Made by a program: the position numbers and the translations under genes
In this document: one piece after another, positions 1-64,000 of the stretch
How the letters are laid out: each line of letters opens with the position of its first letter
How positions within the stretch are numbered: position 1 is the stretch's first letter
Notes under the pieces: model-generated
Database searches by the model: none
What the model was told of the DNA's origin: nothing
Seen by the model: the letters and a program-made list of their open reading frames with translations, nothing else
Sequence record: OR352953.1
Direction: 5' to 3' (one strand)
Source: Escherichia phage AV123
DNA length: 64,000 bases

Positions 1-18368: not shown

Positions 18369-21244
18369 TGTCAAGAATTAAGCACAGAATTGACAATGTT
18401 TTCCAACTGATCGATGGACATATTCAGTTCTTAGATCGTAATACAGGTTTAACTGTAGATCCTACAGTGCAACACTATGTATTAAACCCACAAAACGTTC
18501 TAGCTAATAACAGACACTTTATAAACTGGACTGCTCAAGAAGGGCAACCAAACGGGGATGCTACAACAGAAGGTCAATCCGTGCTTATTCTTGGTTGCGC
18601 TTATGCATACCTGGCTTCCGGCGATACAAAGTATTTAGACTCTGCTAAAAAATATTGGCAAGCCTATATAGATTACTTCTTTGGTGGTCAACCTATACCA
18701 GATCCGCCAGCAAAATATCGCCCTAACTGGATTATTAACGGTAAAGAACCACGTCTTGCACATTATCCTCTTACAGATGATGGCTACCCTACACACGGAG
18801 GTTTTAAGGGTAGCTTAATGACGTGGACTAACGGTAGAACAGTTATTCCTCATGGTGCTCCGCATTGGGGAGAATACCTTGACAAAGCATGGTTTGCTTT
18901 TAATGGTAATCTAGGATGGAACTCTGTAAACGCTACAGTATATGCTGTTAATGCAGATGGTACAACAGATTGGTCTAAGAATGGAGATCAATGGGATGTT
19001 GATTGGATCATTGATCGTCTAGGACGTAAAGTTGATTGGGATGGAAATATCTTAGAAGAAGGTTTTCCAACATCTCAATACGGAACAGTTCAACTAAAAA
19101 ATACTTCTGTAAACGGTACATATAAATTTAACTACGCGACTTGTAACCCTGTTGAACACGGTGGTTATTTAATGGAGCGTAACACTATGTGGCATAACAG
19201 ACCAGTTAACGTTCCGGTAGAAATGGGCTTTCAGGATAATGCGTCAGATGCTGAAACTTGGTGGTGTGATGCTAATTACCTGATGTACCAAATTACAGGA
19301 GAAAGAAAATATTGGCTATGCTGGCAGTCTTCACTGTTAGTGTGTCAAGATTACTCAAACATTGATATGTTTGATAAATTCTTCCGTAAGTCTACATATG
19401 CAACTATCCCGTTTACAGATGGCATCTCTTACGATTATTCGTATCCATCTACAGCAATACCTAAATATTCAAGAGATACTTTAGGTTATATTGTTATTAG
19501 ACAAGATGTTGCTGCTCAAACAACATTAGAACAGCAAGCCATTTGGTTTAAAGTTGATCAGAACTCTAAGTTACGAGTTCAGTTTCAAGGTGTAGATGAC
19601 GCAGGACATGGTATTCTTTTCCGTCCAGAGTTGGAACTAAGTAAGACCAAAGATGAAAATAACACAGTAACTTACCGCTGTGGCTTACCACTGGGTACAG
19701 CTAATATGACAAGCATGGATATTCCATTATCCAGCTTTATGAGAAGCACCCCTCCAAGTGGTGGAACATATATTATCGCAGATCCGCGAATTATTGTTGA
19801 CTGGGGTGACAATACTGTGGTACAATATAAGTATGTAACAGGTATTGCTGGAACTAATAATGACCAGATTGTTACTGCATCAATGGATACGGATGGTGGT
19901 GTTACTGTTGGTTTTTGGTTAACTCCTACATCAAAAGCTAATGTTAAGTCTATTACATATAGAACATATGAAGATGACTTTAACATGACTATCACGGATG
20001 CTCAAGGTTGGAGATGGTGGGCTATGCTGCCTAAAACGCAAGGGGCATGGAGTACGAAGACTTTATCAGCCTCTGCTTTTAAGTTAAGTGCTTACCAGCC
20101 TAATCATCCAGAAACAGATCCTAAACCTTCAGCAATAAATCTTACTGCTGTAGATCAGGTAAATTTAGTTCTTGATACGGCTCCTGTCAATGGTTTAACA
20201 GGAACAATAGATTTCTATTGTATTAACGATGTACCTGAAAGATATTCGTCATCTTCTGGTGATGATTATACCATGTACTTCCGTATTACTGTACAGGCTT
20301 CAAGTCCTCATACTGCTAAGTTAGGTGATTGTACTATTATTGACTATAAGTTAAATAGTCTTAATTACACACCAGGAATAATTCCATTCTCTAATATCAG
20401 TGACCCAAACACTGCATTATACGATGGATGGCGTGGTATTCCATACCCAGGATACCAGTATCCTTCCTTATACTGTTTCGCAGGTAGGGATATTGATTGG
20501 ACACGTTTAAACAACAGTATTGATTTCTTGTATGATGCTCAAATGTGGTTTTATAACACGTTTGATCCTGTGATGCCTGGGCCTATGGCACAAGCATATG
20601 TGTGGGATCGTTGGGATGCAAGAAAATACGGTGAACCTAATACGTTTACAATGAAACACTGGAATGAAAAAGCGTGGGATGGTTATGAAGCTCGTGCATT
20701 CTACTGTGCTTGTCATGCTGTATACGAACTTGTACAAAGAGGAGAAACACCTCCTGAAAAACTAGTAACTGTTTGTAAAAATTGGATCAACTACCTTAAA
20801 TGGTTCCAAGACAATAATGATGGAAGAACACCAACTATCTTTAATCCAGATGGTACAGTTCTTGCACCTATAGATGACTTTACTAGTCATATGTCTGCAC
20901 TGTTTATGGCGGGTTGTTCAATCATGGGCTTGGCAGGTTATGATTCACAAATTCCAAACATTGGTATTGTAGCAGACAGATGTTTTGATCTGATTCAGCA
21001 AAACTATATTGTGCTTTCCCCTAACCATCCGATGAATGGTTCCTGGAGTGTTGCACCACGCCCAGATTCAGATAACGGAATGTTCTTTGGTTTCCATGCT
21101 GGAGAACTATTACGTGGTTTTGGTTTATATGCCTTATATCGTAAACTAAATCCTCAAAACGCCTTACCAATTTTGGACAATAGTAACATACCGACACTAA
21201 CTGTTCTAACTATGAATGATATTAGTGTTGATGTAACCAAATAA
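18368..21244 (+). CDS. large tail-associated protein (receptor-binding or host-glycan-degrading, function unknown)
   Basis: 958 aa ORF in the baseplate/fibre block, start overlaps the preceding stop. No catalytic motif recognised by eye. Confidence 0.4.
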   Translation: MSRIKHRIDNVFQLIDGHIQFLDRNTGLTVDPTVQHYVLNPQNVLANNRHFINWTAQEGQPNGDATTEGQSVLILGCAYAYLASGDTKYLDSAKKYWQAYIDYFFGGQPIPDPPAKYRPNWIINGKEPRLAHYPLTDDGYPTHGGFKGSLMTWTNGRTVIPHGAPHWGEYLDKAWFAFNGNLGWNSVNATVYAVNADGTTDWSKNGDQWDVDWIIDRLGRKVDWDGNILEEGFPTSQYGTVQLKNTSVNGTYKFNYATCNPVEHGGYLMERNTMWHNRPVNVPVEMGFQDNASDAETWWCDANYLMYQITGERKYWLCWQSSLLVCQDYSNIDMFDKFFRKSTYATIPFTDGISYDYSYPSTAIPKYSRDTLGYIVIRQDVAAQTTLEQQAIWFKVDQNSKLRVQFQGVDDAGHGILFRPELELSKTKDENNTVTYRCGLPLGTANMTSMDIPLSSFMRSTPPSGGTYIIADPRIIVDWGDNTVVQYKYVTGIAGTNNDQIVTASMDTDGGVTVGFWLTPTSKANVKSITYRTYEDDFNMTITDAQGWRWWAMLPKTQGAWSTKTLSASAFKLSAYQPNHPETDPKPSAINLTAVDQVNLVLDTAPVNGLTGTIDFYCINDVPERYSSSSGDDYTMYFRITVQASSPHTAKLGDCTIIDYKLNSLNYTPGIIPFSNISDPNTALYDGWRGIPYPGYQYPSLYCFAGRDIDWTRLNNSIDFLYDAQMWFYNTFDPVMPGPMAQAYVWDRWDARKYGEPNTFTMKHWNEKAWDGYEARAFYCACHAVYELVQRGETPPEKLVTVCKNWINYLKWFQDNNDGRTPTIFNPDGTVLAPIDDFTSHMSALFMAGCSIMGLAGYDSQIPNIGIVADRCFDLIQQNYIVLSPNHPMNGSWSVAPRPDSDNGMFFGFHAGELLRGFGLYALYRKLNPQNALPILDNSNIPTLTVLTMNDISVDVTK

Positions 21245-21252
21245 GGAAAATA

Positions 21253-23412
21253 ATGAAACAGGCTATTTTTACTGTAACTCGAAATACGAGAGTAAATGCC
21301 AGTTCATTCAGCTATAAGACCGTCGATGGAACGGCGGTCGCTGGTAGAGATTATGTAGCTAAACAGGGAACAGTAACGTTCCCTTCTGATGCAGATTCTG
21401 CTACTGTAGTGGTTGATGTATATGAACGTCCGGCAAACTCTTTAGATCTTTATTTTACTCTTGAGATTACTAGCATAAGTCAAAATAACATGATGATCAA
21501 TGAAGAAATTCGTTGTGTTATTACGACTAATCAATCGAATACAACCCCGCTAACTTGGCCTGTTGTGAAGTCTAGAATGTTTGATCCTAAGTTTTGGACA
21601 ATAGATTCTCAAGCAACAGAAAGTTGTTCTATTATCTCTAATGGTGATTCTTTCACAGCAAGAATGGTTAATAGGACAGTGGCTGGTCTTGCTGGGATTA
21701 TTTGGTCAACTTACGATAAATATGATCACAAAGGATTAGGCTACCAAGAACATTCTGACTTAAGTAAAGAGAAACTTTGGTTTAAAATGGAACTTAGTCA
21801 AGGTGTTCCTGGATTAAAAGAAGAAAAATTATTGCCATCCTTAACAGTGACACTGAAGGATGAAACAGTTCATTATGTATCTCTAAACTTTTATGCAGAA
21901 GAAGTTTCAGAGGATGGTAAAACAGCAACAATAAAATTAGATTTCTCAAATTTAAAATCTGGGCCAGAAAATGATATTGTTGTTGACACTACACAGATAG
22001 ATAATATGTTCTTCTCCTTGATCTCCACAAGGTATCAAGAAATTGAAGATATTATTCCTGTAGACAATGAGGATCTTTCCTTTAAGTTTACCATACTGGA
22101 ACCTGATACGGGTTATAGTATGATGAATATGGGTAATTTAAATGTTCCAGCACACACCATAAGAATGTGTACATCTTATGATGATATGTATAACCTTACC
22201 CCAGAGCGAGTTATTTCTAACACCTACAGATTAGGTTATAGGGATATGATTAACCACTATAATGGTATGTCACACTATTATCAATTTAGTTGGGACGCTG
22301 GCTCTAATAAATGGGCTTTAAACAGAACAGAATATTTAAACCCAGCAACAGAAGCCTGGTTTGATAACTTCCACGCTAATGCAAAAGCTATGGGTTACAC
22401 AGTAATGAACTCCTTAAGTTTTGAACTTATGAGTACAGTGTGTCCTGTAGAATGGGTACAACATACTTGGAATGATGATCTTGCTGCTACAGGTTATGAG
22501 CCACCAAGTTATGTTTTATCTCCTTCAATTGATGAAGGGATGAATTATTTACAAGGTGTAATAAATAAGATAGCTTCTATATCTGCTGCTAATGATCTTC
22601 CGGTTATTATTCAGGTTGGTGAACCGTGGTGGTGGTATAACACAGCTACTAATCTACCGTGTATTTATGATTATACAACCAAAGTTGCATTTAATAATGA
22701 AACTGGATTGTATGCACAAGATGTTGGTACAGTTAAAAATTATAAAACTGGTACACCATATGATGAATATTATGCATTCCTATCTAAAACATTAGGACTG
22801 CGTGTTGCTAAATTTGCAACAGATACCAGATTAGCATATCCTGGAGCTAAAGTTACATTGTTACCATTTGTGCCATCCATTTTAGGTAATGGTATGATGG
22901 AGTTTGTTAACTTCCCTAAAGATTATTATATCCCAGAAAACTTTGACTTTTATTGTTCAGAATGTTATGATTGGTTGTTGGAAGGTAAGATGGAAAGATC
23001 TTTTGACGCTATCACAATACCTAATGAGCAACTAGGTTTTAGTTATGATAAGATACATTATCTTGCAGGGTTTGTTCCAGATGCAACTCTAGCACCATTA
23101 TATGGCTTTGATCCTGAATCAGACTACAGAACATATTTGTGGAAAATGATTATAGGTAATATTGTATTGAATGACCAGAAGTTTGTTGGTTTATATCAAT
23201 ACATATGGGCTTATCCACAAATAATGCATGATTCAATAACTATTCTTAATTCAAAATCCCAAGTTTTTTATATGGGTAATGTGCCTTTGAATTGCTATTT
23301 GCAAGATATCACTCTTAAACAGGTAAATGTTACGATTGCTACTATAAGCGGAATTACATTAGCCACTAAATCTGGAGAAGATTTAGTAACAACACAAAAA
23401 TTTTATATATAG
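21253..23412 (+). CDS. tail-associated protein with N-terminal Calx-beta-like domain
   Basis: SFSYKTVDGTAVAGRDYVAKQGTVTFPSDADSATVVVDVYER matches the Calx-beta pattern (G.A..G.DY.....TL.F). Remaining 600 aa of unknown function. Confidence 0.4.
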   Translation: MKQAIFTVTRNTRVNASSFSYKTVDGTAVAGRDYVAKQGTVTFPSDADSATVVVDVYERPANSLDLYFTLEITSISQNNMMINEEIRCVITTNQSNTTPLTWPVVKSRMFDPKFWTIDSQATESCSIISNGDSFTARMVNRTVAGLAGIIWSTYDKYDHKGLGYQEHSDLSKEKLWFKMELSQGVPGLKEEKLLPSLTVTLKDETVHYVSLNFYAEEVSEDGKTATIKLDFSNLKSGPENDIVVDTTQIDNMFFSLISTRYQEIEDIIPVDNEDLSFKFTILEPDTGYSMMNMGNLNVPAHTIRMCTSYDDMYNLTPERVISNTYRLGYRDMINHYNGMSHYYQFSWDAGSNKWALNRTEYLNPATEAWFDNFHANAKAMGYTVMNSLSFELMSTVCPVEWVQHTWNDDLAATGYEPPSYVLSPSIDEGMNYLQGVINKIASISAANDLPVIIQVGEPWWWYNTATNLPCIYDYTTKVAFNNETGLYAQDVGTVKNYKTGTPYDEYYAFLSKTLGLRVAKFATDTRLAYPGAKVTLLPFVPSILGNGMMEFVNFPKDYYIPENFDFYCSECYDWLLEGKMERSFDAITIPNEQLGFSYDKIHYLAGFVPDATLAPLYGFDPESDYRTYLWKMIIGNIVLNDQKFVGLYQYIWAYPQIMHDSITILNSKSQVFYMGNVPLNCYLQDITLKQVNVTIATISGITLATKSGEDLVTTQKFYI

Positions 23413-23420
23413 GAGTAAAA

Positions 23421-25616
23421 ATGTCAACTACAATTACTAATTTACCCGAAACATCAAAAGTTAATGGTTCAGATTACCTGGTTTTAGATCAACCTAATAA
23501 AACTGTTAAAACCACAGTTTCCAACTTTCTTACTGACACTGGGGTGGTTTTAGCCACCCAGTTGAAAGATACAGGTGGAGCAGATTTAATACAATCCTCA
23601 AATGGTAATACTGTTCAGGAAGAGTTGAATAACAATCTTCTTAATGATCGTGAACTATGGCATCGTAGTCTTGCTGAGGCAGGGTTAACTCTTGTCAACG
23701 GTAGCTTTGAAGATGGCGCTATATTAAATAATAAGACGGATGCTGTTTGGTATATTGCAGGTGGACAGTGCTATACATGGGGTGGTGCTTTCCCTAAAGC
23801 TGTTCCCGCTGACTCAACCCCTGAAACATCCGGTGGTGTTGGGCCGGGTGCGTGGGTTTTGGTGAACGCCACCACCCAGCTACCTTATGTCACCCCTGAA
23901 ATTTATGGTGCAAAGGGTGATGGCGTAACTGACGACTTGACCGCGATACAAGCGGCATTAGATTCAGGTAAAGATGTAATTTTTTCTAAAAAATATACAG
24001 TATCAGCCCGTTTAACTTTGAAAACTAATAACCAGACTCTACAATTTATTAATGGGTCTTCTTTGATGTGCAATGTACCGACAGTTACCTTGCTGTATGG
24101 TTCTGGTGTTACAGGTGTCAAAATCTTTAATGCTCGTCTTGCCTCCAGTTCAGGTTCTACCAACACATATAATGGTTCTTGTGTTTGGTTAGATACATGC
24201 TCATATTGTTGCATTGAAGATTGTGTGTTTTCTAACTATAAAGCCTCGGCGGTATTTCTAAATAACTCAAGTTATTGTAATGTTGTGAGATGCACATTTT
24301 TGGGATCTCCGGGGGCTGCTGGTGACGTGACTATGTGGCGTTCCAATGTGGGGCACTTGATTTCTGATAACAATATGGTTTCTGGTTCAGATACTGCTAT
24401 TGTTTTGCAAACAATTGATGATGGGGACCATTCTAATGCCAACAGAATAGTTAACAATACTATTGAAAATTGTACGCGGTATGGTATAGTCGTTTATAAC
24501 AATCTGGAAACAAAGACAGGGACACTCACCAATACATTGGTACAAGGGAACACCATTAAGAATATTTATGGTAATGTTCTTAATACCACAACCCAAACAT
24601 ATACTTACGGATCAGGGATATACATTTTGTCTGCCGAAGGTATCAAAGTGATTGGGAATACCATAGATCTCACAAATCAAAACACCGATTCTACGACACT
24701 TTCACCAGCGTGTATTGGTGTGAACGCAACATCTGAAGCCATTATTTCCAATAATATAATTTCTCGTGGGGCTTATTATGGGATTATGATTTCAGATGCA
24801 CTACAGCAGGGGGTAGGGACTAACGCCAATTCTGAATCATTTAAACCAAATTCTACTGTCGTTGTTGCTAACAATATTATTAAAGCATGTTCCCGTAGCG
24901 GGTTGTATATCTTTAATCATCATAATGTTAAATGTGTGGGTAATATCACTATTTCCAACACACAAAATGGGGTTCTCACAGGTGCTGATAATGCGTTATA
25001 TCCAACTTTAAACAATATTGAAATTCTTTCGCACACTTCCAGAGAAAATACTATGGCTGGTCTGTCAATAACAAAATGTGATACCCCTACGATTGATGTA
25101 TCAGAATGTAAGGATAATTCGGGAGATGGAATCTATTGTTCTTCAATAAATGCTGTTATCAAAGTGGGGAGCGTAATTCGGAACAACAGAGGGATCGTGA
25201 TTGCAGCTTCCGGTTGTTCAATAATGGGCGGTAGAGTCACAGGGAATACTACAGGAATATTATCTACTCTTAGTTATAAGTTGATTTCTGCTTATGTAGC
25301 TGGTAATACTACAGATTATTCTGGGGATTTCGGTCCAATTTTGTCCTACAAAGGTAACTCTACACCATCAGTCAAAGACAGAGATACGATCATCCTGAGC
25401 GATGCCACTACCATAACCGATTTCACTGATGGTGTGTTGGGCCAGACAATTAAGATTAGGGCCACAGTTAATGGAACGGTTATTTCTCATAATTCATCCG
25501 GTATACGTCTTAAAGGGAATACCTCATTCTCTATGCAAGCTGGAGAAACATTGACGTTAACTAAATTTTACACGAACCAATGGGATGAAATATCTAGAAA
25601 AACCGTAACCGAATAA
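23421..25616 (+). CDS. tailspike protein with pectate-lyase-like right-handed beta-helix (putative polysaccharide depolymerase)
   Basis: N-terminal anchor motif (SDYLVLDQPNKTVKTTVSNFL), then YGAKGDGVTDDLTAIQAAL (pectate-lyase-3 type hallmark), then many repeats of the form NN.I..C.R.G consistent with beta-helix rungs. Confidence 0.65.
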   Translation: MSTTITNLPETSKVNGSDYLVLDQPNKTVKTTVSNFLTDTGVVLATQLKDTGGADLIQSSNGNTVQEELNNNLLNDRELWHRSLAEAGLTLVNGSFEDGAILNNKTDAVWYIAGGQCYTWGGAFPKAVPADSTPETSGGVGPGAWVLVNATTQLPYVTPEIYGAKGDGVTDDLTAIQAALDSGKDVIFSKKYTVSARLTLKTNNQTLQFINGSSLMCNVPTVTLLYGSGVTGVKIFNARLASSSGSTNTYNGSCVWLDTCSYCCIEDCVFSNYKASAVFLNNSSYCNVVRCTFLGSPGAAGDVTMWRSNVGHLISDNNMVSGSDTAIVLQTIDDGDHSNANRIVNNTIENCTRYGIVVYNNLETKTGTLTNTLVQGNTIKNIYGNVLNTTTQTYTYGSGIYILSAEGIKVIGNTIDLTNQNTDSTTLSPACIGVNATSEAIISNNIISRGAYYGIMISDALQQGVGTNANSESFKPNSTVVVANNIIKACSRSGLYIFNHHNVKCVGNITISNTQNGVLTGADNALYPTLNNIEILSHTSRENTMAGLSITKCDTPTIDVSECKDNSGDGIYCSSINAVIKVGSVIRNNRGIVIAASGCSIMGGRVTGNTTGILSTLSYKLISAYVAGNTTDYSGDFGPILSYKGNSTPSVKDRDTIILSDATTITDFTDGVLGQTIKIRATVNGTVISHNSSGIRLKGNTSFSMQAGETLTLTKFYTNQWDEISRKTVTE

Positions 25617-25672
25617 ATATTGATCAATAGGGGTTAAGTGCTCCTCTTCTTTTGATGCTATTTATCAAAACA

Positions 25673-25811
25673 GAGTATCATCACACCGCAATGTTTCAAA
25701 AACATTGACAACTTTGTGTGCACAAGTTATAATGCACACACGTTAATAGATGGTTTGTGTGGCTTGCCGCACTTTACGACACAACAAGAACAAGCGACTG
25801 AGTATCATCAC
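25673..25811 (+). repeat. 12 bp direct repeat pair (GAGTATCATCAC) flanking a promoter
   Basis: Identical 12-mers at 25673-25684 and 25800-25811. Confidence 0.5.
25705..25733 (+). promoter_or_regulatory. perfect-consensus sigma70 promoter (TTGACA-17-TATAAT)
   Basis: TTGACA at 25705-25710, 17 nt spacer containing the palindrome TGTGCACA, TATAAT at 25728-25733. Confidence 0.6.
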
Positions 25812-25838
25812 CCTGAAGGGGAAATCATCTCCTTCAGG
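25812..25838 (+). other. stem-loop (CCTGAAGG-N11-CCTTCAGG) in the transcribed leader
   Basis: 8 bp perfect inverted repeat. No downstream U tract, so probably not a terminator. Confidence 0.4.
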
Positions 25839-25874
25839 TGGTGTTCAGTGCATAACGTATAAAAGGAAAAGTAA

Positions 25875-26012
25875 ATGTTAAATTACACCACTAGTCGCCC
25901 AACAGTAGCTATCTCAGATCTTGATAGCACTGGGGTTGTAACTTTATCAAACGATCTTGTCGTGGATCAACCTGATGCCACGAGAAAGGCCTCTTTAGCC
26001 TCTGTTCTGTAG
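25875..26012 (+). CDS. small ORF (45 aa) resembling a tailspike N-terminal anchor domain; possible gene remnant or small adaptor
   Basis: MLNYTTSRPTVAISDLDSTGVVTLSNDLVVDQPDATRKASLASVL shares the anchor motif with the N-termini of the 17895 and 23421 proteins. RBS AAAAGGAAAAG. Below the ORF-track size cut-off. Confidence 0.35.
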   Translation: MLNYTTSRPTVAISDLDSTGVVTLSNDLVVDQPDATRKASLASVL

Positions 26013-26064
26013 ACCTTGGGGAATTAGCTGTATATCGTGATTTAAAAAGTAATGAGAACGCACC

Positions 26065-26310
26065 ATGAGAAAATTTTTAATAGGTATGTTCTGTACATAT
26101 CCTGATAATAAAGTCAGTTCTACTAAAGTTTGGAATGCTATTGGTATGATTGTTATGTCCAGTATGTTTATTTATTTGGGAATTGATAAAGAAATTCCTG
26201 AATGGATGGGCTGGGCTTTTGTTTTTATGATCACACCATCCAGACTAATGAAGAATTTAATAGATTTACGTTGGGGCAGATCACCTGCCCCTGATAAGGA
26301 GGATAACTAA
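26065..26310 (+). CDS. small membrane protein (2 predicted TM segments)
   Basis: 81 aa with hydrophobic stretches AIGMIVMSSMFIYLGI and WMGWAFVFMITP. Weak RBS. Confidence 0.35.
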   Translation: MRKFLIGMFCTYPDNKVSSTKVWNAIGMIVMSSMFIYLGIDKEIPEWMGWAFVFMITPSRLMKNLIDLRWGRSPAPDKEDN

Positions 26311-27797
26311 TGGCAGATTATGGTTTAACAGATGCTGGTTTTGTAATTCCAACGTTTGATGATATTTTAAATAATTATATGACAGCATTGAAAAACACTT
26401 TCGGTGCAGATACAGCTACATCCGAAGATACTGTCTTTGGTCAACTGTTTCGTATTATTGCATATACAGATTACACCCTTTGGGAAGGTATGCAAGGTGT
26501 TTACAATACCCAAACCTTAGATGGTGCAGAAGGTATTTACCTTGATGAAATTTTCTCTAAAAGGGGTTTTTATCGTAAAGCTGCTTCTGCTGGTAGTGGT
26601 TATGCTTATGTTAAATCTAACAATAAGGCAGCTTGGACTTATGAGCTAAGCACAGATGTTTATTTTAATGCTGATAACGATTTAACGTATTATGTCAGTG
26701 CACCAACAATGTTGAATGCTAAGATTGGAGCGTACACCATTTCTAAAGCAAACGCAACAGCTTCTGGTGAAACTTCTATTACTTTCTACATTCAAAGTGC
26801 TATTGATGGTGGTCTTAACAGTAAAACATTAAGTCCTAGCAATACAAACTTTATTTTAGATCTCACGAATTTCATTAAAGCTAACGTATCAACAACAGAT
26901 CGTGCTTTAGTATGGAATGATGCTAGTAATGTTTACATGGGTTATAATCCAGAAGATAATGTTAACCCAATAGGTCTAGTAACACCAGTGAAATTTTACG
27001 CATCTATTGCAATTGGTACAAAATGGAGTGAAATTCCAGTTACGTGTTCAGACGTTGGTTATAATCCAGTAGGTACAGAAAGTATCACAGGTATTTCTTC
27101 AACGTTTACAGGCTTTTTAGATACAGGTAACTTCTATCCATTCTCTCCAGGTACAGATGTTGAAACAGATGCAGAATTCCGTTCTCGTTTCAATGATAAT
27201 ATGGATGAAGCTAATGCTGCTACTCGTGCTGCTATTGTTAAAGCTCTGCTACTGACAGATGGTGTGACAAAGGTTAAGATTTATGATAACCCTACATTAC
27301 ATGATCAGGAACATGCTCCAGCTATGACATTCCAGACTATTGTGTATGGTGGTACAGCAGAAGAAGTTGCACAGGTTATTTATAATACTAAGCCTATTAA
27401 CACCCTAACCTATGGTACAACAGCAATTACTATCGTAACAGAAGATGGTGGTCAAGAAGTAATTCGTTTTTCTCCTGGTGACAATGCTGAATATTCACTT
27501 AAACTAGTATATCAAACTGGCAATGGTAGTGTGTTAAGTACAACAGAAAGAGAAAATATTGTTTCTGCTCTTTCAAATCTACAGGCTTATTTTGAGTTAG
27601 GGTCAACAGTAACTAACGATCAGATAAAAGGTGTAATTTATTCTGCACTTGCGTTCGGACGCTTGACTTCTCTCCGTGTTTATGTTAAACTTAATACTGA
27701 GGATGACAGTAAATATAATGAGGGAGATATCACTCCAGCGTACAATGTTGTACCATCCTTTGACCTTGATAATATTTCCTACGAGTACGGAGTCTAA
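26310..27797 (+). CDS. baseplate protein (J/gp6-like, putative)
   Basis: 495 aa with strong RBS AAGGAGG, followed by a small I-like gene, a fibre gene and a putative fibre chaperone (J-I-H-G-like order). Assignment by position and size only. Confidence 0.4.
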   Translation: MADYGLTDAGFVIPTFDDILNNYMTALKNTFGADTATSEDTVFGQLFRIIAYTDYTLWEGMQGVYNTQTLDGAEGIYLDEIFSKRGFYRKAASAGSGYAYVKSNNKAAWTYELSTDVYFNADNDLTYYVSAPTMLNAKIGAYTISKANATASGETSITFYIQSAIDGGLNSKTLSPSNTNFILDLTNFIKANVSTTDRALVWNDASNVYMGYNPEDNVNPIGLVTPVKFYASIAIGTKWSEIPVTCSDVGYNPVGTESITGISSTFTGFLDTGNFYPFSPGTDVETDAEFRSRFNDNMDEANAATRAAIVKALLLTDGVTKVKIYDNPTLHDQEHAPAMTFQTIVYGGTAEEVAQVIYNTKPINTLTYGTTAITIVTEDGGQEVIRFSPGDNAEYSLKLVYQTGNGSVLSTTERENIVSALSNLQAYFELGSTVTNDQIKGVIYSALAFGRLTSLRVYVKLNTEDDSKYNEGDITPAYNVVPSFDLDNISYEYGV

Positions 27798-27799
27798 AA

Positions 27800-28429
27800 A
27801 TGGCAGTGAGTGTTGACCATGTGACAACGTGGGATAGTATCAATGAAGATGTTAAAGACCTACTGATTGAAGATTTTAAATCTTCTCCGAACATTGTCAA
27901 ACTACTCTATATCATTTCTAGCGAAAAACAAAAGATAGATCAGGCAATGATCTATCTTGCCAAACACCGCTTAATCTCTACTGCAACTGGTAAGTATTTA
28001 GATCTTATTGGTGAAGAGATGGGGATGGAAAGAAATGGTGCTACAGATGAAGAGTATCGTACAATATTAAAAATCAGGGCTTATCGTGTTGCGTCTTCTG
28101 GTACGCGAGATGATATCATTGATATGTTCGCTCGTTTTACAGGAACAGAAAAAGAAACGATTAATACATACGTTGGATTAAATAAAACATTCGACGTATT
28201 CTTTTATAATTTGTGTCTACAATCCGATCAGGCAGTAGCACAGTTACTTAACGTTTTCCCGATCCTAAGTAGTTATCGCTTAGGTGCGAAAGCGGGTGCA
28301 GCCTTTGGTTTCACTTCCTATTATGCCACAACTCCACCTCATGGTATAGGTGGTTTAGGTTCTCTTTACACAGAGGCTGAAGGAGATGATACAGGGCGAA
28401 TGACTATGCTGATAGCTCAAATAGAATAA
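27800..28429 (+). CDS. baseplate/tail protein (I-like, putative)
   Basis: 209 aa ORF between the J-like gene and the fibre gene. Confidence 0.35.
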   Translation: MAVSVDHVTTWDSINEDVKDLLIEDFKSSPNIVKLLYIISSEKQKIDQAMIYLAKHRLISTATGKYLDLIGEEMGMERNGATDEEYRTILKIRAYRVASSGTRDDIIDMFARFTGTEKETINTYVGLNKTFDVFFYNLCLQSDQAVAQLLNVFPILSSYRLGAKAGAAFGFTSYYATTPPHGIGGLGSLYTEAEGDDTGRMTMLIAQIE

Positions 28430-28442
28430 GGAGTTACTCTTA

Positions 28443-29426
28443 ATGGCAAAGCCACAATACTACCCTGACTGGGCGACACAAACAGTAACCCTCCCAGGAA
28501 CGGGAAACACAAACAAGATTAGACCAAAAGAAACCATCCGTAATGTTGGTATGGACTTTGGTCAGATTATGACTTGTGAAGAAATGAACTGGATCTTAAA
28601 CAATATTGGGTCTTGGATTCGCTATATGCAAGATGAATTCTTCCCAACATTGCCTACTACATATCTTCCTATAGTCGGTACTAAAATTACAATGGCAGGT
28701 GATGCTACAGGTGAAGTTACATGGAATGGTAATGCTGCTGTAACATTATCTATTCAAGTCGTAGATAACAGCCATAATCACTTATCAGCTAATATTACAG
28801 ACGCAACATCAAACCAAGTTGTAGGGAATGTCCTTGTTAAGCGTGATAATGGTGGTGCTATCTATGCAGGTGATATTTACACTTGTGGTACAGGTGCTAC
28901 AGATCCTGCAACATTATTTTTTAGAAACTACAACGGACAAACAGTAGGTAATATGTCCTCTGAACCAGGTGCAGGTGGTCAACTCTATATTTATAGAATG
29001 AACCCATCAACTGGAGGAACATCTTGTGCAGTCCGTTTATATGATGCAGGTTATGTTTTAATAGACAACCCTCGTTCTAATTCTGGTCAAGATACTGGTA
29101 ATGGTAATGCTCTTGTAAGATTAGACTATCTTAACTCCAGACTAAACTCATTGCAAAGCACACTGCAAAATAATATTAACAACGTTAATAGTAACTTGCA
29201 AGGCCAAATTAATAGCATTAACAATAGAGTTTCTTCTGTTGTGTCTGCTATCCGTCTTGGAACACGTATCCAAGCTGGTGTGTCTGAGTCTCGTTTCTAT
29301 GCTGGTCACGTGATCACAGGTTGGGGTTTTGGTGACAAGAAAGAACTTCGTGGTGCTTGGTATTGGTCAGCCCCGCTACAATATTATATTAATGGTAGCT
29401 GGATAACAGTAACCAACGTTTCGTAA
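28443..29426 (+). CDS. tail fibre protein (putative)
   Basis: 327 aa with a heptad-like Asn/Gln-rich segment (LNSRLNSLQSTLQNNINNVNSNLQGQINSINNRVSSV). RBS AAGGAG. Followed by a chaperone-sized gene. Confidence 0.45.
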   Translation: MAKPQYYPDWATQTVTLPGTGNTNKIRPKETIRNVGMDFGQIMTCEEMNWILNNIGSWIRYMQDEFFPTLPTTYLPIVGTKITMAGDATGEVTWNGNAAVTLSIQVVDNSHNHLSANITDATSNQVVGNVLVKRDNGGAIYAGDIYTCGTGATDPATLFFRNYNGQTVGNMSSEPGAGGQLYIYRMNPSTGGTSCAVRLYDAGYVLIDNPRSNSGQDTGNGNALVRLDYLNSRLNSLQSTLQNNINNVNSNLQGQINSINNRVSSVVSAIRLGTRIQAGVSESRFYAGHVITGWGFGDKKELRGAWYWSAPLQYYINGSWITVTNVS

Positions 29427-29435
29427 GGAGAGTCT

Positions 29436-29987
29436 ATGAAAAAAGACGTTATTTTTACAGGTTTTGAATTGTATGAACCAGAATTAACAGAAGAAAATAT
29501 TCTTTATCTTTCTGTTGGTGGTGGTTTTTTGCAAGACAAAGATGGTAATGACTGGTATCAGCTTCAAAAAACTTTGATGGTAGAATATCCCGACGCTTAT
29601 TTTATTACCTTAGATGATAACAATATTGTACGTGGTGCTACTAAAGATGTTACTACCTATTTCCCTGCCGGACAATCTATTTTAGTTACATATAATGTAC
29701 CAGATAAAATAGAAGATGAAAGTAATATTGGCTCTTGGCAATATGTTGAAGGTAAGTTTGTTCCTCACAATAATCTTGCTATTGAAGATGCTACTCTTAG
29801 GTTAGAAAAGGAGCTAACTTGGGCTACGAATCAAGTATCTGCGATTCAAGATTTAGAGGAATTACAAGGTTTATCTGAAGAACAAAAAGATTGGTTAGGA
29901 AAAGTTAAACTCTATCGTGCAACATTAATTCAAATTAACGTTGAAGATGCACCTAATATAACTTGGCCTACAAGACCTAAGAAATAG
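29436..29987 (+). CDS. tail fibre assembly chaperone (putative)
   Basis: 183 aa ORF immediately after the fibre gene, RBS AAGGAGAG. Assignment by position only. Confidence 0.3.
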   Translation: MKKDVIFTGFELYEPELTEENILYLSVGGGFLQDKDGNDWYQLQKTLMVEYPDAYFITLDDNNIVRGATKDVTTYFPAGQSILVTYNVPDKIEDESNIGSWQYVEGKFVPHNNLAIEDATLRLEKELTWATNQVSAIQDLEELQGLSEEQKDWLGKVKLYRATLIQINVEDAPNITWPTRPKK

Positions 29988-29996
29988 GGGCAATGT

Positions 29997-30338
29997 ATGG
30001 AGCTAACAGAAGTATGGGATATCGCTAAAGAGGCGATTATCCCTCTTATTGGCGTAATCTGGGTGGTCTTCAAACAGAAGATAGATGATATGGCAAGTGA
30101 TTTGGATAAAATGGAAGACAAATACCGCGAACTAGAAAAGAAGTTGGTGTTTGTTGAATCCACTTATGCTACCAAAGCAGAACTTGCTCAAATGCTTAAC
30201 CAGATCAACTCTACATTAATGGCAAATAATACTGCCTTAGAACAGAAGATTGAAAAAATAATGGATTTAAAAAATGCTCCTGTTCAATTAATGCTAGAGG
30301 AGATTACAAAGCGCACACAAAGTAAGGACAAAAATTAA
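29997..30338 (+). CDS. membrane-anchored coiled-coil protein (function unknown)
   Basis: 113 aa with N-terminal hydrophobic segment IIPLIGVIWVVF followed by charged coiled-coil-like sequence. Confidence 0.35.
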   Translation: MELTEVWDIAKEAIIPLIGVIWVVFKQKIDDMASDLDKMEDKYRELEKKLVFVESTYATKAELAQMLNQINSTLMANNTALEQKIEKIMDLKNAPVQLMLEEITKRTQSKDKN

Positions 30339-32752
30339 TGGCGAATTTTCCAACATATCCTGCTACGACACTAGAACAAGGTGTTGATCTGGTTATATTC
30401 TCGTCTAACCAGATGCATGATGTTATTAATGGAGATGCTACAGCAACTGTAGAAACCGAAACAGGTTTAATACCTACACTGCGTAAAGCACTTGTTGATA
30501 ACTTCTTCTTTAAGAGTCCTGTTGCTTGGTCAGCAGGATCAACTGAAACTGTATTTAACCAGTTACGTTATTTTGAAAACGGTATCTTGAGTGGGTACTA
30601 TTATGCCCCATCTGCCACTACTGCTAACCCTGTACCTATGCAGGGTACACCTGTAGGAGACAGTAACTGGACTCTGTACGCTCTTAAAACTGAACAGTTA
30701 GCTTCAGATGTGTATCCTTGGTATTTTAAAGGTGCTACAGGATATGAAACAGAAATCAGTCCTCCTTATATCTTTGATAATGCTATTGTCACCATTAACG
30801 GTGTAATTCAGATTCAAGGTGAAGCATTTACTATCAAAGATAGTAAAATTATTCTGGCAGAACCATTAGGTTTAGATCCGTCTACTGGTCTACCTAACAA
30901 ATTGTTTGCTTTTATTGGTAAAACAACAGCCTCTACTTCCTACGTAGAGAAAAACCTTTTGTCATCTACCACTGGTGCAGCAATGATTGGTCTTCCATCT
31001 GGAGGCAACCTGTTACAAGCTCAATACTTTGTAACGCCTGAGCAGTTTGGTGCAATTGGTGATGGAGTTACCGATGATACTCAAGCAATTTTAAAAACTA
31101 TTACTTTCGCTAACACGAATAACATTCAAGTACGTGCAGATAAGAATTATAGATTCACAAGCTCAATTGCTATGTCTGGTATTCGTTGGTATGGTGGTAC
31201 ATTCACTGGTAACGGTGGAACAATGATTTCTACTGTGTCCTGTTGGATGGAAAACGTTCGCTTTGAAAAATGTTATGTTAAGATGTTAGGTGGTGATTGC
31301 CGATTCTATCGTAATATCTTCTCCAACGCAACATCTACAGCAGCATTCTTAATGCAAGCAATGACAAGTGAAGGTACGTTGGACTTCAGTTACAACGAAA
31401 TGTATGGTTGTAAATATGCGATCCTGCAACAAGGTACTGGAGAAGTAATGACCTACGGGCGTTACTCTAACAACTATATTCACGATATTAAAGGTGATGC
31501 TATTGAACTTAACGTAGTTCAAAAACACTACACTGAAGGTTTGATTATCGAGAATAACCACATTGCTAACGTAGATGCTTCTGGACAAGGTGCAAACTGG
31601 GGTATTGGTATTGGTGTAGCAGGTAGTGGCCCATATGGTGTTGATGTTCCTGATTCACAATATGTACGTAATTTCAGTATCGTTGGGAATAGGGTTTACA
31701 ATTGCCGTCAATGTTTACACGTTGAAATGGGTAAAAACTTCACAATACGTGATAATGAAGTTTATCCTAACACAGCAGTTTCAACAGGTACAGGTTTAAC
31801 TACTTGTGGTGTTGCATTATACGGATGCCAAGATTTTGAAGTTGATGGTTTAACTGGTTATCTGCTTAATGATCCATCTGTTTCAACACGCATGGTCTTT
31901 ATTGACTGGGGTGTTAACAGTGGAAGATATGCGGGGCCACCAATTAACTTTACAATTAAGAATTTGGATATTCCAGAATCTTCAATTGAGATTGCAACAT
32001 CTGGATCAGATGACTGGGAAAACTCTACAATTGTTAGTAATATCAATTGTAATGTTTTTAAATGGCGTGGGCTACCATCTAGCTCTACCTTTAATAATAT
32101 TCGTTGCCGTAGTATTGACTTTATTGGTCAACACGGAAGCGGAGAAGGAAGTGGTGGCGGTTTCTATACTCGCAGCCAATTCACGTATATGAAGTGGGTA
32201 GGATGTACAGCACTTAGCGGAGATGAAACAACAGTTTCTTTTGCTAAAATCTACACTGATCGTTGCGATCAGGTTGGAAATAACTTTGGTGTTCCAACTG
32301 CTGTTGATGGAACAGGTCATCGTGGGCCAGTTTTAACTACTATTTCTGAACAATATTTTACAACTTATGATGAATTCCCAGGTGGGCGTGAATTCCCTAC
32401 TGGAACAGTTATTCATTGTGCAAGCGGTAAAAAACATGTTGTTACAGTAGGTGGTGCTTTCTTTAGTGCCAACGAGAAAATAAAAGCAACTGTTACAGGT
32501 CAAACCTATCTACAGTCTAATGCTTTAAACTGGGCTAGTAATGGCTACGCTAAAGCAGCAGGTACTAAGATTGTTATTCCAGGTGCAGGTGCAAATGGCG
32601 GCGATCTTGTGACAACTATAGCACGTGCTACATATGTGACAAATAGTTTGTACACAATAGATATTGCAGATCCAATTGTAACACCTACAGCAGAGAATAC
32701 ACAAATTAAAGCTCTGAACCCTGTTACTTTTGTTACTGTCAATAATGCTTAA
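30338..32752 (+). CDS. tailspike protein with pectate-lyase-like beta-helix (putative polysaccharide depolymerase)
   Basis: 804 aa containing FGAIGDGVTDDTQAILKTI (pectate-lyase-3 type hallmark) and downstream repeats typical of beta-helix rungs. Confidence 0.65.
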   Translation: MANFPTYPATTLEQGVDLVIFSSNQMHDVINGDATATVETETGLIPTLRKALVDNFFFKSPVAWSAGSTETVFNQLRYFENGILSGYYYAPSATTANPVPMQGTPVGDSNWTLYALKTEQLASDVYPWYFKGATGYETEISPPYIFDNAIVTINGVIQIQGEAFTIKDSKIILAEPLGLDPSTGLPNKLFAFIGKTTASTSYVEKNLLSSTTGAAMIGLPSGGNLLQAQYFVTPEQFGAIGDGVTDDTQAILKTITFANTNNIQVRADKNYRFTSSIAMSGIRWYGGTFTGNGGTMISTVSCWMENVRFEKCYVKMLGGDCRFYRNIFSNATSTAAFLMQAMTSEGTLDFSYNEMYGCKYAILQQGTGEVMTYGRYSNNYIHDIKGDAIELNVVQKHYTEGLIIENNHIANVDASGQGANWGIGIGVAGSGPYGVDVPDSQYVRNFSIVGNRVYNCRQCLHVEMGKNFTIRDNEVYPNTAVSTGTGLTTCGVALYGCQDFEVDGLTGYLLNDPSVSTRMVFIDWGVNSGRYAGPPINFTIKNLDIPESSIEIATSGSDDWENSTIVSNINCNVFKWRGLPSSSTFNNIRCRSIDFIGQHGSGEGSGGGFYTRSQFTYMKWVGCTALSGDETTVSFAKIYTDRCDQVGNNFGVPTAVDGTGHRGPVLTTISEQYFTTYDEFPGGREFPTGTVIHCASGKKHVVTVGGAFFSANEKIKATVTGQTYLQSNALNWASNGYAKAAGTKIVIPGAGANGGDLVTTIARATYVTNSLYTIDIADPIVTPTAENTQIKALNPVTFVTVNNA

Positions 32753-32758
32753 TTAAAA

Positions 32759-32780
32759 AGGGGCGAAAGCCCCTTTATAA
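32759..32780 (+). terminator. terminator-like hairpin
   Basis: AGGGGC-gaaa-GCCCCT followed by TTAT. Confidence 0.45.
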
Positions 32781-32793
32781 AAGGAGTAGTAAA

Positions 32794-34755
32794 GTGATTT
32801 TAACACGTCCAAATAGTGCCATTGCAGACATGGTAGAGTCTCGCTATAGAAAGCGTAGAAGTTTTGCAAGTGGTTTTACCTTAAGAGATGCTCGTGAAGC
32901 ATTGCTCTTTGAAACTGACGGTAACTACTATCAGTGGAAAGGTTCTCTACCTAAAGTTGTACCTGCTAACTCTACTCCTACATCTACTGGAGGGATTTCA
33001 GATACAGCTTGGAAAAATGTGGGTAATGCAGATGACATTGCTCAAATAGAATCAGAATTAGATGCTATTGAAGCTGAAATTGAAGATCTTAGAGAATCCA
33101 TTCCAGAAGCTGGTAAATCAGCTTACCAGATTGCCGTAGACAATGGTTTCCAAGGTACTGAGACAGAGTGGTTGGCTTCTTTAAAAGGTGATCCAGGTGC
33201 TCCATTAAAGCTGCTAGGGACGCTATCTAATACCAACCAATTACCTACAACTGGAAACAATGCAGGAGATGCATGGATTGTAGGCGAGAATATGTATGCT
33301 TGGGATGGTACTGCTTGGAGAAAAGTAAACTCACAGGGGCCAGAAGGTAAATCGGCTTATCAAGTTTGGCTTGCAGCAGGAAACCAAGGTACAGAACTAG
33401 ATTATCTTGCTTCAATTAAAGGTGATAAAGGGGAGCCTGGCCCAGAGGGGCCACAAGGTGTACCAGGTAACAATGCTAATGGTTTTGATTACCAAGGTGC
33501 AGCTAATTCCGTTTCAGATCTTCCTTCTGCATCTCCTGGAAACACATCTCAAGCATGGAATATTGGTACATATCTATACGTGTCAAACGGTGTAGAATGG
33601 ATCAATATGGGCGCTATAGTGGGGCCAAAAGGAGATAAAGGCGACAAAGGAGATAAGGGTAACACTGGTGATTCAGCTTATCAAGTCTGGTTAAACGCTG
33701 GTAACGTTGGTACTATTGACGAATATATTGCCTCTCTGAAAGGAGAAAAAGGTGATAAGGGAGATAAGGGTGATCAAGGTGAGCAGGGTATACAAGGCTT
33801 GACGGGGCCAACTGGTGCAGGGTTGACCATTATTGATATTCTGACTGACACTTCTGAACTACCACAAACTGGAGAAGATGGTGATGGTTATCTGATCAAT
33901 AATGAACTTTGGGTTTGGTTGCAAGGAGCCACACAGTGGACAAATGTTGGTCGTTTAGCTGGTACTCCAATCACTGCAAAAGGACACGTTGCGTCTGCAA
34001 GTGCACTTCCTCCTACATCCAATTACGGTGATGCTTATTTGACGGAAGATACAGGTCATCTTTACATTTACACCTATGATGAACAAACTCAAACTGCTGA
34101 ATATGTAGATATGGGTAGTTTGAAAGGTGATAAGGGTGAGAAAGGTGACGCTGGTACTAACGGTACAGACGGTGCTACTTGGATTGTTAAAACAACAGAT
34201 CCAATCTCTAGTGATGGTAAACAAGGTGATTATGCCTTTAATATCTCCACTGGCGAGGTGTTCTTAAAAACATCTGCAACTGTCTGGACTTCTCAAGGTA
34301 CACTACCTAGCATCACAGATGCACCTAGTGACGGTAAGATCTATGCTCGTAAAGATGGAGCATGGGAAGAACTAACTAGTTCTGTAGATGGTCAAGATAT
34401 AGTTCCAACAAAAGTAACAGCTAATTTTATAGAGGTTACAGCATACACCAACAACTCTGTTACAGGGGACTGGACACCTCCAGGAACACATAACATGAAT
34501 GTGTTGAATCTTACTGGTAACTCTACTATAAAAGCATGGCCTGGTGTCGAAGATAGCACAAAACCTAAACCATTCTCTGCAATAGTTTATCTTATCCAAG
34601 ATGCCACTGGGGGTCATACTGTTACTTTAGATCCATCTTACAAAGTAATTGGTTCTAGTGATATTAATACAGATCCTAACGGAGTAACAATACTACAACT
34701 AACATATTGTGGTGTTGGTGATTACGTGGATGCTATTGTTGCTAAACGCACATAA
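32794..34755 (+). CDS. tail fibre protein with collagen-like Gly-X-Y repeats and three tandem modules
   Basis: 653 aa, GTG start with AAGGAG RBS. G-X-Y runs (GDKGEPGPEGPQGVPG; GPKGDKGDKGDKGNTGD; GEKGDKGDKGDQGEQGIQGLTGPTG; GDKGEKGDAGTNGTDG). A threefold repeated module (KSAYQ..G.QGTE..WLASLKGD..; LPTTG..GDAW). Confidence 0.6.
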   Translation: MILTRPNSAIADMVESRYRKRRSFASGFTLRDAREALLFETDGNYYQWKGSLPKVVPANSTPTSTGGISDTAWKNVGNADDIAQIESELDAIEAEIEDLRESIPEAGKSAYQIAVDNGFQGTETEWLASLKGDPGAPLKLLGTLSNTNQLPTTGNNAGDAWIVGENMYAWDGTAWRKVNSQGPEGKSAYQVWLAAGNQGTELDYLASIKGDKGEPGPEGPQGVPGNNANGFDYQGAANSVSDLPSASPGNTSQAWNIGTYLYVSNGVEWINMGAIVGPKGDKGDKGDKGNTGDSAYQVWLNAGNVGTIDEYIASLKGEKGDKGDKGDQGEQGIQGLTGPTGAGLTIIDILTDTSELPQTGEDGDGYLINNELWVWLQGATQWTNVGRLAGTPITAKGHVASASALPPTSNYGDAYLTEDTGHLYIYTYDEQTQTAEYVDMGSLKGDKGEKGDAGTNGTDGATWIVKTTDPISSDGKQGDYAFNISTGEVFLKTSATVWTSQGTLPSITDAPSDGKIYARKDGAWEELTSSVDGQDIVPTKVTANFIEVTAYTNNSVTGDWTPPGTHNMNVLNLTGNSTIKAWPGVEDSTKPKPFSAIVYLIQDATGGHTVTLDPSYKVIGSSDINTDPNGVTILQLTYCGVGDYVDAIVAKRT

Positions 34756-34757
34756 TC

Positions 34758-34783
34758 AAAGCCCCTTCGGGGGCTTATTGTTT
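34758..34783 (+). terminator. rho-independent terminator
   Basis: AGCCCC-ttcg-GGGGCT followed by TATTGTTT. Confidence 0.55.
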
Positions 34784-34794
34784 AAGGAGATTAA

Positions 34795-36681
34795 ATGTAT
34801 CCTATTCCTTTATTTATGTCAACAACATCAGCTTCAGTAGTAACAGCTACATCTATAACTACTTCCTCTATTGGTATTGCAATAGTTGGTGGTAAAAAAC
34901 AACTGACATACACAGTTACACCGGAAGATGGTGCATTATTTGATATAGCTTTTTCATCTTCAGATGATACCAAAATGGTTATAGATAATAATGGTATGAT
35001 GGAGTTTGTTGCCGAAGGTGGTTTTGATGCAATAATGACAGCTAAAAATAATTTAGGTGCTGTCTTAACTGATCAATCTGGTGGTTATGCTTCAGAATTA
35101 AGTGTGTACACTGAAAGTCTATCGGCTATGGATGTAGGCACTACTCAACAGTTGGTTGCTACAATCCGTCCAGAAGGTGCTAAAGACCTTCCAGACATGG
35201 TAATTACATACACCACAACAGATCCAGAAGTAGCTACTGTAAGCTCTACAGGATTAATAACTGCTCTTAAAGATGGCAATTGCCGTATAGGTTGTACTGC
35301 AACGTATCAAGGAACAGTTGTGGCCTCTGATAGTTCTTATTTAGGTGTTAATGCTATTCCTGTTATTTCTAATGTAACAGCCGTGGCAAACAGTTATGGA
35401 GACGTTCGTGTTGCTTGGGATGTAACTGATCCGCTAGATGGTGATACTTATACTGTAGAAGTATTAGATTTAAGTGATAATAGTGTCCAGTGGACTACAA
35501 CAACCACAAATACTTACGCCTACTTTGATATCTCTGACTCTATTCCTCTTTATGGGTTTGCTCCAACATACCTTAAAATTAGCGTTAAGAGCACCAAAGC
35601 AGCAGCCGTTATCTTTAATAGCTCAATAGCTACAGATGATTCATTCATTAAAGAAGTTATTGTCTTTGCTGGACAAGATAACGTAAATGCACACTTTACA
35701 GAACTATCTGGCGCAAATAAAGCAGCAATGAGTAGCACAACAGCCCGTAATGCATATGCTACGCAACGTGGTTTAGCAAATGCTGAAGTTCTTCCGTTAA
35801 ATGCAGCTTCTGGATCATCAGCAGCAGATAAATATGCAGATGATAAAGCCGGAACAGGAACGCCAGACAACTACTGGTATGATCTGGATAACACAGCAGA
35901 TGGGCCATGCTTAACTAACTTTATCACTAAAGTCACACCTTATGCAAGTAAGGTTAAAGCAATTATTTGGGGACAAGGTGAAAATGATGCTGTATCAGCA
36001 TCTTCGACTGTTGCAGGTAGGTACAGTAACACTACACGTTACCATGATGCTACGATAGCTATCTTTGATAAGATGCGTACAATAGTTCCTGCTTCTCAAG
36101 CAAAAATTGTTTGGCAGATCCTAGGACGTTCTTATTTATATGGTGTAGAAGTTAATGGTGTGGATTGGCAGAAGTACAGAAATGTACAAAGAACCATCTC
36201 TACAGCACGTGATGATGTTATCATTGGTTCTTGGGTAGATGGTGCTGAACGTTACAGTGGTTATGTTTATGAAGAAGGTATTGATGGTCGTATCCATTAT
36301 ATTTCTTCTGTATACCAAACAGCAGCTACAAAACTTGCTAAATCGGCAGCAGACGGTACAGACTTAACATCAGCGTCACCTGTTTGGGTTGATATGTCTG
36401 TTCCAACAGGAGGAGCCGCTGTAAGACAAGCTAACCAAGATGCAATTATCTCTTGGGAACCAGCAGGATATACTAAACATTACTTCCGAAATGTAAACGT
36501 CCTCACAGCAGCAATTCTTACAGAACAAACCCTGGATACTAACACTTACACATTTACTTATGCAGATCAGGTTGAACAATATGGATTTGCAGCAGGTACA
36601 ACAGCGTTTGATGTTGCACACTATGATGCTGATAATGACGTGTTATCACCTCTTGTCAGATTTACAGTCAATGTTACATAA
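34795..36681 (+). CDS. virion-associated protein with Ig-like (Big_2-type) domains and a C-terminal SASA/SGNH-like esterase-like domain
   Basis: Big_2-like segments (e.g. TTQQLVATIRPEGAKDLPDMVITYTTTDPEVATVSSTGLITALKDGNCRIGCTA). C-terminal motifs FAGQDNVNAHF and IIWGQGENDA resemble the GQSN and WYQGESN motifs of sialate-O-acetylesterase-like enzymes, but the usual Ser is Asp here. Confidence 0.4.
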   Translation: MYPIPLFMSTTSASVVTATSITTSSIGIAIVGGKKQLTYTVTPEDGALFDIAFSSSDDTKMVIDNNGMMEFVAEGGFDAIMTAKNNLGAVLTDQSGGYASELSVYTESLSAMDVGTTQQLVATIRPEGAKDLPDMVITYTTTDPEVATVSSTGLITALKDGNCRIGCTATYQGTVVASDSSYLGVNAIPVISNVTAVANSYGDVRVAWDVTDPLDGDTYTVEVLDLSDNSVQWTTTTTNTYAYFDISDSIPLYGFAPTYLKISVKSTKAAAVIFNSSIATDDSFIKEVIVFAGQDNVNAHFTELSGANKAAMSSTTARNAYATQRGLANAEVLPLNAASGSSAADKYADDKAGTGTPDNYWYDLDNTADGPCLTNFITKVTPYASKVKAIIWGQGENDAVSASSTVAGRYSNTTRYHDATIAIFDKMRTIVPASQAKIVWQILGRSYLYGVEVNGVDWQKYRNVQRTISTARDDVIIGSWVDGAERYSGYVYEEGIDGRIHYISSVYQTAATKLAKSAADGTDLTSASPVWVDMSVPTGGAAVRQANQDAIISWEPAGYTKHYFRNVNVLTAAILTEQTLDTNTYTFTYADQVEQYGFAAGTTAFDVAHYDADNDVLSPLVRFTVNVT

Positions 36682-36683
36682 AC

Positions 36684-36712
36684 AAAAAGGAGCCTATTGG
36701 CTCCTTTTCTTT
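36684..36712. terminator. bidirectional intrinsic terminator at the strand-switch point
   Basis: AAAAGGAGCC-tatt-GGCTCCTTTTCTTTT between convergent genes; A-run on one side and T-run on the other. Confidence 0.6.
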
Positions 36713-36716
36713 TATC

Positions 36717-37148
36717 TTAATCAGTGAAAATTACGCTTACATCTTCTTTAGAGAAGAGTTTATGATCTTCACCTTTTGTCTCAAGAGTTTCATACAGGTT
36801 AAGAAGTTCTGAAACATCCTTCTCTACCAGTTTCTTCAATGTTGCAATTTTCTGTTTGCGATTCTTAATACGTTCAGCTACAACCTTACGTTGGTATCCG
36901 GCAGTACGATAACCTGAGAAAGTTACACCAGTGAGACTTGCAGTTACAGGATCGTAATGACGTTCAATCTGAAATTTATTAAAAGGTACAGCGTCATCAC
37001 GAATAATCTTACCGCCATTACTTACTTGACGAAGACCAGTAACTTGTTCCAGTCGTGCCATAGAAATCTTTGGAGACAGACCAGAGTCCAGGTTCATACC
37101 GTTGTTAATCAGTGCTTTCAGGGTGATTTTGCTGTTCAGTGTACTCAT
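36717..37148 (-). CDS. hypothetical protein
   Basis: 143 aa ORF. Start at 37148 is preceded by GGAGG and overlaps the 3' end of the methyltransferase gene by 44 nt. Confidence 0.4.
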   Translation of the reverse strand: MSTLNSKITLKALINNGMNLDSGLSPKISMARLEQVTGLRQVSNGGKIIRDDAVPFNKFQIERHYDPVTASLTGVTFSGYRTAGYQRKVVAERIKNRKQKIATLKKLVEKDVSELLNLYETLETKGEDHKLFSKEDVSVIFTD

Positions 37149-37836
37149 TTAGTCGTTCCTCCGCTTGCTTAAAAATATTTACATCGGCTTCACAGCCTAA
37201 GTATTCTCTACCTGTTAAAAGTGCCGCAACTTGTGTTGTTGCACTTCCAGAGAAGAAGTCTAAGACTACATCTCCTTCGTTGGTGTGTATATTAATAAGG
37301 TCACAAAACAAAGTCAAGTGCTTTTGTGTTGGATGAAAACGATCTGCTCCTTGATAGATAGGATACTCAAACACACCCTTATGGTAGGAAGCATTGAAGG
37401 TTGGCTTCGAACCTTTAACACAAACAATAGCCATCTCTTTAGCGTTACTAAGGTAGTTAACACCACTGTTGATGGGTACAGGGTTTGTTTTAATCCATTC
37501 AATAGTACGGAACATACGAAAACCAAGCGGTTCAAGGATTTCACGTAGCTCCTGGATCTTCCAGATATCATACCAAACTATGCAAGTACCACCTTTTCTA
37601 AGCACCCTATAGGCTTCTTTGAATACTTCTTTAAAGTAAGGAATATCTACAACATCCCAATCACCAAAGTTGTAAGATACACGGAATCTATCTGTATCTT
37701 TTCCAGTAGGCTCTCCAGATTGAAAATTTGTATCACGAGAAATAGCATATGGTGGGTCAGTAAGAATCAAATCTACACTGTTGCTTTCGAGGGTTTGCAG
37801 GTAGTTTAATGCGGTGTTGTTTACAAATTCGCTCAT
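37105..37836 (-). CDS. DNA methyltransferase, beta-class (N6-adenine or N4-cytosine)
   Basis: Motif IV LILTDPPYAIS precedes motif I VVLDFFSGSATT (order IV then I is typical of beta-class amino-MTases). RBS AAGGAGA. No adjacent restriction endonuclease recognised. Confidence 0.75.
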   Translation of the reverse strand: MSEFVNNTALNYLQTLESNSVDLILTDPPYAISRDTNFQSGEPTGKDTDRFRVSYNFGDWDVVDIPYFKEVFKEAYRVLRKGGTCIVWYDIWKIQELREILEPLGFRMFRTIEWIKTNPVPINSGVNYLSNAKEMAIVCVKGSKPTFNASYHKGVFEYPIYQGADRFHPTQKHLTLFCDLINIHTNEGDVVLDFFSGSATTQVAALLTGREYLGCEADVNIFKQAEERLNEYTEQQNHPESTD

Positions 37837-37853
37837 TATATCTCCTTCAAAGA

Positions 37854-37877
37854 AAAGGAGCCGTTAGGCTCCTTATA
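37854..37877 (-). terminator. intrinsic terminator (minus strand)
   Basis: GGAGCC-gtta-GGCTCC hairpin with a U tract on the minus strand. Same stem sequence as the 36684 terminator. Confidence 0.5.
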
Positions 37878-37896
37878 TTCACACAATATTTAACTA

Positions 37897-38844
37897 TTAG
37901 AAACAGTGCAGGAAGTTTCGACCATACTGCAAACCAATAGGAGCAAATGGGATATCATCATCGAAATCTTGAACAACAGGTTCTGGCTCTTTCGGTGCTG
38001 GCTCTTTCTTCTCTACTTTTTTAGTTTCTTTCTTAACTTCTTGTACTGGGGTAGACATTCCACGGATAGCAGCAGCTACTTTATCAGACAAAGCAAGAAC
38101 TTCACGAGCAGCTTCAATAATCTCTTCTGCCGTTACAGTTTTACCTGTATGATCACGACAAGCATTAAGAATTGCGTGTCCAACTGAAGCACCAAGATCA
38201 TAATCAGTTACATCAACGCCACGATCTTTAGCAATTTCAGCTTTCAGAGTAACAGTTGCAGATTGTACCACACCAGCCAAATCGAAAGCATCACCTTTCA
38301 CACCAGCACGTAGAAGCTCCAGAGCGCCGTTTACAGCGTGTCCTGTTTCAATCCCTACGGTATCACGTTTTTTGTAGTTAGGCTTGCTACCATCGTTATT
38401 AGATGGCTTATTTCCACCTTTTGAAGAAGATTGTGCTTGCTGAACACCTTCTGTTGAAAGAATAGTGATTTTACCTTTAGAGGAATTGTAGTATGTTTTG
38501 CCATTCCATTCAGAAGGTTTAACATCCATAGTTAGTTCTACACCTTTTTCGATAGTAACCCACTTATCACCATCTTTAACTTGCAGGTTTTCATGTTCTG
38601 GGTGCAGTTTAACTTCACCTAAGCTAACCCAAACACCTTTATCATCAGCACCAGCACCTTTCTCTTTAATAAGCAGAGATGCTTTGTGAGTTGATTCAAT
38701 TTTCTTATCTGGCTGACCTGCAACCTTAATATAAGAGACTTTCATTTCATCAAACTTATCTAGTTTGACATATTCGACAATACCTTCAGCCCAGAATGCT
38801 TCTTTTTTAGTACGGCGGTCGATTTCAGAATTAATTACTGGCAT
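37897..38844 (-). CDS. single-stranded DNA-binding protein-like protein carrying an SSB C-terminal-tip motif
   Basis: Contains DFDDDIPF, identical to the last 8 residues of E. coli SSB, preceded by a Lys/Glu/Pro-rich linker; here it is followed by 15 more residues (APIGLQYGRNFLHCF). N-terminal half is beta-rich (possible OB fold). RBS AGAGGAG. Confidence 0.45.
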   Translation of the reverse strand: MPVINSEIDRRTKKEAFWAEGIVEYVKLDKFDEMKVSYIKVAGQPDKKIESTHKASLLIKEKGAGADDKGVWVSLGEVKLHPEHENLQVKDGDKWVTIEKGVELTMDVKPSEWNGKTYYNSSKGKITILSTEGVQQAQSSSKGGNKPSNNDGSKPNYKKRDTVGIETGHAVNGALELLRAGVKGDAFDLAGVVQSATVTLKAEIAKDRGVDVTDYDLGASVGHAILNACRDHTGKTVTAEEIIEAAREVLALSDKVAAAIRGMSTPVQEVKKETKKVEKKEPAPKEPEPVVQDFDDDIPFAPIGLQYGRNFLHCF

Positions 38845-38860
38845 AAATTCTCCTCTATAA

Positions 38861-39259
38861 TTACATTACTTTAACACAAAACTCTCGTAAAAGAGTAGCG
38901 TCAGTTTCTTCCAACAGGTATTTACCAAGACCAATACCAAAGCCTATTTCACCACTTTCAAAATGGAGAATTTGTATCTTTTCTCCACCAAGATTAATTA
39001 CTTTTGCTTTTCCAGGATTATCCAAAACATCTCGTATTGTATCCTGTAATAACATAAGCTCACGTTTTGTGATAGTGGTTTCAGATATCTCTTTGTTTTC
39101 TACTCTCACTGTTAAACGATTGTATCCACCAAAGAGACACAGTATTTGAATAAAAAAGGTATTATCTTGAGGTTCAACATCTTTTTTGGTTAGCTCAAGA
39201 CGATTAGTTTCTCTACTGTAGAACGTCTCGACTAAGATTTTAGAACGATTATCTGTCAT
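38861..39259 (-). CDS. hypothetical protein
   Basis: 132 aa ORF, co-directional and tightly spaced with its neighbours. Confidence 0.4.
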   Translation of the reverse strand: MTDNRSKILVETFYSRETNRLELTKKDVEPQDNTFFIQILCLFGGYNRLTVRVENKEISETTITKRELMLLQDTIRDVLDNPGKAKVINLGGEKIQILHFESGEIGFGIGLGKYLLEETDATLLREFCVKVM

Positions 39260-39302
39260 TCAAGTCCTCATAATAACACATAATTATAATGTTTGTCAAC
39301 AC

Positions 39303-39896
39303 TTAAATTTTAAATTCTTCATTGTTAAATGAATCCAGTGTACGTACTTCTGGTTCTTTGGGAATGAAAACGTCTTTTACAAAACGGAACATAGGGAAAC
39401 GTTCTGCCATTTTACGGACGTGTGCTTCTTTACCTGTGTATCGGTGATTAATAGTGCAAATATTAGTCTTCAATGCAAATTCAAAATCTGGATGATATAC
39501 ATAGTTTTGACCATCCCAGTAACACAGGCAGATAGCTACATCAAAGTTCCATACGATTTCACTGCGTACACCTTCTTCCATGATCATAAAGTTAAACTTA
39601 AGATCTTTATAGTATGCTTCAAATACCCATTTCAAATGTGGTAGTTCGGCATAAGTGTGTTCTGTTTGCTTAGTAAGTTGTTTCACATTACGTGCACCAA
39701 CACCCAACATCAAAAATTTCTCTACTAATACGAGTGTATTGTGGTTAGGCATACGCAAGTAAATGTCAATATCTTGCGCAGGTTTCTCTAATCGCCAATC
39801 ACGTACAGCGCCGCCAGCTACAATTGCAAACGGATCTACCAGTTGGCACATACGTAATACTTCTAAAGCTCGTACTTTTTGATCTTCAATATTCAT
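39303..39896 (-). CDS. minimal nucleotidyltransferase (Pol-beta superfamily, CCA-adding/poly(A) polymerase head-domain-like)
   Basis: AIVAGGAVRDWRLEKPAQDIDIYL matches the GGxVRD...DxD signature of class II tRNA nucleotidyltransferases. Only 197 aa, so no body/tail domains. RBS TAGGAGA. Confidence 0.5.
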   Translation of the reverse strand: MNIEDQKVRALEVLRMCQLVDPFAIVAGGAVRDWRLEKPAQDIDIYLRMPNHNTLVLVEKFLMLGVGARNVKQLTKQTEHTYAELPHLKWVFEAYYKDLKFNFMIMEEGVRSEIVWNFDVAICLCYWDGQNYVYHPDFEFALKTNICTINHRYTGKEAHVRKMAERFPMFRFVKDVFIPKEPEVRTLDSFNNEEFKI

Positions 39897-39931
39897 ATTT
39901 TCTCCTATCTCTTATGGTCTTTGCGTTATTC

Positions 39932-39949
39932 TAGATGTTCAAACATCTA
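39932..39949. promoter_or_regulatory. perfect palindrome TAGATGTT-ca-AACATCTA upstream of the nucleotidyltransferase gene (operator-like)
   Basis: 8 bp perfect inverted repeat with 2 bp spacer, 36-53 nt upstream of the start codon at 39896. Confidence 0.35.
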
Positions 39950-39970
39950 ATTATGAAATGGTTTAAAAGT

Positions 39971-40005
39971 GCGGAACAACCTTGGCAATCACAGATTGTT
40001 CCACA
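39971..40005 (-). terminator. terminator-like hairpin downstream of the DNA polymerase gene
   Basis: G(C)GGAACAA-N17-TTGTTCCAC inverted repeat with T/A-rich sequence after it on the minus strand. Long loop, so weak. Confidence 0.3.
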
Positions 40006-40033
40006 TAAAAACTCCTTTAAAATCAAATAGATA

Positions 40034-42613
40034 CTAGTGACAACTGGCCCATGAGTTACCAACATCGTAACCAGCAGTGAGAGGTACATTAAGATTGTAA
40101 TACTCACCAGCTTTATTAACAGCGATAGATGCTAATTCTCCAGCACGACTGTAGGCTGTAAACCAACCACCTTTTGGAGACTCATGTACGTTAGCCCAAA
40201 TCTTGCCAGTACGTTTCTCTTCCTCTTCTTTCCAGGCATTAACTTTATCCAAACATTCTTTATCAATTTTCTTTTGTTCATCTGGATCATCAACTTGAGT
40301 CCAACCTAAAGATTCTTTAGAGAACCATTTAAAATGCACCAGATCACGAGTTACTTCAAGCTGTGCTTCATCGTGATATGCAATCATTTGTTGAACGAAT
40401 GACTTATTTTTCCAGTCATCAACAAAAAAGTCAACAGCTAATCCTTCTTCTTCGATAAGATCGTCGTAGATAACCATTGCTCTTTTTGCACAAATAACAC
40501 CACCACTCTGGAACAGAGAGTTAAGTATTGCGTGTGCAGATCGTGTAGGTACTTTTCTACCATCAATACCAAGAATGTATTTCTTACCTGTTTTAACCCA
40601 AAAATCATGCAGACGTTCTTTAAGAAGCGCAAGAGGTTTTGCAGCTTCCCAGAAAGCATCGTATACAAGCTGTCCTGTATACATATCACTACCTATAGTT
40701 TTTGCTACTTTTGCAGCTTGAGCACCATAAGTAATACCATACTTAACAGATTTAGCAGGGCTTCGTTCAAACTTACGACCAATAGTGTCAGAAATACGTC
40801 GAGCCATCATTGTATGAACATCATTAGGTTTTTCCAATAACAGAGCATTACAATATTCGTGTGGTTCCTGCTCGTACCGCCAACAGTAGTGTGATTCTAT
40901 TTTTGCCTCAAGAGAATCAAAGTCATAACCAATTTGGAAATATTTTGGAACTTCTACACCAAATAAGTTACGCATTTCATATCCGTACAGAGATGTTACA
41001 CGTGGGATATTTGCTACTAACCTATGTTTCATACGAGACGTAGCTGCATCACACGTTGCAGCAGGAGTTGGTATACGACCATCAGCCCTTACTGCCGCCA
41101 GATAACCTTTATCGTAATCCTCTTCATCTTCTTCCCAATCAGCACCACCCCCTAGGATAGAGTTTCTACGATGTTTATACGTAAGATACTGCACAATCTG
41201 CGTAGCATAAGGAAACTTTTCACCTAGTGCTTCCAAGTTAGGACAAATATCCTTCTCTTGCCCTTTTGTAAAGGAAGGGTTAGTAAGCACTTTAACACCA
41301 CGACCTTTAGCTTTAGCAATACGATCTCTTAGTTTCCATTCCAAAGTTTCTGGTGTGCACTCCAGATGATCACATCTGTCCTGGCAGAAGTTAGATGCTA
41401 ATGTTTGATCAACATAGTCACGAATAGCTTTCTCCATTTGTGCTTCATCTTTCTTAATCTTAGTGCCAGATTTAAGAGTGATATCTTTATCTTTATATTC
41501 AGATGGACTCCAACCTAAACCAACCAGCCAATTTTTAATATGCGTAGTGTCGTCTAAAGTAGCAGGTACTGTAGGATCACAAATAGGTTCCTCTGCTGGA
41601 ATAGGGAGTTTAAACTCTTTACCTAATGCAAATAACCACCAACCATCTTCTTTTTGTACAAGTTCACCAGAATGTTTCTCTGCAAACTTTACCATGTTAC
41701 TTGAAGGTTCACCATTCTTTTTAAACTGTAGTTTAGGTGGAATGAATGATTTCAAATAACCTTTAGTAGCAGGTTTAGGAGGTAGCACAGGTTCTGCCTC
41801 TAAACGACATGCTTCCATTCGAGCATCCAGATCACGAATATTATCTTCTGCTTGTTTCATATTGAAAGCAAAGCCACGGTGCTCTTGACGTGTAATAATA
41901 TCAGCTACACGTTGTTCTAAGTTAAATGGTTCAGACCACTTACTATAATCACCCCACTCTTCCATCAAATAACGGAACACTGCGGTGTTAGCTTTGTTAT
42001 CGTAAATACAGTAATACAGCATATCTGCTGCAAATGTTCTAAATCTTTCAGCTTCAGGAATGTTTTTTCTGAAATCAATTTTAACATCCCCTCCAGCCTT
42101 CTTAGATAACTCTGCCAGACTATGACCACCGAAGCGATCAGGGTTTAGTGTCTTACTTAAGATCATAGTATCACAAATTTCAATGTTACTATTACCCCAA
42201 GTATTGTACTTAACACTGTAGTTGAGTTTAAAAAATAATTTAATTGCCAGTAAGTCGAAGTTAATGATGTTGTGTCCAACTACTTTGGTAATTTTATAGT
42301 TTGAATTACCTTTAAATTTACCTGTTCCATTTACAAAATCAGGAAAATCTTTAAGAGGGAAATGGGTATATTCTAAATGCTCATATTCCTCCAGTCGGTA
42401 TTCATACTTTCCGTCAGTCTCAACATACGGACGACCATCGAAAAGATATTTATCACCATCATGGAAAGCAATAATCTCTCCAGTATCATGACTTTCGCAC
42501 ACAATACAGTGCATTGCAAAACTATCTTTTAAACGATATGGACTTGCCAAGTAATCTACACTTTCGTCATTAAGCAAGTTGTTACTTTCAATGTCGAAAG
42601 TAAAAGCTCCCAT
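40034..42613 (-). CDS. DNA polymerase, family A, with 3'-5' exonuclease domain
   Basis: 859 aa. Exo I motif FDIES near the N-terminus; motif A-like DFDSLEAKI; motif B-like RSPAKSVKYGITYGAQ; motif C HDE (VAYHDEAQLEV). RBS AAGGAGGGAGA. Confidence 0.8.
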   Translation of the reverse strand: MGAFTFDIESNNLLNDESVDYLASPYRLKDSFAMHCIVCESHDTGEIIAFHDGDKYLFDGRPYVETDGKYEYRLEEYEHLEYTHFPLKDFPDFVNGTGKFKGNSNYKITKVVGHNIINFDLLAIKLFFKLNYSVKYNTWGNSNIEICDTMILSKTLNPDRFGGHSLAELSKKAGGDVKIDFRKNIPEAERFRTFAADMLYYCIYDNKANTAVFRYLMEEWGDYSKWSEPFNLEQRVADIITRQEHRGFAFNMKQAEDNIRDLDARMEACRLEAEPVLPPKPATKGYLKSFIPPKLQFKKNGEPSSNMVKFAEKHSGELVQKEDGWWLFALGKEFKLPIPAEEPICDPTVPATLDDTTHIKNWLVGLGWSPSEYKDKDITLKSGTKIKKDEAQMEKAIRDYVDQTLASNFCQDRCDHLECTPETLEWKLRDRIAKAKGRGVKVLTNPSFTKGQEKDICPNLEALGEKFPYATQIVQYLTYKHRRNSILGGGADWEEDEEDYDKGYLAAVRADGRIPTPAATCDAATSRMKHRLVANIPRVTSLYGYEMRNLFGVEVPKYFQIGYDFDSLEAKIESHYCWRYEQEPHEYCNALLLEKPNDVHTMMARRISDTIGRKFERSPAKSVKYGITYGAQAAKVAKTIGSDMYTGQLVYDAFWEAAKPLALLKERLHDFWVKTGKKYILGIDGRKVPTRSAHAILNSLFQSGGVICAKRAMVIYDDLIEEEGLAVDFFVDDWKNKSFVQQMIAYHDEAQLEVTRDLVHFKWFSKESLGWTQVDDPDEQKKIDKECLDKVNAWKEEEEKRTGKIWANVHESPKGGWFTAYSRAGELASIAVNKAGEYYNLNVPLTAGYDVGNSWASCH

Positions 42614-42681
42614 TCTCCCTCCTTAAAATATTTCTAAAGTCTTAATTTGTTAATACTGTACCATAAATTAATTGTTTTGTA

Positions 42682-42699
42682 AAGGGGCTTTCGCCCCTT
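42682..42699. other. GC-rich hairpin (AAGGGGC-tttc-GCCCCTT)
   Basis: Perfect 7 bp stem between two minus-strand genes; the T-rich tract is on the plus side, so strand assignment is unclear. Confidence 0.3.
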
Positions 42700-42703
42700 C
42701 TTG

Positions 42704-43099
42704 TTATTTATTGTCAGCACTTAATTGTACTTTAATAAGGCAATTAGGGACACCATTGGTATTTCTCAAGCCTACACGGTCAATTTTAACTGTCCCTGTT
42801 AAGCCACTAAAAGTGGAAACAATGTTATTAATGTTTTCATCCTTACTAGCGATATCAAGAACAACTTTATCACTAACATTTTTCAGCATACGATCTACAA
42901 GCTCTCCCACAAAACCACTGGTAGTTTGAATGAGAAGGTATAGGCAACCATCCTCAAACCACAAATGTTCACCATAAGCATAACCATATGGTTCTAACTC
43001 CGATCCATCTTGAAATTTAAACTTAGCAACAGTTTTCGTATAATCATACCCTAACGCAGAAGGGGATACACCATAGAGGATATTTTCGTTGTCTTTCAT
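42704..43099 (-). CDS. hypothetical protein
   Basis: ATG at 43099 (MKDNENILYG...) is preceded by AAGGAGAGAA and sits just past the helicase stop. The track's longer start at 43228 would overlap the helicase gene. Confidence 0.45.
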   Translation of the reverse strand: MKDNENILYGVSPSALGYDYTKTVAKFKFQDGSELEPYGYAYGEHLWFEDGCLYLLIQTTSGFVGELVDRMLKNVSDKVVLDIASKDENINNIVSTFSGLTGTVKIDRVGLRNTNGVPNCLIKVQLSADNK

Positions 43100-43109
43100 A
43101 TTTCTCTCC

Positions 43110-44882
43110 TTAATAAGAACCATCAGGAATATTCTCTGGGTTACTTGTATATTGATCGTAATCGTGAAGTGTAGCTGTTTTAATCTCATAGAAGAAACTA
43201 CCTGCTGCACCAGTCTCTGAGAACTCACGGTTCTTTAGAATGTAGCAATATGTACGGTTACGTTCCATAGGATCTTCAGCTTGTTTATCACGCTCCAGCG
43301 CAATTGTAATACCAGCACCTTTAGCAAGGAAGCTACTACCCATTGCATCATCTTCTACAATATGTTCATTACTATTGTTAGAAGACTTTTTAACGTGTGA
43401 AATTACAACAATGGTAATTGCGTACTCTTTCATAATGCGTTTCAGCCACGTCGCAAGTTCCTCTTGTTGTGACACGTCCATACCAGAAAGCAAATCAGAA
43501 TAAGGGTCGATAACAAGAATGGTTACTCCGAAATAAATAATCATTTCCAGAACCTTCTCTTTAATCACATCTACGTTAGCTCCACGATCATCACAAACAT
43601 AGAAACGTGGTGTTCCATCTTCTCGTTCGTAAAAATCACGAATCTTTTCTTCATTATCTTTTAAAATCTTTTCCTTCTCTTCTTTTGTTTTACGGTGAAG
43701 AGGGATATGCAAGAATGAAGACAGCAAGTTACGAGAATACTTCTTATACGTTGCCTCCAAAGATAAAATACCAAGAGTATGTTCTGGGTGTGCAAGAATA
43801 ATGTGTTTCGTAATCTCGTTAACCAACAGTGTCTTACCGATACTTGTTTTTGCAAGTATAACAGTAATTTCTTCTTCTACCAAGCCTCCACCTAACATAT
43901 TAGAAGCAACACGCATGAATGGAGGAAGGGTGATCATTTTAGCTTCCAGGCATTCCAGGGCTGCTTCATACAGTACGTTAGAAGCGTAAACACCAGCAGG
44001 TGTGTACAGTTTAGCTTTGAAAAAGCGATCAATAAAATGATCAATTTTTCCTTCTACTAGTGCCTGGTTAGGATCTTTAACATCCGTTAGTTCCATCACG
44101 TAAACTTTATTACGTGGTAAGATTTTAACACATTTCTCAACTGCTGCACGTCCAGCTTCATCATTATCCATACATAGAACAATCTTTTTAAATTGATCTA
44201 AGAATTTATAACGATGTTGAAGCTGCTTATGCAGAGATGTTTCGCCACAAGTACCAGATACTACAGCAGGAACAGGATATTTACCACCCTTATTATAATC
44301 TTTTAGCATCTGTGTTGCAGCCAGCATATCGTGTTCACCACCAACGATTAGAATAGTACCGCTGTGGTTACGATATTTAAACTCCCCAAAAAGATCACAA
44401 TCCTTTCCTGTTTCACCGATAGGATGCGAGAAATCTTTTGGATCGATACGTTGTTTATACCCAGCAATATTGTAATCTTTAGTTGTAGGGTATAGTGTTG
44501 AAATTACTTCGCCAGTAGCCTCATCGTACATATAGCGTACACCGAAAGGCTTAGAGATATCTTCACGAATACCACGATAACCTTTTGGATTAGTTCCAGT
44601 GCTGGCTTTTAGTTTATCATGTACTTCTTGATTAAACTCACTACCCAAGATATCCTCCTCTTCAATTTCTTCGCCGTGTGCATTTAACCATTTTTGATCA
44701 GGGATAGTAAAGCCACAAGAAAAACAATGTGCGCCTCGATGGTCTTCATCGGCATCTAAGCCATATACCATCAAATTGTTTTGTGATCGATCACGCCCTC
44801 CTTTCATACAACGAGGACACCCAGTATGTCCTTCTTGACTTAGATCAATGTTATACCCATATTTATTTACAACATAAGACAC
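43110..44882 (-). CDS. DNA primase-helicase (bifunctional: zinc finger/TOPRIM primase plus DnaB-like helicase)
   Basis: N-terminal Cys4 zinc finger (CPRCMKGG...HCFSCGF). Walker A in the C-terminal half (AKTSIGKTLLV). 590 aa, next to the DNA polymerase gene. Confidence 0.7.
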   Translation of the reverse strand: MSYVVNKYGYNIDLSQEGHTGCPRCMKGGRDRSQNNLMVYGLDADEDHRGAHCFSCGFTIPDQKWLNAHGEEIEEEDILGSEFNQEVHDKLKASTGTNPKGYRGIREDISKPFGVRYMYDEATGEVISTLYPTTKDYNIAGYKQRIDPKDFSHPIGETGKDCDLFGEFKYRNHSGTILIVGGEHDMLAATQMLKDYNKGGKYPVPAVVSGTCGETSLHKQLQHRYKFLDQFKKIVLCMDNDEAGRAAVEKCVKILPRNKVYVMELTDVKDPNQALVEGKIDHFIDRFFKAKLYTPAGVYASNVLYEAALECLEAKMITLPPFMRVASNMLGGGLVEEEITVILAKTSIGKTLLVNEITKHIILAHPEHTLGILSLEATYKKYSRNLLSSFLHIPLHRKTKEEKEKILKDNEEKIRDFYEREDGTPRFYVCDDRGANVDVIKEKVLEMIIYFGVTILVIDPYSDLLSGMDVSQQEELATWLKRIMKEYAITIVVISHVKKSSNNSNEHIVEDDAMGSSFLAKGAGITIALERDKQAEDPMERNRTYCYILKNREFSETGAAGSFFYEIKTATLHDYDQYTSNPENIPDGSY

Positions 44883-44894
44883 ATGATTCTCCTA

Positions 44895-45164
44895 CTAAAA
44901 TGATTCGTTTGTCTCCATAATATATTGCATTTCCAAATCTTCCATATGTTTCTTAAATTGGTAAACAATTTCCGATGGGGAAATATCTATATCAAAAAGT
45001 TCTTTTGTGCCAGAATAAAACCTAATACCATCAACAATAAGACCACCATAATAATCCCAATCACTTTCTCGTGAGAAAGGATTAGGTTCTTCATAATAGT
45101 AATCTACTTCAACAATAATAGGTTCTTTATTATCTTGTTTATACTCAAAATCAAAAGTGTTCAT
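44895..45164 (-). CDS. hypothetical protein
   Basis: 89 aa acidic ORF; its start overlaps the upstream gene's stop. Confidence 0.35.
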   Translation of the reverse strand: MNTFDFEYKQDNKEPIIVEVDYYYEEPNPFSRESDWDYYGGLIVDGIRFYSGTKELFDIDISPSEIVYQFKKHMEDLEMQYIMETNESF

Positions 45165-46108
45165 TATAAATCCTCGATAAGCAGTCTGCGGGTTTCATTT
45201 AAATCATCAATATTGTAGTTATCTCTTACATACTTAGCAAGAGCCAATCCTTTCTCAATACAAACATCAGGAGATTCGATTAAGTATTCTACAATATCTT
45301 TCCACTCTTTAACTGAATCAGCAAAGAAGATTAGGTCTTTAAATTCTTCAGTATAATAGTTCTCTCGTGGTGAACAAACGAGTGGCAAACCTTTAGCACC
45401 AGCTTCAAGAATTTTTAAATTACTTTTGGCATTATTAAAATGATTATTTACCAATGGAGCTATGGAGATTTGATGACCATCGTATGCTTCCATATAACAT
45501 TCATAAGGACGAATACCTTCATAAACACAATCTGGTTGAATATCTTCTTTAATTTGCAACCATTGAGCACTACTTAACTCTTCGTGATCTCTACGAAATC
45601 CACATAAAGTTAAATCTTTACCAAAATCAGGAAGAATTGCTAAATCATGTTTATGTGTTTCACTTCCCGCCCAAACTAGTGGACTTTTAGAATAACGGTC
45701 TTTCGTAAGAACAAACTGTCCTTCATCAAAAGGTAATCCGTTAGGCACAATATGTACATTATCATTGTATTGGCTTAATTCAACCTTTAATGCCGGAGTT
45801 GTTGTAGTTACAAGATCGCTTCTTTCAAGGAACCATTTTAGGTCATCTCGGATTTGATTTTCAAATAGTCCTTCAAGCATATGCCCTTCAGGAATAATTA
45901 AAGAATCATCCAGATCCATTACCAATTTAAACCCAAGTTGTTTAAGAGCCAGGAAACCTGGCTTTCCACGTGTTGGTACTCCATTGAACACAAAAATATT
46001 ATGCTTAGGATTAATTGTCAGTTTGCGTTTATATGGCAAAATGATTCTATGAAAATCACATACACTATACTTTTCATTTCCGCGTGTGTCAAGAATAATA
46101 TTAGGCAT
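45164..46108 (-). CDS. glycosyltransferase, GT-B fold (paralog 1)
   Basis: C-terminal segment SNLKILEAGAKGLPLVCSP resembles the GT1/GT4 nucleotide-sugar-binding motif. Clear paralogy with the next gene (LPFDEGQFVLTKDR / LPYDEGQFTLTKDR; YDGHQISIAPLV / YDGHSIAIAPLV). Confidence 0.5.
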   Translation of the reverse strand: MPNIILDTRGNEKYSVCDFHRIILPYKRKLTINPKHNIFVFNGVPTRGKPGFLALKQLGFKLVMDLDDSLIIPEGHMLEGLFENQIRDDLKWFLERSDLVTTTTPALKVELSQYNDNVHIVPNGLPFDEGQFVLTKDRYSKSPLVWAGSETHKHDLAILPDFGKDLTLCGFRRDHEELSSAQWLQIKEDIQPDCVYEGIRPYECYMEAYDGHQISIAPLVNNHFNNAKSNLKILEAGAKGLPLVCSPRENYYTEEFKDLIFFADSVKEWKDIVEYLIESPDVCIEKGLALAKYVRDNYNIDDLNETRRLLIEDL

Positions 46109-46119
46109 ATAACTCCTTG

Positions 46120-47094
46120 TTAAAGACTTTCAATAACTTGACGACGCAGTTCATTGGCATCTGCAAGATTATAATTAAGACGAACGTGTTCTGCAAGCAT
46201 CATACCACGATCTTCTGTGTATCTAGGGTTCCTCATTAGCTTGACAACTTCATAATGCCAAGATGCTTTAGAATCTGCATAGATAACAGCCTTTGCATCT
46301 ACCGGATTGAAGTACGGCAGCACAGGAGAACAGATAATAGGAAGACCCTTTGCACCTGCTTCCAAAATCTTCAAATTGCTTTTACAGTTGTTGAAGTCAT
46401 TATCTACCAGGGGAGCAATTGCAATACTGTGACCGTCATACACAGACATATACTCACCTAAATTTTTAATAGCTGGTTTATACTGTGCATTTGGAATTTT
46501 ACGTTTTATTTTAACCCACTCCGCAGTAGTTAGATACTGACTGTTATTTCCAACAGGTGCAGAAGGATACACTTCATACCCTGCAATTGTCAATAGTGTA
46601 TCATCAAATGTATTAGCTACAAGAGATAAATCAGGTTCGTGGCTTGCTCCTCCAGCCCAGATAATAGGCGTGTCAGAATTACGGTCTTTTGTCAAAGTAA
46701 ATTGACCTTCGTCGTAAGGTAGTGCGTTTCTAATAACGACAACATTACGATTTAAATGACGAATTTTGTAAGCTAGGTATTCTGTTGTTACAGTAACAAC
46801 ATCTGCTAACTTGACCATCTCTACAATAGTCTTTGAGTGATTAGTAAATACGCCAGCCATATAATGTTCAGGATTAAGTGAATAAAAATCATCTAAATCA
46901 ACAATAATCTTAACACCTTGTGCCTTCAGGCGTTTAACCTCGTCTGCTCCACGAGAATACACTCTATTAAAAACTAAAACGTCTTTCTTAGGTTTAAACG
47001 TATTTCCAGCAAATGGCATTACAATACGATGGTAATCACAACCACTGCCTAACTTATTATCACACTTAAGTACAGGAGTATTAGGATTTACCAT
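46120..47094 (-). CDS. glycosyltransferase, GT-B fold (paralog 2, tandem duplicate)
   Basis: Paralog of 45164-46108. Start placed at ATG 47094 (MVNPNTPV...) by AGGAGG RBS and N-terminal length match to the paralog; the track's start at 47133 also has an RBS. Confidence 0.5.
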   Translation of the reverse strand: MVNPNTPVLKCDNKLGSGCDYHRIVMPFAGNTFKPKKDVLVFNRVYSRGADEVKRLKAQGVKIIVDLDDFYSLNPEHYMAGVFTNHSKTIVEMVKLADVVTVTTEYLAYKIRHLNRNVVVIRNALPYDEGQFTLTKDRNSDTPIIWAGGASHEPDLSLVANTFDDTLLTIAGYEVYPSAPVGNNSQYLTTAEWVKIKRKIPNAQYKPAIKNLGEYMSVYDGHSIAIAPLVDNDFNNCKSNLKILEAGAKGLPIICSPVLPYFNPVDAKAVIYADSKASWHYEVVKLMRNPRYTEDRGMMLAEHVRLNYNLADANELRRQVIESL

Positions 47095-47767
47095 ATTTTT
47101 GAGCCTCCTCATAAGAGATAAAAGTTTTACCATTGCGAAGATCCTCCAGTGATTGTTTATATTGTTCCCAGTTTACACCAATCCCCTGTTCTTTCTCTTC
47201 TTTTGACAGATTCGCAAAAGGTAAAGGATTGTCTCCAAATACATCATCAGGATGGATAAACGCCATAATTCGAATAGGACATGGCACGCCTTGAATACCT
47301 CGGTTCAAACCTGCCAGTGGAACGCGATGAATCCACTCTGCATCTTCATATCCATAACCGTGGGTGTATGAGCGGAAATAGCCAGCTTTCTCAATAACTG
47401 CACGGGAATACATACCAAACTGGCACATACCTAGTTCCCAAATAACCACTTCCCCTTCAATACCTTTTACTTTATCTTTAAAGTATTCAGGCATACCAAA
47501 GAAATCCCAACCATTTTCCTTCGCCTGTTTTACAAAATATGTTTCCCAACCTTGAACAACAGGATAGCAATCATCATCAAAAATAAACCAGTAATCATAC
47601 CCTTCATCATAAAACTTTTTCATCAGTTCATTACGAGCATATGCAACACCTTTTCGTTCCCGATCATACTGTACAACAAAAGTAGCATTAGGATCAGTCA
47701 CAAGATAATCTTTAAGAGGACGCTTACCTACAGTAATAACACCAACACCAATTTTTGTATTTTCCAA
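47081..47767 (-). CDS. glycosyltransferase, GT-A fold (family 2-like)
   Basis: DxD-type motif FIFDDDCYP and GYGYEDAEW in a 228 aa protein. Confidence 0.5.
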   Translation of the reverse strand: MENTKIGVGVITVGKRPLKDYLVTDPNATFVVQYDRERKGVAYARNELMKKFYDEGYDYWFIFDDDCYPVVQGWETYFVKQAKENGWDFFGMPEYFKDKVKGIEGEVVIWELGMCQFGMYSRAVIEKAGYFRSYTHGYGYEDAEWIHRVPLAGLNRGIQGVPCPIRIMAFIHPDDVFGDNPLPFANLSKEEKEQGIGVNWEQYKQSLEDLRNGKTFISYEEAQKYGKS

Positions 47768-47776
47768 AATAACTCC

Positions 47777-48340
47777 TTAAATAATTTTATTCATGTCTTG
47801 ACAATGTAAAAGGTGTGAAATAGCTTTTCTAGGATCATCATTACCTAAACGGTATGTGTGAAATAAGTATAACCCACGTAGTAAACCTAGCCTTTTATTG
47901 TTAGCGTGTAATGCTTTAGAGAAAATTATATCAAACTGTATTGACCTTTCCTCAAAAGGGATTTCATTCCACAGACTCTTACGAAAGAGAAGAAAGAATC
48001 CTGCTAAGATAGCATCTGTAGGTACTTCCTCTATTGAGTTTCCCCATTCTAGATGTGCTCTTTTTGCAATCTCAATGTGGTGTAATATATTCGGATCTTC
48101 ACTTCTTTCATTATTAAATAATTGATATGTTGATCCCAATCTGTTACAAGATGCACCAAGAACATCAAAATCAGGATTTGAACGGACAATTGATTCCAGC
48201 CAAGCAGGTTGTTCTGGAAGAAGAAACATTGTATCAATGTCTCTTAGGCAAATCCAACTATCTTCTGGTAAGACACTTATTGTGTCATTGATACCTTTTC
48301 CAATATCTCCAGAAAGATAGGGAGTTATGTGAAATATCAT
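47777..48340 (-). CDS. putative glycosyltransferase-like protein (GT-A-like)
   Basis: 187 aa with an acidic DID motif after a hydrophobic strand (SWICLRDIDTMFLL). Adjacent to three other GT genes. Weak assignment. Confidence 0.35.
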   Translation of the reverse strand: MIFHITPYLSGDIGKGINDTISVLPEDSWICLRDIDTMFLLPEQPAWLESIVRSNPDFDVLGASCNRLGSTYQLFNNERSEDPNILHHIEIAKRAHLEWGNSIEEVPTDAILAGFFLLFRKSLWNEIPFEERSIQFDIIFSKALHANNKRLGLLRGLYLFHTYRLGNDDPRKAISHLLHCQDMNKII

Positions 48341-48397
48341 ACTCCCTCCGTATTATTACTTTAGCATTTTTAGACTAAAAAGTCCAAATGGTTTTAC

Positions 48398-48592
48398 CTA
48401 TTGATTACGTTTTGCGAGTTCCATTTGGATAGCTAAACTGTGATCTCGTGCTTCCATATACTCTTTATATGTTTCATTAAGATGATCACGACAAACATCA
48501 CGCAGTTTAATCAGTTTATCTGTAGGGATACCACTAAGATCATCCCAAGATTTTACAACTTCACCAGTATCATTGATCCCAATGGTTTTCAT
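48398..48592 (-). CDS. hypothetical protein
   Basis: 64 aa ORF in a tightly packed minus-strand operon. Confidence 0.35.
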   Translation of the reverse strand: MKTIGINDTGEVVKSWDDLSGIPTDKLIKLRDVCRDHLNETYKEYMEARDHSLAIQMELAKRNQ

Positions 48593-48848
48593 CTACAACC
48601 TCCTTAATTGCTACAGCACAGTTTTTGCAGATACACTGCCCTTTACCTTTAGAAATCTGAATGTAAGGTTCATTTTCATTTTCGCCCTTACGTGAGTCAT
48701 ATATTACAGTATTGAAGCACACAACGCAAATATTTTTTAAGATTGTATACTTATCAACTTTCTTTTTTGTTTTAAAGTTAACTTCAATAACATCAGCCAT
48801 CAGTGTAACACTCCCAGTATATTGCTTTGTGACATAACCATAGAACAT
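48570..48848 (-). CDS. zinc-ribbon protein (two CxxC pairs)
   Basis: CVVCFN ... CICKNC in a 92 aa ORF. Confidence 0.4.
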   Translation of the reverse strand: MFYGYVTKQYTGSVTLMADVIEVNFKTKKKVDKYTILKNICVVCFNTVIYDSRKGENENEPYIQISKGKGQCICKNCAVAIKEVVDENHWDQ

Positions 48849-49078
48849 TCAACATTATCGTGACTACGTGAAAAACGTTCCCAAACCTCTTCATCGACTC
48901 GTAAAGCTATACAAGGATAGACGTTATCATTGATCATTTCAATTGAATAAACATCCATATTGTCTTCGTCTTCGATGAACATCATTGCAAACTGTTCTAA
49001 ATGTTTCCTAATGTAATGTACATCCTCTTCTGTAAGACCAATAACAAGATAACTTGCAACGATAACGCCATCTTTCAT
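48800..49078 (-). CDS. hypothetical protein
   Basis: 92 aa ORF, overlapping its neighbours by short distances. Confidence 0.35.
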   Translation of the reverse strand: MKDGVIVASYLVIGLTEEDVHYIRKHLEQFAMMFIEDEDNMDVYSIEMINDNVYPCIALRVDEEVWERFSRSHDNVECSMVMSQSNILGVLH

Positions 49079-49088
49079 CTATATCTCC

Positions 49089-49598
49089 TTAGCGATAAAA
49101 TTGATGTTCTTTGTAGCGGTACACTAGAACCATATCTTTTTCCCAGTGTGCTCTTATTGTAGATTTTTTAAAGTATAATGCTCCTTTTGTAATATCTAAT
49201 GCAATTCGTAATTCTGGAAAATGCGTATCGAGATAAAGTAGACGTTCTGCTATAGCCTTAGCTTCCTTCCACTTATCACGTTCCATAACGTTGAATGTCT
49301 TTGTGTAAGAGAATTGTCCTTTTTGAAACAAAACTTCTTTTATAGTATCAGGGAAATATGAATCTCTAGCCCTATTCAATACTACATTACCAACAGCAGA
49401 CATACCGCGCTTTCCTTGATTACGACTTTCTGCATAGATTGCACAAGCTAATAGATTTTCTTTACTATCACGCTTTGTACACTTGTGAACTACTTTAGCA
49501 GTTTTTACGTTTGCAGCTTCGGCTTGCGCCACAACAGGTGTAAATGTAAAAGCAGTTAAGGATAGTAACGCAATTGCGACAAAGGTTTTTATTGACAA
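49089..49598 (-). CDS. cell-wall hydrolase, SleB/CwlJ-like domain, with N-terminal signal peptide
   Basis: Signal-like N-terminus MSIKTFVAIALLSLTAFTFTPVVAQAEA. Core LACAIYAESRNQGKRGMSAVGNVVLNRARDSYFPDTIKEVLFQKGQFSYT matches the cell-wall hydrolase pattern (AR.I.GEARGE....AVA.VVLNR....FP..I..V..Q..QFS). TTG start with AGGAGG RBS. Confidence 0.6.
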   Translation of the reverse strand: MSIKTFVAIALLSLTAFTFTPVVAQAEAANVKTAKVVHKCTKRDSKENLLACAIYAESRNQGKRGMSAVGNVVLNRARDSYFPDTIKEVLFQKGQFSYTKTFNVMERDKWKEAKAIAERLLYLDTHFPELRIALDITKGALYFKKSTIRAHWEKDMVLVYRYKEHQFYR

Positions 49599-49660
49599 AC
49601 TTGCCTCCTATTTTGTTAAACGAACTTTTATTGTAACACAGAAGAGGCTGTTTTGCAAGT

Positions 49661-49681
49661 GGAGGGGGATAACCCCCCTCT
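49661..49681. other. GC-rich hairpin (GAGGGGG-ataa-CCCCCTC)
   Basis: Perfect 7 bp G/C stem between minus-strand genes, no clear U tract. Confidence 0.3.
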
Positions 49682-49690
49682 TACATTCTG

Positions 49691-50293
49691 TTAGATACTG
49701 TAAACCTTCGTATGAGTTACTACACCATCTTCTACAAAATCAATACGTTCTTGATCCGTAACTAGTGCAGACAATACTTTAAATTTAATTGTTACACGTT
49801 CAAAAGCTGGTTGACCATCTTTAAGATAATTATGTTCAGTTGTTACTGTCTTGTTTACAAAATCAACTTTTGCTTTACCGTTTTCGCGCAAGTGGAATGT
49901 TTTTCCTGCTTTATACACAATTTCAACATTACCTTCGAGAGTAATTCCTTCAAAAAGTTCACCCTCTTCTTCATTTTCTTCATTTTTGAACAGACGACGA
50001 AACTCTTCCATATCAAGATAAACAACATCTTCAGAATAACTATCAGTAAGGTATGTCTTACCATCCATTAACCCGAAATATTGCCAGATTGCAGAATAAA
50101 CATCACTAGTTGATCCAAGGGTTTCTCTGAGTTTAGTTCCACGGATTACTTCATAAACTTCAAAATTGAAACCAGACTGCAAAGCATTAAACAGTACATC
50201 ACTAACTTCTAAAGCATAATCTTCATTGTTGTCAATATCCACAAGAAAATTACCGCTGCGAATAAGTTTTTGACCTTCTAAAGTAATACCCAT
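49691..50293 (-). CDS. hypothetical protein (Ter-cluster neighbour)
   Basis: 200 aa ORF immediately downstream of TerD on the same strand. Confidence 0.4.
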   Translation of the reverse strand: MGITLEGQKLIRSGNFLVDIDNNEDYALEVSDVLFNALQSGFNFEVYEVIRGTKLRETLGSTSDVYSAIWQYFGLMDGKTYLTDSYSEDVVYLDMEEFRRLFKNEENEEEGELFEGITLEGNVEIVYKAGKTFHLRENGKAKVDFVNKTVTTEHNYLKDGQPAFERVTIKFKVLSALVTDQERIDFVEDGVVTHTKVYSI

Positions 50294-50320
50294 TGTTTTC
50301 TCCTCTTCTATTTAAAATAT

Positions 50321-50336
50321 GCGCCCCGAAGGGCGC
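50321..50336 (-). terminator. terminator-like hairpin after TerD
   Basis: GCGCCC-cgaa-GGGCGC with AUAUUUUAAA downstream on the minus strand. Confidence 0.4.
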
Positions 50337-50345
50337 TATGATTTA

Positions 50346-50942
50346 TTACTCGAACCAATCGTCGCCAGCGCCAAACGCTTTAACTACATCATAAATGTCA
50401 AGTCCAGCTTTACCTACACCATATGCTTTCAGTTTCCATTCGCTATCTTCCCGCACCAGGGAGGCAACGTGGCAAATGGTATTACCTGCAAGTTCTGGAG
50501 CCAAGAAGTCAAAATCCAGCAGTTCAACGTTACGTTCATCATCGAAGATTTTAAGGAAACCTTCGGTAGCGTGACCAAGGCGTTTCTTACCCGTTTCGTC
50601 ATCAATAGTGATTACGAATGCAATTTCCTGTGCTTCAGCAGAGATATTATCCAGTGTAACATCAATCTGCTCCATTTGTCCTACACCGTCACGAACATCT
50701 TCACCTGCAAAAGTAGAACGTTCAGGATCAAATTTCTGTGCGTAGCATACCAGGTGGCGAGGAGACAACAGTTCCGGCAGACCAGATGCATTGTGTCGGC
50801 AAATCAGAGCACTAACATCCAGATCCAGTTTTTCGTTAGATTTCCAAGAGAATTCCAGACGAATGCGTTTCAGTGCTGGTGCAATCTTTTTCAGAGAAAC
50901 TTTTTCGCTAGAACCTTTTTTCAGGGAAATTTTCTGAGTCAT
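50346..50942 (-). CDS. terD: TerD-family stress-response protein
   Basis: N-terminus MTQKISLKKGSSEKVSLKK is typical of TerD-domain proteins (ISL.KG..V.L.K). About 198 aa, acidic Ca-binding-like segments (IDVTLDN, ITIDDETG), GxGxA-like C-terminal region. RBS AAGGAG. Confidence 0.7.
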   Translation of the reverse strand: MTQKISLKKGSSEKVSLKKIAPALKRIRLEFSWKSNEKLDLDVSALICRHNASGLPELLSPRHLVCYAQKFDPERSTFAGEDVRDGVGQMEQIDVTLDNISAEAQEIAFVITIDDETGKKRLGHATEGFLKIFDDERNVELLDFDFLAPELAGNTICHVASLVREDSEWKLKAYGVGKAGLDIYDVVKAFGAGDDWFE

Positions 50943-51014
50943 AATTTATTATCTCCTTTGTTGTTAATTTACGTTGTCTATTTTACTAATCTTTTCTACA
51001 AAGTCAAGCGTTTT

Positions 51015-51809
51015 TTACGCTTTTGCTCCAAATTTTTTAACCCACTCGCCAAACTCTTCGGATAGCAGTTTATTGTAAAGTTCTTCGTCAGACAAGGACA
51101 AATCTGCAATACCGATAAAATCAACGTTATCGTATTCTTTTGCCAAGTCTTTCAGGAATTTAAAGTTTGCATTACCTACACCAACCATAAACCAGTAAAC
51201 AGGAGTGTTGCGGTGTTTGTTCAGCAAACTACGTACTGCTGAAGTATCCATGTTCTCCCCGTCAGTTTGGAAGAAAATCATTGCAGGAGTACGATCAACT
51301 TGTGCATCAGTATCTACAACCTGTTCTACAACAGTACGTGTAACTTCTACACGTTCTTTTTTACCAGTTAGTTTAGCAAGGAAACCCTTAGCCGGAACTT
51401 CTTCATACTCAACGACTTCGCGTGTAATATTTTTCATAGGTACACTACCGAAGTATGTATCATAGATCTCTTGCATTACTGGAGCATAAGCTGTACCACC
51501 ATTGATGCAAACATTAGACATACAAGAGCCGACATAATCATCATATACATCAGCCGTTGCAGGAGGCAGTTCAAAAGAAGAACTATTGAAAGCCCACATG
51601 TCAATCTGTGCATTATCATCAAACTTCATACCAAACGGCAGCAGCTTACCTACAAAATCACTGACAGTGCCATCACGATACAGCTCACACATACTACCCG
51701 AAATATCTAAGGCGCTACCTACACGAAGAACAACATCGTTAATCTTTTTCTTACGCAGGGATACAGTAAGAGTTTCTTGACGTTTTTTAAGACTGATTTT
51801 ATTGGACAT
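51015..51809 (-). CDS. von Willebrand factor A domain protein, TerF/TerY-like
   Basis: MIDAS motif DISGSM after a hydrophobic beta strand; N-terminus ISLKKRQETLTVSL is TerD-like. Directly adjacent to terD. RBS AAGGAG. Confidence 0.65.
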   Translation of the reverse strand: MSNKISLKKRQETLTVSLRKKKINDVVLRVGSALDISGSMCELYRDGTVSDFVGKLLPFGMKFDDNAQIDMWAFNSSSFELPPATADVYDDYVGSCMSNVCINGGTAYAPVMQEIYDTYFGSVPMKNITREVVEYEEVPAKGFLAKLTGKKERVEVTRTVVEQVVDTDAQVDRTPAMIFFQTDGENMDTSAVRSLLNKHRNTPVYWFMVGVGNANFKFLKDLAKEYDNVDFIGIADLSLSDEELYNKLLSEEFGEWVKKFGAKA

Positions 51810-51810
51810 A

Positions 51811-52080
51811 TTATTTCTCCTTTCTGACTGTAATGTTAGTAACTTCTAAATCCACTTCTACCACTTCTGTATCATATAAAATACAGTTAAGTTGACCTCT
51901 TTGTGAACCGTTCAGACACATTGCTTGGTTTGTATTAACCTTAATAAACACTAAGTTTCTGAACGTATCTAAACCAGCATCTTGATAGGCAACATAATAT
52001 ACGAATGTATCACCTGTGTCAAGTTCTCCAAAACATTTAGGTTCATCTGATTTGTCGTCTTTGATATTAAATTTAAGCAC
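51811..52080 (-). CDS. hypothetical protein
   Basis: 89 aa ORF within the Ter-associated operon. Confidence 0.35.
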   Translation of the reverse strand: MLKFNIKDDKSDEPKCFGELDTGDTFVYYVAYQDAGLDTFRNLVFIKVNTNQAMCLNGSQRGQLNCILYDTEVVEVDLEVTNITVRKEK

Positions 52081-52636
52081 TGTCTTCTCCTTTACCTGCT
52101 CTCAAGCCTAAATAGAAAGCCTCTCTGGTGATCTTTTGCAACTCGTTTAAAGAGATAGTTACAACTAAATCATCTTCAATTTCTAGCTTTGAGTCTTCTT
52201 CTGTCTCAATGCAAGTATTATGCACTTTGTGGTAAGGATTGTCAACACGTTTAAATTTATTATTTTCAGTGCTGAAGAAGCAATCTGGATCTTCTTCCCC
52301 ATCACCCCAACCCTGGTTAGGATCTTCTTCAGATCTTTCTGTTGGGATCTCGCCTGTAAAGTGCTCTTCTAATACCAGAGCAATCCCATCTCCAAGATCG
52401 GAAGAGAACATCAAATTACAAACTTCTTCCCAAGGCATAGACCACTTAAATCTTTTACGATTGCCATGTTTATCTTCTTCGTTAGAGAAAACACTACCAT
52501 AGCTATCATAATTCCCATACATCTCTTCGACAACCTTACCACCTTTCAAAAGAAATAGGTAGCAAGGAGAGCCATCGAAAGAGGTAGAAAGAGCAGCATT
52601 ACCAGACTCTTTGCACAAGAAACTAAAACACCCCAT
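52073..52636 (-). CDS. hypothetical acidic protein
   Basis: 187 aa ORF, Asp/Glu-rich, in the operon. Confidence 0.4.
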   Translation of the reverse strand: MGCFSFLCKESGNAALSTSFDGSPCYLFLLKGGKVVEEMYGNYDSYGSVFSNEEDKHGNRKRFKWSMPWEEVCNLMFSSDLGDGIALVLEEHFTGEIPTERSEEDPNQGWGDGEEDPDCFFSTENNKFKRVDNPYHKVHNTCIETEEDSKLEIEDDLVVTISLNELQKITREAFYLGLRAGKGEDSA

Positions 52637-52836
52637 TATACACCAGCCTTAAGATCAATTAAAGCCAAAGTTGTTTCAGAGTGTGTTTGCTCGTCTACAG
52701 GTGCAGTCATATGATAATACAAAAAATCTTCGGCATCATACCAATCTGATTCTTGACCTTGTTTCCAACCATCAATGAAAGCATCTTCCATAATGGTTTG
52801 CAATTCTTCACGAGTTAAGTGAATATCTTTACTCAT
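52636..52836 (-). CDS. hypothetical protein
   Basis: 66 aa ORF whose boundaries abut its neighbours. Confidence 0.35.
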   Translation of the reverse strand: MSKDIHLTREELQTIMEDAFIDGWKQGQESDWYDAEDFLYYHMTAPVDEQTHSETTLALIDLKAGV

Positions 52837-53069
52837 TACACATTCTCCTCTTTTACCAATTCCATTGTTGAATTGTCAAAACCATCTTTAGAAGAATAGG
52901 TATAGACAGCACGTAGTTCTCGCAGGACAGTGAATACATTAGGATCATCTAACCAAGCATCCTGGAGGAGAACATAACGATCTTCATTGTCATACTGGAC
53001 AGCAATCATAGAGCCAGACAGTTTGTAAATTTTAATATTCATAATATATTTCTCCTTAAAGTAGACCAC
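52836..53069 (-). CDS. hypothetical protein
   Basis: 77 aa ORF whose boundaries abut its neighbours. Confidence 0.35.
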   Translation of the reverse strand: MVYFKEKYIMNIKIYKLSGSMIAVQYDNEDRYVLLQDAWLDDPNVFTVLRELRAVYTYSSKDGFDNSTMELVKEENV

Positions 53070-54159
53070 GTTTAACAGTTTGAATCATACCATCTTCAAG
53101 AGATTGCACTTCTTGAATGTAATCAATACGAGCAGCACGGGCTTCAGTGTTGATTCGGTTAGTTTCTTCCAACATTTTAACTAAGTTTTCTTGATCACGA
53201 CGCAATGTTTCAATATCCAATACTTGACGATTAGCAAGTTGTGTAGCTTCAATCTGGTTTTGTGCAGCCAGATCACTACCCATTGCAATAGCAGCATTAA
53301 ATTCATTCAGTACGTTGTTCTGTGTATCGGCTGCTTTCTTCTGGCGCAGACTTTCAATATACATAGAAAAGTTTGCAGAGTAAGCAGGAATAACATTGTT
53401 CACAATATTACGGGCTGATCGCATCAAACTTGCAGATACTTTCTGCATACTTTGTACACGTGGCCCCATCTGAACGCACAGTAAGCGTAAGGCTTTCAGG
53501 TCTGCAATACGAATTTCAAGCAGATCCATAGTGTCACGAGTACGTTGACGCTCTTCTACTTCATTTTCAGGTAGTGTATTAAGGCGAACTTCTTCTTTTT
53601 CATAAGTAGCTGTTAGAAGCTCTATATCCCTGTTTAAGCTAAGAGCATATTTTGCAATAGCCTCCTCTAAACGTTGCAGATATCGTAAAGAATCTTCTTC
53701 TTTTTTCAAGTCTGTTTGGAGTGTCTTTACCAAACCCTCAATACGATTATTGATGGTGTCAAATTCTCCAAACAAATCTTCTTTCATACCTAATACTTTC
53801 TTAACTAACTTACCTAAACCTTTAGATTGTTTAATAGAATTAGGATCAAGTTGCTTTGCTTGCTTAATAAGTGCAGTTAAACGTTCACTCATTTCATCTC
53901 CCTGAGATGAACGCTGGTGTTTAAGCACTTCAGCATTAAGGTTACGAAGAGTAAGTCCTGCATCAGCACCAACTTGTTCAATCTCTTCACGAGACATTGG
54001 AGGCAGCATTTGTACAGGTCGTGCAACAGCAGGGGCATATACAGGACTTGCATCCATAGCACTTGGAGCAAACAAAGACTTACTTTTTTCTGTTGTTGCC
54101 GTGAATACACTCATTTCAGACGGTTTGCTTTTTACGGCACTGATAAAAGGACTGGACAT
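53056..54159 (-). CDS. telA: TelA-like (toxic anion resistance family) protein, putative
   Basis: 367 aa, predominantly helical/coiled-coil with a Gln/Leu/Arg/Glu-rich profile and size typical of TelA/KlaA proteins. Lies between terD/vWA and terC. RBS GGAGG. Assigned by overall character and context, not by a verified motif. Confidence 0.45.
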   Translation of the reverse strand: MSSPFISAVKSKPSEMSVFTATTEKSKSLFAPSAMDASPVYAPAVARPVQMLPPMSREEIEQVGADAGLTLRNLNAEVLKHQRSSQGDEMSERLTALIKQAKQLDPNSIKQSKGLGKLVKKVLGMKEDLFGEFDTINNRIEGLVKTLQTDLKKEEDSLRYLQRLEEAIAKYALSLNRDIELLTATYEKEEVRLNTLPENEVEERQRTRDTMDLLEIRIADLKALRLLCVQMGPRVQSMQKVSASLMRSARNIVNNVIPAYSANFSMYIESLRQKKAADTQNNVLNEFNAAIAMGSDLAAQNQIEATQLANRQVLDIETLRRDQENLVKMLEETNRINTEARAARIDYIQEVQSLEDGMIQTVKRGLL

Positions 54160-54227
54160 TCAATTTCCTCCATATTCTTTAGTAGATGGTGATACCTCTG
54201 TACCACCATCATAACACAAATTAAGTA

Positions 54228-55079
54228 TTAAACAAACATATCTAAATAATTTGTAGTAATAAATGCTCCATCTGCTTCCAGATTAACATAACCAGTAGCA
54301 TTAGTGGTTAAGAAATCCAGATCGAAGGACTCTTTAACACCCCGTACCTCAACACGAGAGATATCGAATACAGGTAGTGTAACAGCCTCTTCGTGCAATA
54401 CCGTACCTTTGTAGGTTGCCTTAATGATAAACTTGATATTACCCGTTCCAGCATCATACAAAACACTTTCAAACCCTTTGAGAGTATATTTATCACCAGA
54501 AGTGAAGTGCAAAGTTGCTTTGTTTACAGTACGTTTTTTACGAGGAGTTCCTTTCACACGTTTATGATCACTACGTTTTTTGTACTTAGGAATGAATACA
54601 AACGATACATTCTGAAGAAAGGTATCAACATCAAGGATTTTAATATCCTCTGTTGCAGCAAATTTTGAAGTCGTTGCATCAAAATGCTTTTCCCTGCGAT
54701 CATACATAAAGATATCAAACCGATCTTCTAAATCAAACAAATTATGTATTTTAATTTCAGAATGCTTGCGCATTGCAGCAACCTTGAACTCTTCAAAACG
54801 TGGGTGTTCTACAAGTTCTTCAAGTTTTACACCAAAGACAGTATATTGCTTCGGAGTTTTTTCTGGTGTTGGCATTACAGAAGCATAATCCCCGATTGCG
54901 CTCTTAAAGCAAAATTGTTCTTGACCTGTATTTTTACCAACGAATTTACAGTATTCATCATTGTGCATACTTTCCTTAGTAGTACCAACAAACTCAAAAC
55001 CATCTTTATTCTTCTCAAGAATTTCTTGATTAAAGATCCAACCTTCCAGGTGATATACTTTACCAACTTCTAGTTTCAT
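54228..55079 (-). CDS. hypothetical protein
   Basis: 283 aa ORF, no recognisable motif. Confidence 0.4.
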   Translation of the reverse strand: MKLEVGKVYHLEGWIFNQEILEKNKDGFEFVGTTKESMHNDEYCKFVGKNTGQEQFCFKSAIGDYASVMPTPEKTPKQYTVFGVKLEELVEHPRFEEFKVAAMRKHSEIKIHNLFDLEDRFDIFMYDRREKHFDATTSKFAATEDIKILDVDTFLQNVSFVFIPKYKKRSDHKRVKGTPRKKRTVNKATLHFTSGDKYTLKGFESVLYDAGTGNIKFIIKATYKGTVLHEEAVTLPVFDISRVEVRGVKESFDLDFLTTNATGYVNLEADGAFITTNYLDMFV

Positions 55080-55114
55080 CTGTTTCTCCTTCTTATTTAA
55101 TCTGTATTAAATTA

Positions 55115-55705
55115 TTAACGACGACGTGAGCTACTAAAACTACGTTTCGACGAAGAATAACTTTTCGAAGACTTACTATAAGAGCTAATAGGACTTGAGT
55201 AAGACTTACGAGCAGAGTAATCACTATTCACTTTTGTTGTTGACGGGCGTGAATACGTTTGTACACTTTGCTGCTTAATTGTGTTTTGTTTAGTGGTTGT
55301 ATATGTATTCCCTTGTTTATCATAAAAACGATGCTTTTGTGTTGTATATGCTTTACTATTAGTTGTAGGAGCAGCGTTGTTATTGATAATTGTTGTATTG
55401 CTACCGCCATCTCTATAACCACCACCGCCACTATTACCACTCAACATATGACCAAGAAGCATACCTGTAGCAAACTCACCTACACCAGAAGAACCACTGC
55501 CGCCTCCTTGCACAACAACTGTTGAAGGTTGTGCAGGTGCTGCTTGAACAACTTGAGGTGCAGGCTGATTTACATATTGTTCATCTACCATCTGATTTGG
55601 TGTTTGTTGGTAACGTTGATTTTGTACATTTTCAGAATCATCACAACCTACCAGCAATGCACTACCTAAAACAACTGCAACAATAAAAGATTTAATGTTT
55701 TTCAT
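55115..55705 (-). CDS. lipoprotein with Gln/Asn-rich and glycine-zipper segments
   Basis: MKNIKSFIVAVVLGSALLVGCDD (signal peptide with lipobox L-V-G-C). GGGSGSSGVGEFATGMLLGHMLSGNSGGGG glycine-zipper-like. Ser/Lys/Arg-rich C-terminus. ATG at 55705 has an AGAGGG RBS. Confidence 0.55.
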   Translation of the reverse strand: MKNIKSFIVAVVLGSALLVGCDDSENVQNQRYQQTPNQMVDEQYVNQPAPQVVQAAPAQPSTVVVQGGGSGSSGVGEFATGMLLGHMLSGNSGGGGYRDGGSNTTIINNNAAPTTNSKAYTTQKHRFYDKQGNTYTTTKQNTIKQQSVQTYSRPSTTKVNSDYSARKSYSSPISSYSKSSKSYSSSKRSFSSSRRR

Positions 55706-55898
55706 TTGTAACCCTCTCATTTAAAGTCTCAACACAATTTTTAAAATCCCTAGAGAAACAATACATCTGTTCTCCGTTCCTGTTGATAGTAATTGTATGG
55801 TTATCAATGTATGTTGTCAAGATAAAAATCAAACAAAATAACCCTAAAGCAAAACAAATATTTTCAAACAGAATCCAAAGAACACGTAAAACTACCAT
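55692..55898 (-). CDS. small membrane protein (1 TM)
   Basis: 68 aa with hydrophobic N-terminal segment LWILFENICFALGLFCLIFIL. Confidence 0.35.
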   Translation of the reverse strand: MVVLRVLWILFENICFALGLFCLIFILTTYIDNHTITINRNGEQMYCFSRDFKNCVETLNERVTNEKH

Positions 55899-55915
55899 CA
55901 GATCACCTCAACAAA

Positions 55916-55933
55916 GCCCCCGAAGGGGCTTAA
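55916..55933. other. GC-rich hairpin (AAGCCCC-cgaa-GGGGCTT) immediately after the terC stop
   Basis: Perfect 7 bp stem, no clear U tract on either strand. Confidence 0.3.
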
Positions 55934-55937
55934 TGAA

Positions 55938-56915
55938 TTAAGCAACAGTCTGGTCTTCTTTTTCAGGGAAGATTAAACTTGCAATAACACCCAACCCAAG
56001 AGTACCTAACACAATATACATACTGATCGTCGGATCAATGTGTGCTGGCAGGAAACTCATTTTTGCGTGCAGAGTTTCTGCAAACGGGTGATACATCAGT
56101 TTTACACCCACAAATACCAGGACTACGATAACTGCTTTCTCCAGATGAACCAAATACTTCAGTGCAACACTAAGAACAAAGAACAGAGCACGTAAACCTA
56201 AGATTGCACAGAGCATCGAAGAGAACACCAGTAGAGGTTCTTGTGTCACTGCAATTACTGCTGGAACAGAGTCTACTGCAAAGATTACGTCAACCATTTC
56301 CATTACAAACACACAAACCAGAGCCGGAGTTGCTACACGAACACCATTTTTGATTGTGAAGAACTTCTCACCATCCATCTGATCAGATACAGGGAACAGC
56401 TTACGAACAATGCGAGTAGCCCAGTGTTTAGAGTAATCAACTTCTGCATCATTATCTCCAGCGAATACCATTTTAGCCGCACAGAAAAGGATGACAGCAC
56501 CGAAGAAGATATTAACATACCAGCCCAAACTCAACAAGTAAGTACCTACTGCTACAAACACACCTCGGAAGACAATCGCACCTGCAATACCCCAAAGTAG
56601 AATCTTGTGCTGCAAGTGTGTGCTTTTAATACCAAAACTTGCGAAGACTGCCACAAATACTACTAAGTTATCTACAGAAAGAGATTTCTCCAACACATAC
56701 CCACTCAAAAACAAGCTCGCAAAATCAGCACCGTGTTGGAAGTATACAAAACCATAGTAGGCTAATGATACCCCAATCCAGAAAATTGACCAGCCAATTG
56801 CAGATTTAAATGAAATTTCTTTGTTTTCTCTGTGTCCAAAGAAGTCAATACAAATCGACAAGACTAAAATACCCACTAAAACAACCACATCAATAATTGG
56901 GAAACCCAGTTGCAT
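55938..56915 (-). CDS. terC: TerC-family integral membrane protein
   Basis: Multiple TM segments and the TerC hallmark motif YVLEKSLSVDNLVVF. 325 aa. Strong RBS AAAGAGGAGAAAAG. Confidence 0.75.
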   Translation of the reverse strand: MQLGFPIIDVVVLVGILVLSICIDFFGHRENKEISFKSAIGWSIFWIGVSLAYYGFVYFQHGADFASLFLSGYVLEKSLSVDNLVVFVAVFASFGIKSTHLQHKILLWGIAGAIVFRGVFVAVGTYLLSLGWYVNIFFGAVILFCAAKMVFAGDNDAEVDYSKHWATRIVRKLFPVSDQMDGEKFFTIKNGVRVATPALVCVFVMEMVDVIFAVDSVPAVIAVTQEPLLVFSSMLCAILGLRALFFVLSVALKYLVHLEKAVIVVLVFVGVKLMYHPFAETLHAKMSFLPAHIDPTISMYIVLGTLGLGVIASLIFPEKEDQTVA

Positions 56916-56992
56916 TCTTTTCTCCTCTTTAATGCGGAGGACAATCCTCCGCTCTATGTCTTATACTATAAACTGTTTTTAAAGAAAGTCAA

Positions 56993-57241
56993 CTAGTTCA
57001 GTTCTGTAATTTTAAGTTTATCTTCTTTGTTAATGACAGGGAAAGCTACAGCATCACCTACGTCATCAATAAAGCAAATAGCAATACCACCTTCCACTTT
57101 GCTAATCTGACCATTAAAGGCGTGATACGGGGCAGGAACTTGATCTCCATCTTCAAGGAGAATAGCCTCGTAAACCTTGCCGATAGTACAATCACGAGTG
57201 TTTCTAAATTTTTCAAGCACTTCAACATTTACTTTACGCAT
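56993..57241 (-). CDS. hypothetical protein
   Basis: 82 aa ORF, no recognisable motif. Confidence 0.35.
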   Translation of the reverse strand: MRKVNVEVLEKFRNTRDCTIGKVYEAILLEDGDQVPAPYHAFNGQISKVEGGIAICFIDDVGDAVAFPVINKEDKLKITELN

Positions 57242-57255
57242 ATAAAAATCCTCTC

Positions 57256-57462
57256 TTATTTGTTAGATTGAAAGATACCACGAAGTACCGCAAGAATGAA
57301 CGTCACACAGACTACACTCCAAAACGTTACAGGAACATGATGCCAGTCTAAGCCGATAATGTCAATCATATAGTTGTATGCTAAAAGCAGTAGCCAACTA
57401 GGGATTAACACAATCAAAAACACAACAATAAAACAACCTAATACTGCTAAAACACCTGCCAT
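57256..57462 (-). CDS. small membrane protein (2 TM)
   Basis: 68 aa, two hydrophobic helices (VLAVLGCFIVVFLIVLIPSWLLLLAY; VTFWSVVCVTFILAVL). Confidence 0.4.
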   Translation of the reverse strand: MAGVLAVLGCFIVVFLIVLIPSWLLLLAYNYMIDIIGLDWHHVPVTFWSVVCVTFILAVLRGIFQSNK

Positions 57463-57471
57463 ACTTTCTCC

Positions 57472-58188
57472 TTATTTCAGTTTGTAAACAATTACATTTA
57501 AACCTTTGTTTACTAGAGTTTCTTCGATCATAAGTTTTACAATACTCCAAGAACCTCCAGCCAAACCACAACCAAGCATTGGTAAACCTACAATTTTACC
57601 GCCTGAAGATACAACATCGTCTCCCATACTATCTAACGCATTGTAGATAGCTTCATAATTCAGGTCACGCTTACCTTCCTCACGACGACTATAACCATAT
57701 TGTCCATATAAATTATAAATTGTCAAATTGTTTTCTGTATACTTAGTAAACGTACCTAATTTTTTATAATCACCACGTTTAGTGGCACAATCTGCTTTAA
57801 ACGCACCAGGCCACTTACTTTTAATTTTTGGTGCAATACCACTACCCATAGTGCAAAAACAGTTACAGCAGTGTGCTATAGCGTCTATATCGCCTCTCTC
57901 GGCTGCTGCTAAAAGATCACCGTATACCTCAATGATACCTGCTGGATAACTTGTTACAATTTCATCTTCCCAGTACATTTTCTCTACACCACCGATCAGT
58001 GCAAAGTTTTGTGTAATGCGATCATCAATATAGTTAAGACCTGAAACATACACAGCATATTCATCCTGTGCTGTAATACCTTGTACACGAATTCTTAAGA
58101 CACCATCTTTATCTGTTGCTACACGCCCAAAATCTTTTTCTGTAATATTGGTGATAGGATCTCCGAAAGTCATTACTTTATTAGACAT
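57472..58188 (-). CDS. macrodomain protein, TARG1/OARD1-like (putative ADP-ribose-processing hydrolase)
   Basis: IEVYGDLLAAAERGDIDAIAHCCNCFCTMGSGIAPKIKSKWPG and VGLPMLGCGLAGGSWSIVKLMIEETLVNKGLNVIVYKL parallel the two conserved blocks of TARG1/OARD1-type macrodomains (..AHC.S.DC.MGAGIA......P; ..P.IGCGL....W..V..MIEE.........V). ATG at 58188 has an AAGGGG RBS. Confidence 0.55.
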   Translation of the reverse strand: MSNKVMTFGDPITNITEKDFGRVATDKDGVLRIRVQGITAQDEYAVYVSGLNYIDDRITQNFALIGGVEKMYWEDEIVTSYPAGIIEVYGDLLAAAERGDIDAIAHCCNCFCTMGSGIAPKIKSKWPGAFKADCATKRGDYKKLGTFTKYTENNLTIYNLYGQYGYSRREEGKRDLNYEAIYNALDSMGDDVVSSGGKIVGLPMLGCGLAGGSWSIVKLMIEETLVNKGLNVIVYKLK

Positions 58189-59038
58189 AATAATCCCCTT
58201 TAACATTAGATTTGTTGATAATGTTGCTTTCAAAAAATTGACGTAGGAAATCAAAGTTCTCTTTATATTTTTCAATGTTATTGTAGCCTTCTGCAAGGCA
58301 ACCAAAGAACAGTTGTTCTACATAATACAAAGGAAGCTGTGAAAGTGCAATTTTAAAATCAACTTCGCTTTGACTCATTAGATACTTAATAGGACGAACC
58401 AAACATTTAGCATCAGTTTCTTGCTTAATCATCTTAATAAAAGCTGCCAGGTTATTGATATAGTTGAAGTTAAGTGCAGCTTCGGTGTTGGCTTCTGTAC
58501 CTTCATACTTTGCAAAGTACAGGAAAAACGTATCGTTTTCAACACCTTCTTTGTCTAAAATTTCAATAAGTTTTTCTTCGTGCGTTCCTGTAATATTAAC
58601 ATCATCAATGAAAATCAGAGTTTTATTACCCCAGAAATCACGATTGATAGAGAAAGTGTCACCATCGATCAAAGCCTTACGATCTTCTTTGCTAAGAAAT
58701 CCATAATCATTGATATAGCTCACTTTACGATGAACGATATCCCACTCCACTGGTTTACCACCTTTGATAGAGATTAGGTAGTTGAGGTGATCTACAAAAT
58801 GTTCAGATAACACTGTAGCTGCATTTTTCACATAGTTATATGGAGATGGAATAACAACAAAACTTTCATTTACCAGTCGTTCTTCATACTTGGAAAAGAA
58901 ACTTTCAGCCAGAATGCGCCCCATTCTTTTTGCTGCCTGGTTACTACCAAACTTTAGTTTGGAATAATCTGCAATGTTAAATTTTGCTTCCTTCAGGTTA
59001 GTAAAAGTATTAGCAAAATGTTGAATTTGATTACGCAT
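58181..59038 (-). CDS. phosphoribosyltransferase-like protein
   Basis: PRPP-binding-type motif KTLIFIDDVNITGTHEE (hydrophobic strand, DD, TGxT). 285 aa. RBS AAGAGGAA. Confidence 0.5.
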   Translation of the reverse strand: MRNQIQHFANTFTNLKEAKFNIADYSKLKFGSNQAAKRMGRILAESFFSKYEERLVNESFVVIPSPYNYVKNAATVLSEHFVDHLNYLISIKGGKPVEWDIVHRKVSYINDYGFLSKEDRKALIDGDTFSINRDFWGNKTLIFIDDVNITGTHEEKLIEILDKEGVENDTFFLYFAKYEGTEANTEAALNFNYINNLAAFIKMIKQETDAKCLVRPIKYLMSQSEVDFKIALSQLPLYYVEQLFFGCLAEGYNNIEKYKENFDFLRQFFESNIINKSNVKGDYYV

Positions 59039-59687
59039 TAATAAGTTCCTCTTTTTTAAGTTTAGCCAACAAGTCTTCTGGATTAATAATATGACAGAAC
59101 TTCATCCCTATGTCAACAGCTTTTCCATCATAAATCAAACTATCTCCAACGTGTAAAATCTCCTCTGGTGCGAGATCAAACGTCACCATTTCATCAAAAG
59201 AGAGTTTAAAAAACCTAGGATCTGGTTTACACAAGCAAAACTCGTCAGAAAAATGCATAAAGTCGAATGGTAATTTTGTTAAACCAGAATATACAGCTAA
59301 GAAACTACCTGGTACAAAATTAGTATTGCTCTTAATACTCAAAGAGTAGGTTGAACTTAGCTCTTCCAACTTCTTGCAAAGTTCAGGATTCAATGTTGGA
59401 GGATGTTTTATAAACATTGCCAAACAATCTCTTTTTAACCCATCCACTTTATCAAGATCAATGTTCAAACGAGTAGAAAGTGTTACCCAAGCATCCTTAG
59501 ACGTTCCACAAATGCCTTTTTCTGCTTTTAAATCCAAGAGAGTTTTTACCTCTTTATATACGGTAGCTGCTTCTGCCTCAGAACAAGAGGCATACTCGGC
59601 AATAACCTTGTTACGCTCTTCTGCATACAAAGGGTTAGCAGTAATAAGAGTATTCCATACATCAAAAGAAATATGCTTAACAGTCAT
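59031..59687 (-). CDS. HAD-superfamily hydrolase-like protein
   Basis: N-terminal motif I-like ISFDVWNTL (second Asp replaced by Trp, atypical) and C-terminal motif IV-like HVGDSLIYDGKA. ATG at 59687 has a GGAGG RBS; the track's start at 59705 is TTG. Confidence 0.45.
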   Translation of the reverse strand: MTVKHISFDVWNTLITANPLYAEERNKVIAEYASCSEAEAATVYKEVKTLLDLKAEKGICGTSKDAWVTLSTRLNIDLDKVDGLKRDCLAMFIKHPPTLNPELCKKLEELSSTYSLSIKSNTNFVPGSFLAVYSGLTKLPFDFMHFSDEFCLCKPDPRFFKLSFDEMVTFDLAPEEILHVGDSLIYDGKAVDIGMKFCHIINPEDLLAKLKKEELINA

Positions 59688-59856
59688 TTTTAATCCTCCG
59701 TCCAAAAGAATATCATCTGCTTAATTTTATTGATTTCTTGATGTAGTAACTTTCCAGCATGTGATTGATCTTTAATATTGACAGCAAGAATTTCAAGTTC
59801 CGTTAGTTTTTCTTGGATAGCTTTATATTCATCATCTGTAAGCATTTTCTTCCCCT

Positions 59857-60060
59857 TTAGAATGGTAATCTTTGTATGTCACTTATCCCCACACCAAGAA
59901 GTCTAGCAACATCCTTATCTAAAAGCAACTCTTTTTGTTCTAAAATGTTAATCAGATCTCCTAATACTTCTTTAATGTCACGATCATTTTTAGCAACGTG
60001 ACCACCTGCTGTATCAACTTTATCTTTAAAAACAAAATAATGATCCATAATATCCTCCAT
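59857..60060 (-). CDS. hypothetical protein
   Basis: 67 aa ORF, no recognisable motif. Confidence 0.3.
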   Translation of the reverse strand: MEDIMDHYFVFKDKVDTAGGHVAKNDRDIKEVLGDLINILEQKELLLDKDVARLLGVGISDIQRLPF

Positions 60061-60067
60061 ATAAATA

Positions 60068-60088
60068 AAGGAGGCTTTCGCCTCCTTT
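60068..60088 (-). terminator. intrinsic terminator after the AAA ATPase gene
   Basis: AAAGGAGGC-tttc-GCCTCCTTT with AUUUAUAU downstream on the minus strand. Confidence 0.45.
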
Positions 60089-60094
60089 TATCAC

Positions 60095-61255
60095 TTAGTA
60101 AGAACGACCACCAAACACATACTCTGTGTAGTTTTTACGTTCTTTGTTTTTAATAACAACTTCAATGTTGTTGCCTTTATCATCGGTGAACACAAAGTGA
60201 TAACCGTCACCACCCATTGTACGGATGTGTTTTTCATCATACATCAGCAAGATACGGTCTACACCCCAGTAGTAGTCACCTTCTTCATCTTTATCTTCTA
60301 CGGTAACGACTCCTTCCATTTCAGGAAGATGCTCTTCTCCTAGCTTATGGTCTACAGCTACAACATAACGATTACCGCTAAACAAACCTTGTGCTGTCAT
60401 ACCGTCAATATCGGTATCTGACGAAACATCTCCTGTACGATCTACACCGTTAACTTTCAGAAGTTTAACCTCTTTTGCAGCATAGCGGTGTTCAGTAATA
60501 CTGATACCCATCAATGCAAGTGCATCAGAGAATTTGTCATTAGGGTAACGGTTAAGTTCTTCTACTAATGACTGAACAATATCAAAGTTCAAATCCACGG
60601 AGAGATTATAAAGCGTTTCAAAATCTGGTAAGAAGGCTTTGTTCTCCAGATTTTTAGCCAGATAATCATCCATAGTAGCTTTAGGTAGTTTCTTATAGCT
60701 AAAACTGTAGAAAATACGGCTAGGACGATTACGCAAAAATTCTGATACATAACCATCATTTTTAGTCAATACAAACAGTTTGTCGTAGCCACCAACACCA
60801 TCCAACAGGGTAAGCAAACCATCTTGTGCATCTTTTTCAGCATACAGTTTATCAAATTCATCGATCATAATCATCACAGGTTGTGTGATTTTAGACATAA
60901 AATTGATAAAACCTTCGCCATTAAAAGCACTGCCGATAGAAATAGTAGGAATACCCATTTCACGAAGAGCAGAAGACAGCATTTTAGCTTGCAAAGTTTT
61001 ACCGCTACCTTTCGTACCCTCAAGGAGAACACCTGTGTTTTTACCTTTGCGGCTAAGGAACGTTTTGATAATACGTTCTGATTTATCATCAGTATCACCG
61101 TATGTTACTGAAGGCACTTCCATATCGTTTTTAGGATACAGGAAGAACTCACCACTTTGAGTAACACCTACACCAAAAGTTCCTGCTGGAATTTCTTCAA
61201 TATCTGTACCAGATTTCTGACGCAGGAAGATTTGATTGCCGAATACTGTAAACAT
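60095..61255 (-). CDS. AAA-type ATPase
   Basis: Walker A GTKGSGKT and Walker B VMIMIDEFDK. 386 aa. Confidence 0.6.
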   Translation of the reverse strand: MFTVFGNQIFLRQKSGTDIEEIPAGTFGVGVTQSGEFFLYPKNDMEVPSVTYGDTDDKSERIIKTFLSRKGKNTGVLLEGTKGSGKTLQAKMLSSALREMGIPTISIGSAFNGEGFINFMSKITQPVMIMIDEFDKLYAEKDAQDGLLTLLDGVGGYDKLFVLTKNDGYVSEFLRNRPSRIFYSFSYKKLPKATMDDYLAKNLENKAFLPDFETLYNLSVDLNFDIVQSLVEELNRYPNDKFSDALALMGISITEHRYAAKEVKLLKVNGVDRTGDVSSDTDIDGMTAQGLFSGNRYVVAVDHKLGEEHLPEMEGVVTVEDKDEEGDYYWGVDRILLMYDEKHIRTMGGDGYHFVFTDDKGNNIEVVIKNKERKNYTEYVFGGRSY

Positions 61256-61275
61256 AGTTTTCTCCTCTATTTAAT

Positions 61276-61746
61276 TTAGTCAGATTCCCAAATGTTGTCT
61301 TTCTTAACCCACATTCGTTGATTATCTGAACCTCTATAACGTTTCGTTGTTGGTTGATTCATATCATACTTACCATCTATCACTATGTCAACCAGTTTTT
61401 TAATTTTCTCTGGAATTTCTTCAAAAAGATATCCTGTATATAAGACAATATCTTTTTTGTTTCCAAAACAATCTCTTACCTTCTCAAGAACATACTCTAC
61501 AGTGTCAATGTTCTCTTTGTCAAGAGGTTCACCACCTAAAACTGTTAATCCTTTAATGAAAGGTCGAGATAAATCTTCCAAGATAAGATCTAATGTTTCA
61601 GCAGTGAACTCTTGTCCGTAGTTATACGACCAGGCTTTCTGGTTAAAGCAGCCACGGCAACCGTGGCTACAACCGCTCACCCACAAAGAGCATCTTACAC
61701 CGTCACCGTTGAGCATGTCAACAGGTTCATATCCGGCGTAATTCAA
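61276..61746 (-). CDS. nrdG: anaerobic ribonucleoside-triphosphate reductase activating protein (radical SAM)
   Basis: CSHGCRGC (CxxxCxxC radical-SAM cluster motif) near the N-terminus. 156 aa. Start overlaps the nrdD stop. Confidence 0.8.
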   Translation of the reverse strand: MNYAGYEPVDMLNGDGVRCSLWVSGCSHGCRGCFNQKAWSYNYGQEFTAETLDLILEDLSRPFIKGLTVLGGEPLDKENIDTVEYVLEKVRDCFGNKKDIVLYTGYLFEEIPEKIKKLVDIVIDGKYDMNQPTTKRYRGSDNQRMWVKKDNIWESD

Positions 61747-63542
61747 AAGTGTTTCTCCCTTTCTAGTACCTCTTGCATTTTACCTTTATTATAAGGGCGA
61801 GAGTTAGGGGCAGAAAGGTATCCTGACACTCTTCTGATCACAGATATGGATTCTTCTTCATGATTACCGCAACTTGGACACTCGAAGCCTTTAGCTGTTG
61901 CCTTAAATTCACCATGAAAACCACATTTGAAACACTGATCTACAGGTTGGTTCACGCCAAAATAAGGAATTTTGTTGTAGGCATAATCTACAAGAGTTTC
62001 CAGTGCTTGCAAGTTATTTTTAAGGTTTGGTGTTTCTACATAACCTATGTTCCCACCATTACTAATTTGTGCAAAACCTTCCTCATAATCCCATTTTTGG
62101 AACGGGGTAGTGTGCATCCATACAGGTTGATGGAAAGAGTTTGTCAAGTAGTCACGATCAATAGAACCAGGATAGCGATCATTTAACGCTTTGGCAAATT
62201 TATAGCACAAGGATTCTGCTGGTGTTCCATACAAACTAAAAGCTAAACCAGAACGTTCTTTAAATGTGCAACAGATATCCTTCATATATTGAAGGATGTT
62301 TTTACCCATTGCTTTTGGATTGGTGTTATTTGGGTATAAAATCTCCATAGCTTCTGCTAAACCTACATAACCGATACTAATAGAGGCATAACCACCTTCA
62401 AATAGTTTACCAATCTCTTCATTAGCTTCTAGTCGAGCTAAAGCCCCTTCCATAAACAATGTAGGGTTTTGAGATGCTTTGGTATGTCTAATACGGTTAA
62501 CACGTAGCATATGTGCCTTATACGCCATCTCCATATGTTGTTCCAACAGTTCAGTAAATAAGATGCCCTTTTCACGGGACTCTGCTGCAATGATAGGTAA
62601 GTTTAAAGAAACTACGCCTAAGTTGAAACGACCATCATATTTTTCACCTTGCTCTGTTGCATAGTATGACAAGAAGCTACGGCAACCCATGCTTGTGACA
62701 CGACCATCTGAAGATCCTGTAACTTCTTTGTTTAAAGGTACAGAGATAAAATCAGGATAAATGCGTTCAGCACAACACTCCATTGCCAGTTGCTTCAAAT
62801 CATAGTTTGGATCGCCAGCTTTCATGTTAACACCATCTTCCAAGAAGAAGATAACTTTAGGAAACACAGGAGTTACCCTATCTTTTCCTAATCCTTGTTT
62901 GTGCACCATTAGGTAGTTTTTAGTGATCATTCTACCAAAAGCAGAGGTATCCAAACCTAAACTAATTGTTATAAAAGGTGACTGACCATTTACACTCATT
63001 AGGGTGTTCACCTGGTAGATTAAAGTTTGCATTGCATCGTAAACCTGTTTATCTACCATACGCATAGCAATATCATAATCGCCAACATCGGCATATATTT
63101 TGTTAAAACTTGCTTTAACGTATTGACTAAGCCCAGTATCAATATGTGCACAAGTTTGTCCACCATATTGGCTAGAAGCTACTGCTTGAATAATTTGAGT
63201 TAGGACAGTAGTTGCTACGCCAATAGATTTTGGTTTTTCAATATGTGCATTACCAATACGGAAACCGTTCTCAAGCATATCTTGGTAATTTACCAGGCAA
63301 CAATTAGTTAGAGGTGAGAGTAAATAATCTAAATCGTGAATGTGACCATACCCACTTTTATGCCATTCTGCTAGATCTTCCGGTAAAATATGGGTCATTG
63401 CCATGTGCTTGCTTAGGATACCTGCTAGTAAGTCTCGGTGAGTATTAACAATCATTGCAGGTTTGTTTGCATTTTCACGAGTAAATTCTTCGGATGTTTG
63501 TTCGAGGAATCCGATTACATCCTCATATAGTTTTTGGGTCAT
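61743..63542 (-). CDS. nrdD: anaerobic ribonucleoside-triphosphate reductase (class III)
   Basis: C-terminal zinc ribbon CFKCGF...CPSCGN and glycyl-radical motif RRVSGYL. Start set at ATG 63542 (MTQKLYEDV...) with a GGAGG RBS; the track's first ATG at 63572 lies inside the upstream terminator hairpin. Confidence 0.8.
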   Translation of the reverse strand: MTQKLYEDVIGFLEQTSEEFTRENANKPAMIVNTHRDLLAGILSKHMAMTHILPEDLAEWHKSGYGHIHDLDYLLSPLTNCCLVNYQDMLENGFRIGNAHIEKPKSIGVATTVLTQIIQAVASSQYGGQTCAHIDTGLSQYVKASFNKIYADVGDYDIAMRMVDKQVYDAMQTLIYQVNTLMSVNGQSPFITISLGLDTSAFGRMITKNYLMVHKQGLGKDRVTPVFPKVIFFLEDGVNMKAGDPNYDLKQLAMECCAERIYPDFISVPLNKEVTGSSDGRVTSMGCRSFLSYYATEQGEKYDGRFNLGVVSLNLPIIAAESREKGILFTELLEQHMEMAYKAHMLRVNRIRHTKASQNPTLFMEGALARLEANEEIGKLFEGGYASISIGYVGLAEAMEILYPNNTNPKAMGKNILQYMKDICCTFKERSGLAFSLYGTPAESLCYKFAKALNDRYPGSIDRDYLTNSFHQPVWMHTTPFQKWDYEEGFAQISNGGNIGYVETPNLKNNLQALETLVDYAYNKIPYFGVNQPVDQCFKCGFHGEFKATAKGFECPSCGNHEEESISVIRRVSGYLSAPNSRPYNKGKMQEVLEREKHF

Positions 63543-63561
63543 TAATCCTCCGTGGAAAATA

Positions 63562-63590
63562 AAAGCCAGCATTAAGCTGGCTTTAGGGTG
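63562..63590 (-). terminator. intrinsic terminator upstream of nrdD (ends the preceding minus-strand gene)
   Basis: AAAGCCAGC-atta-GCTGGCTTT with UUUAUUUUCC downstream on the minus strand. Confidence 0.6.
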
Positions 63591-63631
63591 GATCTTTATT
63601 TTAAATCTTTTTCGTAAGATTGTCCTTGATC

Positions 63632-64000
63632 TTAGTCAAGGTTTTTGGTAATACGTGTACAACCGTCAGAAGTCAAACCGTCAACTTGAGTTTCCCAAGT
63701 ACCATGAATATTTCGGAACAATGTTGTTACACCTTTTGGTTCATTAATAATGATTGCCATAACAAGTTTAGGATCGATAACAGACATAATCTTTTCCTCA
63801 ATACCCTCTGTAATAACATTATTACGCACAATATTAATTACATCTTCTTGTACAGTAAGAGTGCTTACGTTCTTAAGAGTATATACCTGCTGCGTAGTGT
63901 AAATGATACGAACATAACTTACAGAACGAGTAGGCACAGGTTTACGTGGACGACGAAAACGTGGTTTTGGTGAAGATTCAGTCTTACTTTCATTTTTTGA
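63632..64000 (-). CDS. hypothetical protein, 5'-partial (frame stays open to the window edge)
   Basis: The minus-strand frame has no stop between 63937 and 64000, so the true start is probably outside the window; the track's GTG at 63937 is only the first in-window start. Confidence 0.35.
   Translation of the reverse strand, partial: SKNESKTESSPKPRFRRPRKPVPTRSVSYVRIIYTTQQVYTLKNVSTLTVQEDVINIVRNNVITEGIEEKIMSVIDPKLVMAIIINEPKGVTTLFRNIHGTWETQVDGLTSDGCTRITKNLD

Follow-up and report, generated by a model that had tools for sequence, protein, structure and literature searches.

A motif shared by a tailspike and a collagen-like fibre of a phi92-like phage is the signature of the Tail_spike_N (D2) head subdomain, a probable junction for body exchange

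Two receptor-binding proteins of Escherichia phage AV123, a tailspike and a collagen-like tail fibre, share a short motif that is the sequence signature of Tail_spike_N (PF18668), the D2 subdomain of tailspike heads, which has already been catalogued and structurally solved. We put at about three in four the probability that D2 acts in these proteins as a structural junction, with body-exchange seams at its edges and with attachment to the virion provided by other elements. The finding is already known in kind and ordinary, and its value lies in annotation and engineering, not in discovery. The window, i.e. the whole stretch of 64,000 nucleotides analysed (record OR352953.1), comes from an E. 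coli myophage of the phi92/phAPEC8 type, within the Stephanstirmvirinae. Its tail-fibre cluster is 98% identical to that of phage PaulScherrer, one cassette excepted, and the PaulScherrer orthologue of the fibre is annotated as 'lateral tail fiber protein with type I collagen domain'. The features concerned, in window coordinates, are the following.

23421..25616, plus strand: tailspike open reading frame, 731 aa (Pfam Beta_helix and Tail_spike_N), the positional equivalent of phi92 gp143
23421..23582, plus strand: spike aa 1–54, slot-constant N-terminal peptide and putative anchor, near-invariant in alleles
23694..23864, plus strand: spike aa 92–148, Tail_spike_N/D2 (PF18668), containing 23751–23861
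23866..26003, plus strand: cassette exchanged relative to PaulScherrer (blastn), comprising the spike body from codon ~150 and ~390 nt downstream
32794..34755, plus strand: collagen-like lateral tail fibre open reading frame, 653 aa, GTG start (Pfam Tail_spike_N, Collagen and Fibritin_C)
32794..32844, plus strand: fibre aa 1–17, conserved leader (xLTRPNSxxxDxExxxY) of 20 'D2-first' proteins, with an AlphaFold2 (AF2) helix at 8–17 before D2
32824..33027, plus strand: fibre aa 11–78, Tail_spike_N/D2 (PF18668, AF2, Foldseek), containing 32908–33021
33028..33099, plus strand: fibre aa 79–102, predicted alpha-helical, coiled-coil-like neck after D2 (AF2)
17919..18032, plus strand: aa 9–46 of the open reading frame at 17895–18368 (157 aa), a copy of the spike anchor peptide (BLASTP, alignment)
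25875..26012, plus strand: stub open reading frame of 45 aa with the anchor-peptide motif, inside the exchanged cassette (BLASTP, alignment)

The initial annotation had described a motif of about 35 residues common to two otherwise unrelated proteins, and both parts of this description are borne out. The spike copy (nt 23751–23861) occupies aa 111–147 and the fibre copy (nt 32908–33021) aa 39–76, and the peptides that had been quoted are present in each. Pairwise BLASTP of the full proteins aligns spike aa 95–148 with fibre aa 23–76 (E = 4e-9) and finds no alignable segment between the two proteins outside these limits. Pairwise alignment had been proposed as a check, with chance-level similarity as the ground for giving up the idea; the full-length Smith–Waterman score of 126 lies far above those of 300 shuffles (49.6 ± 6.8, maximum 81; z = 11.3). 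The bodies of the two proteins differ, as Pfam finds a right-handed beta-helix in the spike and a collagen-like body with fibritin-type repeats in the fibre. A six-frame regular-expression scan shows the motif pattern at no third place in the 64-kb window, and by Pfam PF18668 is absent from nine further tail or baseplate reading frames and from three other fibre proteins. The domain exceeds the interval first marked, and extends over approximately aa 92–148 in the spike and aa 11/18–78 in the fibre.

Both proteins belong to PF18668, whose full Pfam title is 'Tail spike TSP1/Gp66 receptor binding N-terminal domain'. The spike scores 63.5 bits (E 1.9e-17) and the fibre 75.5 bits (E 3.6e-21), where the curated gathering threshold is 25 bits. 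As isolated segments the two copies score 70–78 bits, and Pfam reports nothing else for them even at E ≤ 10, with no profile of a carbohydrate-binding module (CBM) family. Sequence matches in the PDB run through the D2 segment only: they are TSP1 (4OJ5, aa 99–157), TSP3 (5W6F/6NW9) and TSP4 (5W6H) of phage CBA120, gp63.1 of phage G7C (4QNL), Gp48 of Shigella phage B2 (9D84), Sf11 gp13 (9OCC), the entries 8X8M, 9VVR and 9LNA and, for the spike only, 9D80. The consensus of the best 150 family representatives ([57 protein letters not shown]) is the pattern of the initial annotation, and the conserved residues of the family signature are F, G, Y-x-W-x-G, L-P-K-x-V, S-T-P, G-G and W.

The structural models agree with this assignment. 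In AF2 predictions, which are of monomers, block means of pLDDT in the spike N-terminus are 70–91 over aa 81–150, and confidence is low over aa 1–60; a helix at 62–86 and six strands are predicted. The fibre N-terminus has a mean pLDDT of 79 (83–92 within D2) and shows a helix at 8–17, strands over aa 19–77 and a helix at 79–102. By Foldseek the only matches of both models are to D2 in solved tailspike heads, namely those of CBA120 TSP1, TSP3 and TSP4, G7C gp63.1 and Gp48 of Shigella phage B2; for the fibre model the probability is 1.0 and the identity 38–41%. Both copies thus have a fold that can be superposed on solved D2, with an alpha-helix leading into a small antiparallel beta-sandwich, and both lie directly upstream of a neck or body, the beta-helix in the spike and helix 79–102 in the fibre.

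D2, also termed TD2, was first observed in CBA120 TSP1, where it forms one subdomain of the tailspike 'head'. In CBA120 tailspikes it covers aa 97–154, where an alpha-helix gives way to an antiparallel beta-sandwich; a helical neck comes next, and then the catalytic body (PMC3966878; PMC6517402). Crystal structures of these homologues show D2 as a trimer around the spike axis (PMC3966878, PMC6517402), and we infer from them that in the window proteins D2 would be a unit of about 60 residues, trimeric on the spike axis, placed between an attachment element and the neck or body.

The heads of CBA120 TSP1, TSP3 and TSP4 have D2 in common with both window proteins, and differ in what precedes it. 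The CBA120 head has a D1 domain, consisting of a three-helix-bundle core with a metal site and a beta-sandwich, whereas no D1 is detectable in the window spike, where aa 1–91 form a subfamily-specific peptide plus helix in its place; matches to the CBA120 spikes in the PDB begin at spike aa ~90–91, and fold searches align only ~66–84 residues. The fibre has no D1 at all and only the 17-residue leader before D2. Fibre helix 79–102 is analogous to the neck of CBA120 TSP3 (aa 155–168; PMC6517402), a helix that the window spike lacks. The best Foldseek match for both models is G7C gp63.1 (4QNL). In natural isolates the N-terminal part of gp63.1/gp66 is conserved and the C-terminal bodies are swapped (bioRxiv 10.1101/542787); G7C, however, is a podophage of the N4-like type, its gp63.1 is docked on gp66, and no counterpart of these partners was identified in the window. 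The same domain is found at aa ~64–133 of gp13 from the Shigella siphophage Sf11 (9OCC), behind an N-terminal attachment element. That anchor is a three-helix bundle on the adaptor helix of the distal tail protein, and is unrelated to spike aa 1–54.

A resemblance between two genes of one cluster could also stem from a recent duplication or gene conversion within the genome, or from chance. Both copies lie in one tail-fibre gene cluster, at a distance of about 9 kb, which would favour an intragenomic origin. However, they are identical at 22 of 54 residues (41%) and at 52% of codon-aligned nucleotides, third positions match in 22 of 54 codons, and exact matches run to 7 nt at most. The nucleotide identity and the shortness of the exact runs exclude a recent duplication or conversion. 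In addition, each copy resembles those of other phages more closely than it resembles the second copy of this genome, and the E value and z score given above, together with the Pfam scores, rule out chance. This explanation is therefore extremely improbable, and to judge by sequence divergence the two copies are old, diverged paralogues. With so low a nucleotide identity the spike and fibre genes are no substrate for mutual homologous recombination, and the conservation of the motif reflects selection on the protein fold.

A seam in the spike gene lies at the C-terminal edge of D2. The spike and its PaulScherrer counterpart (bas60_0027) are 86% identical in protein sequence over aa 1–148 and have nothing in common after it. 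At the DNA level, blastn homology to PaulScherrer (96.6%) extends as far as nt 23865 (codon 149), 4 nt past the interval first marked for the motif, and picks up again at 26004 (98.6%); through the D2-coding part the identity falls from 0.98 to 0.68. About 90 phages of the subfamily have only aa 1–148/152 in common with the spike, and among the matches listed the match ends at aa 148 or 152 in 21 of 27 subfamily relatives. Spike aa 1–162 find 19 short fragments, and seven database proteins can be aligned as far as the end of D2, each continuing differently after it; a search for related loci in viral contigs gave a single locus. The spike body is common to AV125 and 'cardinal' only, at 99–100% identity, and in AV125 the match covers the full aa 1–731.

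The break is also seen from the side of the body. Spikes of Klebsiella podophages of the genus Przondovirus (Whistle, IME264, PRA1340 and Kpn17) match aa 150–728 only, at ~50% identity among the matches listed. In Whistle a body of the spike type stands behind a leader of ~25 aa, and in K16PH164C3 behind a T7-type tail-fibre anchor (Pfam), both without D2. K16PH164C3, with a tblastn match that starts at aa 127, had been considered as a D2 carrier of the same body and was rejected, as it has the T7-type anchor and no PF18668; the match upstream of the body is a weak extension only. Since homology breaks from both sides at codon 149, the spike is chimeric, with D2 on the anchor side. It is a natural chimera of a phi92-type head (aa 1–148) and a body (aa ~150–731) related to the depolymerase-type spikes of Klebsiella podophages. 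The sequence across the seam reads GAWVLV, NATTQ, LPYV. The window spike has no neck helix, and its body motif LPYV..GAKGDG starts at aa ~153, about five residues past D2; the PaulScherrer allele keeps a neck-like GDASLRKEL segment. A 101-aa 'tailspike protein' of PaulScherrer was considered as the counterpart of the stub reading frame in the exchanged cassette and proved unrelated.

The chimera at codon 149 is a new example of an already known kind. A CBA120 TSP3 chimera engineered by joining after Ala157 is functional (PMC9965104), and G7C-like phages show natural body swaps behind conserved heads (bioRxiv 10.1101/542787). For Kuttervirus, recombination has been proposed to occur at a conserved head motif that lies where TD1 ends, and there D2 travels with the body (PMC8432352). 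D2 is thus not bound to one side of the exchange: the seam follows D2 in the window spike and precedes it in Kuttervirus, so that both edges of D2 serve as seams. The initial annotation had offered, as an alternative to docking, a shared fold element that enables module swapping. DNA and protein breaks at the C-terminal edge of the motif, and the few anchor types set against many body types (see below), speak for this alternative, which has already been published for related spikes (PMC8432352, PMC9965104, bioRxiv 10.1101/542787). As a self-contained junction, D2 would allow one anchor to carry very different receptor-binding bodies, and bodies would be exchanged at the edges of D2, as at the C-terminal edge in the window spike. 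For engineering in this phage group, codon ~149 of a spike in the gp143 slot offers a natural junction that evolution has already exploited, and new receptor-binding bodies could be grafted there.

A census of the family gives the same picture. Exhaustive phmmer with the fibre copy as query finds D2 in 1,759 cluster representatives at E ≤ 1e-3, with the end of the last D2 copy lying, in the median, at 28% of the protein length. The best 150 of these 1,759 representatives fall into 26 clusters by their upstream anchors and 73 by their downstream bodies; one anchor class occurs with 41 bodies, a T7-type anchor with 14, and the class consisting of leader plus D2 with 11, while 18 bodies are found on more than one anchor class. 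PF18668/D2 in a phage fibre gene marks the end of the part devoted to virion attachment and the start of the part devoted to host specificity, which is of use in annotation.

The other proposal of the initial annotation was that the motif is a common docking site, by which spike and fibre bind the same baseplate or adaptor protein. This fares poorly in the spike slot. Spike aa 1–54 are near-invariant in a four-way alignment with PaulScherrer, nieznany and BME3, and alleles that match to aa 54 only, phi92 gp143 and phAPEC8 included, are 88.9–94.4% identical there and then diverge totally (among the matches listed). Homology ends at aa 42–65 in 28 of 60 sampled records, a second class of breakpoint in this slot. 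Phi92 gp143, the endosialidase assigned to 'fibre I' by cryo-EM, has the same slot and the aa 1–54 anchor (91%) in common with the window spike; it differs in having no PF18668 (Pfam), and consists of the anchor, a linker of ~20 residues, the endosialidase N-terminal extension and a beta-propeller. Nieznany gp226 and the BME3 spike likewise have aa 1–54 in common and show no PF18668 even at E ≤ 1. These three alleles occupy the same genomic slot as the window spike, and D2 is therefore dispensable for occupying it. The element that is constant in the slot is, by alignment, spike aa 1–54, which is likely to be a real virion-attachment element.

Work on other phages bears on docking as well. Sf11 gp13 is held in situ by N-terminal helices at aa 4–59, ahead of the D2-like segment (PMC12724387), and in CBA120 D1 is taken to bind XD3 of TSP4 by its N-terminal face (PMC8825819); attachment in both is thus by elements N-terminal to D2. 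D2 is found on spikes of myo-, podo- and siphophages, which cannot share one partner, behind at least 26 different anchors, and the two copies in the window are themselves rather diverged. On the other side, CBA120 TSP3 without its head (construct 156–627) no longer enters the complex (PMC8825819); the whole D1–D2 head is needed for binding in the constructs tested, which do not include removal of D2 alone (PMC8825819). In the fibre, moreover, D2 has just the ~17-aa leader ahead of it, and the two are conserved together on at least 11 different bodies. On balance a docking site of both proteins on the same baseplate or adaptor protein through D2 appears improbable, and spike and fibre present no common docking element through D2.

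With D2 taken as a junction, attachment would be located elsewhere, in aa 1–54 of the spike and in the leader of the fibre. The leader is conserved in the 20 'D2-first' proteins, which have different bodies, and its extended pattern is xLTRPNSxxxDxExxxYRKRRSF. As leader plus D2 make up the entire N-terminal module of the fibre, the two together must carry its attachment. The fibre probably attaches by the ~17-residue leader, either alone or together with the proximal face of D2, and D2 may contribute to docking in this protein. For a docking element common to several proteins, a better candidate than D2 is a diverged N-terminal peptide of ~40 aa. Spike aa 5–42 match aa 9–46 of the reading frame at 17895 (39% identity, E 1.7e-4), and spike aa 5–37 match the stub at 25875–26012 (39% identity, E 1e-5), both by BLASTP. 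The search for docking elements is thereby redirected to this peptide, with its diverged kin in the two reading frames, and to the 17-residue leader of the fibre; this lead could help to resolve the attachments of fibres I and II of phi92, which were left open by cryo-EM.

It has also to be considered whether D2 is a CBM5/12-like module that gives an auxiliary, low-affinity grip on surface polysaccharide. The nearest non-phage fold reported for D2 is CBM12 of Bacillus circulans chitinase A1 (1ED7), which is, like D2, a small antiparallel beta-sandwich. However, the two have no detectable sequence relation, the fold similarity did not emerge above noise in our comparisons, and no carbohydrate binding is known for D2 or has been reported for tailspike heads (PMC3966878). 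It is unlikely that D2 is such a module. Tandem arrays of 2–5 copies of D2 are frequent in the family, and these, together with the strong amino acid conservation across distant phages, could reflect an additional function that has not been recognised. There is a small chance that D2 is more than a passive junction, either, in the 'D2-first' class to which the collagen-like fibre belongs, as part of an autonomous and universal leader-plus-D2 plug that docks fibres on fibres, or through a weak, CBM12-like affinity for glycans. Were the latter true, it would explain the extreme conservation of D2 and the arrays of 2–5 copies; a leader-plus-D2 plug, if real, could help to identify fibre II of phi92-like phages.

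The features of the tail region that are considered here are as follows.

23421-25616 (+), 731-aa tailspike (the spike), in the position of phi92 gp143
17895-18368, 157-aa ORF
25875-26012, 45-aa stub ORF
21253-23412, 719-aa protein, homologue of phi92 gp142
30338-32752, 804-aa colanidase-like fibre with a C-terminal TSP_Ig-like domain
32794-34755, collagen-like fibre

The N-terminal anchor peptide of the spike, ITNLPETSKVNGSDYLVLDQPNKTVKTTVSNFL (window 23421-23582), recurs in two other ORFs. Residues 9-46 of the 157-aa ORF show about 39% identity to it (E 1.7e-4), as do residues 13-45 of the stub (E 1e-5). The element common to several tail proteins in the window is the anchor peptide and not D2, the Tail_spike_N head subdomain (PF18668). 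The peptide is a candidate for a common docking peptide. The stub lies within the cassette (23866-26003) that differs from phage PaulScherrer, and the 3′ boundary of homology with that phage (26004) lies at the end of the stub. The stub may be the scar that a displaced or donor spike gene has left of its 5′ end.

A nucleotide identity profile of window 23421-23865 against PaulScherrer (L001, 14422-14870) gives 0.98 for codons 41-70, 0.85 for codons 91-120 and 0.68 for codons 131-150. Because identity falls gradually over the D2-coding part, with no abrupt drop, the profile suggests repeated recombination inside D2, or a D2 that is co-adapted with the spike body.

The spike body (aa 150-731, window 23868-25616) shows about 50% identity to receptor-binding proteins of Klebsiella podophages of the genus Przondovirus (Whistle, IME264, PRA1340, Kpn17 and K16PH164C3). 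At 99-100% identity it is found only in phages AV125 and ‘cardinal’, and the AV125 match covers the spike over its full length. The body is a transfer across genera and morphotypes, which hints at a receptor that would be a capsule-like polysaccharide akin to a Klebsiella K type.

The 804-aa fibre is without D2. It has a short stretch (aa 231-251) with 71% identity to spike aa 156-176 (E 1.5e-4), and this stretch, PE.YGA.GDGVTDD, is the cap motif of pectate-lyase-type beta-helices. The 719-aa protein matches the TIM barrel of PF23845, ‘non-contractile tail sheath protein’ (Pfam, E 1e-81), and it also matches the N-terminal domain PF23844 and a Calx-beta domain; it could be a component of the fibre I arm. 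The phage tail is contractile and has its own sheath gene, despite the name of this match.

The spike and the collagen-like fibre carry one D2 copy each. About half of the D2-bearing proteins sampled from the census of cluster representatives (75 of 152) have two to five copies in tandem, spaced about 75-80 residues apart (e.g. P0028, P0031, P0035 and P0122). Possible readings of these arrays are stalk extension and avidity of a binding module. The 724-aa representative P0020 has three identical D2 matches at a spacing of exactly 241 residues, which is probably an assembly artefact, i.e. a concatenated repeat, and not a real architecture.

Follow-up and report, generated by a model that had tools for sequence, protein, structure and literature searches.

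Latka et al. (2019, PMC6872550) described truncated second receptor-binding proteins (RBPs), in which the conserved N-terminal peptide alone is kept, in Klebsiella podophages (group C of KP32virus and group C of KP34virus). For the Ackermannviridae, Sorensen et al. (2021, PMC8432352) described how tailspike receptor-binding modules are exchanged at motifs that are conserved within the TD1 domain. Phage phi92 has a multivalent adsorption apparatus, attributed to genes 140-151 (Schwarzer et al. 2012, cited through PMC11990801); a cryo-EM study infers that its endosialidase gp143 is 'fiber I' and gives gp145 as a wedge protein (PMC13450770). For rV5, sigma-70-like promoters have been predicted only, on a genome-wide scale (PMC3606486).

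The locus described here lies in a 64-kb window (the whole stretch of DNA analysed) of Escherichia phage AV123, a phi92-like myophage (Justusliebigvirus). The two phages have the backbone gene order gp139-gp140-gp141-gp142-spike-gp144-gp145-gp146-gp147 in common, and the spike gene, which is swapped in AV123, occupies the position of the phi92 gp143 endosialidase gene. The 48 bp between genes 143 and 144 of phi92 contain one hairpin but neither a promoter nor a stub, whereas an island is present in AV123 (25617-26064), which places the island outside the conserved backbone. A sequence-only reading of the window had placed the island between the 23421 tailspike gene and baseplate genes. Pfam and PHROGs agree, with a beta-helix tailspike upstream and homologues of the phi92 gp144 membrane protein and gp145 Baseplate_J wedge downstream. 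The first conserved backbone gene downstream of the island is the gp144-like gene. The region is very probably the right-hand end of a horizontally acquired tailspike cassette, and hence a recombination scar at an RBP hot spot. The case is a well-resolved but ordinary exchange of phage host-range modules, with no new kind of element.

Like the truncated RBPs of KP32virus and KP34virus, the mini-ORF in the AV123 island is a short ORF at an RBP locus with broken synteny, in which the anchor is kept and the enzymatic domain is lost, and both are read as products of horizontal exchange of RBP modules. However, AV123 is a phi92-like myophage rather than a Klebsiella podophage, its stub, at 45 aa, is far shorter and runs out of frame into an older stub of another anchor type and, unlike in the Klebsiella case, a donor-type locus with a full-length gene has been identified. 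AV123 also resembles the Ackermannviridae, in that conserved N-terminal modules or short motifs appear to be the recombination sites by which beta-helix modules move between spikes and phages, and the older stub of AV123 (26006-26068) is the end of a TD1-type module. In contrast to the TD1 exchange, the left crossover in AV123 lies in the STPETSGGV motif of Tail_spike_N and the right one would be illegitimate, and the recipient is a Stephanstirmvirinae phage that has the TD1 module as an orphan only.

Table 1. Features of the AV123 tailspike locus, with coordinates in the window.
Feature	Position	Strand	Basis or remark
Tailspike gene, 731 aa, at phi92 gp143 position	23421..25616	+	Pfam Tail_spike_N (residues 92-148), Beta_helix
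Left crossover zone in STPETSGGVGPGAW, a conserved motif that closes the Tail_spike_N module	23820..23873	+	Three-way alignment PD06/AV123/L012
Imported cassette: receptor-binding domain, island, 43 codons from the next tailspike gene of the donor	23874..26003	+	blastn against PD06
Weak terminator-like hairpin with T-rich tail, directly 3' of the tailspike stop	25629..25655	+	Terminator scan
12-mer GAGTATCATCAC, copy 1	25673..25684	+	L012 has GGGTATCATCAC at the same place
AT-rich inverted repeat CAATGTTT-CAA-AAACATTG	25689..25707	+	Read from sequence
Sigma-70-type promoter TTGACA-17-TATAAT	25705..25733	+	12/12 match; predicted start ~25740
Leader hairpin 1, 6 pairs	25757..25772	+	RNA fold
Leader hairpin 2, long interrupted stem	25794..25851	+	RNA fold; no U-tract after it
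12-mer GAGTATCATCAC, copy 2	25800..25811	+	In 5' arm of leader hairpin 2
Shine-Dalgarno AGGA, 7 nt upstream of the mini-ORF ATG	25864..25867	+	Read from sequence
Mini-ORF, 45 codons, relic of the donor's next tailspike gene	25875..26012	+	Homology to full-length spike N-termini
Right junction, microhomology (G)TTCTGT, out of frame	26003..26009	+	Alignment PD06/L011/AV123/L012
Older orphan tailspike N-terminal module relic: last 20 codons (SVDLGELAVYRDLKSNENAP) and stop	26006..26068	+	Continuity with PD06
gp144-like small membrane protein gene	26065..26310	+	phrog_1322, E = 5e-27; synteny with phi92 and PD06
gp145-like baseplate wedge gene (Baseplate_J)	26310..27797	+	Pfam PF04865, phrog_6

The limits of the cassette are given by phage PD06, which is 98% identical to AV123 and differs in this segment alone (blastn). 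Identity to the PD06 tailspike is 98% through 23873, beyond which the sequences are unrelated, and the same level of identity resumes at 26004, so that the breakpoints fall at the border of a tailspike module on the left and in the last codons of the mini-ORF on the right. Codons 1 to about 140 of the 731-aa tailspike comprise the resident N-terminal anchor and the Tail_spike_N module, and the remainder is an imported beta-helix receptor-binding (depolymerase) domain. This part is 96-100% identical to P0003 of the metagenomic contig L012 and shares about 50% protein identity with tailspikes of Klebsiella podophages. The whole cassette is 100% identical in phage AV125, the backbone of which is about 80% and the flanks 61-83% identical, and it is also 100% identical in phage cardinal over the portion present in that record. 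The three phages that share the scar are identical over it, and the 25617-26003 part of the island occurs, at 100% identity, in AV125 and cardinal and in no other of 50,697 phage records. Host origin of the island was rejected, since a sensitive blastn search of 5,426 complete E. coli genomes gave zero matches. The left crossover lies within the conserved STPETSGGV motif. Since this motif ends the Tail_spike_N module, a crossover here would keep the resident anchor and bring in a new receptor-binding beta-helix. At the right junction, L012 reads ..ATC CTG TCT and the PD06 stub ..GGT TCT GTA GAC; because the exact donor was not found, we infer the microhomology from L012, a donor-type relative.

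Homology between L012 and AV123 spans 23808-26010. In L012, the same receptor-binding domain stands on a different anchor (P0003) and is followed by a homologous island of 262 bp, carrying the same promoter and hairpins, and then by a gene for an 850-aa tailspike, a full-length Tail_spike_N protein at the position of the mini-ORF. Identity to AV123 is 53-92% in the island and 64-82% in the stub. The sequence-only reading had suggested that the island is the scar of a deleted or exchanged tailspike gene and that related genomes be compared for a full-length tailspike at this place. Such a gene is found in L012 behind the homologous island and, together with the PD06 breakpoints, it bears out an exchange. 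At all homologous loci, a tailspike gene with its ribosome-binding site and start codon follows directly on the promoter and leader. Searches of IMG/VR and of the JGI metagenomes with exact and degenerate patterns of the promoter and hairpin arms returned 0 matches in each.

The 45-codon ORF noticed in the island consists of an N-terminal anchor peptide alone and ends where a Tail_spike_N domain would start. At the Shine-Dalgarno site, AAAGGAAAA is conserved ahead of every tailspike gene of its class (A'). The similarity to local anchors that had been pointed out is collinear and amounts to 36-39% identity (E about 2.5e-4): residues 10-45 correspond to residues 6-41 in the 17895 protein (157 aa) and to residues 2-37 in the 23421 tailspike (731 aa). 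However, identity rises to 60-80% with residues 3-45 of full-length tailspikes of 690, 757 and 871 aa, which argues that the anchor is foreign and not a local duplication, and the peptide is likewise homologous to the start of the 850-aa L012 gene. The full-length relatives were found only by an index-free HMMER search of representatives, and a word-indexed protein search with the 45-aa peptide gave only its self-match. The best tblastn match in 2.3 Gb, to fibre or tailspike N-termini of rV5-like phages, has E = 4e-3, and the match to phrog_7760 ('tail fiber protein') has E = 1.3e-3. A sequence search of the PDB matched the Tail_spike_N part (query residues 35-111 across matches) and left the first 40 residues unmatched. 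In the rV5-like phage FENT2, a 712-aa spike with the anchor type of the mini-ORF is encoded directly upstream of the baseplate wedge gene.

The PD06-matching sequence that follows the cassette starts inside the 3' end of the gp102 gene. Residues 1-94 of gp102 match tailspike PHROGs with E down to 1e-62, and gp102 matches the 5' ends of TSP genes in Kuttervirus and G7C-like phages. This older stub is of the Kuttervirus TSP1 TD1 type; in PD06 it is 102 aa long and its first 60 residues are identical to CBA120 TSP1. The relic at 26006-26068 matches the 3' end of the intact module, in a frame that differs from that of the mini-ORF and is closed upstream by a TGA at 25973. A programmed frameshift from the mini-ORF into the conserved SVDLGELAVYRDLKSNENAP tail was considered and rejected, since the target frame opens only at 25976 and inspection from there to 26012 found no slippery heptamer (X XXY YYZ). 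In L011, the stub is fused to the downstream relic through an in-frame junction, not a frameshift. The proposal of a hot spot for receptor-binding modules holds well, as the locus differs in nearly every relative compared, with six different arrangements among phi92, PD06, alia, ESCO8, PHB05 and EC.P2. Left endpoints within the older stub are ragged across relatives (query positions 1, 75, 215, 299, 357, 387, 396, 433 and 490).

These comparisons establish where the breakpoints lie, how the donor-type locus is arranged, that the promoter is conserved and that stubs at the locus decay, and the following history is proposed. A phi92-like phage with a PD06-type backbone would have recombined with an uncultured rV5-like myophage, whose lineage would have carried tandem tailspike genes of class A', every one of them with a sigma-70 consensus promoter of its own in front, followed by a structured 5' leader and a strong ribosome-binding site. 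On the left, the crossover would have been homologous, in STPETSGGV, retaining the resident anchor and adding the new receptor-binding beta-helix. On the right, it would have been illegitimate, at a microhomology of 4-7 nt. There the donor's next spike gene, at its codon 45, would have become fused out of frame to about codon 83 of an older orphan stub, which phages of this group have upstream of gp144. The island would then be the intergenic region of the donor, with its weak terminator, promoter and two leader hairpins, and the mini-ORF would be the anchor-only stump of the next donor spike. Later, the scar and the receptor-binding domain may have spread together by homologous recombination to phages such as AV125.

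It is unlikely that the mini-ORF peptide is instead functional and under selection, acting as a plug, decoy or stoichiometry regulator at the baseplate docking site of the spikes. The ORF does retain the anchor motif in full, together with a strong promoter and a good ribosome-binding site, and anchor-only ORFs are recurrent, with lengths of 45, 68, 98, 102 and 110 aa. However, the junction of the mini-ORF is out of frame and runs to a fortuitous stop codon, its anchor is of the donor type with the lower identity to the resident anchors given above, and in close relatives that are viable, the stubs found here carry frameshifts, internal deletions or 5' truncations, or are missing altogether. 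The other A' stubs (68, 98 and 110 aa) all end at module borders, and since such borders are prone to recombination, recurrence is explained without a function. For intact copies of the 102-aa stub, dN/dS is 0.08-0.14, a warning that orphan anchor modules are not necessarily junk, although the low ratio could reflect repeated recombination with full-length Kuttervirus genes (82-87% DNA identity). The broader proposal, that the orphan anchor-only peptides of all five lengths are recurrent small virion or assembly proteins which cap docking sites or compete for them, expressed from a cassette-borne consensus promoter, is similarly improbable. If it were true, anchor-only peptides would tune the number of each kind of spike mounted on rV5/phi92-type baseplates. 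Under the reading as the scar of an exchange, the 45-aa peptide may be translated, presumably without a required role.

The leader between promoter and mini-ORF is structured, the 141-nt fold having a free energy of -42.3 kcal/mol (z = -3.2). The stem of leader hairpin 1 is kept in L012 with a two-sided change from G-C to A-U, as judged from two sequences only. The hairpin reported at 25812-25838 is real (11 pairs, 5-nt loop), but is only the tip of the longer stem of leader hairpin 2. In L012, the 3' arm of this longer stem is identical, while the 5' arm is different, pairs better and has no 12-mer. The tip was also considered as an intrinsic terminator and rejected: the stem is there, but no U-tract lies 3' of it, the following TGGTGTTCAGTG pairing into the longer stem, and it is absent from the terminator scan list. 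The suggestion that the island is a small regulatory RNA gene, extending from the promoter to the long hairpin (about 25740-25851), draws on the stability of this hairpin some 55 nt downstream of a strong promoter and on the retention of both leader structures in L012. However, the curated covariance models of Rfam find no known small RNA family in the island at gathering thresholds (best E = 0.27), the hairpin is not followed by a terminator, and in L013, L015 and L022 the leader is shorter and the hairpin different. Moreover, promoter and leader lead into the ribosome-binding site and start codon of tailspike genes at the homologous loci and correspond to the native 5' region of the donor tailspike gene. 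A small RNA gene is therefore very unlikely, and a structured 5' UTR of an mRNA is the simplest reading of the leader.

Two further details of the sequence-only reading are present as described, the 12-mers, of which there are exactly two copies (starts at 25673 and 25800), and the 8-bp palindrome TGTGCACA in the promoter spacer. An exact repeat of at least 12 nt in a random 448-nt sequence has a probability of about 0.009. However, copy 2 and the palindrome are missing from the homologous islands and are probably lineage-specific rather than functional. At the position of copy 2, the hairpin arm of L012 reads CTGAACACCACC, and L012 has the promoter segment without this copy, so that the 12-mers were rejected as the duplicated target site of a small mobile element with a promoter; nor were terminal inverted repeats seen. 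The palindrome was likewise rejected as an operator, since it is not conserved, the homologues having TGTGCATA, GCATGTATA and TGTGTGTATA. The terminator-like hairpin is conserved in L012, and other cassettes at the same locus likewise have a hairpin 3' of the spike gene. The AT-rich inverted repeat, which abuts and overlaps the -35 hexamer, is found again in L012 and L022; L015/L016 retain it with a two-sided change, and the L013 version has one mismatch. L012, L013, L015, L016 and L022 derive from the samples ERZ8974715, SRR23253421, SRR16894903, SRR16894757 and SRR16894772.

The perfect consensus promoter reported in the island is present (TTGACA at 25705-25710, TATAAT at 25728-25733, 17-nt spacer) and is the single 12/12 match in the window on both strands. 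Besides AV123, five metagenomic loci, representing four distinct sequences, have it ahead of tailspike genes of the same class. At these six loci, comprising five distinct sequences with AV123 included, the hexamers and their 17-nt spacing are unchanged while spacers and flanks have diverged. The promoter is probably real, because it is conserved upstream of this class at the five other loci. The alternative that all these elements are chance matches in a decaying intergenic spacer, with no activity and a dead promoter, agrees with totals of promoter-like and terminator-like sites between 17 and 33 kb that equal the shuffle expectation and with the lack of conservation of the 12-mer repeat and spacer palindrome, but is less likely still than a small RNA, given that just about 0.07 such 12/12 matches are expected per 64 kb (first-order Markov model), that hexamers and spacing are invariant despite the divergence around them, and that the promoter sits between genes, 3' of a terminator-like hairpin and oriented toward the downstream genes.

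A phage 'moron' is a self-contained transcription unit with its own promoter and terminator. The AV123 import may be likened to a moron, in that a terminator-like hairpin and a consensus promoter came with it into a block of late genes. Unlike in morons, the gene originally served by the promoter is truncated and backbone genes are now downstream of it. The promoter would now fire in AV123 and may add to the transcription of the downstream baseplate and fibre genes. Imported cassettes could in this way carry a strong host-type promoter, of predicted activity, into a late operon.

At this locus, the change of one receptor-binding enzyme in a broad-host-range myophage can be followed base by base, apparently by homologous recombination within a conserved linker motif at one end and by joining at a microhomology, in the dispensable remains of earlier exchanges, at the other. 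This is of use for the annotation and engineering of phi92/rV5-like therapeutic phages and shows where spike modules are swappable. The 'hypothetical proteins' of 45 aa and 48 aa in cardinal and of 45 aa in AV125 are probably not genes.

Some minor ORFs complete the description of the island. There are no ORFs of at least 30 aa on its minus strand. A 43-codon ATG ORF (25750-25881) is present without a ribosome-binding site, and a 48-codon GTG ORF (25716-25862), which is annotated in cardinal, starts within the promoter, upstream of the predicted transcript start.

The island between the 731-aa tailspike and the gp144 gene, 448 bp long, is a new and unusually well-resolved instance of receptor-binding protein (RBP) module exchange in a phi92-like phage, rather than an element of a new kind. 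In Klebsiella phages (PMC6872550) and the Ackermannviridae (PMC8432352), receptor-binding domains are known to be exchanged behind conserved anchors, and RBPs cut down to their conserved N-terminal peptide have been described; the event described here is of the same kind. The sequence-only reading had proposed the scar of an exchanged tailspike gene, and this is borne out both by a block foreign to the close relative PD06 (23874-26003) and by a full-length gene at a donor-type locus on the metagenomic contig L012. Structural genes on the plus strand of the window reach to about 36.7 kb, and beyond them come genes for replication and metabolism on the minus strand. The region around the island is matched by phages of the Stephanstirmvirinae, most closely by Escherichia phage cardinal (96.9% over a 1-kb query) and PD06, both of the genus Justusliebigvirus, and the gene order is that of phi92 (see table). 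A 2026 cryo-EM study located gp145 and gp146 in the baseplate wedge and inferred gp143 to be 'fiber I' (PMC13450770). The gp142-like protein has Pfam matches to Calx-beta, NCTSP_N and TIM-barrel_NCTSP (non-contractile tail sheath protein; E = 1e-81) despite the contractile tail.

Genes around the island and anchor-only remnants (stubs) in the window and related contigs
Feature	Size	Location	Remark
gp139, then gp140	157 aa	17895	order as in phi92
gp141, then gp142	958 aa, then 719 aa	gp142-like: 21253-23412	order as in phi92
Tailspike at gp143 position	731 aa	23421	order as in phi92
Mini-ORF	45 codons	25875-26012	
gp144 membrane protein		26065	order as in phi92
gp145 wedge		26310	then gp146, gp147; order as in phi92
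A' stub	68 aa	L015 5001-5207; L016 153-359	runs into upstream region of next spike's promoter
A' stub	98 aa	L022 358-654	
A' stub	110 aa	L011 6001-6333	in-frame fusion at AGS motif to older TD1 stub tail
Older stub	102 aa	L003 (PD06) 8757-9065; also L017, L018, L019, L020	remnant in window 26006-26068

PD06 is 98.3% identical to the window over 17030-23873 and 97.9% from 26004 on, and nothing in it aligns to the block between. This block begins at tailspike codon 152, directly after Tail_spike_N (Pfam residues 92-148), and terminates in the final codons of the mini-ORF. In AV125 (genus Phapecoctavirus), whose flanks are 61-83% identical, a single mismatch (23662) is found across 23600-26072, and the island, taken as the 387 bp 25617-26003, matches both AV125 and cardinal at 100% identity and is absent from all other of 50,697 phage records, even by sensitive blastn. 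The PD06 breakpoints and the identity in AV125 and cardinal show that receptor-binding part, island and mini-ORF travel between phages as one unit. The imported receptor-binding domain (23874-25616) shows about 50% protein identity to tailspikes of 40-kb Klebsiella podophages (Whistle, IME264, K16PH164C3), a likeness that hints at a capsule-depolymerase specificity common to E. coli and Klebsiella capsule types.

Both junctions of the cassette were placed by aligning the window, PD06 and L012. On the left, PD06 equals the window as far as ...GACTCAACCCCT, beyond which the window tracks L012 through GAAACATC.GGTGGTGTT (STPETSGGV motif), and the position of this switch puts the crossover within the conserved end of Tail_spike_N. 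On the right, the window reads GCC TCT GTT CTG TAG ACC TTG GGG, L012 GCT TCT ATC CTG TCT TCT and PD06 GCG GGT TCT GTA GAC CTT GGG; the two parts were joined within CTGT or GTTCTGT with a change of frame, as a result of which the mini-ORF meets TAG (GTA GAC in PD06).

The mini-ORF itself is present as first described, with AGGA 7 nt 5' of its ATG, and its proposed likeness to tailspike anchors was recovered: residues 10-45 are collinear with the N-termini of the 157-aa and 731-aa proteins (36-39% identity, E ~2.5e-4), and the N-termini of fibre and spike genes of rV5-like phages also align with them. An index-free HMMER search with the 45-aa peptide as query brought up the full-length tailspikes P0003 (690 aa), P0005 (757 aa) and P0007 (871 aa), each with 60-80% identity to it over the first 45 residues. 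P0003 has essentially the same beta-helix as the 731-aa spike of the window, behind a different N-terminal module. Its contig, L012 (ENA ERZ8974715), has the order sheath initiator, P0003, 262-bp gap and 850-aa Tail_spike_N protein, the last being the full-length tailspike that the sequence-only reading had suggested looking for at the mini-ORF locus. The L012 alignment spans window 23808-26010, with identities of 96-100% in the receptor-binding domain, 86-92% from the terminator-like hairpin through the promoter, about 53% in the mid-leader, 84% in the long hairpin and 64-82% over the first 45 codons of the 850-aa gene, indicating that the island is the spacer native to a tandem pair of tailspike genes, with the mini-ORF as the beginning of the second gene. 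The donor lineage is uncultured and related to rV5-like phages; its baseplate genes share 65-69% DNA identity with Seunavirus, Vequintavirus and related genera over about one-third of the region, and Seunavirus FENT2 has a 712-aa spike with the mini-ORF anchor type directly upstream of the wedge gene. The donor-lineage contig L015 also holds two HNH endonuclease genes (2498-3163, 3857-4366) among its baseplate genes.

The perfect promoter reported for the island, TTGACA-17-TATAAT, is found at 25705-25733 and is the sole 12/12 match on either strand of the 64 kb (0.07 expected per 64 kb under a first-order Markov model). Besides the window and L012, it lies upstream of spike genes of type A', the donor-lineage class to which the mini-ORF anchor belongs, in L013, L015, L016 and L022. 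Across these six loci, which represent five distinct sequences, hexamers and spacing are invariant, spacers vary at several sites, and downstream of the -10 comes a run of CACACA; invariant hexamers and spacing with varying spacers are the signature of selection on promoter function. The spacer palindrome of the window promoter shows no conservation among the loci compared. An AT-rich inverted repeat, CAATGTTT-CAA-AAACATTG (25689-25707), abuts and overlaps the -35 hexamer, is retained in L012 and L022 and also, with both arms changed together (AAAGTTT/AAACTTT), in L015/L016; it could be an operator or the remnant of an upstream hairpin. The direct repeat also holds, GAGTATCATCAC being present at 25673 and 25800 only (P ~ 0.009 for a repeat as long within 448 random bases). 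L012 is without the second copy, the corresponding hairpin arm being CTGAACACCACC, which makes the repeat particular to the lineage of the window and probably without a role. Elsewhere in the backbone, a gap after a 659-aa tape-measure-like gene (14240-14354) contains a strong GC hairpin with a T-run, then TTGACA-18-TAAAAT with an extended -10 TG, suggesting that sigma-70-type promoters inside the structural block are normal for this phage. Sigma-70-like promoters have been predicted across the rV5 genome (PMC3606486). Two further plus-strand ORFs are probably spurious: a 48-codon GTG ORF (25716-25862), annotated as a hypothetical protein in cardinal, starts inside the promoter, and a 43-codon ATG ORF (25750-25881), encoding a basic peptide with four Cys, has no ribosome-binding site and overlaps the mini-ORF start.

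Counted from the predicted start, the leader is 141 nt long and has a folding energy of -42.3 kcal/mol (z = -3.2). The stem-loop noted at 25812-25838 exists as the tip of a longer interrupted stem (25794-25851, hairpin 2). Hairpin 1 (25757-25772) is retained in L012 with a G-C to A-U exchange, and hairpin 2 there shares its 3' arm exactly with the window but differs in the 5' arm; such retention, seen in two sequences, is suggestive. Shorter leaders, with another hairpin, are found in L013, L015 and L022. The small RNA gene offered as an alternative is unsupported, since an Rfam search of the island found nothing and no U-tract follows the 25812-25838 hairpin.

Under the cassette lies an older stub, an orphan N-terminal module of the Kuttervirus TSP1 TD1 type. 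From the equivalent of 26004 on, PD06 runs through the 3' end of gp102; this ORF encodes 102 aa, and its TGA stop codon overlaps the gp144 ATG. Residues 1-94 of gp102 match many tailspike PHROG N-termini (E down to 1e-62). At the DNA level it shares 82-87% identity with 5' ends of TSP genes from Kuttervirus and G7C-like phages, and residues 1-60 are the same as in CBA120 TSP1 (orf210). The TD1 module has been proposed as a recombination site by Sorensen et al. (PMC8432352). Many phi92-like phages carry the orphan ORF. PD06, tuntematon, ukendt and dw-ec have it intact, while SF1-1 has a frameshifted copy and alia one with an internal deletion (49 aa). In ESCO8 and EC.P2 it is cut short at the 5' end and has lost its start codon, in the window it is truncated too, and in PHB05 it is duplicated around an insert; phi92 lacks it and has only 48 bp and a hairpin instead. 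Left endpoints within it are ragged across relatives (query positions 1, 75, 215, 299, 357, 387, 396, 433, 490). Together, these endpoints and varied forms make a pattern to be expected if successive spike cassettes end arbitrarily in a dispensable buffer. In PHB05 (L007 3253-4060), the junction is duplicated in tandem along with a 5' portion of the gp144 gene, the copies flanking the inserted fragment, which is another type of rearrangement at the same hot spot. In the window, the relic and the mini-ORF occupy different frames, that of the relic being blocked upstream by a TGA at 25973, and no slippery site is present.

That the 45-aa stump is itself functional is very improbable. Anchor-only ORFs do recur (45 aa in the window and 68, 98, 110 and 102 aa elsewhere), and intact 102-aa copies have a low dN/dS (0.08-0.14), both of which call for caution. 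On the other side, all the stubs end at one of two module borders, sites at which recombination would be expected; viable relatives carry decaying stubs; the right junction of the window is out of frame; and the low dN/dS could stem from full-length genes of co-infecting phages that repeatedly patched the stub. In the most likely present working of the island, the imported promoter, with a predicted start at 25740, would supplement transcription that passes or stops at the weak post-spike hairpin, its structured leader would probably stabilise the mRNA, ribosomes could translate the stump, and the transcript would continue into the gp144 and gp145 genes and further. PD06 couples the start of gp144 to the stop codon of the stub through an ATGA overlap; this coupling is lost in the window and also in ESCO8 and EC.P2, so its loss is evidently tolerated.

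Follow-up and report, generated by a model that had tools for sequence, protein, structure and literature searches.

The open reading frame analyzed here very probably encodes a side fibre of the phi92 gp151 type, with a segmented collagen-like shaft that changes in length rarely and by whole units. It lies in a 64,000-nt window (the whole stretch of DNA that was analyzed) from a phi92-like coliphage (Justusliebigvirus). Over its full length, the gene shows 97.8% nucleotide identity to phi92 gene 151 (PHI92_151), and it is 99.7% identical to the gene of phage Paula. The product also matches the PHROG 15437 profile 'tail fiber protein' from end to end (residues 1-653 onto profile positions 1-656 of 656; E 0, 1346 bits). 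Together with the same genomic position as in phi92 and a Tail_spike_N domain, these matches bear out the preliminary description of this DNA, which had named the gene a tail fibre from the letters alone. The gene is already catalogued as the phi92 gp151 type, and its presence here adds nothing new in itself. Its orthologues in the BASEL phages are labelled 'lateral tail fiber protein with type I collagen domain', and the collagen fibre is not discussed in the BASEL or RBPseg papers.

The gene order around the fibre gene matches that of phi92 (short tail fibre, chaperone, lipoprotein, colanidase gp150 and gp151). The upstream ORF at 30338-32752 was assigned to PHROG 6117 'colanic acid degradation' (E 7e-270), and the fibre directly follows the colanidase tailspike in phi92, Paula and Bas61 as well; on its other side in the tail-fibre cluster lies another tail protein. 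Within the 41-nt spacer 3' of the colanidase stop codon (32750-32752), we found a GC-rich hairpin, at a position equivalent to that of a terminator annotated in the Paula record. An AGGAG ribosome-binding site is likewise annotated in the phi92 record at the relative position of the one found here.

As read from sequence and homology, the chain runs from a tailspike-type N-terminus through a coiled coil, the segmented shaft and a foldon-like hairpin to a beta-sandwich (Table 1). The N-terminal domain was detected as PF18668 (Tail_spike_N, the CBA120 TSP1 / G7C gp66 type) with an E-value of 3.6e-21 and a score above the gathering threshold, and structural similarity to this domain was also found. 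The same domain is common to the tail-borne CBA120 TSPs and G7C gp63.1. However, CBA120 TSP1-4 and G7C gp63.1 continue from it into an enzymatic beta-helix, whereas no enzymatic domain was detected in the fibre, in which the coiled coil and the collagen-like shaft follow instead. The coiled coil comprises 3.5 heptads with hydrophobic residues at 82, 85, 89, 92, 96, 99 and 103, in strict 3-4 spacing, and the monomer model places a helix at residues 81-102, within this segment.

Table 1. Features of the fibre gene and its surroundings (positions in the window)
Feature	Residues	Position	Strand	Remarks
GC-rich GNRA-tetraloop hairpin GGGGC-GAAA-GCCCC, then TTTATA		32760..32773	+	seen in the letters
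RBS AAGGAG		32781..32786	+	7 nt 5' of GTG start
Fibre CDS, phi92 gp151 orthologue	1-653	32794..34755	+	653 aa plus stop, GTG start
N-terminal tailspike-type domain	11-77	32824..33024	+	Tail_spike_N PF18668; presumed particle-attachment end
Short alpha-helical coiled coil	79-103	33028..33102	+	heptad spacing; presumed trimerisation nucleus
Module A copy 1 GKSAYQIAVDNGFQGTETEWLASLK	107-131	33112..33186	+	helices 110-116, 123-130 in model
Module B copy 1 LPTTGNNAGDAWIVGENMYAWDGTAW	138-182	33205..33339	+	small four-strand beta unit
Module A copy 2	185-209	33346..33420	+	self-alignment and model
Tract 1 GDKGEPGPEGPQGVPGNN	210-227	33421..33474	+	six triplets; Pro-rich, non-repetitive DNA
Module B copy 2	228-276	33475..33621	+	self-alignment and model
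Tract 2 GPKGDKGDKGDKGNTGDS	277-294	33622..33675	+	six triplets; orthologues 5-11 triplets
Module A copy 3	292-316	33667..33741	+	self-alignment and model
Tract 3 GEKGDKGDKGDQGEQGIQGLTGPTGAG	317-343	33742..33822	+	nine triplets; orthologues 8-10 triplets
Module B copy 3	344-390	33823..33963	+	self-alignment and model
Module B copy 4	391-444	33964..34125	+	self-alignment and model; no A module before it
Tract 4 GDKGEKGDAGTNGTDGAT	445-462	34126..34179	+	six triplets; orthologues 3-13 triplets, most variable
Module B copy 5	463-503	34180..34302	+	sequence-weak; same predicted beta pattern
Foldon-like beta-hairpin motif ITDAPSDGKIYARKDGAWEELTS	504-531	34303..34386	+	Pfam, PDB matches, Smith-Waterman, models
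C-terminal beta-sandwich domain	532-653	34387..34752	+	presumed distal receptor-binding tip
GC-rich UUCG-tetraloop hairpin AAGCCCC-TTCG-GGGGCTT		34759..34776	+	immediately 3' of fibre stop codon

The foldon-like motif scored 19.5 bits against Pfam Fibritin_C (PF07921; E 1.1e-3), just below the cutoff of 21, and precomputed PF07921 matches are present on several homologues of the fibre. When ITDAPSDGKIYARKDGAWEELTS was aligned with the 23-residue T4 foldon, the Smith-Waterman score was 67 (z 10.5), and the monomer models predict the two strands of a hairpin at residues 517-520 and 523-526. A phmmer search against PDB sequences returned only the N-terminal domain, plus weak collagen matches and weak fibritin and foldon matches that span residues 507-528; nothing in these sequences matched the A and B modules or the C-terminal domain. 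The family to which the C-terminal domain belongs (PF26209 / PHROG 4549) is defined on a phiTE-type tail-fibre protein.

In the shaft, four short Gly-X-Y tracts are interspersed with two kinds of module, A (three copies) and B (four to five copies). Copies of module A ('SAYQ...G..GT....L.SLKG') align with each other with pairwise Smith-Waterman z-scores of 12-21, the observed score being reached in 0 of 500 shuffles, and have a predicted helix-turn-helix fold. The four clear copies of module B ('LP...GDAW....W') gave z-scores of 3.8-8.3 and are predicted to form beta structure, with strands at 139-144, 159-163, 166-170 and 175-177 in copy 1. The preliminary description had seen a single module repeated three times; at the protein level this holds for the A part, but the B part is present four times, with a weak fifth copy recognized in the model only. 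The first copy of A is followed by the two-triplet sequence GDPGAP, and the first residues of the third overlap the last triplet of tract 2. Because module copies are only 64-71% identical at the DNA level, the duplication is old. A profile of the A-B unit matched 16,069 cluster representatives at E <= 1e-3, and the best 150 of these carry 4 to 38 matched stretches per protein. The Pfam copy searched contains no model of the A-B module. DUF2934 (PF11154), which is precomputed on some multi-module homologues, was considered as the module family and rejected; its score only adds up weak matches, all of them in the second helix of module A.

The four Gly-X-Y runs had been located correctly to within a few bases in the preliminary description, the start of the third (33741) being one base, that is, one frame position, early. 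When the protein was shuffled 20,000 times, a run of at least six triplets appeared in only 40 cases, so that chance falls far short of explaining four of them. The collagen-like character proposed for them is also upheld: Pfam Collagen (PF01391) reached 32.5 bits (cutoff 27.2), its best stretch being residues 317-341, the glycines of the tracts hardly vary or do not vary at all across 31 homologues, and tract indels among 14 orthologues are whole triplets. Tract 3 is the sole tract that Pfam Collagen reports individually. The tracts contain 13 KGD/KGE motifs, with lysine at 10 of 27 Y positions and proline at 6 of 81 residues. We also compared the fibre with the NCBIfam models of LPXTG-anchored or secreted collagen-like adhesins (Scl1, Scl2 and Lcl). 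These gave 45, 31 and 28 bits against cutoffs of 400, 500 and 325, and were rejected because the matches stem from Gly-X-Y composition only and fall far under the cutoffs.

We next consider the DNA of the tracts, in which the preliminary description had seen direct repeats of GDK-coding units that could mediate length variation. The GDK-coding stretches do show a 9-nt periodicity (2.9, 4.9 and 3.0 copies with 77-82% matches in TRF), but the repeats are imperfect and the longest exact self-matches in tracts 1-4 are only 6, 11, 8 and 9 nt, because synonymous codons differ between the units. Long perfect tandem repeats, a hallmark of hypermutable contingency loci, were not found, the TRF arrays having 2-5 copies and 77-90% matches.

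The suggested comparison of fibre length among isolates did reveal a polymorphism. Eight of 55 close GenBank records, which represent six phages, carry an additional 9 nt (GGTGAAAAA, adding GEK) within tract 4, between nt 34134 and 34135, at a site flanked by two near-identical units. The 55 records (96.8-99.7% identity) fall into just two length classes, 1962 nt (653 aa) and 1971 nt (656 aa), and the same is true of the 15 members listed of a 308-member cluster. The insert is identical wherever it was read and is present on two haplotype backgrounds, and the sequences suggest that the longer allele arose in a single event. Given that the same insert is found on both backgrounds, one event spread by recombination is a simpler explanation than recurrent slippage. 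In the sister genus Phapecoctavirus, the 60 records listed (89-100% identity) have the same span with no net length change. Thus, the many length alleles looked for among near-identical isolates were not found (two in 55 Justusliebigvirus records and one in the 60 Phapecoctavirus records listed).

At larger evolutionary distances, most of the length change was located in the tracts. Among 14 orthologues, 51 of 70 indel columns (73%) fall in the tracts, which make up 120 of 709 alignment columns, and in 13 of the 14 every tract consists of a whole number of three-residue units; in the exception (P0014), a large deletion cuts tract 4. The minimum numbers of length-change events in tracts 1-4 were 0, 6, 2 and 9 (at least 17 in tracts 2-4), tract 1 being fixed in all 14 orthologues; these counts per tract follow the length of the exact DNA self-matches. 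A scan of IMG/VR yielded only four further near-full-length orthologues (L010-L013) and did not enlarge the sample of tract lengths. The proposal of repeat-mediated length variation therefore survives in part: the variation exists on an evolutionary scale, is rare and proceeds by one unit at a time, but the locus is not hypervariable. The latter point follows from the 60 listed sister-genus records without net change and from exact repeats of only 8-11 nt.

Comparison with known systems places the fibre among its relatives. The phi92 protein gp151 has the same length (653 aa), the same place after colanidase gp150 and the same four tracts and modules, and differs by point substitutions only; the lateral tail fibre of BASEL Bas60-62 is identical in kind to gp151. 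The minority Justusliebigvirus allele differs by the extra GEK triplet in tract 4. In Phapecoctavirus (phAPEC8 / WPEC1-type), the orthologous tail fibre has 674 aa (~60% aa and 64% nt identity) and its domains follow each other in the same order, but tract 2 has two, tract 3 one and tract 4 five additional triplets. T4 fibritin is similar at residues 507-529 of the fibre, where its foldon shares 11 identities over 23 residues and a predicted beta-hairpin. The T4 foldon is C-terminal, whereas the hairpin of the fibre is internal and followed by a 122-aa domain. In designed (GPP)n-foldon proteins, the foldon lies C-terminal to the collagen-like part, as in the arrangement of the fibre. Like the fibre, EPclA and EPclB of E. 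coli O157:H7 prophages are phage-borne collagen-like fibre proteins of E. coli phages, and experiments have shown that they form trimers in which a collagen triple-helical domain is combined with a coiled coil and, at the C-terminus, a trimerisation domain (PMC3368898). They are described as dumbbells with one hinged stalk, whereas the fibre has four short tracts split by A and B modules; its tailspike-type N-terminus also sets it apart from these proteins.

From these features, we infer the following arrangement. Three chains would come together, with the coiled coil and the foldon-like hairpin as nuclei, and the Gly-X-Y tracts would form short collagen-type triple helices of 5 to 8 nm each, or ~23 nm altogether if each residue adds 0.286 nm. 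Their stability would come mainly from inter-chain salt bridges in Lys-Gly-Asp/Glu rather than from proline. The A and B modules would form trimeric knobs between the helices, and the C-terminal domain would be the distal tip that binds a surface ligand. Tracts 2 and 4, and tract 3 less so, would lengthen or shorten by entire Gly-X-Y units (9 nt of DNA and 0.86 nm of fibre per unit) through slipped or out-of-register pairing of short imperfect repeats, and homologous recombination between co-infecting relatives may move the length variants to other backgrounds. Because length events are rare, this would amount to a slow evolutionary tuning of fibre reach and not to a switch. The fibre would serve as one of several receptor-binding proteins in a multivalent 'Swiss army knife' adsorption apparatus.

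We also considered whether the Gly-X-Y tracts, instead of forming triple helices, connect the trimeric knobs as flexible linkers or hinges rich in glycine. Their shortness (6-9 triplets) and low proline content count against the explanation we prefer and agree with this one, as do the failure of all tracts except tract 3 to reach the Pfam Collagen model individually and the low scores of the adhesin models. In the monomer model, pLDDT is below 50 in every tract, which would suit a linker; such values are expected of a lone chain and are not positive evidence. However, a linker does not need glycine at every third position, and yet these glycines are kept in the 31 homologues and indels preserve the three-residue register. 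The tracts are also rich in KGD/KGE motifs, which were reportedly strongly stabilising in the host-guest collagen-peptide studies of Persikov and Brodsky, and trimerisation elements lie on both sides of them. Moreover, stable triple helices are known from the related prophage proteins of E. coli (PMC3368898). We consider linkers quite unlikely. A similarly low probability is given to the idea that the gp151-type protein is a fibre not of the baseplate but of the capsid or neck, where it would act as a decoration or whisker in reversible adsorption, in the manner of the Pa223 capsid spike or T4 fibritin. In a cryo-EM study of phi92 (2026), gp151 is only one of four candidate fibre proteins, with its function uncharacterised, and its predicted structure could not be fitted into the unassigned fibre II density (PMC13450770). 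The misfit would be in line with a capsid or neck location, as would the foldon-like motif known from T4 fibritin and a note in the phi92 record that mentions a 'potential capsid binding domain'. In addition, the best whole-model Foldseek match (E 1.5e-4) is Pa223 gp52, a Pseudomonas phage capsid spike (PDB 9ny6) that resembles the fibre model in its trimeric-type repetitive beta shaft and beta-sandwich knob. That similarity is weak, however (12% identity, TM 0.13/0.27), and the N-terminus is of the tailspike type found in tail-borne proteins, the gene sits in the tail-fibre cluster, and the C-terminal family is defined on a tail-fibre protein.

If the GDK repeats formed a fast, slippage-driven locus of the contingency type, fibre-length variants would arise within populations. 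The 9-nt periodicity, the one-unit indel among close relatives and the at least nine length changes in tract 4 among the 14 orthologues could be read in this way. Nevertheless, just two lengths occur in the 55 GenBank records and the 15 listed cluster members, the 60 listed sister-genus records share one span, no difference was seen between the inserts that were read, which points to one event, and the exact repeats are only 8-11 nt long, with synonymous codons differing between units. We regard such a locus as very improbable, and retain the gp151-type side fibre whose shaft rarely changes by whole units.

In this fibre family, only the repetitive collagen-like tracts change in length, and they do so slowly and without loss of the triplet register; therefore, fibre length is evolvable but stable, and not phase-variable. 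A natural foldon-like hairpin combined with mini-collagens rich in KGD/KGE may serve as a model for the nucleation of a proline-poor triple helix of 6-9 triplets. The domain map also marks cut points for expression, labelling and tip swapping of gp151. If a further reading that we consider rather unlikely is true, then fibre length would be a selected, host-dependent trait, and the widespread A-B module would act generally in phage fibres as a building block that nucleates collagen.

Over its full length, the fibre gene matched 55 phage records at 96.8-99.7% nucleotide identity, all of them Justusliebigvirus (phi92-like) coliphages or labelled as such; phage Paula was the closest (99.7%), and gene 151 of phi92 showed 97.8% identity. 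The fibre protein also matched PHROG 15437 ('tail fiber protein') end to end, and the gene order was that of phi92: short tail fibre, chaperone, a 113-aa lipoprotein-like protein, colanidase tailspike, the fibre gene and another tail protein. Taken together, these matches and this neighbourhood show an already known gene, the orthologue of phi92 gp151, of a known phage genus. In BASEL phages the gene carries the annotation 'lateral tail fiber protein with type I collagen domain', and we consider it improbable that gp151-type proteins are located at the capsid or neck instead of the tail. Of the proteins in the genus, gp142, gp143 and gp150 have published receptor assignments (NGR glycan, polysialic acid and colanic acid, respectively). 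The 113-aa ORF inside the cluster, which shares one base with the start of the colanidase ORF, had a match to PHROG 15210 ('lipoprotein') and weak ones to Rz-like spanin families.

The fibre gene was also found at 93-97.6% nucleotide identity in five 'Campylobacter phage' records with Campylobacter jejuni as host (MG065639, MG065645, MG065656, MG065689 and MG065650; database matches H67-H70 and H103). Their genome sizes are typical of phi92-like or phAPEC8-like phages, and they are probably coliphage contaminants or records with misattributed hosts.

Translation confirmed the four Gly-X-Y runs of the preliminary description, each without interruption, at coordinates differing by a few bases at most. 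Because a run of at least 6 triplets arose in just 40 of 20,000 shuffles of the fibre protein, these runs are not due to chance. The repeated module reported between them was likewise recovered, its two parts being designated module A and module B. At the DNA level the module copies share 64-71% identity and no more; therefore, the duplication is old. As for the direct DNA repeats proposed in the GDK-coding stretches, a 9-nt periodicity is present, but the longest exact self-matches in tracts 1 to 4 are short (6, 11, 8 and 9 nt), because the units differ in synonymous codons.

Coordinates of the fibre gene, its parts and its neighbours (length-change events are minimum numbers among 14 orthologues)
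Feature	aa	nt	Strand	Description
113-aa ORF		29997-30338	+	Inside tail-fibre cluster
Colanidase tailspike ORF (gp150 type)		30338-32752		Upstream of fibre gene
Upstream hairpin		32760-32773	+	GC-rich tetraloop, GGGGC-GAAA-GCCCC, 41-nt intergenic spacer
Fibre ORF		32794-34755	+	653 aa, GTG start, AAGGAG 7 bases upstream
Coiled coil	79-103			Hydrophobics at 82, 85, 89, 92, 96, 99, 103 in strict 3-4 spacing
Module A	107-131, 185-209, 292-316			G[KD]SAYQ...G..GT....L.S[LI]K; 3 copies, pairwise z 12-21
Module B	138-182, 228-276, 344-390, 391-444			LP...G.....[WY]........[WY]....W.N.G; 4 copies, z 3.8-8.3
Module B, copy 5	463-503			Weak by sequence
Tract 1	210-227	33421-33474		6 triplets; 6 in all 14 orthologues; 0 events
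Tract 2	277-294	33622-33675		6 triplets; 5-11 in orthologues; 6 events
Tract 3	317-343	33742-33822		9 triplets; 8-10 in orthologues; 2 events
Tract 4	445-462	34126-34179		6 triplets; 3-13 in orthologues; 9 events
Foldon-like motif ITDAPSDGKIYARKDGAWEELTS	507-529	34312-34380		Between tract 4 and tip domain, past fifth B unit
Fibre C-terminal domain	526-653	34369-34752		Family shared with colanidase N-terminal domain
Downstream hairpin		34759-34776	+	GC-rich tetraloop, AAGCCCC-TTCG-GGGGCTT, 39-nt intergenic spacer
Gene 3' of fibre		34795-36681	+	628 aa, two Big_2 domains, weak SASA-type esterase match

Several features of the sequence point to the tracts forming a triple helix. The protein scored over threshold with Pfam Collagen, an alignment of 31 homologues showed the tract glycines as invariant or nearly invariant, and every tract length was a multiple of three residues in 13 of 14 full-length orthologues, the exception being P0014, in which a large deletion cuts tract 4. 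Asp and Lys predominate at the X and Y positions, giving 13 KGD/KGE motifs, and proline accounts for just 6 of the 81 residues in the tracts. In collagen peptides, KGD/KGE pairs have a strong stabilising effect. If triple-helical, the four tracts would together lengthen the fibre by about 23 nm (0.286 nm per residue). Experiments have shown that related collagen-like side-tail proteins from E. coli O157 prophages are trimers in which a real triple helix is combined with a coiled coil and a trimerisation domain at the C-terminus (PMC3368898).

In an AlphaFold2 monomer model (mean pLDDT 64.6), the coiled-coil region contains a helix at aa 81-102, module A forms two short helices and module B a four-strand beta unit (pLDDT 75-88); pLDDT was <50 across every Gly-X-Y tract, as is expected of a single chain from a triple helix. 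The fibre also has a natural motif closely resembling the foldon of T4 fibritin: ITDAPSDGKIYARKDGAWEELTS aligned to the foldon with 11 identities (Smith-Waterman score 67, z 10.5), is predicted to form a beta-hairpin, and reached 19.5 bits with Pfam Fibritin_C, slightly below the cutoff of 21, and many remoter homologues of the fibre have a precomputed Fibritin_C match. The fibre C-terminal domain and the colanidase N-terminal domain (aa 9-116) both matched a common family, PHROG 4549 of single-chain fibre proteins (Pfam PF26208/PF26209, 'Phage_phiTE_241_N/_C'). The two ends of a phiTE-type fibre thus lie in adjoining genes here, an instance of domain shuffling in the fibre cluster.

We also built a profile from the first A-B unit of 8 orthologues (79 positions) and searched it against 1.84 billion cluster representatives. 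With a cutoff of E <= 1e-3 it recovered 16,069 proteins, of which 3,893 remained at E <= 1e-10; the best 150 of the 16,069 each had between 4 and 38 matched stretches. In IMG/VR, 276 relatives were confirmed on viral contigs. Named examples come from phages of Serratia, Acinetobacter and Citrobacter, where they are tail fibre or collagen-like proteins. The three copies in AV123 are a low-copy case of a fibre building block that is very common. No model for the module was present in the local copy of Pfam; DUF2934 was rejected as its family, since it overlaps, in some multi-copy homologues, just helix 2 of module A. The metagenomic protein P0135 (2782 aa) had 38 matched stretches and others 15-26, so that some fibres consist almost wholly of A-B units.

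The two hairpins around the fibre gene may terminate transcription weakly or, as stem-loops, stabilise mRNA. In the Paula record, a terminator is annotated at the upstream site, and the remaining annotated ones are elsewhere in the cluster. The gene 3' of the fibre varies in length among close relatives (2820 nt in Paula, 2829 nt in Bas61) and is in two pieces in phi92, gp152 (609 nt) and gp153 (888 nt), a structural polymorphism far exceeding any in the collagen fibre.

Length comparison among isolates, as the preliminary description had suggested, revealed a polymorphism: the gene measures 1962 nt in 47 of the 55 close records and 1971 nt in 8, representing six phages (PD06, PD211, SD2, EC.P2, ECGD1 and PHB05). 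The additional 9 nt lie within tract 4, 3' of nt 34134, where GGTGATAAG-GGTGAGAAA becomes GGTGATAAG-GGTGAAAAA-GGTGAGAAA and one GEK triplet is gained. Given that the insert equals phi92's own unit at that position, the long allele looks like the product either of a one-unit duplication with a point change or of an out-of-register exchange between both common alleles. The identical insert occurs on two distinct haplotype backgrounds. Pairs of variable sites in the gene are found in all four allele combinations, and recombination has therefore occurred within it. Just 653-aa and 656-aa forms were present among the 15 members listed (40 read) of a 308-member 90% cluster.

Among the 14 full-length orthologues (58-97% amino acid identity), minimum length-change events were counted by parsimony on a neighbour-joining tree from non-tract columns. 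The tracts make up 120 of 709 alignment columns yet hold 51 of 70 indel columns (Fisher's p 8e-29, columns not being independent), and the triplet total per orthologue ranges from 26 to 37, i.e. 22-32 nm. The ranking of the tracts by events follows the DNA-level repetitiveness of each, as slippage or unequal exchange predicts. Thus, the proposal that the repeats mediate variation in fibre length holds for mechanism and location and is not to be taken as implying rapid variation. In the sister genus Phapecoctavirus, the gene span was equal among the 60 records listed (89-100% nucleotide identity). Length change in the fibre is a slow and rare process, and given this constant span the locus is neither hypervariable nor phase-variable.

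Follow-up and report, generated by a model that had tools for sequence, protein, structure and literature searches.

We analysed a window of 64,000 nucleotides from Escherichia phage AV123 (OR352953.1; all positions refer to this stretch of DNA, and all features described below lie on its plus strand unless stated otherwise), a phi92-like E. coli myophage of the genus Justusliebigvirus. The open reading frame studied here (ORF 34795) runs from ATG to TAA at 34795..36681 and encodes 628 aa plus the stop; these are exactly the coordinates given in the initial annotation. It has its own ribosome-binding site (AAGGAG, 34784..34789, read from the sequence 5 nt 5' of the ATG), and in phi92 an AGGAG site is annotated at the same place. 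The exact protein is deposited for phage AV123 as WPK37341.1, and the gene shares 99.2% nucleotide identity with its counterpart in phage muut. ORF 34795 is the final gene of a rightward (lateral) tail-fibre operon, in which a colanidase tailspike gene and a collagen-like fibre gene lie upstream. A scan for terminator-like structures revealed a G+C-rich hairpin (AAGCCCCTTCGGGGGCTT, 34759..34776) between the collagen-like fibre gene and ORF 34795, a putative weak terminator-like site that could attenuate expression, and an intrinsic-terminator hairpin of bidirectional type (36685..36708) that separates ORF 34795 from the convergent early/middle genes; the cumulative GC skew reverses at the same border. 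The whole length of the product matches PHROG 32204 ('tail protein'), and orthologs in GenBank carry the labels 'tail protein', 'lateral tail fiber protein', 'tail carbohydrate esterase' and 'non-contractile tail sheath'; the general kinship of the protein is already known to automated pipelines.

Two Big_2 domains occupy the N-terminal part of the protein, the first at aa ~15-90 (34837..35064), where PHROG Ig-domain families match at aa 10-87, and the second at aa ~100-187 (35092..35355), where the best Pfam Big_2 stretch covers aa 112-170. Pfam Big_2 (PF02368) matched in two stretches with 53.6-62.3 bits against a cut-off of 22.8 (E=2e-14, and 4e-17 when aa 1-192 were used alone), and a carbohydrate-binding protein (PDB 6n1a) matches the second domain with E=7e-4. 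They are followed by a beta-sandwich segment (segment A, aa ~190-275, 35362..35619), an SGNH/SASA-like domain that we regard as a candidate pseudo-esterase (aa ~285-530, 35647..36384), and a second beta-sandwich segment (segment B, aa 534-628, 36394..36678), which is an allele-specific C-terminal module and the last one of the short allele found in AV123. Segment A lies within colinear matches to gp65-type proteins, which start there (P0008, P0006 and others from aa ~193), and it also matches residues 1301-1378 of ORF69 from Achromobacter phage phiAxp-3. Segment B is homologous to the repeated domains 1082-1171 and 1204-1276 of N4 gp65, and the two segments show weak similarity to each other (E=0.014). 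Since Pfam returned nothing significant on these segments or on the N-terminal 30 aa, 'Fn3-like' can serve as a loose descriptor only. The initial annotation had proposed two Big_2-like segments and one Fn3-like segment: Pfam bore out the former and gave no match for the latter. It had also remarked that a tailspike-type anchor is missing, and indeed Tail_spike_N is absent from ORF 34795 and present in the neighbouring fibre genes 32794 and 23421.

With the query alone, Pfam SASA (PF03629) reached 15.1-16.8 bits, under its gathering cut-off of 24.8, and given such a sub-threshold score the resemblance of motifs would by itself be weak evidence for membership in the family. A word-indexed homolog search gave just two near-identical fragments, and an exhaustive HMMER search with aa 270-540 was used instead, which recovered 79 relatives (15 below 1e-30). 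SASA is matched at E<=0.01 by 32 of 50 aligned relatives (best 2.4e-14), and one ortholog (P0004) passes the gathering cut-off with 25.0 bits. An alignment of 50 sequences (A1) formed the base of the profile searches and of an AF2 model. The A1 profile matched N4 gp65 with 5e-78 and the SASA structures 2apj and 1zmb with 3e-5 and 4.5e-5, respectively. The model (pLDDT 95.3, pTM 0.92) displays the three-layer alpha/beta/alpha fold with five parallel strands that characterizes SGNH domains, and its closest structural match is the sheath domain of N4 gp65 (TM 0.78); a single-sequence AF2 prediction of aa 265-628 (pLDDT 31.8) was discarded and no conclusions are based on it. The HMM searches and structure prediction suggested at the outset, in the form of the family profile and the AF2 model, agree on a true SASA-type SGNH fold.

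The conserved blocks of the superfamily could be placed on this domain. Block I reads G293-Q294-D295-N296 (GQDN, 35671..35682), with D295 (codon GAT, 35677-35679) occupying the position of the nucleophilic Ser, at the start of the helix that follows beta-strand 1 in the model; Ser is the catalytic nucleophile of the SGNH superfamily (PMC9487903). The block II glycine is G340 (35812..35814), in a column with Gly in 90 of ~115 aligned domains. Block III, W392-G-Q-G-E-N-D398 (WGQGEND, 35968..35988), contains the SASA-type QGE motif, corresponds to the family consensus WxQGExD and aligns with WYQGESD of 2apj and WHQGESD of 1zmb. The 'inverted' oxyanion hole of SASA proteins is defined by the Gln adjoining the Ser together with the (H)QGE motif (PMC9487903), and both Q294 and Q394-G395-E396 are present in the protein, aligned with GQSN and W(Y/H)QGESD of the two structures. 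Block V, G498-R-I-H501 (36286..36297), keeps the His, the general base of SGNH enzymes, which occurs in 68 of 82 aligned domains, and has Gly for the Asp of DxxH; distant members of the family carry DxxH, and the nearest Ser-bearing relatives GW(I/V)HY, with the same replacement of Asp by Gly at position -3. EcNanS likewise does without the block V Asp, and the CE2 esterases operate with a Ser-His dyad that does not include it (PMC9487903). Judged by these blocks, the SASA pocket signature of the protein is kept and the nucleophile is gone.

Across 88 aligned instances of block I, the column of D295 contains Ser in 68, Ala in five, Asp in four and a few other residues, which upholds the Ser-to-Asp replacement proposed in the initial annotation. 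The nucleophile position is without Ser in 20 of the 88 domains, i.e., its loss is common in the family, whereas the four Asp instances are confined to the query, its long-allele twin, a fragment and an Av-05-type ortholog (GGDN). The Asp is invariant in all 30 sequences of the Justusliebigvirus and Avunavirus clade with block I aligned. In a neighbour-joining tree the Asp-bearing sequences form one monophyletic clade surrounded by Ser-bearing lineages, and the Ser losses of other lineages are independent. A sequencing error as the source of the Asp was rejected, because any Ser codon requires two substitutions to become GAT and every genome examined conserves this codon. The Justusliebigvirus type retains Q294, G340, QGE and H501, which would also fit a retained, altered catalysis; in the Avunavirus type, the block II Gly is changed to Ile, the block III Gln to Leu and, in one member, the His to Gln, and this loss of pocket residues fits a loss of catalysis in the ancestor of the clade.

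N4 gp65 (9lc0, 9yf4; PHROG 15324) is homologous and colinear to residues ~193-624 of the product (sequence E=6.5e-24), and the cassette of beta-sandwich, SGNH-like domain and beta-sandwich is common to both. Copy 2 of the SGNH-like domains in N4 gp65 is the closest solved domain; its nucleophile position is taken by Gln, compared with Ser in most N4-like homologs and Asp in ORF 34795. N4 gp65 comprises ten domains of the kinds seen in this cassette, which build a sheath around the tube, whereas the AV123 protein contains a single SGNH-like copy with one trailing beta-sandwich and has neither an NCTSP_N anchor nor a TIM barrel. Moreover, gp65-type proteins of N4 form a six-fold sheath round a short non-contractile tube and bind NfrA, whereas AV123 is a myovirus with a contractile sheath, so the term 'sheath', as used for N4, cannot apply to the product of ORF 34795.

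Both Pfam families missing from ORF 34795, NCTSP_N and TIM-barrel_NCTSP, are present in another gene of the same cluster, ORF 21253 (21253..23412, 719 aa; Calx-beta, NCTSP_N and TIM-barrel_NCTSP, with Pfam E=1e-81 and 5e-21 for the latter two), which is a candidate partner. It covers the N-terminal portion of a sheath/receptor-binding protein of gp65 type and adds a gp64-like barrel, which matches the barrel of phiAxp-3 gp64 (aa 114-374) with 2e-32; Maffei et al. tied this 'deacetylase' fibre to N4 (PMC8594841). The nearest Ser-bearing relatives of ORF 34795 (P0006, P0008, P0013 and P0009) themselves carry NCTSP_N and TIM-barrel_NCTSP, families named in Pfam after gp65-like non-contractile tail sheath proteins, and 16 single-chain proteins are matched colinearly by ORF 21253 plus ORF 34795. 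In P0008 (1215 aa, known from a 3.9-kb contig), aa 109-677 of ORF 21253 correspond to residues 155-737 and aa 193-624 of ORF 34795 to residues 782-1212; the latter stretch is also colinear with P0006 (667-1080), phiAxp-3 ORF69 (765-1085) and others. By these colinear matches, ORF 34795 supplies the C-terminal half of a receptor-binding protein of the gp65 type, in which the Big_2 pair replaces the N-terminal anchor. Since P0006, an unsplit relative, adjoins a contractile-sheath gene, proteins of this type occur outside podophages as well, and the name 'sheath' cannot be carried over to ORF 34795. The products of ORF 21253 and ORF 34795 may physically associate, and the separately encoded halves could reassemble on the baseplate as a receptor-binding unit resembling the N4 sheath. 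In the literature searched, we did not find a description of this split-gene relation, of the nucleophile replacement or of its conservation throughout the clade.

The gene occurs in two alleles. A long allele of ~940 aa is found in about half of the genus Justusliebigvirus, and the AV123 window has the short one, which lacks the 314 aa added by the long allele (a ~315-aa distal fibre-tip domain). Pfam gave no match on this extra domain; a PDB sequence search found it homologous to the tail fiber gp17 (9occ, 5e-18) and to the head-spike fibre of RcGTA (6tb9, 9e-14). Between short and long alleles dS is ~1.2 from about aa 535 onwards, compared to 0.02-0.15 upstream, and this jump indicates a recombination junction nearby. 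In the SGNH domain, dN/dS between alleles is 0.07-0.12 (~0.2 overall). About 50 independent isolates, as well as many metagenomic contigs, carry the ORF uninterrupted over its full length, and an Avunavirus ortholog conserves synteny at ~40% identity. The SGNH domain is thus a maintained, folded and functional module under strong purifying selection, and it is not decaying. In phi92, a ~226-nt deletion together with a 2-nt indel has split the gene into gp152 and gp153; the deletion corresponds to positions 35385-~35610 of the window (aa ~198-272) and takes out most of segment A. In ALITA the long allele is broken into two ORFs, and neither rV5-type Vequintavirus nor Phapecoctavirus has the module. 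Disruption in the former two phages and absence from the latter two groups mean that any role of the protein is accessory. The kinship with N4 gp65, the short form of the allele and the broken phi92 gene had not been noticed in the initial annotation.

We propose, with a probability of about one half, that ORF 34795 encodes an accessory tail-fibre (adhesin/scaffold) subunit in which the SASA-type domain is a non-hydrolytic pseudo-esterase of glycan-binding or structural function. A tail-fibre context is most likely, judging from the position at the end of the operon, the PHROG 'tail protein' match, the gp65-type colinearity shared with ORF 21253 and the distal domain of the long allele with its fibre-tip homologs. 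The two N-terminal Big_2 domains would precede a gp65-type C-terminal cassette, the Ser of which was presumably replaced by Asp in the ancestor shared by the Justusliebigvirus and Avunavirus orthologs; with Asp at the nucleophile position since that ancestor, the SGNH domain is most likely unable to run the acyl-enzyme esterase cycle. It might instead act as a module for non-hydrolytic binding of surface glycans or as a rigid element of the fibre, and in the long allele it would present the separate distal tip domain, whereas in the short allele the SGNH-bearing protein would itself form the distal end. The 'inactive, binding-only domain' considered in the initial annotation is the best-supported reading; that the product is located on the virion, binds glycan and lacks catalysis is inferred. 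A literature search turned up neither virion proteomics nor biochemical data for the product and no statement on phi92 gp152 or gp153, and it goes unmentioned in the phi92 cryo-EM paper.

The same domain could, however, be purely structural, i.e., the SGNH domain and its flanking beta-sandwiches might give a branched tail fibre a rigid spacer or a docking site and bind no ligand, with receptor contact left to the distal tip domain that the AV123 allele lacks. The ten domains of N4 gp65 do pack into a sheath, the closest structural match of our model is a domain of that sheath, the long allele has a dedicated fibre-tip domain, and loss of the nucleophile is widespread in the family (20/88 domains). 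We nevertheless consider this doubtful, as the conservation of Q294, G340, QGE and H501, and of the Asp as well, goes far beyond the needs of a spacer, and as the tip-less allele is intact in about half of the genus under purifying selection, which suggests that the remaining domains act alone. The loss of the gene in some phages has led us to consider also a dispensable remnant, what is left of a gp65-type module that came by horizontal transfer, no longer has a role in infection and is being lost. The split genes of phi92 (gp152/gp153) and ALITA, the short AV123 allele without the distal domain and the rV5-type relatives without the module would agree with such a remnant, but a dN/dS of ~0.1 in the SGNH domain and ~0.2 overall between alleles, the whole ORF in about 50 isolates and many metagenomic contigs, and the synteny retained in Avunavirus at ~40% identity make it very unlikely.

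An active virion esterase or receptor-destroying enzyme, as contemplated in the initial annotation, is unlikely, with the nucleophile missing from the entire clade and copy 2 of N4 gp65 likewise devoid of Ser. In its most specific form, D295 would be the nucleophile or a water-activating general base and would work with H501 and the SASA-type oxyanion hole on a surface polysaccharide. The invariance of the Asp (30/30), the residues retained in Justusliebigvirus and the strong purifying selection are what such an enzyme would leave behind; we are not aware of any SGNH enzyme that uses Asp as its nucleophile, and to our knowledge no such catalytic arrangement has been described for the superfamily. 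Non-canonical dyads and water-mediated arrangements of SGNH/CE enzymes are known (PMC9487903; PMC12313940), and some GenBank records read 'tail carbohydrate esterase', but these labels are automated transfers from fold or family rather than assays, and Ser is described as the catalytic nucleophile of the superfamily (PMC9487903). Enzymatic activity is on balance improbable, and that the invariant Asp, the His and the SASA-type oxyanion hole could be a working centre for a host glycan, with Asp as nucleophile or water-activating base, is a very improbable proposition. The initial annotation had further envisaged attachment through the Ig-like domains, in the manner of Hoc, by which the protein would sit on the surface of the capsid or tail and confer adherence of a weak, non-specific kind. 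Decoration proteins often contain Ig-like domains, and the two N-terminal Big_2 domains and the missing Tail_spike_N-type anchor, unlike the neighbouring fibre genes 32794 and 23421, are in line with this. However, the gene is the last of a tail-fibre operon and not part of the head module, the C-terminal two-thirds of its product are homologous to a tail receptor-binding protein whose other half is the product of a second gene in the cluster, the long allele terminates with a fibre-tip domain, and the PHROG search gave no head-protein match beyond the shared Ig domains. The phi92 cryo-EM paper names the major capsid protein gp124 and the cement protein gp123 as head components and never the product of ORF 34795, and a Hoc-like decoration finds no support and is highly implausible.

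Returning to a non-hydrolytic tail-fibre subunit, the comparison with known systems offers some guidance on what the cassette may bind. In the gp65 homolog ORF69 of phiAxp-3, residues 795-1195 are necessary and sufficient for LPS binding (PMC5862860); this fragment, which starts mid-domain, overlaps SGNH copy 2 (724-999) and the beta-sandwiches after it, and by analogy the overlap lends indirect support to a receptor-binding role of the cassette. The active site of the CE2 esterases CtCE2 and CjCE2B (2wao, 2w9x) is described as also a non-catalytic carbohydrate binder, which provides a precedent for an SGNH cleft as a glycan site; unlike the product of ORF 34795, however, these bacterial plant-cell-wall enzymes keep the Ser and remain esterases. 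The SASA/CE6 hydrolases (PF03629; 1zmb, 2apj and EcNanS, 3pt5) have a catalytic Ser where ORF 34795 has Asp, and the query falls below the Pfam gathering score; in addition, its domain is set between beta-sandwich domains in a phage fibre protein. The tailspikes of G7C (gp63.1, 4qnl), Possum and Moo19/B2 are experimentally described deacetylases, but they are of the GDSL type and not of the SASA/gp65 type, and ORF 34795 lacks their Ser. We also considered the product as a shared NGR/NfrA binder of N4 and phi92-like phages, an idea that is weakened by the absence of the module in rV5-type Vequintavirus, for which NGR dependence has been reported (PMC11990801).

Two of the current labels are misleading, 'tail carbohydrate esterase' because the nucleophile is absent and 'non-contractile tail sheath' because the tail is contractile. 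Phi92-like phages are prized for recognizing a very broad range of hosts in a multivalent manner, and their fibre II is ill-resolved (PMC13450770). Between them, ORF 34795 and ORF 21253 contain every domain of the N4 gp64/gp65 receptor-binding sheath, and they are concrete candidates for fibre II and a testable link to the dependence on an N4-type glycan (NGR) reported for phi92-like phages. The Asp clade may represent a natural, selectively maintained Ser-to-Asp pseudo-esterase and could show how an SGNH pocket is converted to a lectin-like site. Overall, ORF 34795 adds an incremental refinement to a protein type that is already known and does not constitute a new system. As a minor observation, phage Eryne combines the short allele with poor use of NGR, a correlation that is anecdotal because other phages with the short allele were isolated on K-12.

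The 719-aa ORF at 21253-23412 (+) carries a Calx-beta domain (aa 4-80) followed by the two N-terminal Pfam domains of gp65, the non-contractile sheath and receptor-binding protein of N4, namely NCTSP_N (aa 109-268) and TIM-barrel_NCTSP (aa 299-660). Judged by its sequence, this ORF is a fusion of a gp64-like barrel with the N-terminal half of a gp65-type protein. In sequence comparison, ORF 21253-23412 and ORF 34795, which encodes the SGNH-like domain with Asp at the nucleophile position, together tile single-chain gp65-type proteins end to end. The collagen-like fibre (653 aa; 32794-34755, +) and the beta-helix tailspike (731 aa; 23421-25616, +) each begin with a Tail_spike_N (TSP1/Gp66) anchor domain, which ORF 34795 lacks.

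In the gp64:gp65 pair, gp65 has a first SGNH copy (aa ~430-603) that retains the Ser and stops just short of the C-terminal third of the domain. The corresponding third of the SGNH family profile matches the N-terminus of gp64 (aa ~18-83), both in Achromobacter phage phiAxp-3 (L006 5848-7125) and in N4 (PDB 9lc0_M), and this stretch includes 'GQIHY', a motif resembling block V, which holds the catalytic His. The gp64 N-terminus would thus supply the third missing from the truncated gp65 copy, and one SGNH domain may be completed across two chains in the gp64:gp65 heterodimer.

Homologues of ORF 34795 in Justusliebigvirus fall into two allele classes (window 36394-36681 compared with Bas61, L001 13600-14829). 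The short allele (628 aa), present in the window, ends directly after the last beta-sandwich, whereas in the long allele (~940 aa) this beta-sandwich has diverged (dS about 1.2) and is followed by a 314-aa distal domain, homologous to the tail fiber gp17 (9occ) and to the RcGTA head-spike fibre (6tb9). Phage Eryne, for which poor use of the glycan NGR has been reported (PMC11984140), has the short allele, and Bas60-62, which are reported to depend on NGR, have the long one; this is a correlation only, and an anecdotal one, because other short-allele phages came from isolation on K-12. The phi92 reference genome has a disrupted gene (L002 2502-4164, compared with window 35385-35803): a ~226-nt deletion removing aa ~198-272 and a 2-nt indel near aa 335 split it into gp152 and gp153, and the stretch encoding GQDN lies outside every annotated ORF.

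Across the ORF 34795 gene and its flanks, four GenBank records named 'Campylobacter phage' (MG065639, MG065656, MG065689 and MG065645), with C. jejuni as the host, share ~99% identity with Justusliebigvirus phages of E. coli, and on this similarity their host label looks doubtful. Downstream of ORF 34795, a bidirectional terminator (36685-36708) marks the transcription switch from rightward structural genes to leftward genes, among them those for a Dam-like methyltransferase and a DNA polymerase; the cumulative GC skew reaches its maximum at this switch (~36000-38000).

What the first reader, a model, noticed from the sequence alone, without database searches (positions are those of the whole stretch)
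37897..38844. SSB-like protein with an internal copy of the E. coli SSB C-terminal tip (DFDDDIPF)
The 8-residue acidic tip that recruits many host replication and repair proteins to SSB is present verbatim, preceded by a Lys/Glu/Pro-rich linker, but is followed by 15 more residues (APIGLQYGRNFLHCF) instead of ending the protein. In SSB the free C-terminal Phe carboxylate is important for partner binding, so this is either a real extension that masks or regulates the tip, a sequencing frameshift, or processing. It also points to an enterobacterial-type host.
Basis: partly seen in the sequence, partly recalled or inferred. Interest (0 to 1): 0.45.

Follow-up and report, generated by a model that had tools for sequence, protein, structure and literature searches.

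The report
Conserved cap on phage SSB tip
A phage replication protein carries the exact tail-tip that E. coli SSB uses to recruit repair and replication enzymes, but capped by a 15-residue peptide. That peptide is real, under selection, and attached to the same tip in many unrelated phage DNA-binding proteins, and I found no description of it in the open literature.

Summary
ORF 37897-38844 (-) encodes 315 aa ending ...DFDDDIPF(300)-APIGLQYGRNFLHCF(315).

- **Source:** The window is a phi92-like E. coli myovirus (Justusliebigvirus).
- **Gene:** It closes the replication module (family-A polymerase, Toprim/DnaB primase-helicase). The AlphaFold model has an OB-like beta domain, a 4-helix domain and a disordered K/E/P-rich linker. 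Pfam SSB does not match. It belongs to PHROG 4477.
- **Not a frameshift:** About 55 near-identical genomes keep the extension. About one fifth of family members, down to about 30% identity, carry it. The rest stop exactly at ...IPF.
- **Portable:** The same tail, usually 15 aa (AP[IV][GT]L[QPM][YF]....[IL][HYN].[ILFM]-COOH), follows the tip in at least eight other PHROG families. Five of these are annotated SSB, including canonical prophage SSBs of Enterobacterales, Vibrio and marine Gammaproteobacteria. It also ends Vequintavirinae primase-helicases.
- **Selection:** Synonymous sites are saturated while key residues are fixed. The tip is as conserved in capped as in uncapped proteins.
- **Coupling:** The tail is found only directly after the tip.
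- **HNH nuclease:** One family repeatedly sits at this junction.

Function is inferred. The most likely role is a cap and extra linear motif that changes what the tip can bind.

The parts
37897..38844 (-). SSB-like gene, 315 aa (PHROG 4477; phi92 gp156 homologue)
   Evidence: ORF. phrog_4477 E=2.6e-101. 96.8-100% identical proteins in phi92-like phages.
38455..38844 (-). Residues 1-130: beta-rich OB-like domain, the presumed ssDNA-binding part
38365..38454 (-). Residues 131-160: disordered Ser/Gly/Lys/Asn-rich inter-domain linker. Longer homologues carry an extra domain here.
   Evidence: pLDDT 48-71. Insertion of about 100 aa in the 380-425-aa homologues.
38065..38364 (-). Residues 161-260: conserved four-helix domain (G168, G218 and G222 invariant; motif YDLGASVGHAILNAC)
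   Evidence: Helices 163-179, 186-208, 215-230 and 239-260, pLDDT above 90. Invariant columns. Function not determined.
37969..38064 (-). Residues 261-292: disordered Lys/Glu/Pro-rich linker
   Evidence: Sequence. pLDDT 55-65 and 34-51.
37945..37968 (-). Residues 293-300: DFDDDIPF, identical to the E. coli SSB C-terminal tip but internal here
   Evidence: Matches the end of E. coli SSB in PDB 1eqq. As conserved in capped as in uncapped homologues.
37900..37944 (-). Residues 301-315: APIGLQYGRNFLHCF, the 15-residue C-terminal tail (cap)
   Evidence: Conserved in about 20 of 100 family members and in at least eight other PHROG families and in primase-helicases. Zero nonsynonymous against 7 synonymous changes versus Mt1B1_P17. 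Pooled pN/pS 0.41 with saturated pS. Predicted disordered and not docked.
37848..37874 (-). Intrinsic terminator-like hairpin (AAGGAGCC-TAAC-GGCTCCTT plus T-run) that ends the transcription unit
   Evidence: The same hairpin follows the short-form allele in L141.
38861..39259 (-). 132-aa gene of unknown function (phrog_16560), always directly upstream of the SSB-like gene
   Evidence: Same neighbour in L002, L004, L005, L141 and L142.
39270..39299 (-). Sigma-70-like promoter match (TTGACA-18-TATTAT, 11 of 12) upstream of the two-gene unit
   Evidence: This is a consensus match only, not evidence of function.

Best explanation
The gene encodes the SSB-like protein of a T7-style replisome (family-A polymerase plus primase-helicase) in a phi92-like E. 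coli phage. It has an OB-like ssDNA-binding domain, a helical domain and a disordered linker that ends in a perfect copy of the host SSB tip.

The 15 residues after the tip are a real, selected accessory module: a C-terminal short linear motif that exists only in combination with the tip. By extending the chain it removes the free alpha-carboxylate of the tip's Phe, which host SSB-interacting proteins use as an anchor. It also adds a conserved hydrophobic and aromatic segment (AP-phi-G/T-L-x-Y/F ... phi-H/Y/N-x-phi-COOH).

The most likely effect is to switch the tip from a general recruiter of the host SSB interactome to a capped, composite motif with a narrower or different partner set. Because the carriers are so unrelated, that partner is probably a host factor.

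Shown: the anatomy, conservation, coupling to the tip, peptide-level selection, portability between protein families, and dispensability (natural short alleles).

Inferred: ssDNA binding, loss of binding to carboxylate-dependent partners, and the existence and identity of a tail-specific partner.
For: Identity of the protein:
- The gene lies downstream of DNA polymerase A and a Toprim/DnaB primase-helicase.
- OB-like fold.
- Weak structural hits to phage SSB, DUF669 and DUF2815 proteins.
- Some GenBank relatives are annotated SSB.

The tail is real and selected:
- It is identical in about 55 genomes.
- It is present in 20 of 100 homologues down to about 30% identity.
- It has the same 15 aa as in Mt1B1_P17, with 7 synonymous and no nonsynonymous differences, while the rest of the two proteins is 61% identical.
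- Over 53 distinct tail DNAs, pS is 0.76 and pN 0.31. Leu5 is invariant and position 12 is I or L.
- Tail length is narrow: 64 tails of 15 aa, 24 of 14, 17 of 16 and 3 of 17.

Portability:
- The same tail follows the tip in phrog_44, 7364, 18154, 743 and 9002 (all annotated SSB) and in phrog_2544, 32668 and 3284.
- For the PHROG matches that reach the C-terminus (phrog_4477, 2544, 18154, 7364, 3284), the profile's last position aligns with ...IPF.
- It also ends Vequintavirinae primase-helicases.

Coupling to the tip:
- 7 of 9 APIGLQYG matches in IMG/VR are C-terminal and directly follow D[DE].PF. The other 2 are internal chance matches.
- The tip is equally conserved with and without the tail.

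The carboxylate matters: SSB-Ct pockets share a basic lip that anchors the alpha-carboxyl group, and deleting the terminal Phe abolishes binding (PMC10164576).

A host-side partner is plausible:
- Carriers include lambdoid prophages, Vibrio podoviruses and large myoviruses that share little except gammaproteobacterial hosts.
- In bacterial genomes the second half of the tail tracks the host clade across different SSB families.
Against: - No binding, cleavage or ssDNA-binding data exist.
- AlphaFold gives no docked conformation for the tail, which is uninformative for partners acting in trans.
- The tail is dispensable. Most family members, and close relatives such as L141 and phAPEC8, end at ...IPF, and phage Bas106 is viable with the tail split off from its SSB.
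- If the cap simply inactivated the tip, the tip should drift in capped proteins. It does not. So either the tip still acts while internal, or it is exposed later.
- E. coli lytic phages (GRNFLHCF, GKSRIHAL) and E. coli prophages (PRHAIHAI) differ in the second half of the tail, which weakens a single-host-pocket model.
- The tail does not fit the beta-clamp motif; its Gln is not conserved.
Confidence: 0.45

Rival explanations
1. Removable pro-peptide or degron. The tail is cut off, or targets the C-terminus to an AAA+ protease such as Lon or ClpXP. The host-type tip is then exposed only at a certain time, or the level of a potentially toxic tip-bearing protein is kept low, for example in lysogens.
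For: - The tip is as strongly conserved in capped as in uncapped proteins, as expected if the tip is eventually used with a free carboxylate.
- The tail is hydrophobic and aromatic, ends in a non-polar residue at a fixed distance, and is disordered. By my own recollection these are typical degron features.
- Carriers are DNA-binding proteins that could be toxic when mis-expressed: SSBs, a primase-helicase, and in Bas106 an HNH nuclease.
- Many carriers are prophage SSBs.
Against: - I know of no cytoplasmic E. coli endoprotease that cuts precisely at IPF|AP.
- A generic degron would not need an invariant AP-x-G/T-L-x-Y/F core.
- A generic degron would not be restricted to positions directly after an SSB tip.
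- Nothing here shows processing.
Confidence: 0.2
2. Selfish hitch-hiker. The tail-coding DNA spreads with a homing HNH endonuclease that targets the conserved tip-coding sequence. Replacing ...TTT-stop by ...TTT-GCN-CCN makes the allele immune to cutting. The peptide itself does little for the protein.
For: - One HNH family (34-72% pairwise identity) lies exactly at this junction in unrelated phages. Examples are after the tail in Mt1B1_P17, L142 and KE23 (there on the primase-helicase), and overlapping the stop of a short allele in nepoznato.
- In Bas106 the HNH lies between ...IPF* and PVTLPFPRHAIHAI. That tail DNA is identical over the last 14 codons, and 94% identical over 161 nt, to the NM-3 SSB gene.
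- rV5 gp208 shares the N-terminal module of this family.
- Co-conversion would explain how one tail reached many protein families.
Against: - Most tail-bearing genes have no such HNH nearby. There is none in this window and none of this HNH family in the IMG/VR loci.
- The peptide is under purifying selection with saturated synonymous sites in HNH-free lineages, which an immunity scar would not need.
- The tail has a fixed length and a conserved C-terminal pattern.
- This idea may explain how the tail spreads. It does not explain why it is maintained.
Confidence: 0.15
3. A T7-style replisome handle. As with T7 gp2.5 and gp4, whose acidic Phe-terminated tails both dock on the DNA polymerase, the tip plus tail is the handle by which the SSB-like protein (and in Vequintavirinae also the primase-helicase) binds the phage's own family-A polymerase.
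For: - The replisome gene set matches that of T7: PF00476 polymerase and a Toprim plus DnaB_C primase-helicase.
- In Seunavirus and Mydovirus phages both the SSB-like protein and the primase-helicase end in tip plus tail (searches show two places per record in KpS11 and Seu621).
- In T7 both tails bind the polymerase's basic patch (PMC12339929; bioRxiv 10.64898/2026.02.22.705581).
Against: - The same tail is most common on canonical SSBs in the Erf-SSB-Abc2 recombination modules of lambdoid prophages. By my own knowledge, lambdoid phages encode no DNA polymerase; this was not checked in these loci.
- In this window's phage the primase-helicase ends ...ENIPDGSY, without tip or tail.
Confidence: 0.1
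4. Artefact. A sequencing or assembly frameshift, or a missed stop, creates a false extension of a protein that really ends at ...DDIPF.
For: Most homologues do end exactly at ...IPF. For the PHROG matches that reach the C-terminus, the profile ends there too.
Against: - The extension is identical in about 55 independently sequenced genomes.
- It is conserved as a peptide across families with synonymous variation.
- Short alleles have their own stop (TGA) directly after the Phe codon followed by different sequence.
Confidence: 0.01

Closest known systems
Bacterial and phage canonical SSB (Pfam PF00436), e.g. E. coli SSB
   Same: OB-type N-terminal domain by predicted fold, a disordered linker, and the acidic tip DFDDDIPF, which is identical to the host's. 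The gene lies among replication genes.
   Different: There is no sequence match to PF00436. An extra conserved four-helix domain is present. The tip is internal and followed by 15 residues, so the Phe alpha-carboxylate that SSB partners anchor on is absent. Oligomeric state is unknown.
PHROG 4477: SSB-like proteins of rV5-like and phi92-like myoviruses (phi92 gp156, rV5 gp209, phAPEC8 'SSB')
   Same: Full-length homology (E=2.6e-101) and the same position next to the polymerase and primase-helicase genes.
   Different: The family profile ends at ...DDIPF. This protein belongs to the minority (about 20 of 100) that carries the tail. No member has been characterised, as far as I could find.
Phage T7 gp2.5 (SSB) and gp4 (primase-helicase) acidic C-terminal tails
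   Same: The replisome type is the same, and an acidic, Phe-containing C-terminal tail sits on the SSB. In related Vequintavirinae the primase-helicase carries the same tail as the SSB-like protein, as in T7, where the two tails share the polymerase as a partner.
   Different: T7 tails end with the Phe. Here the Phe is capped. The tail sequence is unrelated. In this window's phage the primase-helicase lacks it. No structural match to gp2.5 was found.
Tailed canonical prophage SSBs of Enterobacterales, Vibrio and marine Gammaproteobacteria (...DFDDDIPF-APVTLPFPRHAIHAI and similar; annotated only as 'single-stranded DNA-binding protein')
   Same: The same tip-plus-tail module of 14-17 residues with the same core pattern.
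   Different: The DNA-binding domain is different (true PF00436-type SSB). The gene context is a recombination module (Erf-SSB-Abc2 or exonuclease). The second half of the tail differs.
HK620 SSB and Sak4 (a phage SSB whose last six residues recruit its cognate annealase)
   Same: It is a precedent for a phage SSB C-terminus tuned to a partner other than the host interactome (PMC5928155).
   Different: HK620 SSB ends in NDYPPF-COOH, a variant free tip with no extension.

Membership tests
Canonical SSB (Pfam PF00436) | Sequence match to the SSB OB-domain profile | tested here: not met
   No Pfam family at E<=1. The profile search of PDB matched E. coli SSB only over the last 23-25 residues.
Canonical SSB (Pfam PF00436) | OB fold in the DNA-binding domain | tested here: inconclusive
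Canonical SSB (Pfam PF00436) | Acidic tip (D-D-D-I-P-F) at the extreme C-terminus with a free alpha-carboxylate | tested here: not met
   The tip sequence is present at residues 293-300 but is followed by 15 residues.
Canonical SSB (Pfam PF00436) | Binds ssDNA; homotetramer | not testable with these tools
   This needs EMSA or fluorescence titration and SEC-MALS.
PHROG 4477 (rV5/phi92-type SSB-like proteins) | Full-length profile match and conserved gene position | tested here: met
   E=2.6e-101. The gene order polymerase ... nucleotidyltransferase, orf132, SSB-like gene is the same in phAPEC8, Mt1B1_P17, nepoznato, L141 and L142.
T7-type replisome with shared acidic tails (gp2.5/gp4/gp5) | Family-A DNA polymerase plus a fused Toprim/DnaB primase-helicase | tested here: met
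   PF00476 in window 40034-42613. PF13155 plus PF03796 in window 43110-44807.
T7-type replisome with shared acidic tails (gp2.5/gp4/gp5) | SSB and primase-helicase carry the same kind of C-terminal tail | tested here: not met
   The window's primase-helicase ends ...NPENIPDGSY. The feature is met only in Vequintavirinae relatives.
T7-type replisome with shared acidic tails (gp2.5/gp4/gp5) | The tail binds the DNA polymerase | not testable with these tools
   No complex prediction or binding assay was available.
Tip-plus-tail module (defined here) | [DE][DE].PF followed directly by AP-phi-[GT]-L-x-[YF] and a 14-17-residue run to a hydrophobic C-terminus | tested here: met
   The window has DFDDDIPF-APIGLQYGRNFLHCF. 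The same module occurs in other families.
Beta-clamp-binding motif (QL[SD]LF / QxxLxF) | Conserved Gln followed by Leu/Phe at fixed spacing | tested here: not met
   The Gln position is P in 28, Q in 15 and M in 10 of 53 tails, and the spacing does not fit. The consensus is recalled from my own knowledge.

The most novel reading that the evidence does not exclude
The 15-residue tail is a previously unrecognised, horizontally mobile regulatory module, an 'SSB-tip cap'. Phages of Gammaproteobacteria would add it to or remove it from host-mimicking SSB tips on SSBs of many folds and on primase-helicases. This would toggle between engaging the host SSB interactome and either hijacking one specific host factor or hiding the tip, for example from nucleases recruited by SSB or from defences keyed to phage SSBs. 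A dedicated HNH homing endonuclease would help move it between genes.
Probability: 0.3. Interest if true: 0.75.

Novelty: new variant of a known kind. Interest (0 to 1): 0.58.

Why it matters
The SSB C-terminal tip is the central hub of bacterial genome maintenance, and its free terminal Phe carboxylate is considered essential for partner binding. This work finds a conserved, selected peptide that caps exactly this tip. It occurs in roughly 150-190 of the 50,697 phage records searched, in prophage SSBs of about 50 bacterial species, and on unrelated protein scaffolds.

This suggests that phages have a way to retune or gate the hub. Identifying what the capped tip binds or avoids could reveal:
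- a new host target of phage takeover;
- a way phages separate their own ssDNA transactions from host repair nucleases or from SSB-sensing defences (Hna, AbpAB, retron-Eco8 and DARNA are known to respond to phage SSBs);
- a natural on/off switch useful for recombineering pairs of SSB and annealase.

The recurrent HNH endonuclease at the junction also offers a tractable case of a homing enzyme that targets a short, conserved protein-motif-coding sequence across different genes.

The idea is directly testable with two peptides and one phage mutant.

Tried and rejected
1. **Frameshift or sequencing error:** rejected.
2. **Chance occurrence of the tip:** rejected. The tip is conserved across the family, with P299 and F300 invariant.
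3. **Pfam membership in SSB:** no hit.
4. **Solved structure of a relative, or of any tailed tip:** none. PDB profile searches match only uncapped tips, including engineered myosin-SSB-tip fusions.
5. **Literature:** full-text searches for IGLQY, GLQYGR, PFAPIGL, RHAIHAI, RHAIYVI, LPFPRH and GLPYPR, and for SSB-Ct plus phage plus extension, found nothing relevant. This covers open-access text only.
6. **Intramolecular docking of the tail:** two AF2 runs (53-sequence alignment, and a 20-sequence alignment of tailed proteins only) leave residues 301-315 disordered at pLDDT about 36-51. This gives no support and is only weak evidence against.
7. **Beta-clamp motif:** it does not fit.
8. **A second tailed protein in this window:** a six-frame regex scan found none.
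9. **Tail as a stand-alone motif:** the APIGLQYG scan found C-terminal copies only after the tip.
10. **'Short alleles are decayed long alleles':**
    - The 19 nt after the Phe codon in phAPEC8 match the start of the tail DNA at 14 of 19 positions after a 1-nt shift. L141 matches at about 10 of 15.
    - This is suggestive of truncation but not conclusive.
    - The two short alleles share this post-stop sequence although they belong to different genera.
11. **HNH linkage as a general rule:** rejected. No member of this HNH family is in the window or in the IMG/VR prophage loci.
12. **Technical failures:** a first tail-only protein search failed because the query was under 40 aa. The later word-indexed search returned only short fragments, so the exhaustive profile search was used instead. 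The afdb50 fold library was unavailable.
Full report
**1. The observation**

The minus strand of the window holds a single 315-codon ORF at 37897-38844. It has a GAGGAG ribosome-binding site 6 nt before the ATG. The protein ends ...KKEPAPKEPEPVVQ-DFDDDIPF(293-300)-APIGLQYGRNFLHCF(301-315)-stop.

The tip equals the last eight residues of E. coli SSB (PDB 1eqq ends ...EPPMDFDDDIPF). In a 53-sequence family alignment P299 and F300 are invariant, and D293, D296 and D297 are conserved in at least 90% of sequences. So it is not a chance match.

**2. Source and context**

The 1.7 kb around the gene is 95-99% identical to 55 phage records. These are mostly E. coli phages of the genus Justusliebigvirus, including alia and JohannJBalmer. 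The protein itself is 96.8% identical to phi92 gp156.

In the annotated relative JohannJBalmer the gene lies in a leftward block: DNA primase/helicase, a small ORF, DNA polymerase, three small ORFs, this gene, then a Dam-like methyltransferase.

In the window itself:
- 40034-42613 is a family-A polymerase (PF00476).
- 43110-44807 is a Toprim plus DnaB_C primase-helicase.
- 37105-37836 is an N6/N4 DNA methylase.

A promoter-like site (39299-39270) and a terminator-like hairpin (37874-37848) bracket a two-gene unit. That unit is a 132-aa protein of unknown function (phrog_16560) followed by the SSB-like gene.

**3. What the protein is**

Pfam gives nothing. PHROGs places it in phrog_4477, 'unknown function', at E=2.6e-101. 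Some GenBank relatives are annotated SSB and most are 'hypothetical'.

AlphaFold2 with a 53-sequence alignment (mean pLDDT 85) gives this layout:
- a beta-rich domain (residues 1-130, pLDDT 90-97);
- a disordered linker (131-160);
- a four-helix domain (161-260, pLDDT above 90);
- a disordered C-terminal 55 residues.

Together with the replication context and the host-type tip, 'SSB-like' is a fair description. Membership of the canonical SSB family is not supported by sequence, and ssDNA binding is untested.

**4. The extension is real and optional**

Among 100 homologues from the 5.8-billion-protein collection, 78 end exactly at ...[IVL]PF. Twenty carry a tail of the same kind, for example:
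- APIGLQYGRNFLHCF
- APIGLQYGMNLLHAMP
- APVGLQYARHAISALYA
- APIGLPYGRNFIHCI
- APVGLQYGRSKIYAL
- APIGLMYNNAYIHCI

Two more have odd ends. Tailed and untailed forms are interleaved in the family. In Phapecoctavirus, Mt1B1_P17 and ZCKP1 are tailed, while phAPEC8, ESCO13 and nepoznato are not. rV5 is tailed (APVGLQYGKSRIHAL).

The window and Mt1B1_P17 share only 61% protein identity but have identical 15-residue tails, encoded with 7 synonymous and no nonsynonymous differences. A frameshift or sequencing artefact is therefore excluded.

Short alleles have TGA right after the Phe codon. The next bases resemble the beginning of the tail DNA (14 of 19 in phAPEC8 after a 1-nt shift; weaker in L141). 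A deletion then runs up to the shared terminator. This suggests truncation of a long allele but does not prove it.

**5. The tail is a portable module tied to the tip**

A profile of the last ~50 residues of tailed fragments was searched against 1.84 billion cluster representatives. It found 91 proteins at E<=1e-3. Their N-terminal parts are diverse.

PHROG typing gives phrog_44, 7364, 18154, 743 and 9002 (all annotated SSB) and phrog_2544, 32668 and 3284 (unknown function). For the matches that reach the C-terminus (phrog_2544, 18154, 7364, 3284, like phrog_4477), the profile's last position aligns with ...IPF, so the tail lies outside the family model.

NCBI-named fragments with tails are called 'single-stranded DNA-binding protein' in Salmonella, E. 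coli, Proteus, Providencia and Klebsiella.

Three scans gave the distribution:
- **Phage records.** tblastn of two 27-aa tip-plus-tail queries found 146 and 190 records covering at least 80% of the query.
- **IMG/VR.** Most of the 80 loci read are canonical prophage SSBs ending ...DDIPFAPVTLPFPRHAIHAI or ...APIGLPYPRHAIYVI. An Erf-like annealase lies directly upstream in 38 loci, with Abc2 or an exonuclease downstream (examples ECP1, NM-3, BT-1011).
- **Bacterial genomes, one per species.** The same pattern gave 82 matches. Of these, 53 are within 24 residues of a stop, and about 50 of those are genuine C-terminal tails. They fall in Enterobacterales, Vibrio, Alteromonadales and Aeromonadales, with a few others. 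The 29 internal matches look like chance.

The tail also ends the DNA primase-helicase of Vequintavirinae: K54_rec1 ...DDDTPFAPIGLQYAKHAIYVI and KE23 ...DDDTPFAPIGLQYANHAIYVL. Seu621 and KpS11 have two tip-plus-tail places per genome.

Conversely, 7 of 9 IMG/VR matches to APIGLQYG are C-terminal and directly follow D[DE].PF. The other two are internal chance matches. In this window only the SSB-like protein has the tail.

**6. Selection**

Over 53 distinct 15-codon tail DNAs, pS is 0.76 (saturated) and pN is 0.31. Leu at tail position 5 is invariant and position 12 is I or L. Positions 7, 13 and 15 are restricted to Y/F, H/Y/N and I/L/F/V. Positions 1-2 were fixed by the search pattern and do not count.

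Tail length is 15 in 64, 14 in 24, 16 in 17 and 17 in 3 of 108 tailed proteins. The ten residues ending in ...IPF are as conserved in tailed as in untailed proteins: P-M-D-F-D-D-D-I-P-F.

So the peptide is maintained for its own sake, and so is the tip beneath it.

**7. An endonuclease at the junction**

One family of small HNH-type endonucleases (34-72% pairwise identity) lies exactly at the 3' end of tip or tail genes in unrelated phages:
- after the tail in Mt1B1_P17;
- overlapping the tail's last codons in L142 and KE23 (there on the primase-helicase);
- overlapping the stop of a short allele in nepoznato;
- in the lambdoid phage Bas106, between an SSB ending ...DDSDIPF* and a remnant PVTLPFPRHAIHAI, which now forms the C-terminus of the endonuclease.

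The Bas106 remnant DNA is identical over the last 14 codons, and 94% identical over 161 nt, to the tailed SSB gene of NM-3. rV5 gp208 shares the family's N-terminal module.

This looks like a homing endonuclease that targets the conserved tip/tail-coding DNA. It could move the tail between genes by co-conversion. The enzyme is absent from the window, and no member of this family is in the IMG/VR prophage loci. So it may explain how the tail spreads, but not why it is maintained.

**8. How it probably works**

Established knowledge: SSB-interacting proteins bind the tip through a hydrophobic pocket for the terminal Phe, a basic lip that anchors its alpha-carboxyl group, and a basic ridge for the Asp residues. 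Removing the terminal Phe abolishes binding (PMC10164576).

A 15-residue extension removes that carboxylate. I therefore infer that the tailed tip cannot dock in the standard way on the general host interactome. The conserved tail would supply contacts for something else.

Two points suggest that the 'something else' is a host factor rather than a shared phage protein. The carriers share little beyond gammaproteobacterial hosts. In bacterial genomes the tail's second half follows the host clade across different SSB families: PRHAIHAI in Enterobacteriaceae, PRHAIYVI or PRHLINVI in Morganellaceae, and PALL[NLM][CA]M in marine genera. This is inference.

Against a simple masking model, the tip stays perfectly conserved under the cap. 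That fits either a composite motif in which the tip still contributes, or later exposure of the tip by processing.

AlphaFold does not dock the tail on the protein itself. The tail does not match the beta-clamp motif.

Natural short alleles and the split gene in Bas106 show that the tail is accessory, not essential.

I put about 0.45 on 'cap plus extra linear motif that retunes partner choice'. I put 0.2 on 'pro-peptide or degron', 0.15 on 'mainly a homing-endonuclease hitch-hiker' and 0.1 on 'T7-like handle for the phage polymerase'. The T7-like rival rests on the parallel with gp2.5 and gp4. It is weakened because the tail is commonest in lambdoid prophage recombination modules. By my own knowledge lambdoid phages encode no polymerase; I did not check these loci.

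**9. Comparison with what is known, and novelty**

The protein is a new, uncharacterised member of an SSB-like family specific to rV5-like and phi92-like myoviruses. It is not a PF00436 SSB by sequence.

The tail is the interesting part. I found no mention of it in 8 million full texts by sequence string or by topic, and no solved structure contains it. Database annotation treats tailed proteins as ordinary SSBs. The literature search covers open-access text only, so prior description elsewhere cannot be excluded.

I rate it a new variant of a known kind: an SSB C-terminal interaction tip with a conserved, portable cap. Interest is moderate to high for people who work on SSB hubs, phage replication and recombination, and SSB-sensing defences. 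The function remains to be shown.

Noticed in passing
L004:3492-3899, L005:3385-3816, L008:2559-3011, L009:1566-2045, L142:3444-3872, L003:2600-3223: One family of small HNH-type endonucleases (34-72% identity; rV5 gp208 shares only the N-terminal module) sits exactly at the 3' end of genes ending in the SSB tip or tail, in unrelated phages. In Bas106 it is inserted between ...IPF* and the tail remnant PVTLPFPRHAIHAI. It is likely a homing endonuclease that targets the tip/tail-coding DNA.
   Followed up: partly
L007:518-2581 and L008:524-2578: The DNA primase-helicases of Vequintavirinae (K54_rec1, KE23) end in DDDTPF plus APIGLQYA[KN]HAIYV[IL]. This is the same tip-plus-tail module as on the SSB-like protein of those phages and recalls the shared tails of T7 gp4 and gp2.5. 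The window's own primase-helicase (43110-44807) ends ...ENIPDGSY instead.
   Followed up: partly
P0135, P0137-P0141, P0157; L042, L047, L075, L079, L080, L165, L187: Other tail classes follow the same tip. One is a 16-residue [LIM]G[HY]GYGVCRKAIYAIS class without the AP start. Others are very short: AP[AV]WLI, APVRLI, APVKLI and APQVL, found on DUF669-like proteins and alphaproteobacterial SSBs.
   Followed up: no
window 39303-39896 (-): A 197-aa nucleotidyltransferase (phrog_1614) lies two genes upstream of the SSB-like gene. Its homologues in L141 and L142 carry precomputed hits to Pfam PF26128 'Gad2' (the name suggests an anti-Gabija protein). The window copy itself gave no Pfam hit at E<=0.001.
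   Followed up: partly
window 38861-39259 (-): A 132-aa protein of unknown function (phrog_16560) is always found directly upstream of the SSB-like gene in Stephanstirmvirinae relatives. It is apparently co-transcribed with it, since a promoter-like site at 39299-39270 and a terminator at 37874-37848 bracket the pair. It is a candidate partner of the SSB-like protein.
   Followed up: no
window 38065-38364 (-), residues 161-260: A highly conserved four-helix domain (GxETGHAxNGAL ... YDLGASVGHAILNAC; G168, G218 and G222 invariant) has no informative structural match. Longer homologues (380-425 aa) insert a further domain of about 100 residues between it and the OB-like domain.
   Followed up: no
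L144-L223 (bacterial genomes): The second half of the tail follows the host clade across different SSB families. It is PRHAIHAI in Enterobacteriaceae, PRHAIYVI or PRHLINVI in Proteus and Providencia, and PALL[NLM][CA]M in Vibrio, Pseudoalteromonas, Oceanisphaera, Glaciecola and Rheinheimera. E. coli lytic myoviruses use yet other versions (GRNFLHCF, GKSRIHAL).
   Followed up: partly
window 36717-37148 and 37105-37836 (-): The Dam-like N6/N4 methyltransferase gene directly downstream of the SSB terminator overlaps the next ORF (143 aa, phrog_20244) by 44 nt. This whole downstream segment is variable between relatives. phAPEC8 and L141 have nothing there before the tail-fibre genes, and others have the HNH gene.
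   Followed up: no
P0223 (120 aa): A chimeric small protein has an N-terminus from phrog_1138 (unknown function) fused to the last ~35 residues of a tailed SSB (...NEPPMDFDDDIPFAPVTLPFPRHAIHAI). It is another sign that the C-terminal module recombines independently of the DNA-binding domain.
   Followed up: no

Follow-up and report, generated by a model that had tools for sequence, protein, structure and literature searches.

A predicted head-only nucleotidyltransferase of a phage-restricted family in a phi92-like Escherichia coli phage, with a palindrome in an apparently decayed endonuclease gene upstream

We predict that a short gene of a phi92-like E. coli myophage (Justusliebigvirus, Stephanstirmvirinae) encodes a catalytically competent nucleotidyltransferase that consists of a head domain only and belongs to a phage-restricted family; the 3' end of an RNA is our best guess for its acceptor, and a palindrome upstream of the gene is most likely a by-product of gene decay. 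Taken as a whole, we give this reading a probability of roughly 0.55. The gene, here called the NTase gene, lies in a 64,000-nucleotide stretch of phage DNA (the window); the 1.3 kb around it match phage 92CQ with 99.5% identity and phi92 with 97.6%.

The NTase gene and its family

The NTase open reading frame (ORF) starts with ATG, carries VAGGAVRDWRLEKPAQDIDIYL, and includes the motif VAGGAVRDWRLEKPAQDIDIY. An earlier, sequence-only reading had described a 197-residue ORF with a GGAVRD...DIDIY signature, and both the ORF and the signature are present where it placed them. The coding features are as follows.

39303 to 39896, minus strand: coding sequence of a head-only Pol-beta-superfamily nucleotidyltransferase of 197 amino acids, the orthologue of Phi92_gp158 (PF26128; PHROG 1614)
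39759 to 39818, minus strand: motif A, residues 27 to 46, AGGAVRDWRLEKPAQDIDIY, with the metal-binding carboxylates D42 and D44
39902 to 39906, minus strand: Shine-Dalgarno sequence AGGAG, read from the sequence, 5 nt 5' of the ATG; the phi92 annotation lists it as a ribosome-binding site

RefSeq labels Phi92_gp158 "nucleotidyltransferase," PHROG 1614 (also "nucleotidyltransferase") matches residues 7 to 193 at 2e-34, and PF26128.2 is precomputed for P0001, a protein 99% identical to the NTase of the window, as well as for most homologues. The gene and its family are thus already catalogued in RefSeq, PHROG, and Pfam, and since the name and both families exist, our analysis adds no new entity. 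Between the window and phage PD06, the gene shows 18 nucleotide differences and just 3 amino acid changes, a pattern that indicates purifying selection. The gene is real, and its predicted product is probably an active enzyme.

At E ≤ 1e-3, an exhaustive phmmer search gave 522 representative clusters; almost all have 170 to 250 amino acids and align over residues 1 to 175. The conservation figures given here come from an alignment of 126 homologues out of these 522 clusters. G28, G29, D42, and D44 are invariant across the 126, while Q6, A10, A27, A30, R32, D33, W34, Y82, and K162 are conserved in at least 90%. The family signature (Q6, AGGAxRDW, DxDxY, Y82, and K162, in a single domain of ∼170 to 250 amino acids) is complete in the NTase of the window. 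Because E93 is conserved as Glu in just 57% of the homologues (Glu or Asp in 67%), the identity of a third carboxylate is uncertain. The PHROG match, the 522 clusters, and the invariant residues place the protein signal well above chance.

Members of the family appear to stand alone. When 5.8 billion proteins were searched with a profile, all matches were "hypothetical proteins" with PF26128 as a single domain; PF26128 is the sole precomputed Pfam domain on the homologues, and a scan of the longer ones (250 to 400 amino acids) for fused domains revealed no recognizable added Pfam domain. A scan of 185,579 bacterial and archaeal species (one genome each) gave 12 matches, all on contigs of metagenome-assembled genomes (MAGs); the six best of the 12 span 87% or more of the query, and at least one of the 12 lies on a 147.6-kb scaffold, the same size as an IMG/VR viral contig. 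With only these MAG-contig matches among so many species, the family is essentially confined to phages. A literature search for PF26128 found nothing, and a search for phage CCA-adding or tRNA-repair nucleotidyltransferases found annotation-level mentions only and no functional study.

Likeness to class II CCA-adding enzymes as well as poly(A) polymerases

An AlphaFold2 model built from the homologue alignment reached a pLDDT of 93 and a pTM of 0.85 (a single-sequence run gave a pLDDT of 34). The structural matches to this model were led by E. coli poly(A) polymerase I (score 12.2), followed by A-adding enzyme (11.1), CCA-adding enzymes (10.6 and 10.4), CC-adding enzyme (10.1), human CCA-adding enzyme (9.7), 2la3, a stand-alone "CCA-adding enzyme head domain" (9.6), MenT1 (8.3), and CD-NTases (about 7). 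Foldseek gave the same picture, with class II enzymes on top. RNA-specific class II enzymes, then, and clearly not MNT, ANT, or CD-NTases, match the predicted model best.

This ranking bears on the idea that the NTase nucleotidylylates a protein or small molecule as a counter-defense, for example by AMPylating a host toxin as MNT antitoxins do or by making or consuming a signaling nucleotide. The NTases of the MenT/AbiEii and MNT toxin-antitoxin systems are less similar to the model than are the class II enzymes; in addition, PADLOC gave no hits, the NTase has no Pfam match to these systems, and its neighborhoods contain no antitoxin, HEPN, or other partner gene. We therefore regard a counter-defense role of this kind as improbable.

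Among the other structural relatives, 2la3 is a bacterial protein (NP_344798.1; 191 amino acids; function unknown) that is only 9% identical to the NTase and was missed by sequence searches; nothing supports a shared function. The nearest structures in BFVD are other phage proteins of 167 to 225 amino acids, including ICP1 ORF223 and "nucleotidyl transferases" of T7-like Pectobacterium, Pseudomonas, and Providencia phages. Similar to these are the short "tRNA nucleotidyltransferases" of Autographiviridae, exemplified by Pectobacterium phages PP2, PP47, and Q19 (Evseev et al. 2020; PMC7693777). Like the NTase, they are head-only proteins, of ∼170 to 190 amino acids, and they match it with a Foldseek E value of about 1e-7 and a TM score of about 0.6; their sequence identity to it is only 17 to 19%, and they probably form a sister family rather than part of the same Pfam family. 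Their genes occur in podoviruses that lack tRNA genes and lie between the primase/helicase and DNA polymerase genes; their role has been left open (PMC7693777, PMC8472413).

How far does the NTase resemble a class II enzyme in sequence? It has the class II motif A (GGxxRD...DxD, with two catalytic aspartates) in addition to the head-domain fold, and the family profile matches solved CCA enzymes at an E value of ∼3e-4. Motif A is the only stretch covered by that match and the only one whose sequence alignment to solved CCA enzymes is significant; a PDB sequence search with the single protein gave no significant match. With hhalign, residues 25 to 172 aligned to residues 4 to 150 of E. coli Cca, which comprise the head and the first neck helices, but at an E value of 6e-4 and a probability of 29%, leaving the register outside motif A uncertain. 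In class II enzymes, the RRD of motif B defines ribose discrimination and the EDxxR of motif D defines the selection of C or A. Motif B (RRD, ribose recognition) is found in none of the 126 family members, and the low-confidence alignment places N117-F118-D119, which are not conserved, opposite it. Motif D (ED..R) occurs in 7 of the 126, at no conserved position; in the same low-confidence alignment, K156-E157 face it, and its Arg falls in a gap.

Profile thresholds tell a similar story. The sequence-only reading had suggested searching with the PolyA_pol profile (PF01743), and residues 26 to 81 do match it, but their 19.1 bits fall short of the gathering score, which is 23; only 19 of the 126 family members reach E ≤ 0.01. 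The NCBIfam CCA equivalogs score 15 bits against a cutoff of 290 and 13.9 against 281. Size differs as well: class II enzymes such as E. coli Cca and PcnB, with a PF01743 head, have ∼400 to 470 amino acids, whereas the NTase has 197 and retains a neck stub only. The earlier reading's remark that body and tail domains would not fit holds for the NTase and for its family, nearly all of whose members have 170 to 250 amino acids, and the parts that bind and measure tRNA are therefore missing. Further differences from class II enzymes are the family's own conserved Q6, W34, Y82, and K162 and its phage-only distribution. In sum, the NTase shares its fold and motif A with class II tRNA nucleotidyltransferases and with poly(A) polymerases, but RRD, EDxxR, and the body and tail domains are missing, and the profile scores stay below threshold. 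Lacking those motifs and domains, the NTase ought not to be classed with the CCA-adding enzymes; it is not a canonical one, and its substrate selection must differ.

These data weigh on the proposal that the NTase is a minimal enzyme for adding or repairing CCA, directed against host nucleases or toxins that attack the 3' ends of tRNAs. In its favor are the class II fold and motif A, and the precedent of single-domain NTases such as MenT, which can target tRNA acceptor ends (PMC10435456). The absence of RRD, EDxxR, and a body or tail domain and the scores far below the Pfam and NCBIfam thresholds count against it. Gene content points both ways. EC_OE_11, a genome nearly identical to that of the window, carries an annotated RNA ligase and 15 tRNA genes, elsewhere in the genome, which amounts to an investment in tRNA biology. 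Against this, the NTase gene is not linked to tRNA genes (none in the 64-kb window, and one or more within 6 kb of the NTase gene at only 6 of 60 loci), the CCA is encoded in all 15 of the EC_OE_11 genes, and the host has its own Cca. Few nearby tRNA genes and an encoded CCA argue that the NTase is not a canonical CCA-adding enzyme, and we consider the minimal-CCA-enzyme proposal doubtful; the weight we give it is part of the share assigned below to RNA 3' ends.

We also considered whether the NTase might be needed to mature phage tRNAs that lack CCA; since 15 of 15 tRNA genes of EC_OE_11 encode it, such a requirement is ruled out. ICP1, which has an NTase homologue, showed no found or annotated tRNA gene in the ∼10-kb stretches examined, and homologues are also present in T7-like phages. 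The scarcity of nearby tRNA genes, the encoded CCA, and the homologues in ICP1 and T7-like phages are points against an RNA or tRNA role in general.

The palindrome and the decayed gene upstream of NTase

Upstream of the NTase gene, the sequence-only reading had noted a perfect 8-bp inverted repeat 36 to 53 nt from the start codon, and it lies exactly there. The features of this region are as follows.

39932 to 39949, no strand assigned: perfect inverted repeat TAGATGTT-ca-AACATCTA, 8 + 8 bp, 36 to 53 nt 5' of the ATG
39957 to 39928, minus strand: weak sigma-70-like promoter candidate TTCATA-18-TAGAAT, found by a scan (9 of 12 matches), with the palindrome in its spacer
39979 to 39950, minus strand: weak sigma-70-like promoter candidate TTGTTC-18-CATAAT, read from the sequence, placing the palindrome at about −1 to +17
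39897 to 40006, minus strand: decayed HNH/AP2 homing-endonuclease gene, delimited by alignment to intact relatives
39897 to 39980, minus strand: 84-nt remnant of the 3' coding end of the endonuclease gene, with 73.5% identity, versus 97 to 98% for the flanking genes
39981 to 40003, minus strand: deletion junction, where 23 unique nucleotides replace 519
40004 to 40006, minus strand: retained endonuclease start codon, with a ribosome-binding site just upstream at 40012 to 40018
39965 to 40005, minus strand: terminator-like 13-bp hairpin (39970 to 40005) followed by CUUUU, from the RNA-fold centroid, 3' of the DNA polymerase gene

The palindrome is real, but on its own it is not significant. The window contains 25 perfect inverted repeats (at least 8 bp, loop of at most 8), where Markov simulations gave 10 ± 3; GC-rich, terminator-like hairpins make up the excess, and the AT-rich palindrome is not among them. 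As RNA of the gene strand, it would fold into a modest hairpin whose 7-bp stem closes a UUGA loop (−6.3 kcal/mol).

Comparison with related phages suggests where the palindrome came from. A 198-amino-acid HNH/AP2 gene lies between the polymerase and NTase genes in 28 of 55 related records and is missing in 26, as it is here; phage outra carries a different partial deletion of it. The intact 198-amino-acid "HNH endonuclease" ORF is found at this site in PD06, PHB05, alia, VEcB, and others. Judged by alignment to these relatives, the 137-nt "intergenic" region 5' of NTase is a decayed gene. The setting resembles that of free-standing HNH/AP2 homing endonucleases in phage replication modules, in the presence/absence polymorphism at the polymerase-NTase site, in independent decay (in the window and in outra), and in the strong divergence next to the element; unlike intact genes of this kind, the window retains a noncoding remnant only, and the palindrome belongs to that remnant. 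The 13-bp terminator-like hairpin arose at the deletion junction; its 10-nt loop and short T run explain why a simple scan for terminators did not call it. An Rfam scan of positions 39200 to 40200 gave no match. The polymerase gene itself, which encodes 859 amino acids, was considered as a split gene; we rejected this, as it is the intein-less allele of a gene whose 1,104-amino-acid allele (phi92, PD06) contains an intein.

The sequence-only reading had suggested that the palindrome serves regulation by a dimeric DNA-binding protein. Its perfect 8-bp dyad symmetry and its overlap with the two promoter candidates, in the spacer of one and across the start site of the other, would suit an operator for the NTase gene. 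So would its history: the five differences from the allele of the HNH-containing relatives all keep or improve the pairing, one of them giving a compensatory T-A/C-G pair, which hints at some selection on the palindrome. However, the search for further copies that had been proposed found none with up to 3 to 4 mismatches in the window and the remaining 95 kb of the near-identical genome; the half-sites showed no enrichment, and the palindrome is single copy in about 145 kb, in sequence where about 10 such repeats per 64 kb are expected by chance. It sits in a pseudogene remnant, and in the HNH-containing half of the related records (28 of 55) the site is degenerate: there it reads GAAATGC-TTGA-GCATGTA, is coding, pairs at 6 of 8 positions, and forms no stable hairpin. 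In these relatives the second promoter candidate has a −10 of TATAAT and a 17-nt spacer. Other genera lack a palindrome upstream of their NTase orthologues. No candidate regulator is adjacent. The operator claim is not borne out by these results, and a functional operator is highly unlikely. We think it somewhat less unlikely, if still a minority view, that the palindrome is a lineage-specific RNA or promoter-proximal element; a local hairpin near the promoter or in the 5' UTR is the most we would allow. Most likely it is a by-product of decay in the deleted homing-endonuclease gene and has no function. The case is a caution: what seems an "intergenic operator" is here the residue of a mobile endonuclease gene.

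Replication-gene context and proposed function

To define the neighborhood of the NTase gene, we used 80 IMG/VR loci whose NTases are, except for two phi92-likes, 24 to 52% identical, called their ORFs, and clustered the neighbors. A gp4-like primase-helicase (Toprim + DnaB_C) and a family A DNA polymerase (PolA) recur; a FEN exonuclease and an ATP-dependent ligase are less frequent, and homing endonucleases also recur. A primase-helicase or PolA gene lies within 6 kb of the NTase gene at 57 of 77 loci and in 26 of 37 groups collapsed at 50% identity, and 95 of 97 such nearby genes share its strand. The NTase gene is thus part of a T7-type replication module of primase-helicase, family A polymerase, NTase, and SSB-like protein, and its context points to this module rather than to tRNA genes. 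A phage gene neighborhood is weaker functional evidence than a bacterial one. A search for a small universal partner gene, which might provide in trans the domains that the NTase lacks, found none; the immediate neighbors of the NTase gene vary by lineage.

The C termini of some family members point the same way. In T7, it is through acidic tails with a final aromatic residue that gp2.5 and gp4 attach to the polymerase. NTase orthologues of Phapecoctavirus (37% identity) end in ...EEDDIPW or ...DDDIPW. These ends are near copies of the DFDDDIPF tip found in E. coli SSB and, in those genomes, in the product of the SSB-like gene located two genes downstream. An acidic tail with a final aromatic residue occurs in 12 of 80 NTases and in 42 of 1,011 other ORFs, and 21 of these 42 are primase-helicases or SSB-like proteins. 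Such tails suggest that some family members may be recruited to the replisome. The tail of the NTase in the window (LDSFNNEEFKI) is only loosely of this type, so for this protein replisome recruitment stays an inference.

If the prediction of activity is right, D42 and D44 would support Mg-dependent two-metal catalysis, with E93 as a possible third carboxylate, and the enzyme would transfer an NMP moiety from an NTP onto a 3'-OH without a template. A family-specific pocket formed by W34, Y82, K162, and Q6 may stand in for the RRD and EDxxR readers. The acceptor may then be the 3' end of an RNA, either the acceptor end of a tRNA, in repair or tailing, or another small RNA. Homology favors such an acceptor, because all characterized class II enzymes, to our knowledge, act on RNA and MenT targets tRNA ends; RNA 3' ends, including tRNA repair or tailing, are accordingly our leading candidate, held tentatively.

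As for the site of action, gene context and tails favor the replication fork, and a replisome-linked nucleic acid 3' end is the main alternative acceptor, though an unlikely one. Here the NTase would be a replisome-associated terminal transferase that adds nucleotides to RNA primers, nascent DNA, or single-stranded DNA (ssDNA) gaps, or would act in a DNA modification step; we rate this, too, as unlikely, below an RNA acceptor and above the minimal CCA enzyme. Its conserved, co-oriented site between primase-helicase and PolA genes, beside an SSB-like protein, in 26 of 37 divergent lineages is what such a role would lead one to expect, as are the Phapecoctavirus tails that nearly copy SSB tips and the excess of acidic-aromatic tails noted above. 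In Gordonclarkvirinae, a nucleotidyltransferase encoded with the replication genes has, independently and speculatively, been linked to DNA modification (PMC11990801). The RNA substrates of the characterized class II relatives argue the other way, as do the tails themselves, which most family members lack; unrelated anti-host genes also sit in phage replication modules, and the NTase has no DNA-binding domain. A more specific and quite doubtful version holds that PF26128 proteins, in phages with T7-type replisomes, are terminal nucleotidyltransferases tethered to the replisome, docked by SSB-like acidic tips (DDIPW in Phapecoctavirus), and making untemplated additions to the 3' ends of primers, nascent strands, or ssDNA. 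Shielding replication intermediates from host exonucleases or defense sensors, or marking them, is an example of the role they might play.

We continue to prefer RNA 3' ends as the acceptor of this predicted head-only enzyme. Its family is widespread and phage-confined, with 522 clusters at 50% identity, and travels with T7-type replication genes. Were the NTase to repair or tail the 3' ends of tRNAs, no enzyme of the CCA-adding enzyme/poly(A) polymerase lineage would be smaller, and a use in counter-defense would be likely; were its place the replication fork, the replisome would gain a new accessory derived from the head of a CCA enzyme.

Mobile elements at the DNA polymerase and beside it

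In the window, the family A DNA polymerase has a length of 859 aa, compared with 1104 aa for its counterparts from phi92 and PD06. That longer allele carries a 245-aa insertion (CVPMDAQ...ITITGN, then C), which is labelled an intein in the BASEL record for phage PaulScherrer; the window's polymerase is the intein-less allele.

Window 40034-42613 (-): family A DNA polymerase, 859 aa
L004 (a comparison sequence) 2054-5368: longer polymerase allele
Window 39897-40033; L004 5396-5992; comparison sequences L085-L091: HNH/AP2 homing-endonuclease site, compared for presence or absence

Between the DNA polymerase and nucleotidyltransferase genes of Justusliebigvirus, a 198-aa HNH/AP2 homing-endonuclease gene is polymorphic, being present in about 28 records and absent from 26. 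At this site the window retains a deletion remnant, and phage outra has a remnant unlike the window's, with a 40-aa ORF. Identity between the window's remnant and the intact allele is 73.5%, versus 97% in the flanks; this divergence exceeds that predicted from neutral decay and suggests exchange with a diverged allele.

C-terminal tips, and genes downstream of the nucleotidyltransferase

Directly after the nucleotidyltransferase stop codon, and upstream of a conserved gp157-like ORF, lies a near-consensus σ70 promoter (TTGACA-18-TATTAT with an extended −10 TG; window 39270-39299, −).

Window 38861-39259: conserved gp157-like ORF, 132 aa (PHROG 16560, function unknown)
Window 37897-38844 (-): SSB-like protein, gp156 orthologue
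Window 36717-37148 and 37105-37836 (-): downstream 143-aa ORF (PHROG 20244) and N6/N4 DNA methyltransferase ORF

The window's SSB-like protein contains the Escherichia coli SSB tip motif, DFDDDIPF, and continues past it for 15 aa (APIGLQYGRNFLHCF); in sister genera, the SSB-like protein terminates at ...DDDIPF. The Phapecoctavirus nucleotidyltransferases (L002, L008, and L009) themselves end in ...DDIPW, a mimic of the SSB-like tip. At its start, the 143-aa ORF shares 44 nt with the methyltransferase ORF, whose match to Pfam N6_N4_Mtase is at 1.9e-30.

Recurrent intergenic hairpins

Perfect GC-rich hairpins of one shared type recur between genes of the window and are probably terminators.

Window 36687-36706, 37855-37874, 60068-60087, 11443-11462, and 32757-32776: GC-rich hairpins

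One form, AAGGAGCC-N4-GGCTCCTT, occurs twice; others are AAGGAGGC-TTTC-GCCTCCTT and AAAGGG(G)C-N4-GCCCTTT. Perfect inverted repeats number 25 across the window against ~10 expected, and the surplus is made up of these hairpins.

The ICP1 homologue and genes of a near-identical phage

L003 4959-5541: nucleotidyltransferase homologue of Vibrio phage ICP1_2006_A
L104 (positions 1-50000 of near-identical phage EC_OE_11) 36097-38960, 28286-29218, and 32651-35349: tRNA, RNA ligase, and PRPP synthetase features

The ICP1_2006_A match is limited to nucleotidyltransferase residues 3-126. The annotation divides this homologue into two short ORFs (139 and 60 aa), so ICP1 isolates may carry a truncated or frameshifted gene.

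Beyond the range of the window, EC_OE_11 has 15 tRNA genes, including Lys-UUU, Tyr-GUA, Asn, and Thr, with CCA encoded in all 15. Its annotated RNA ligase adjoins an ATPase, and its PRPP synthetase and nicotinamide phosphoribosyltransferase genes are paired. These tRNA, RNA ligase, and PRPP/nicotinamide genes are reminiscent of counter-defense by tRNA repair and NAD reconstitution.
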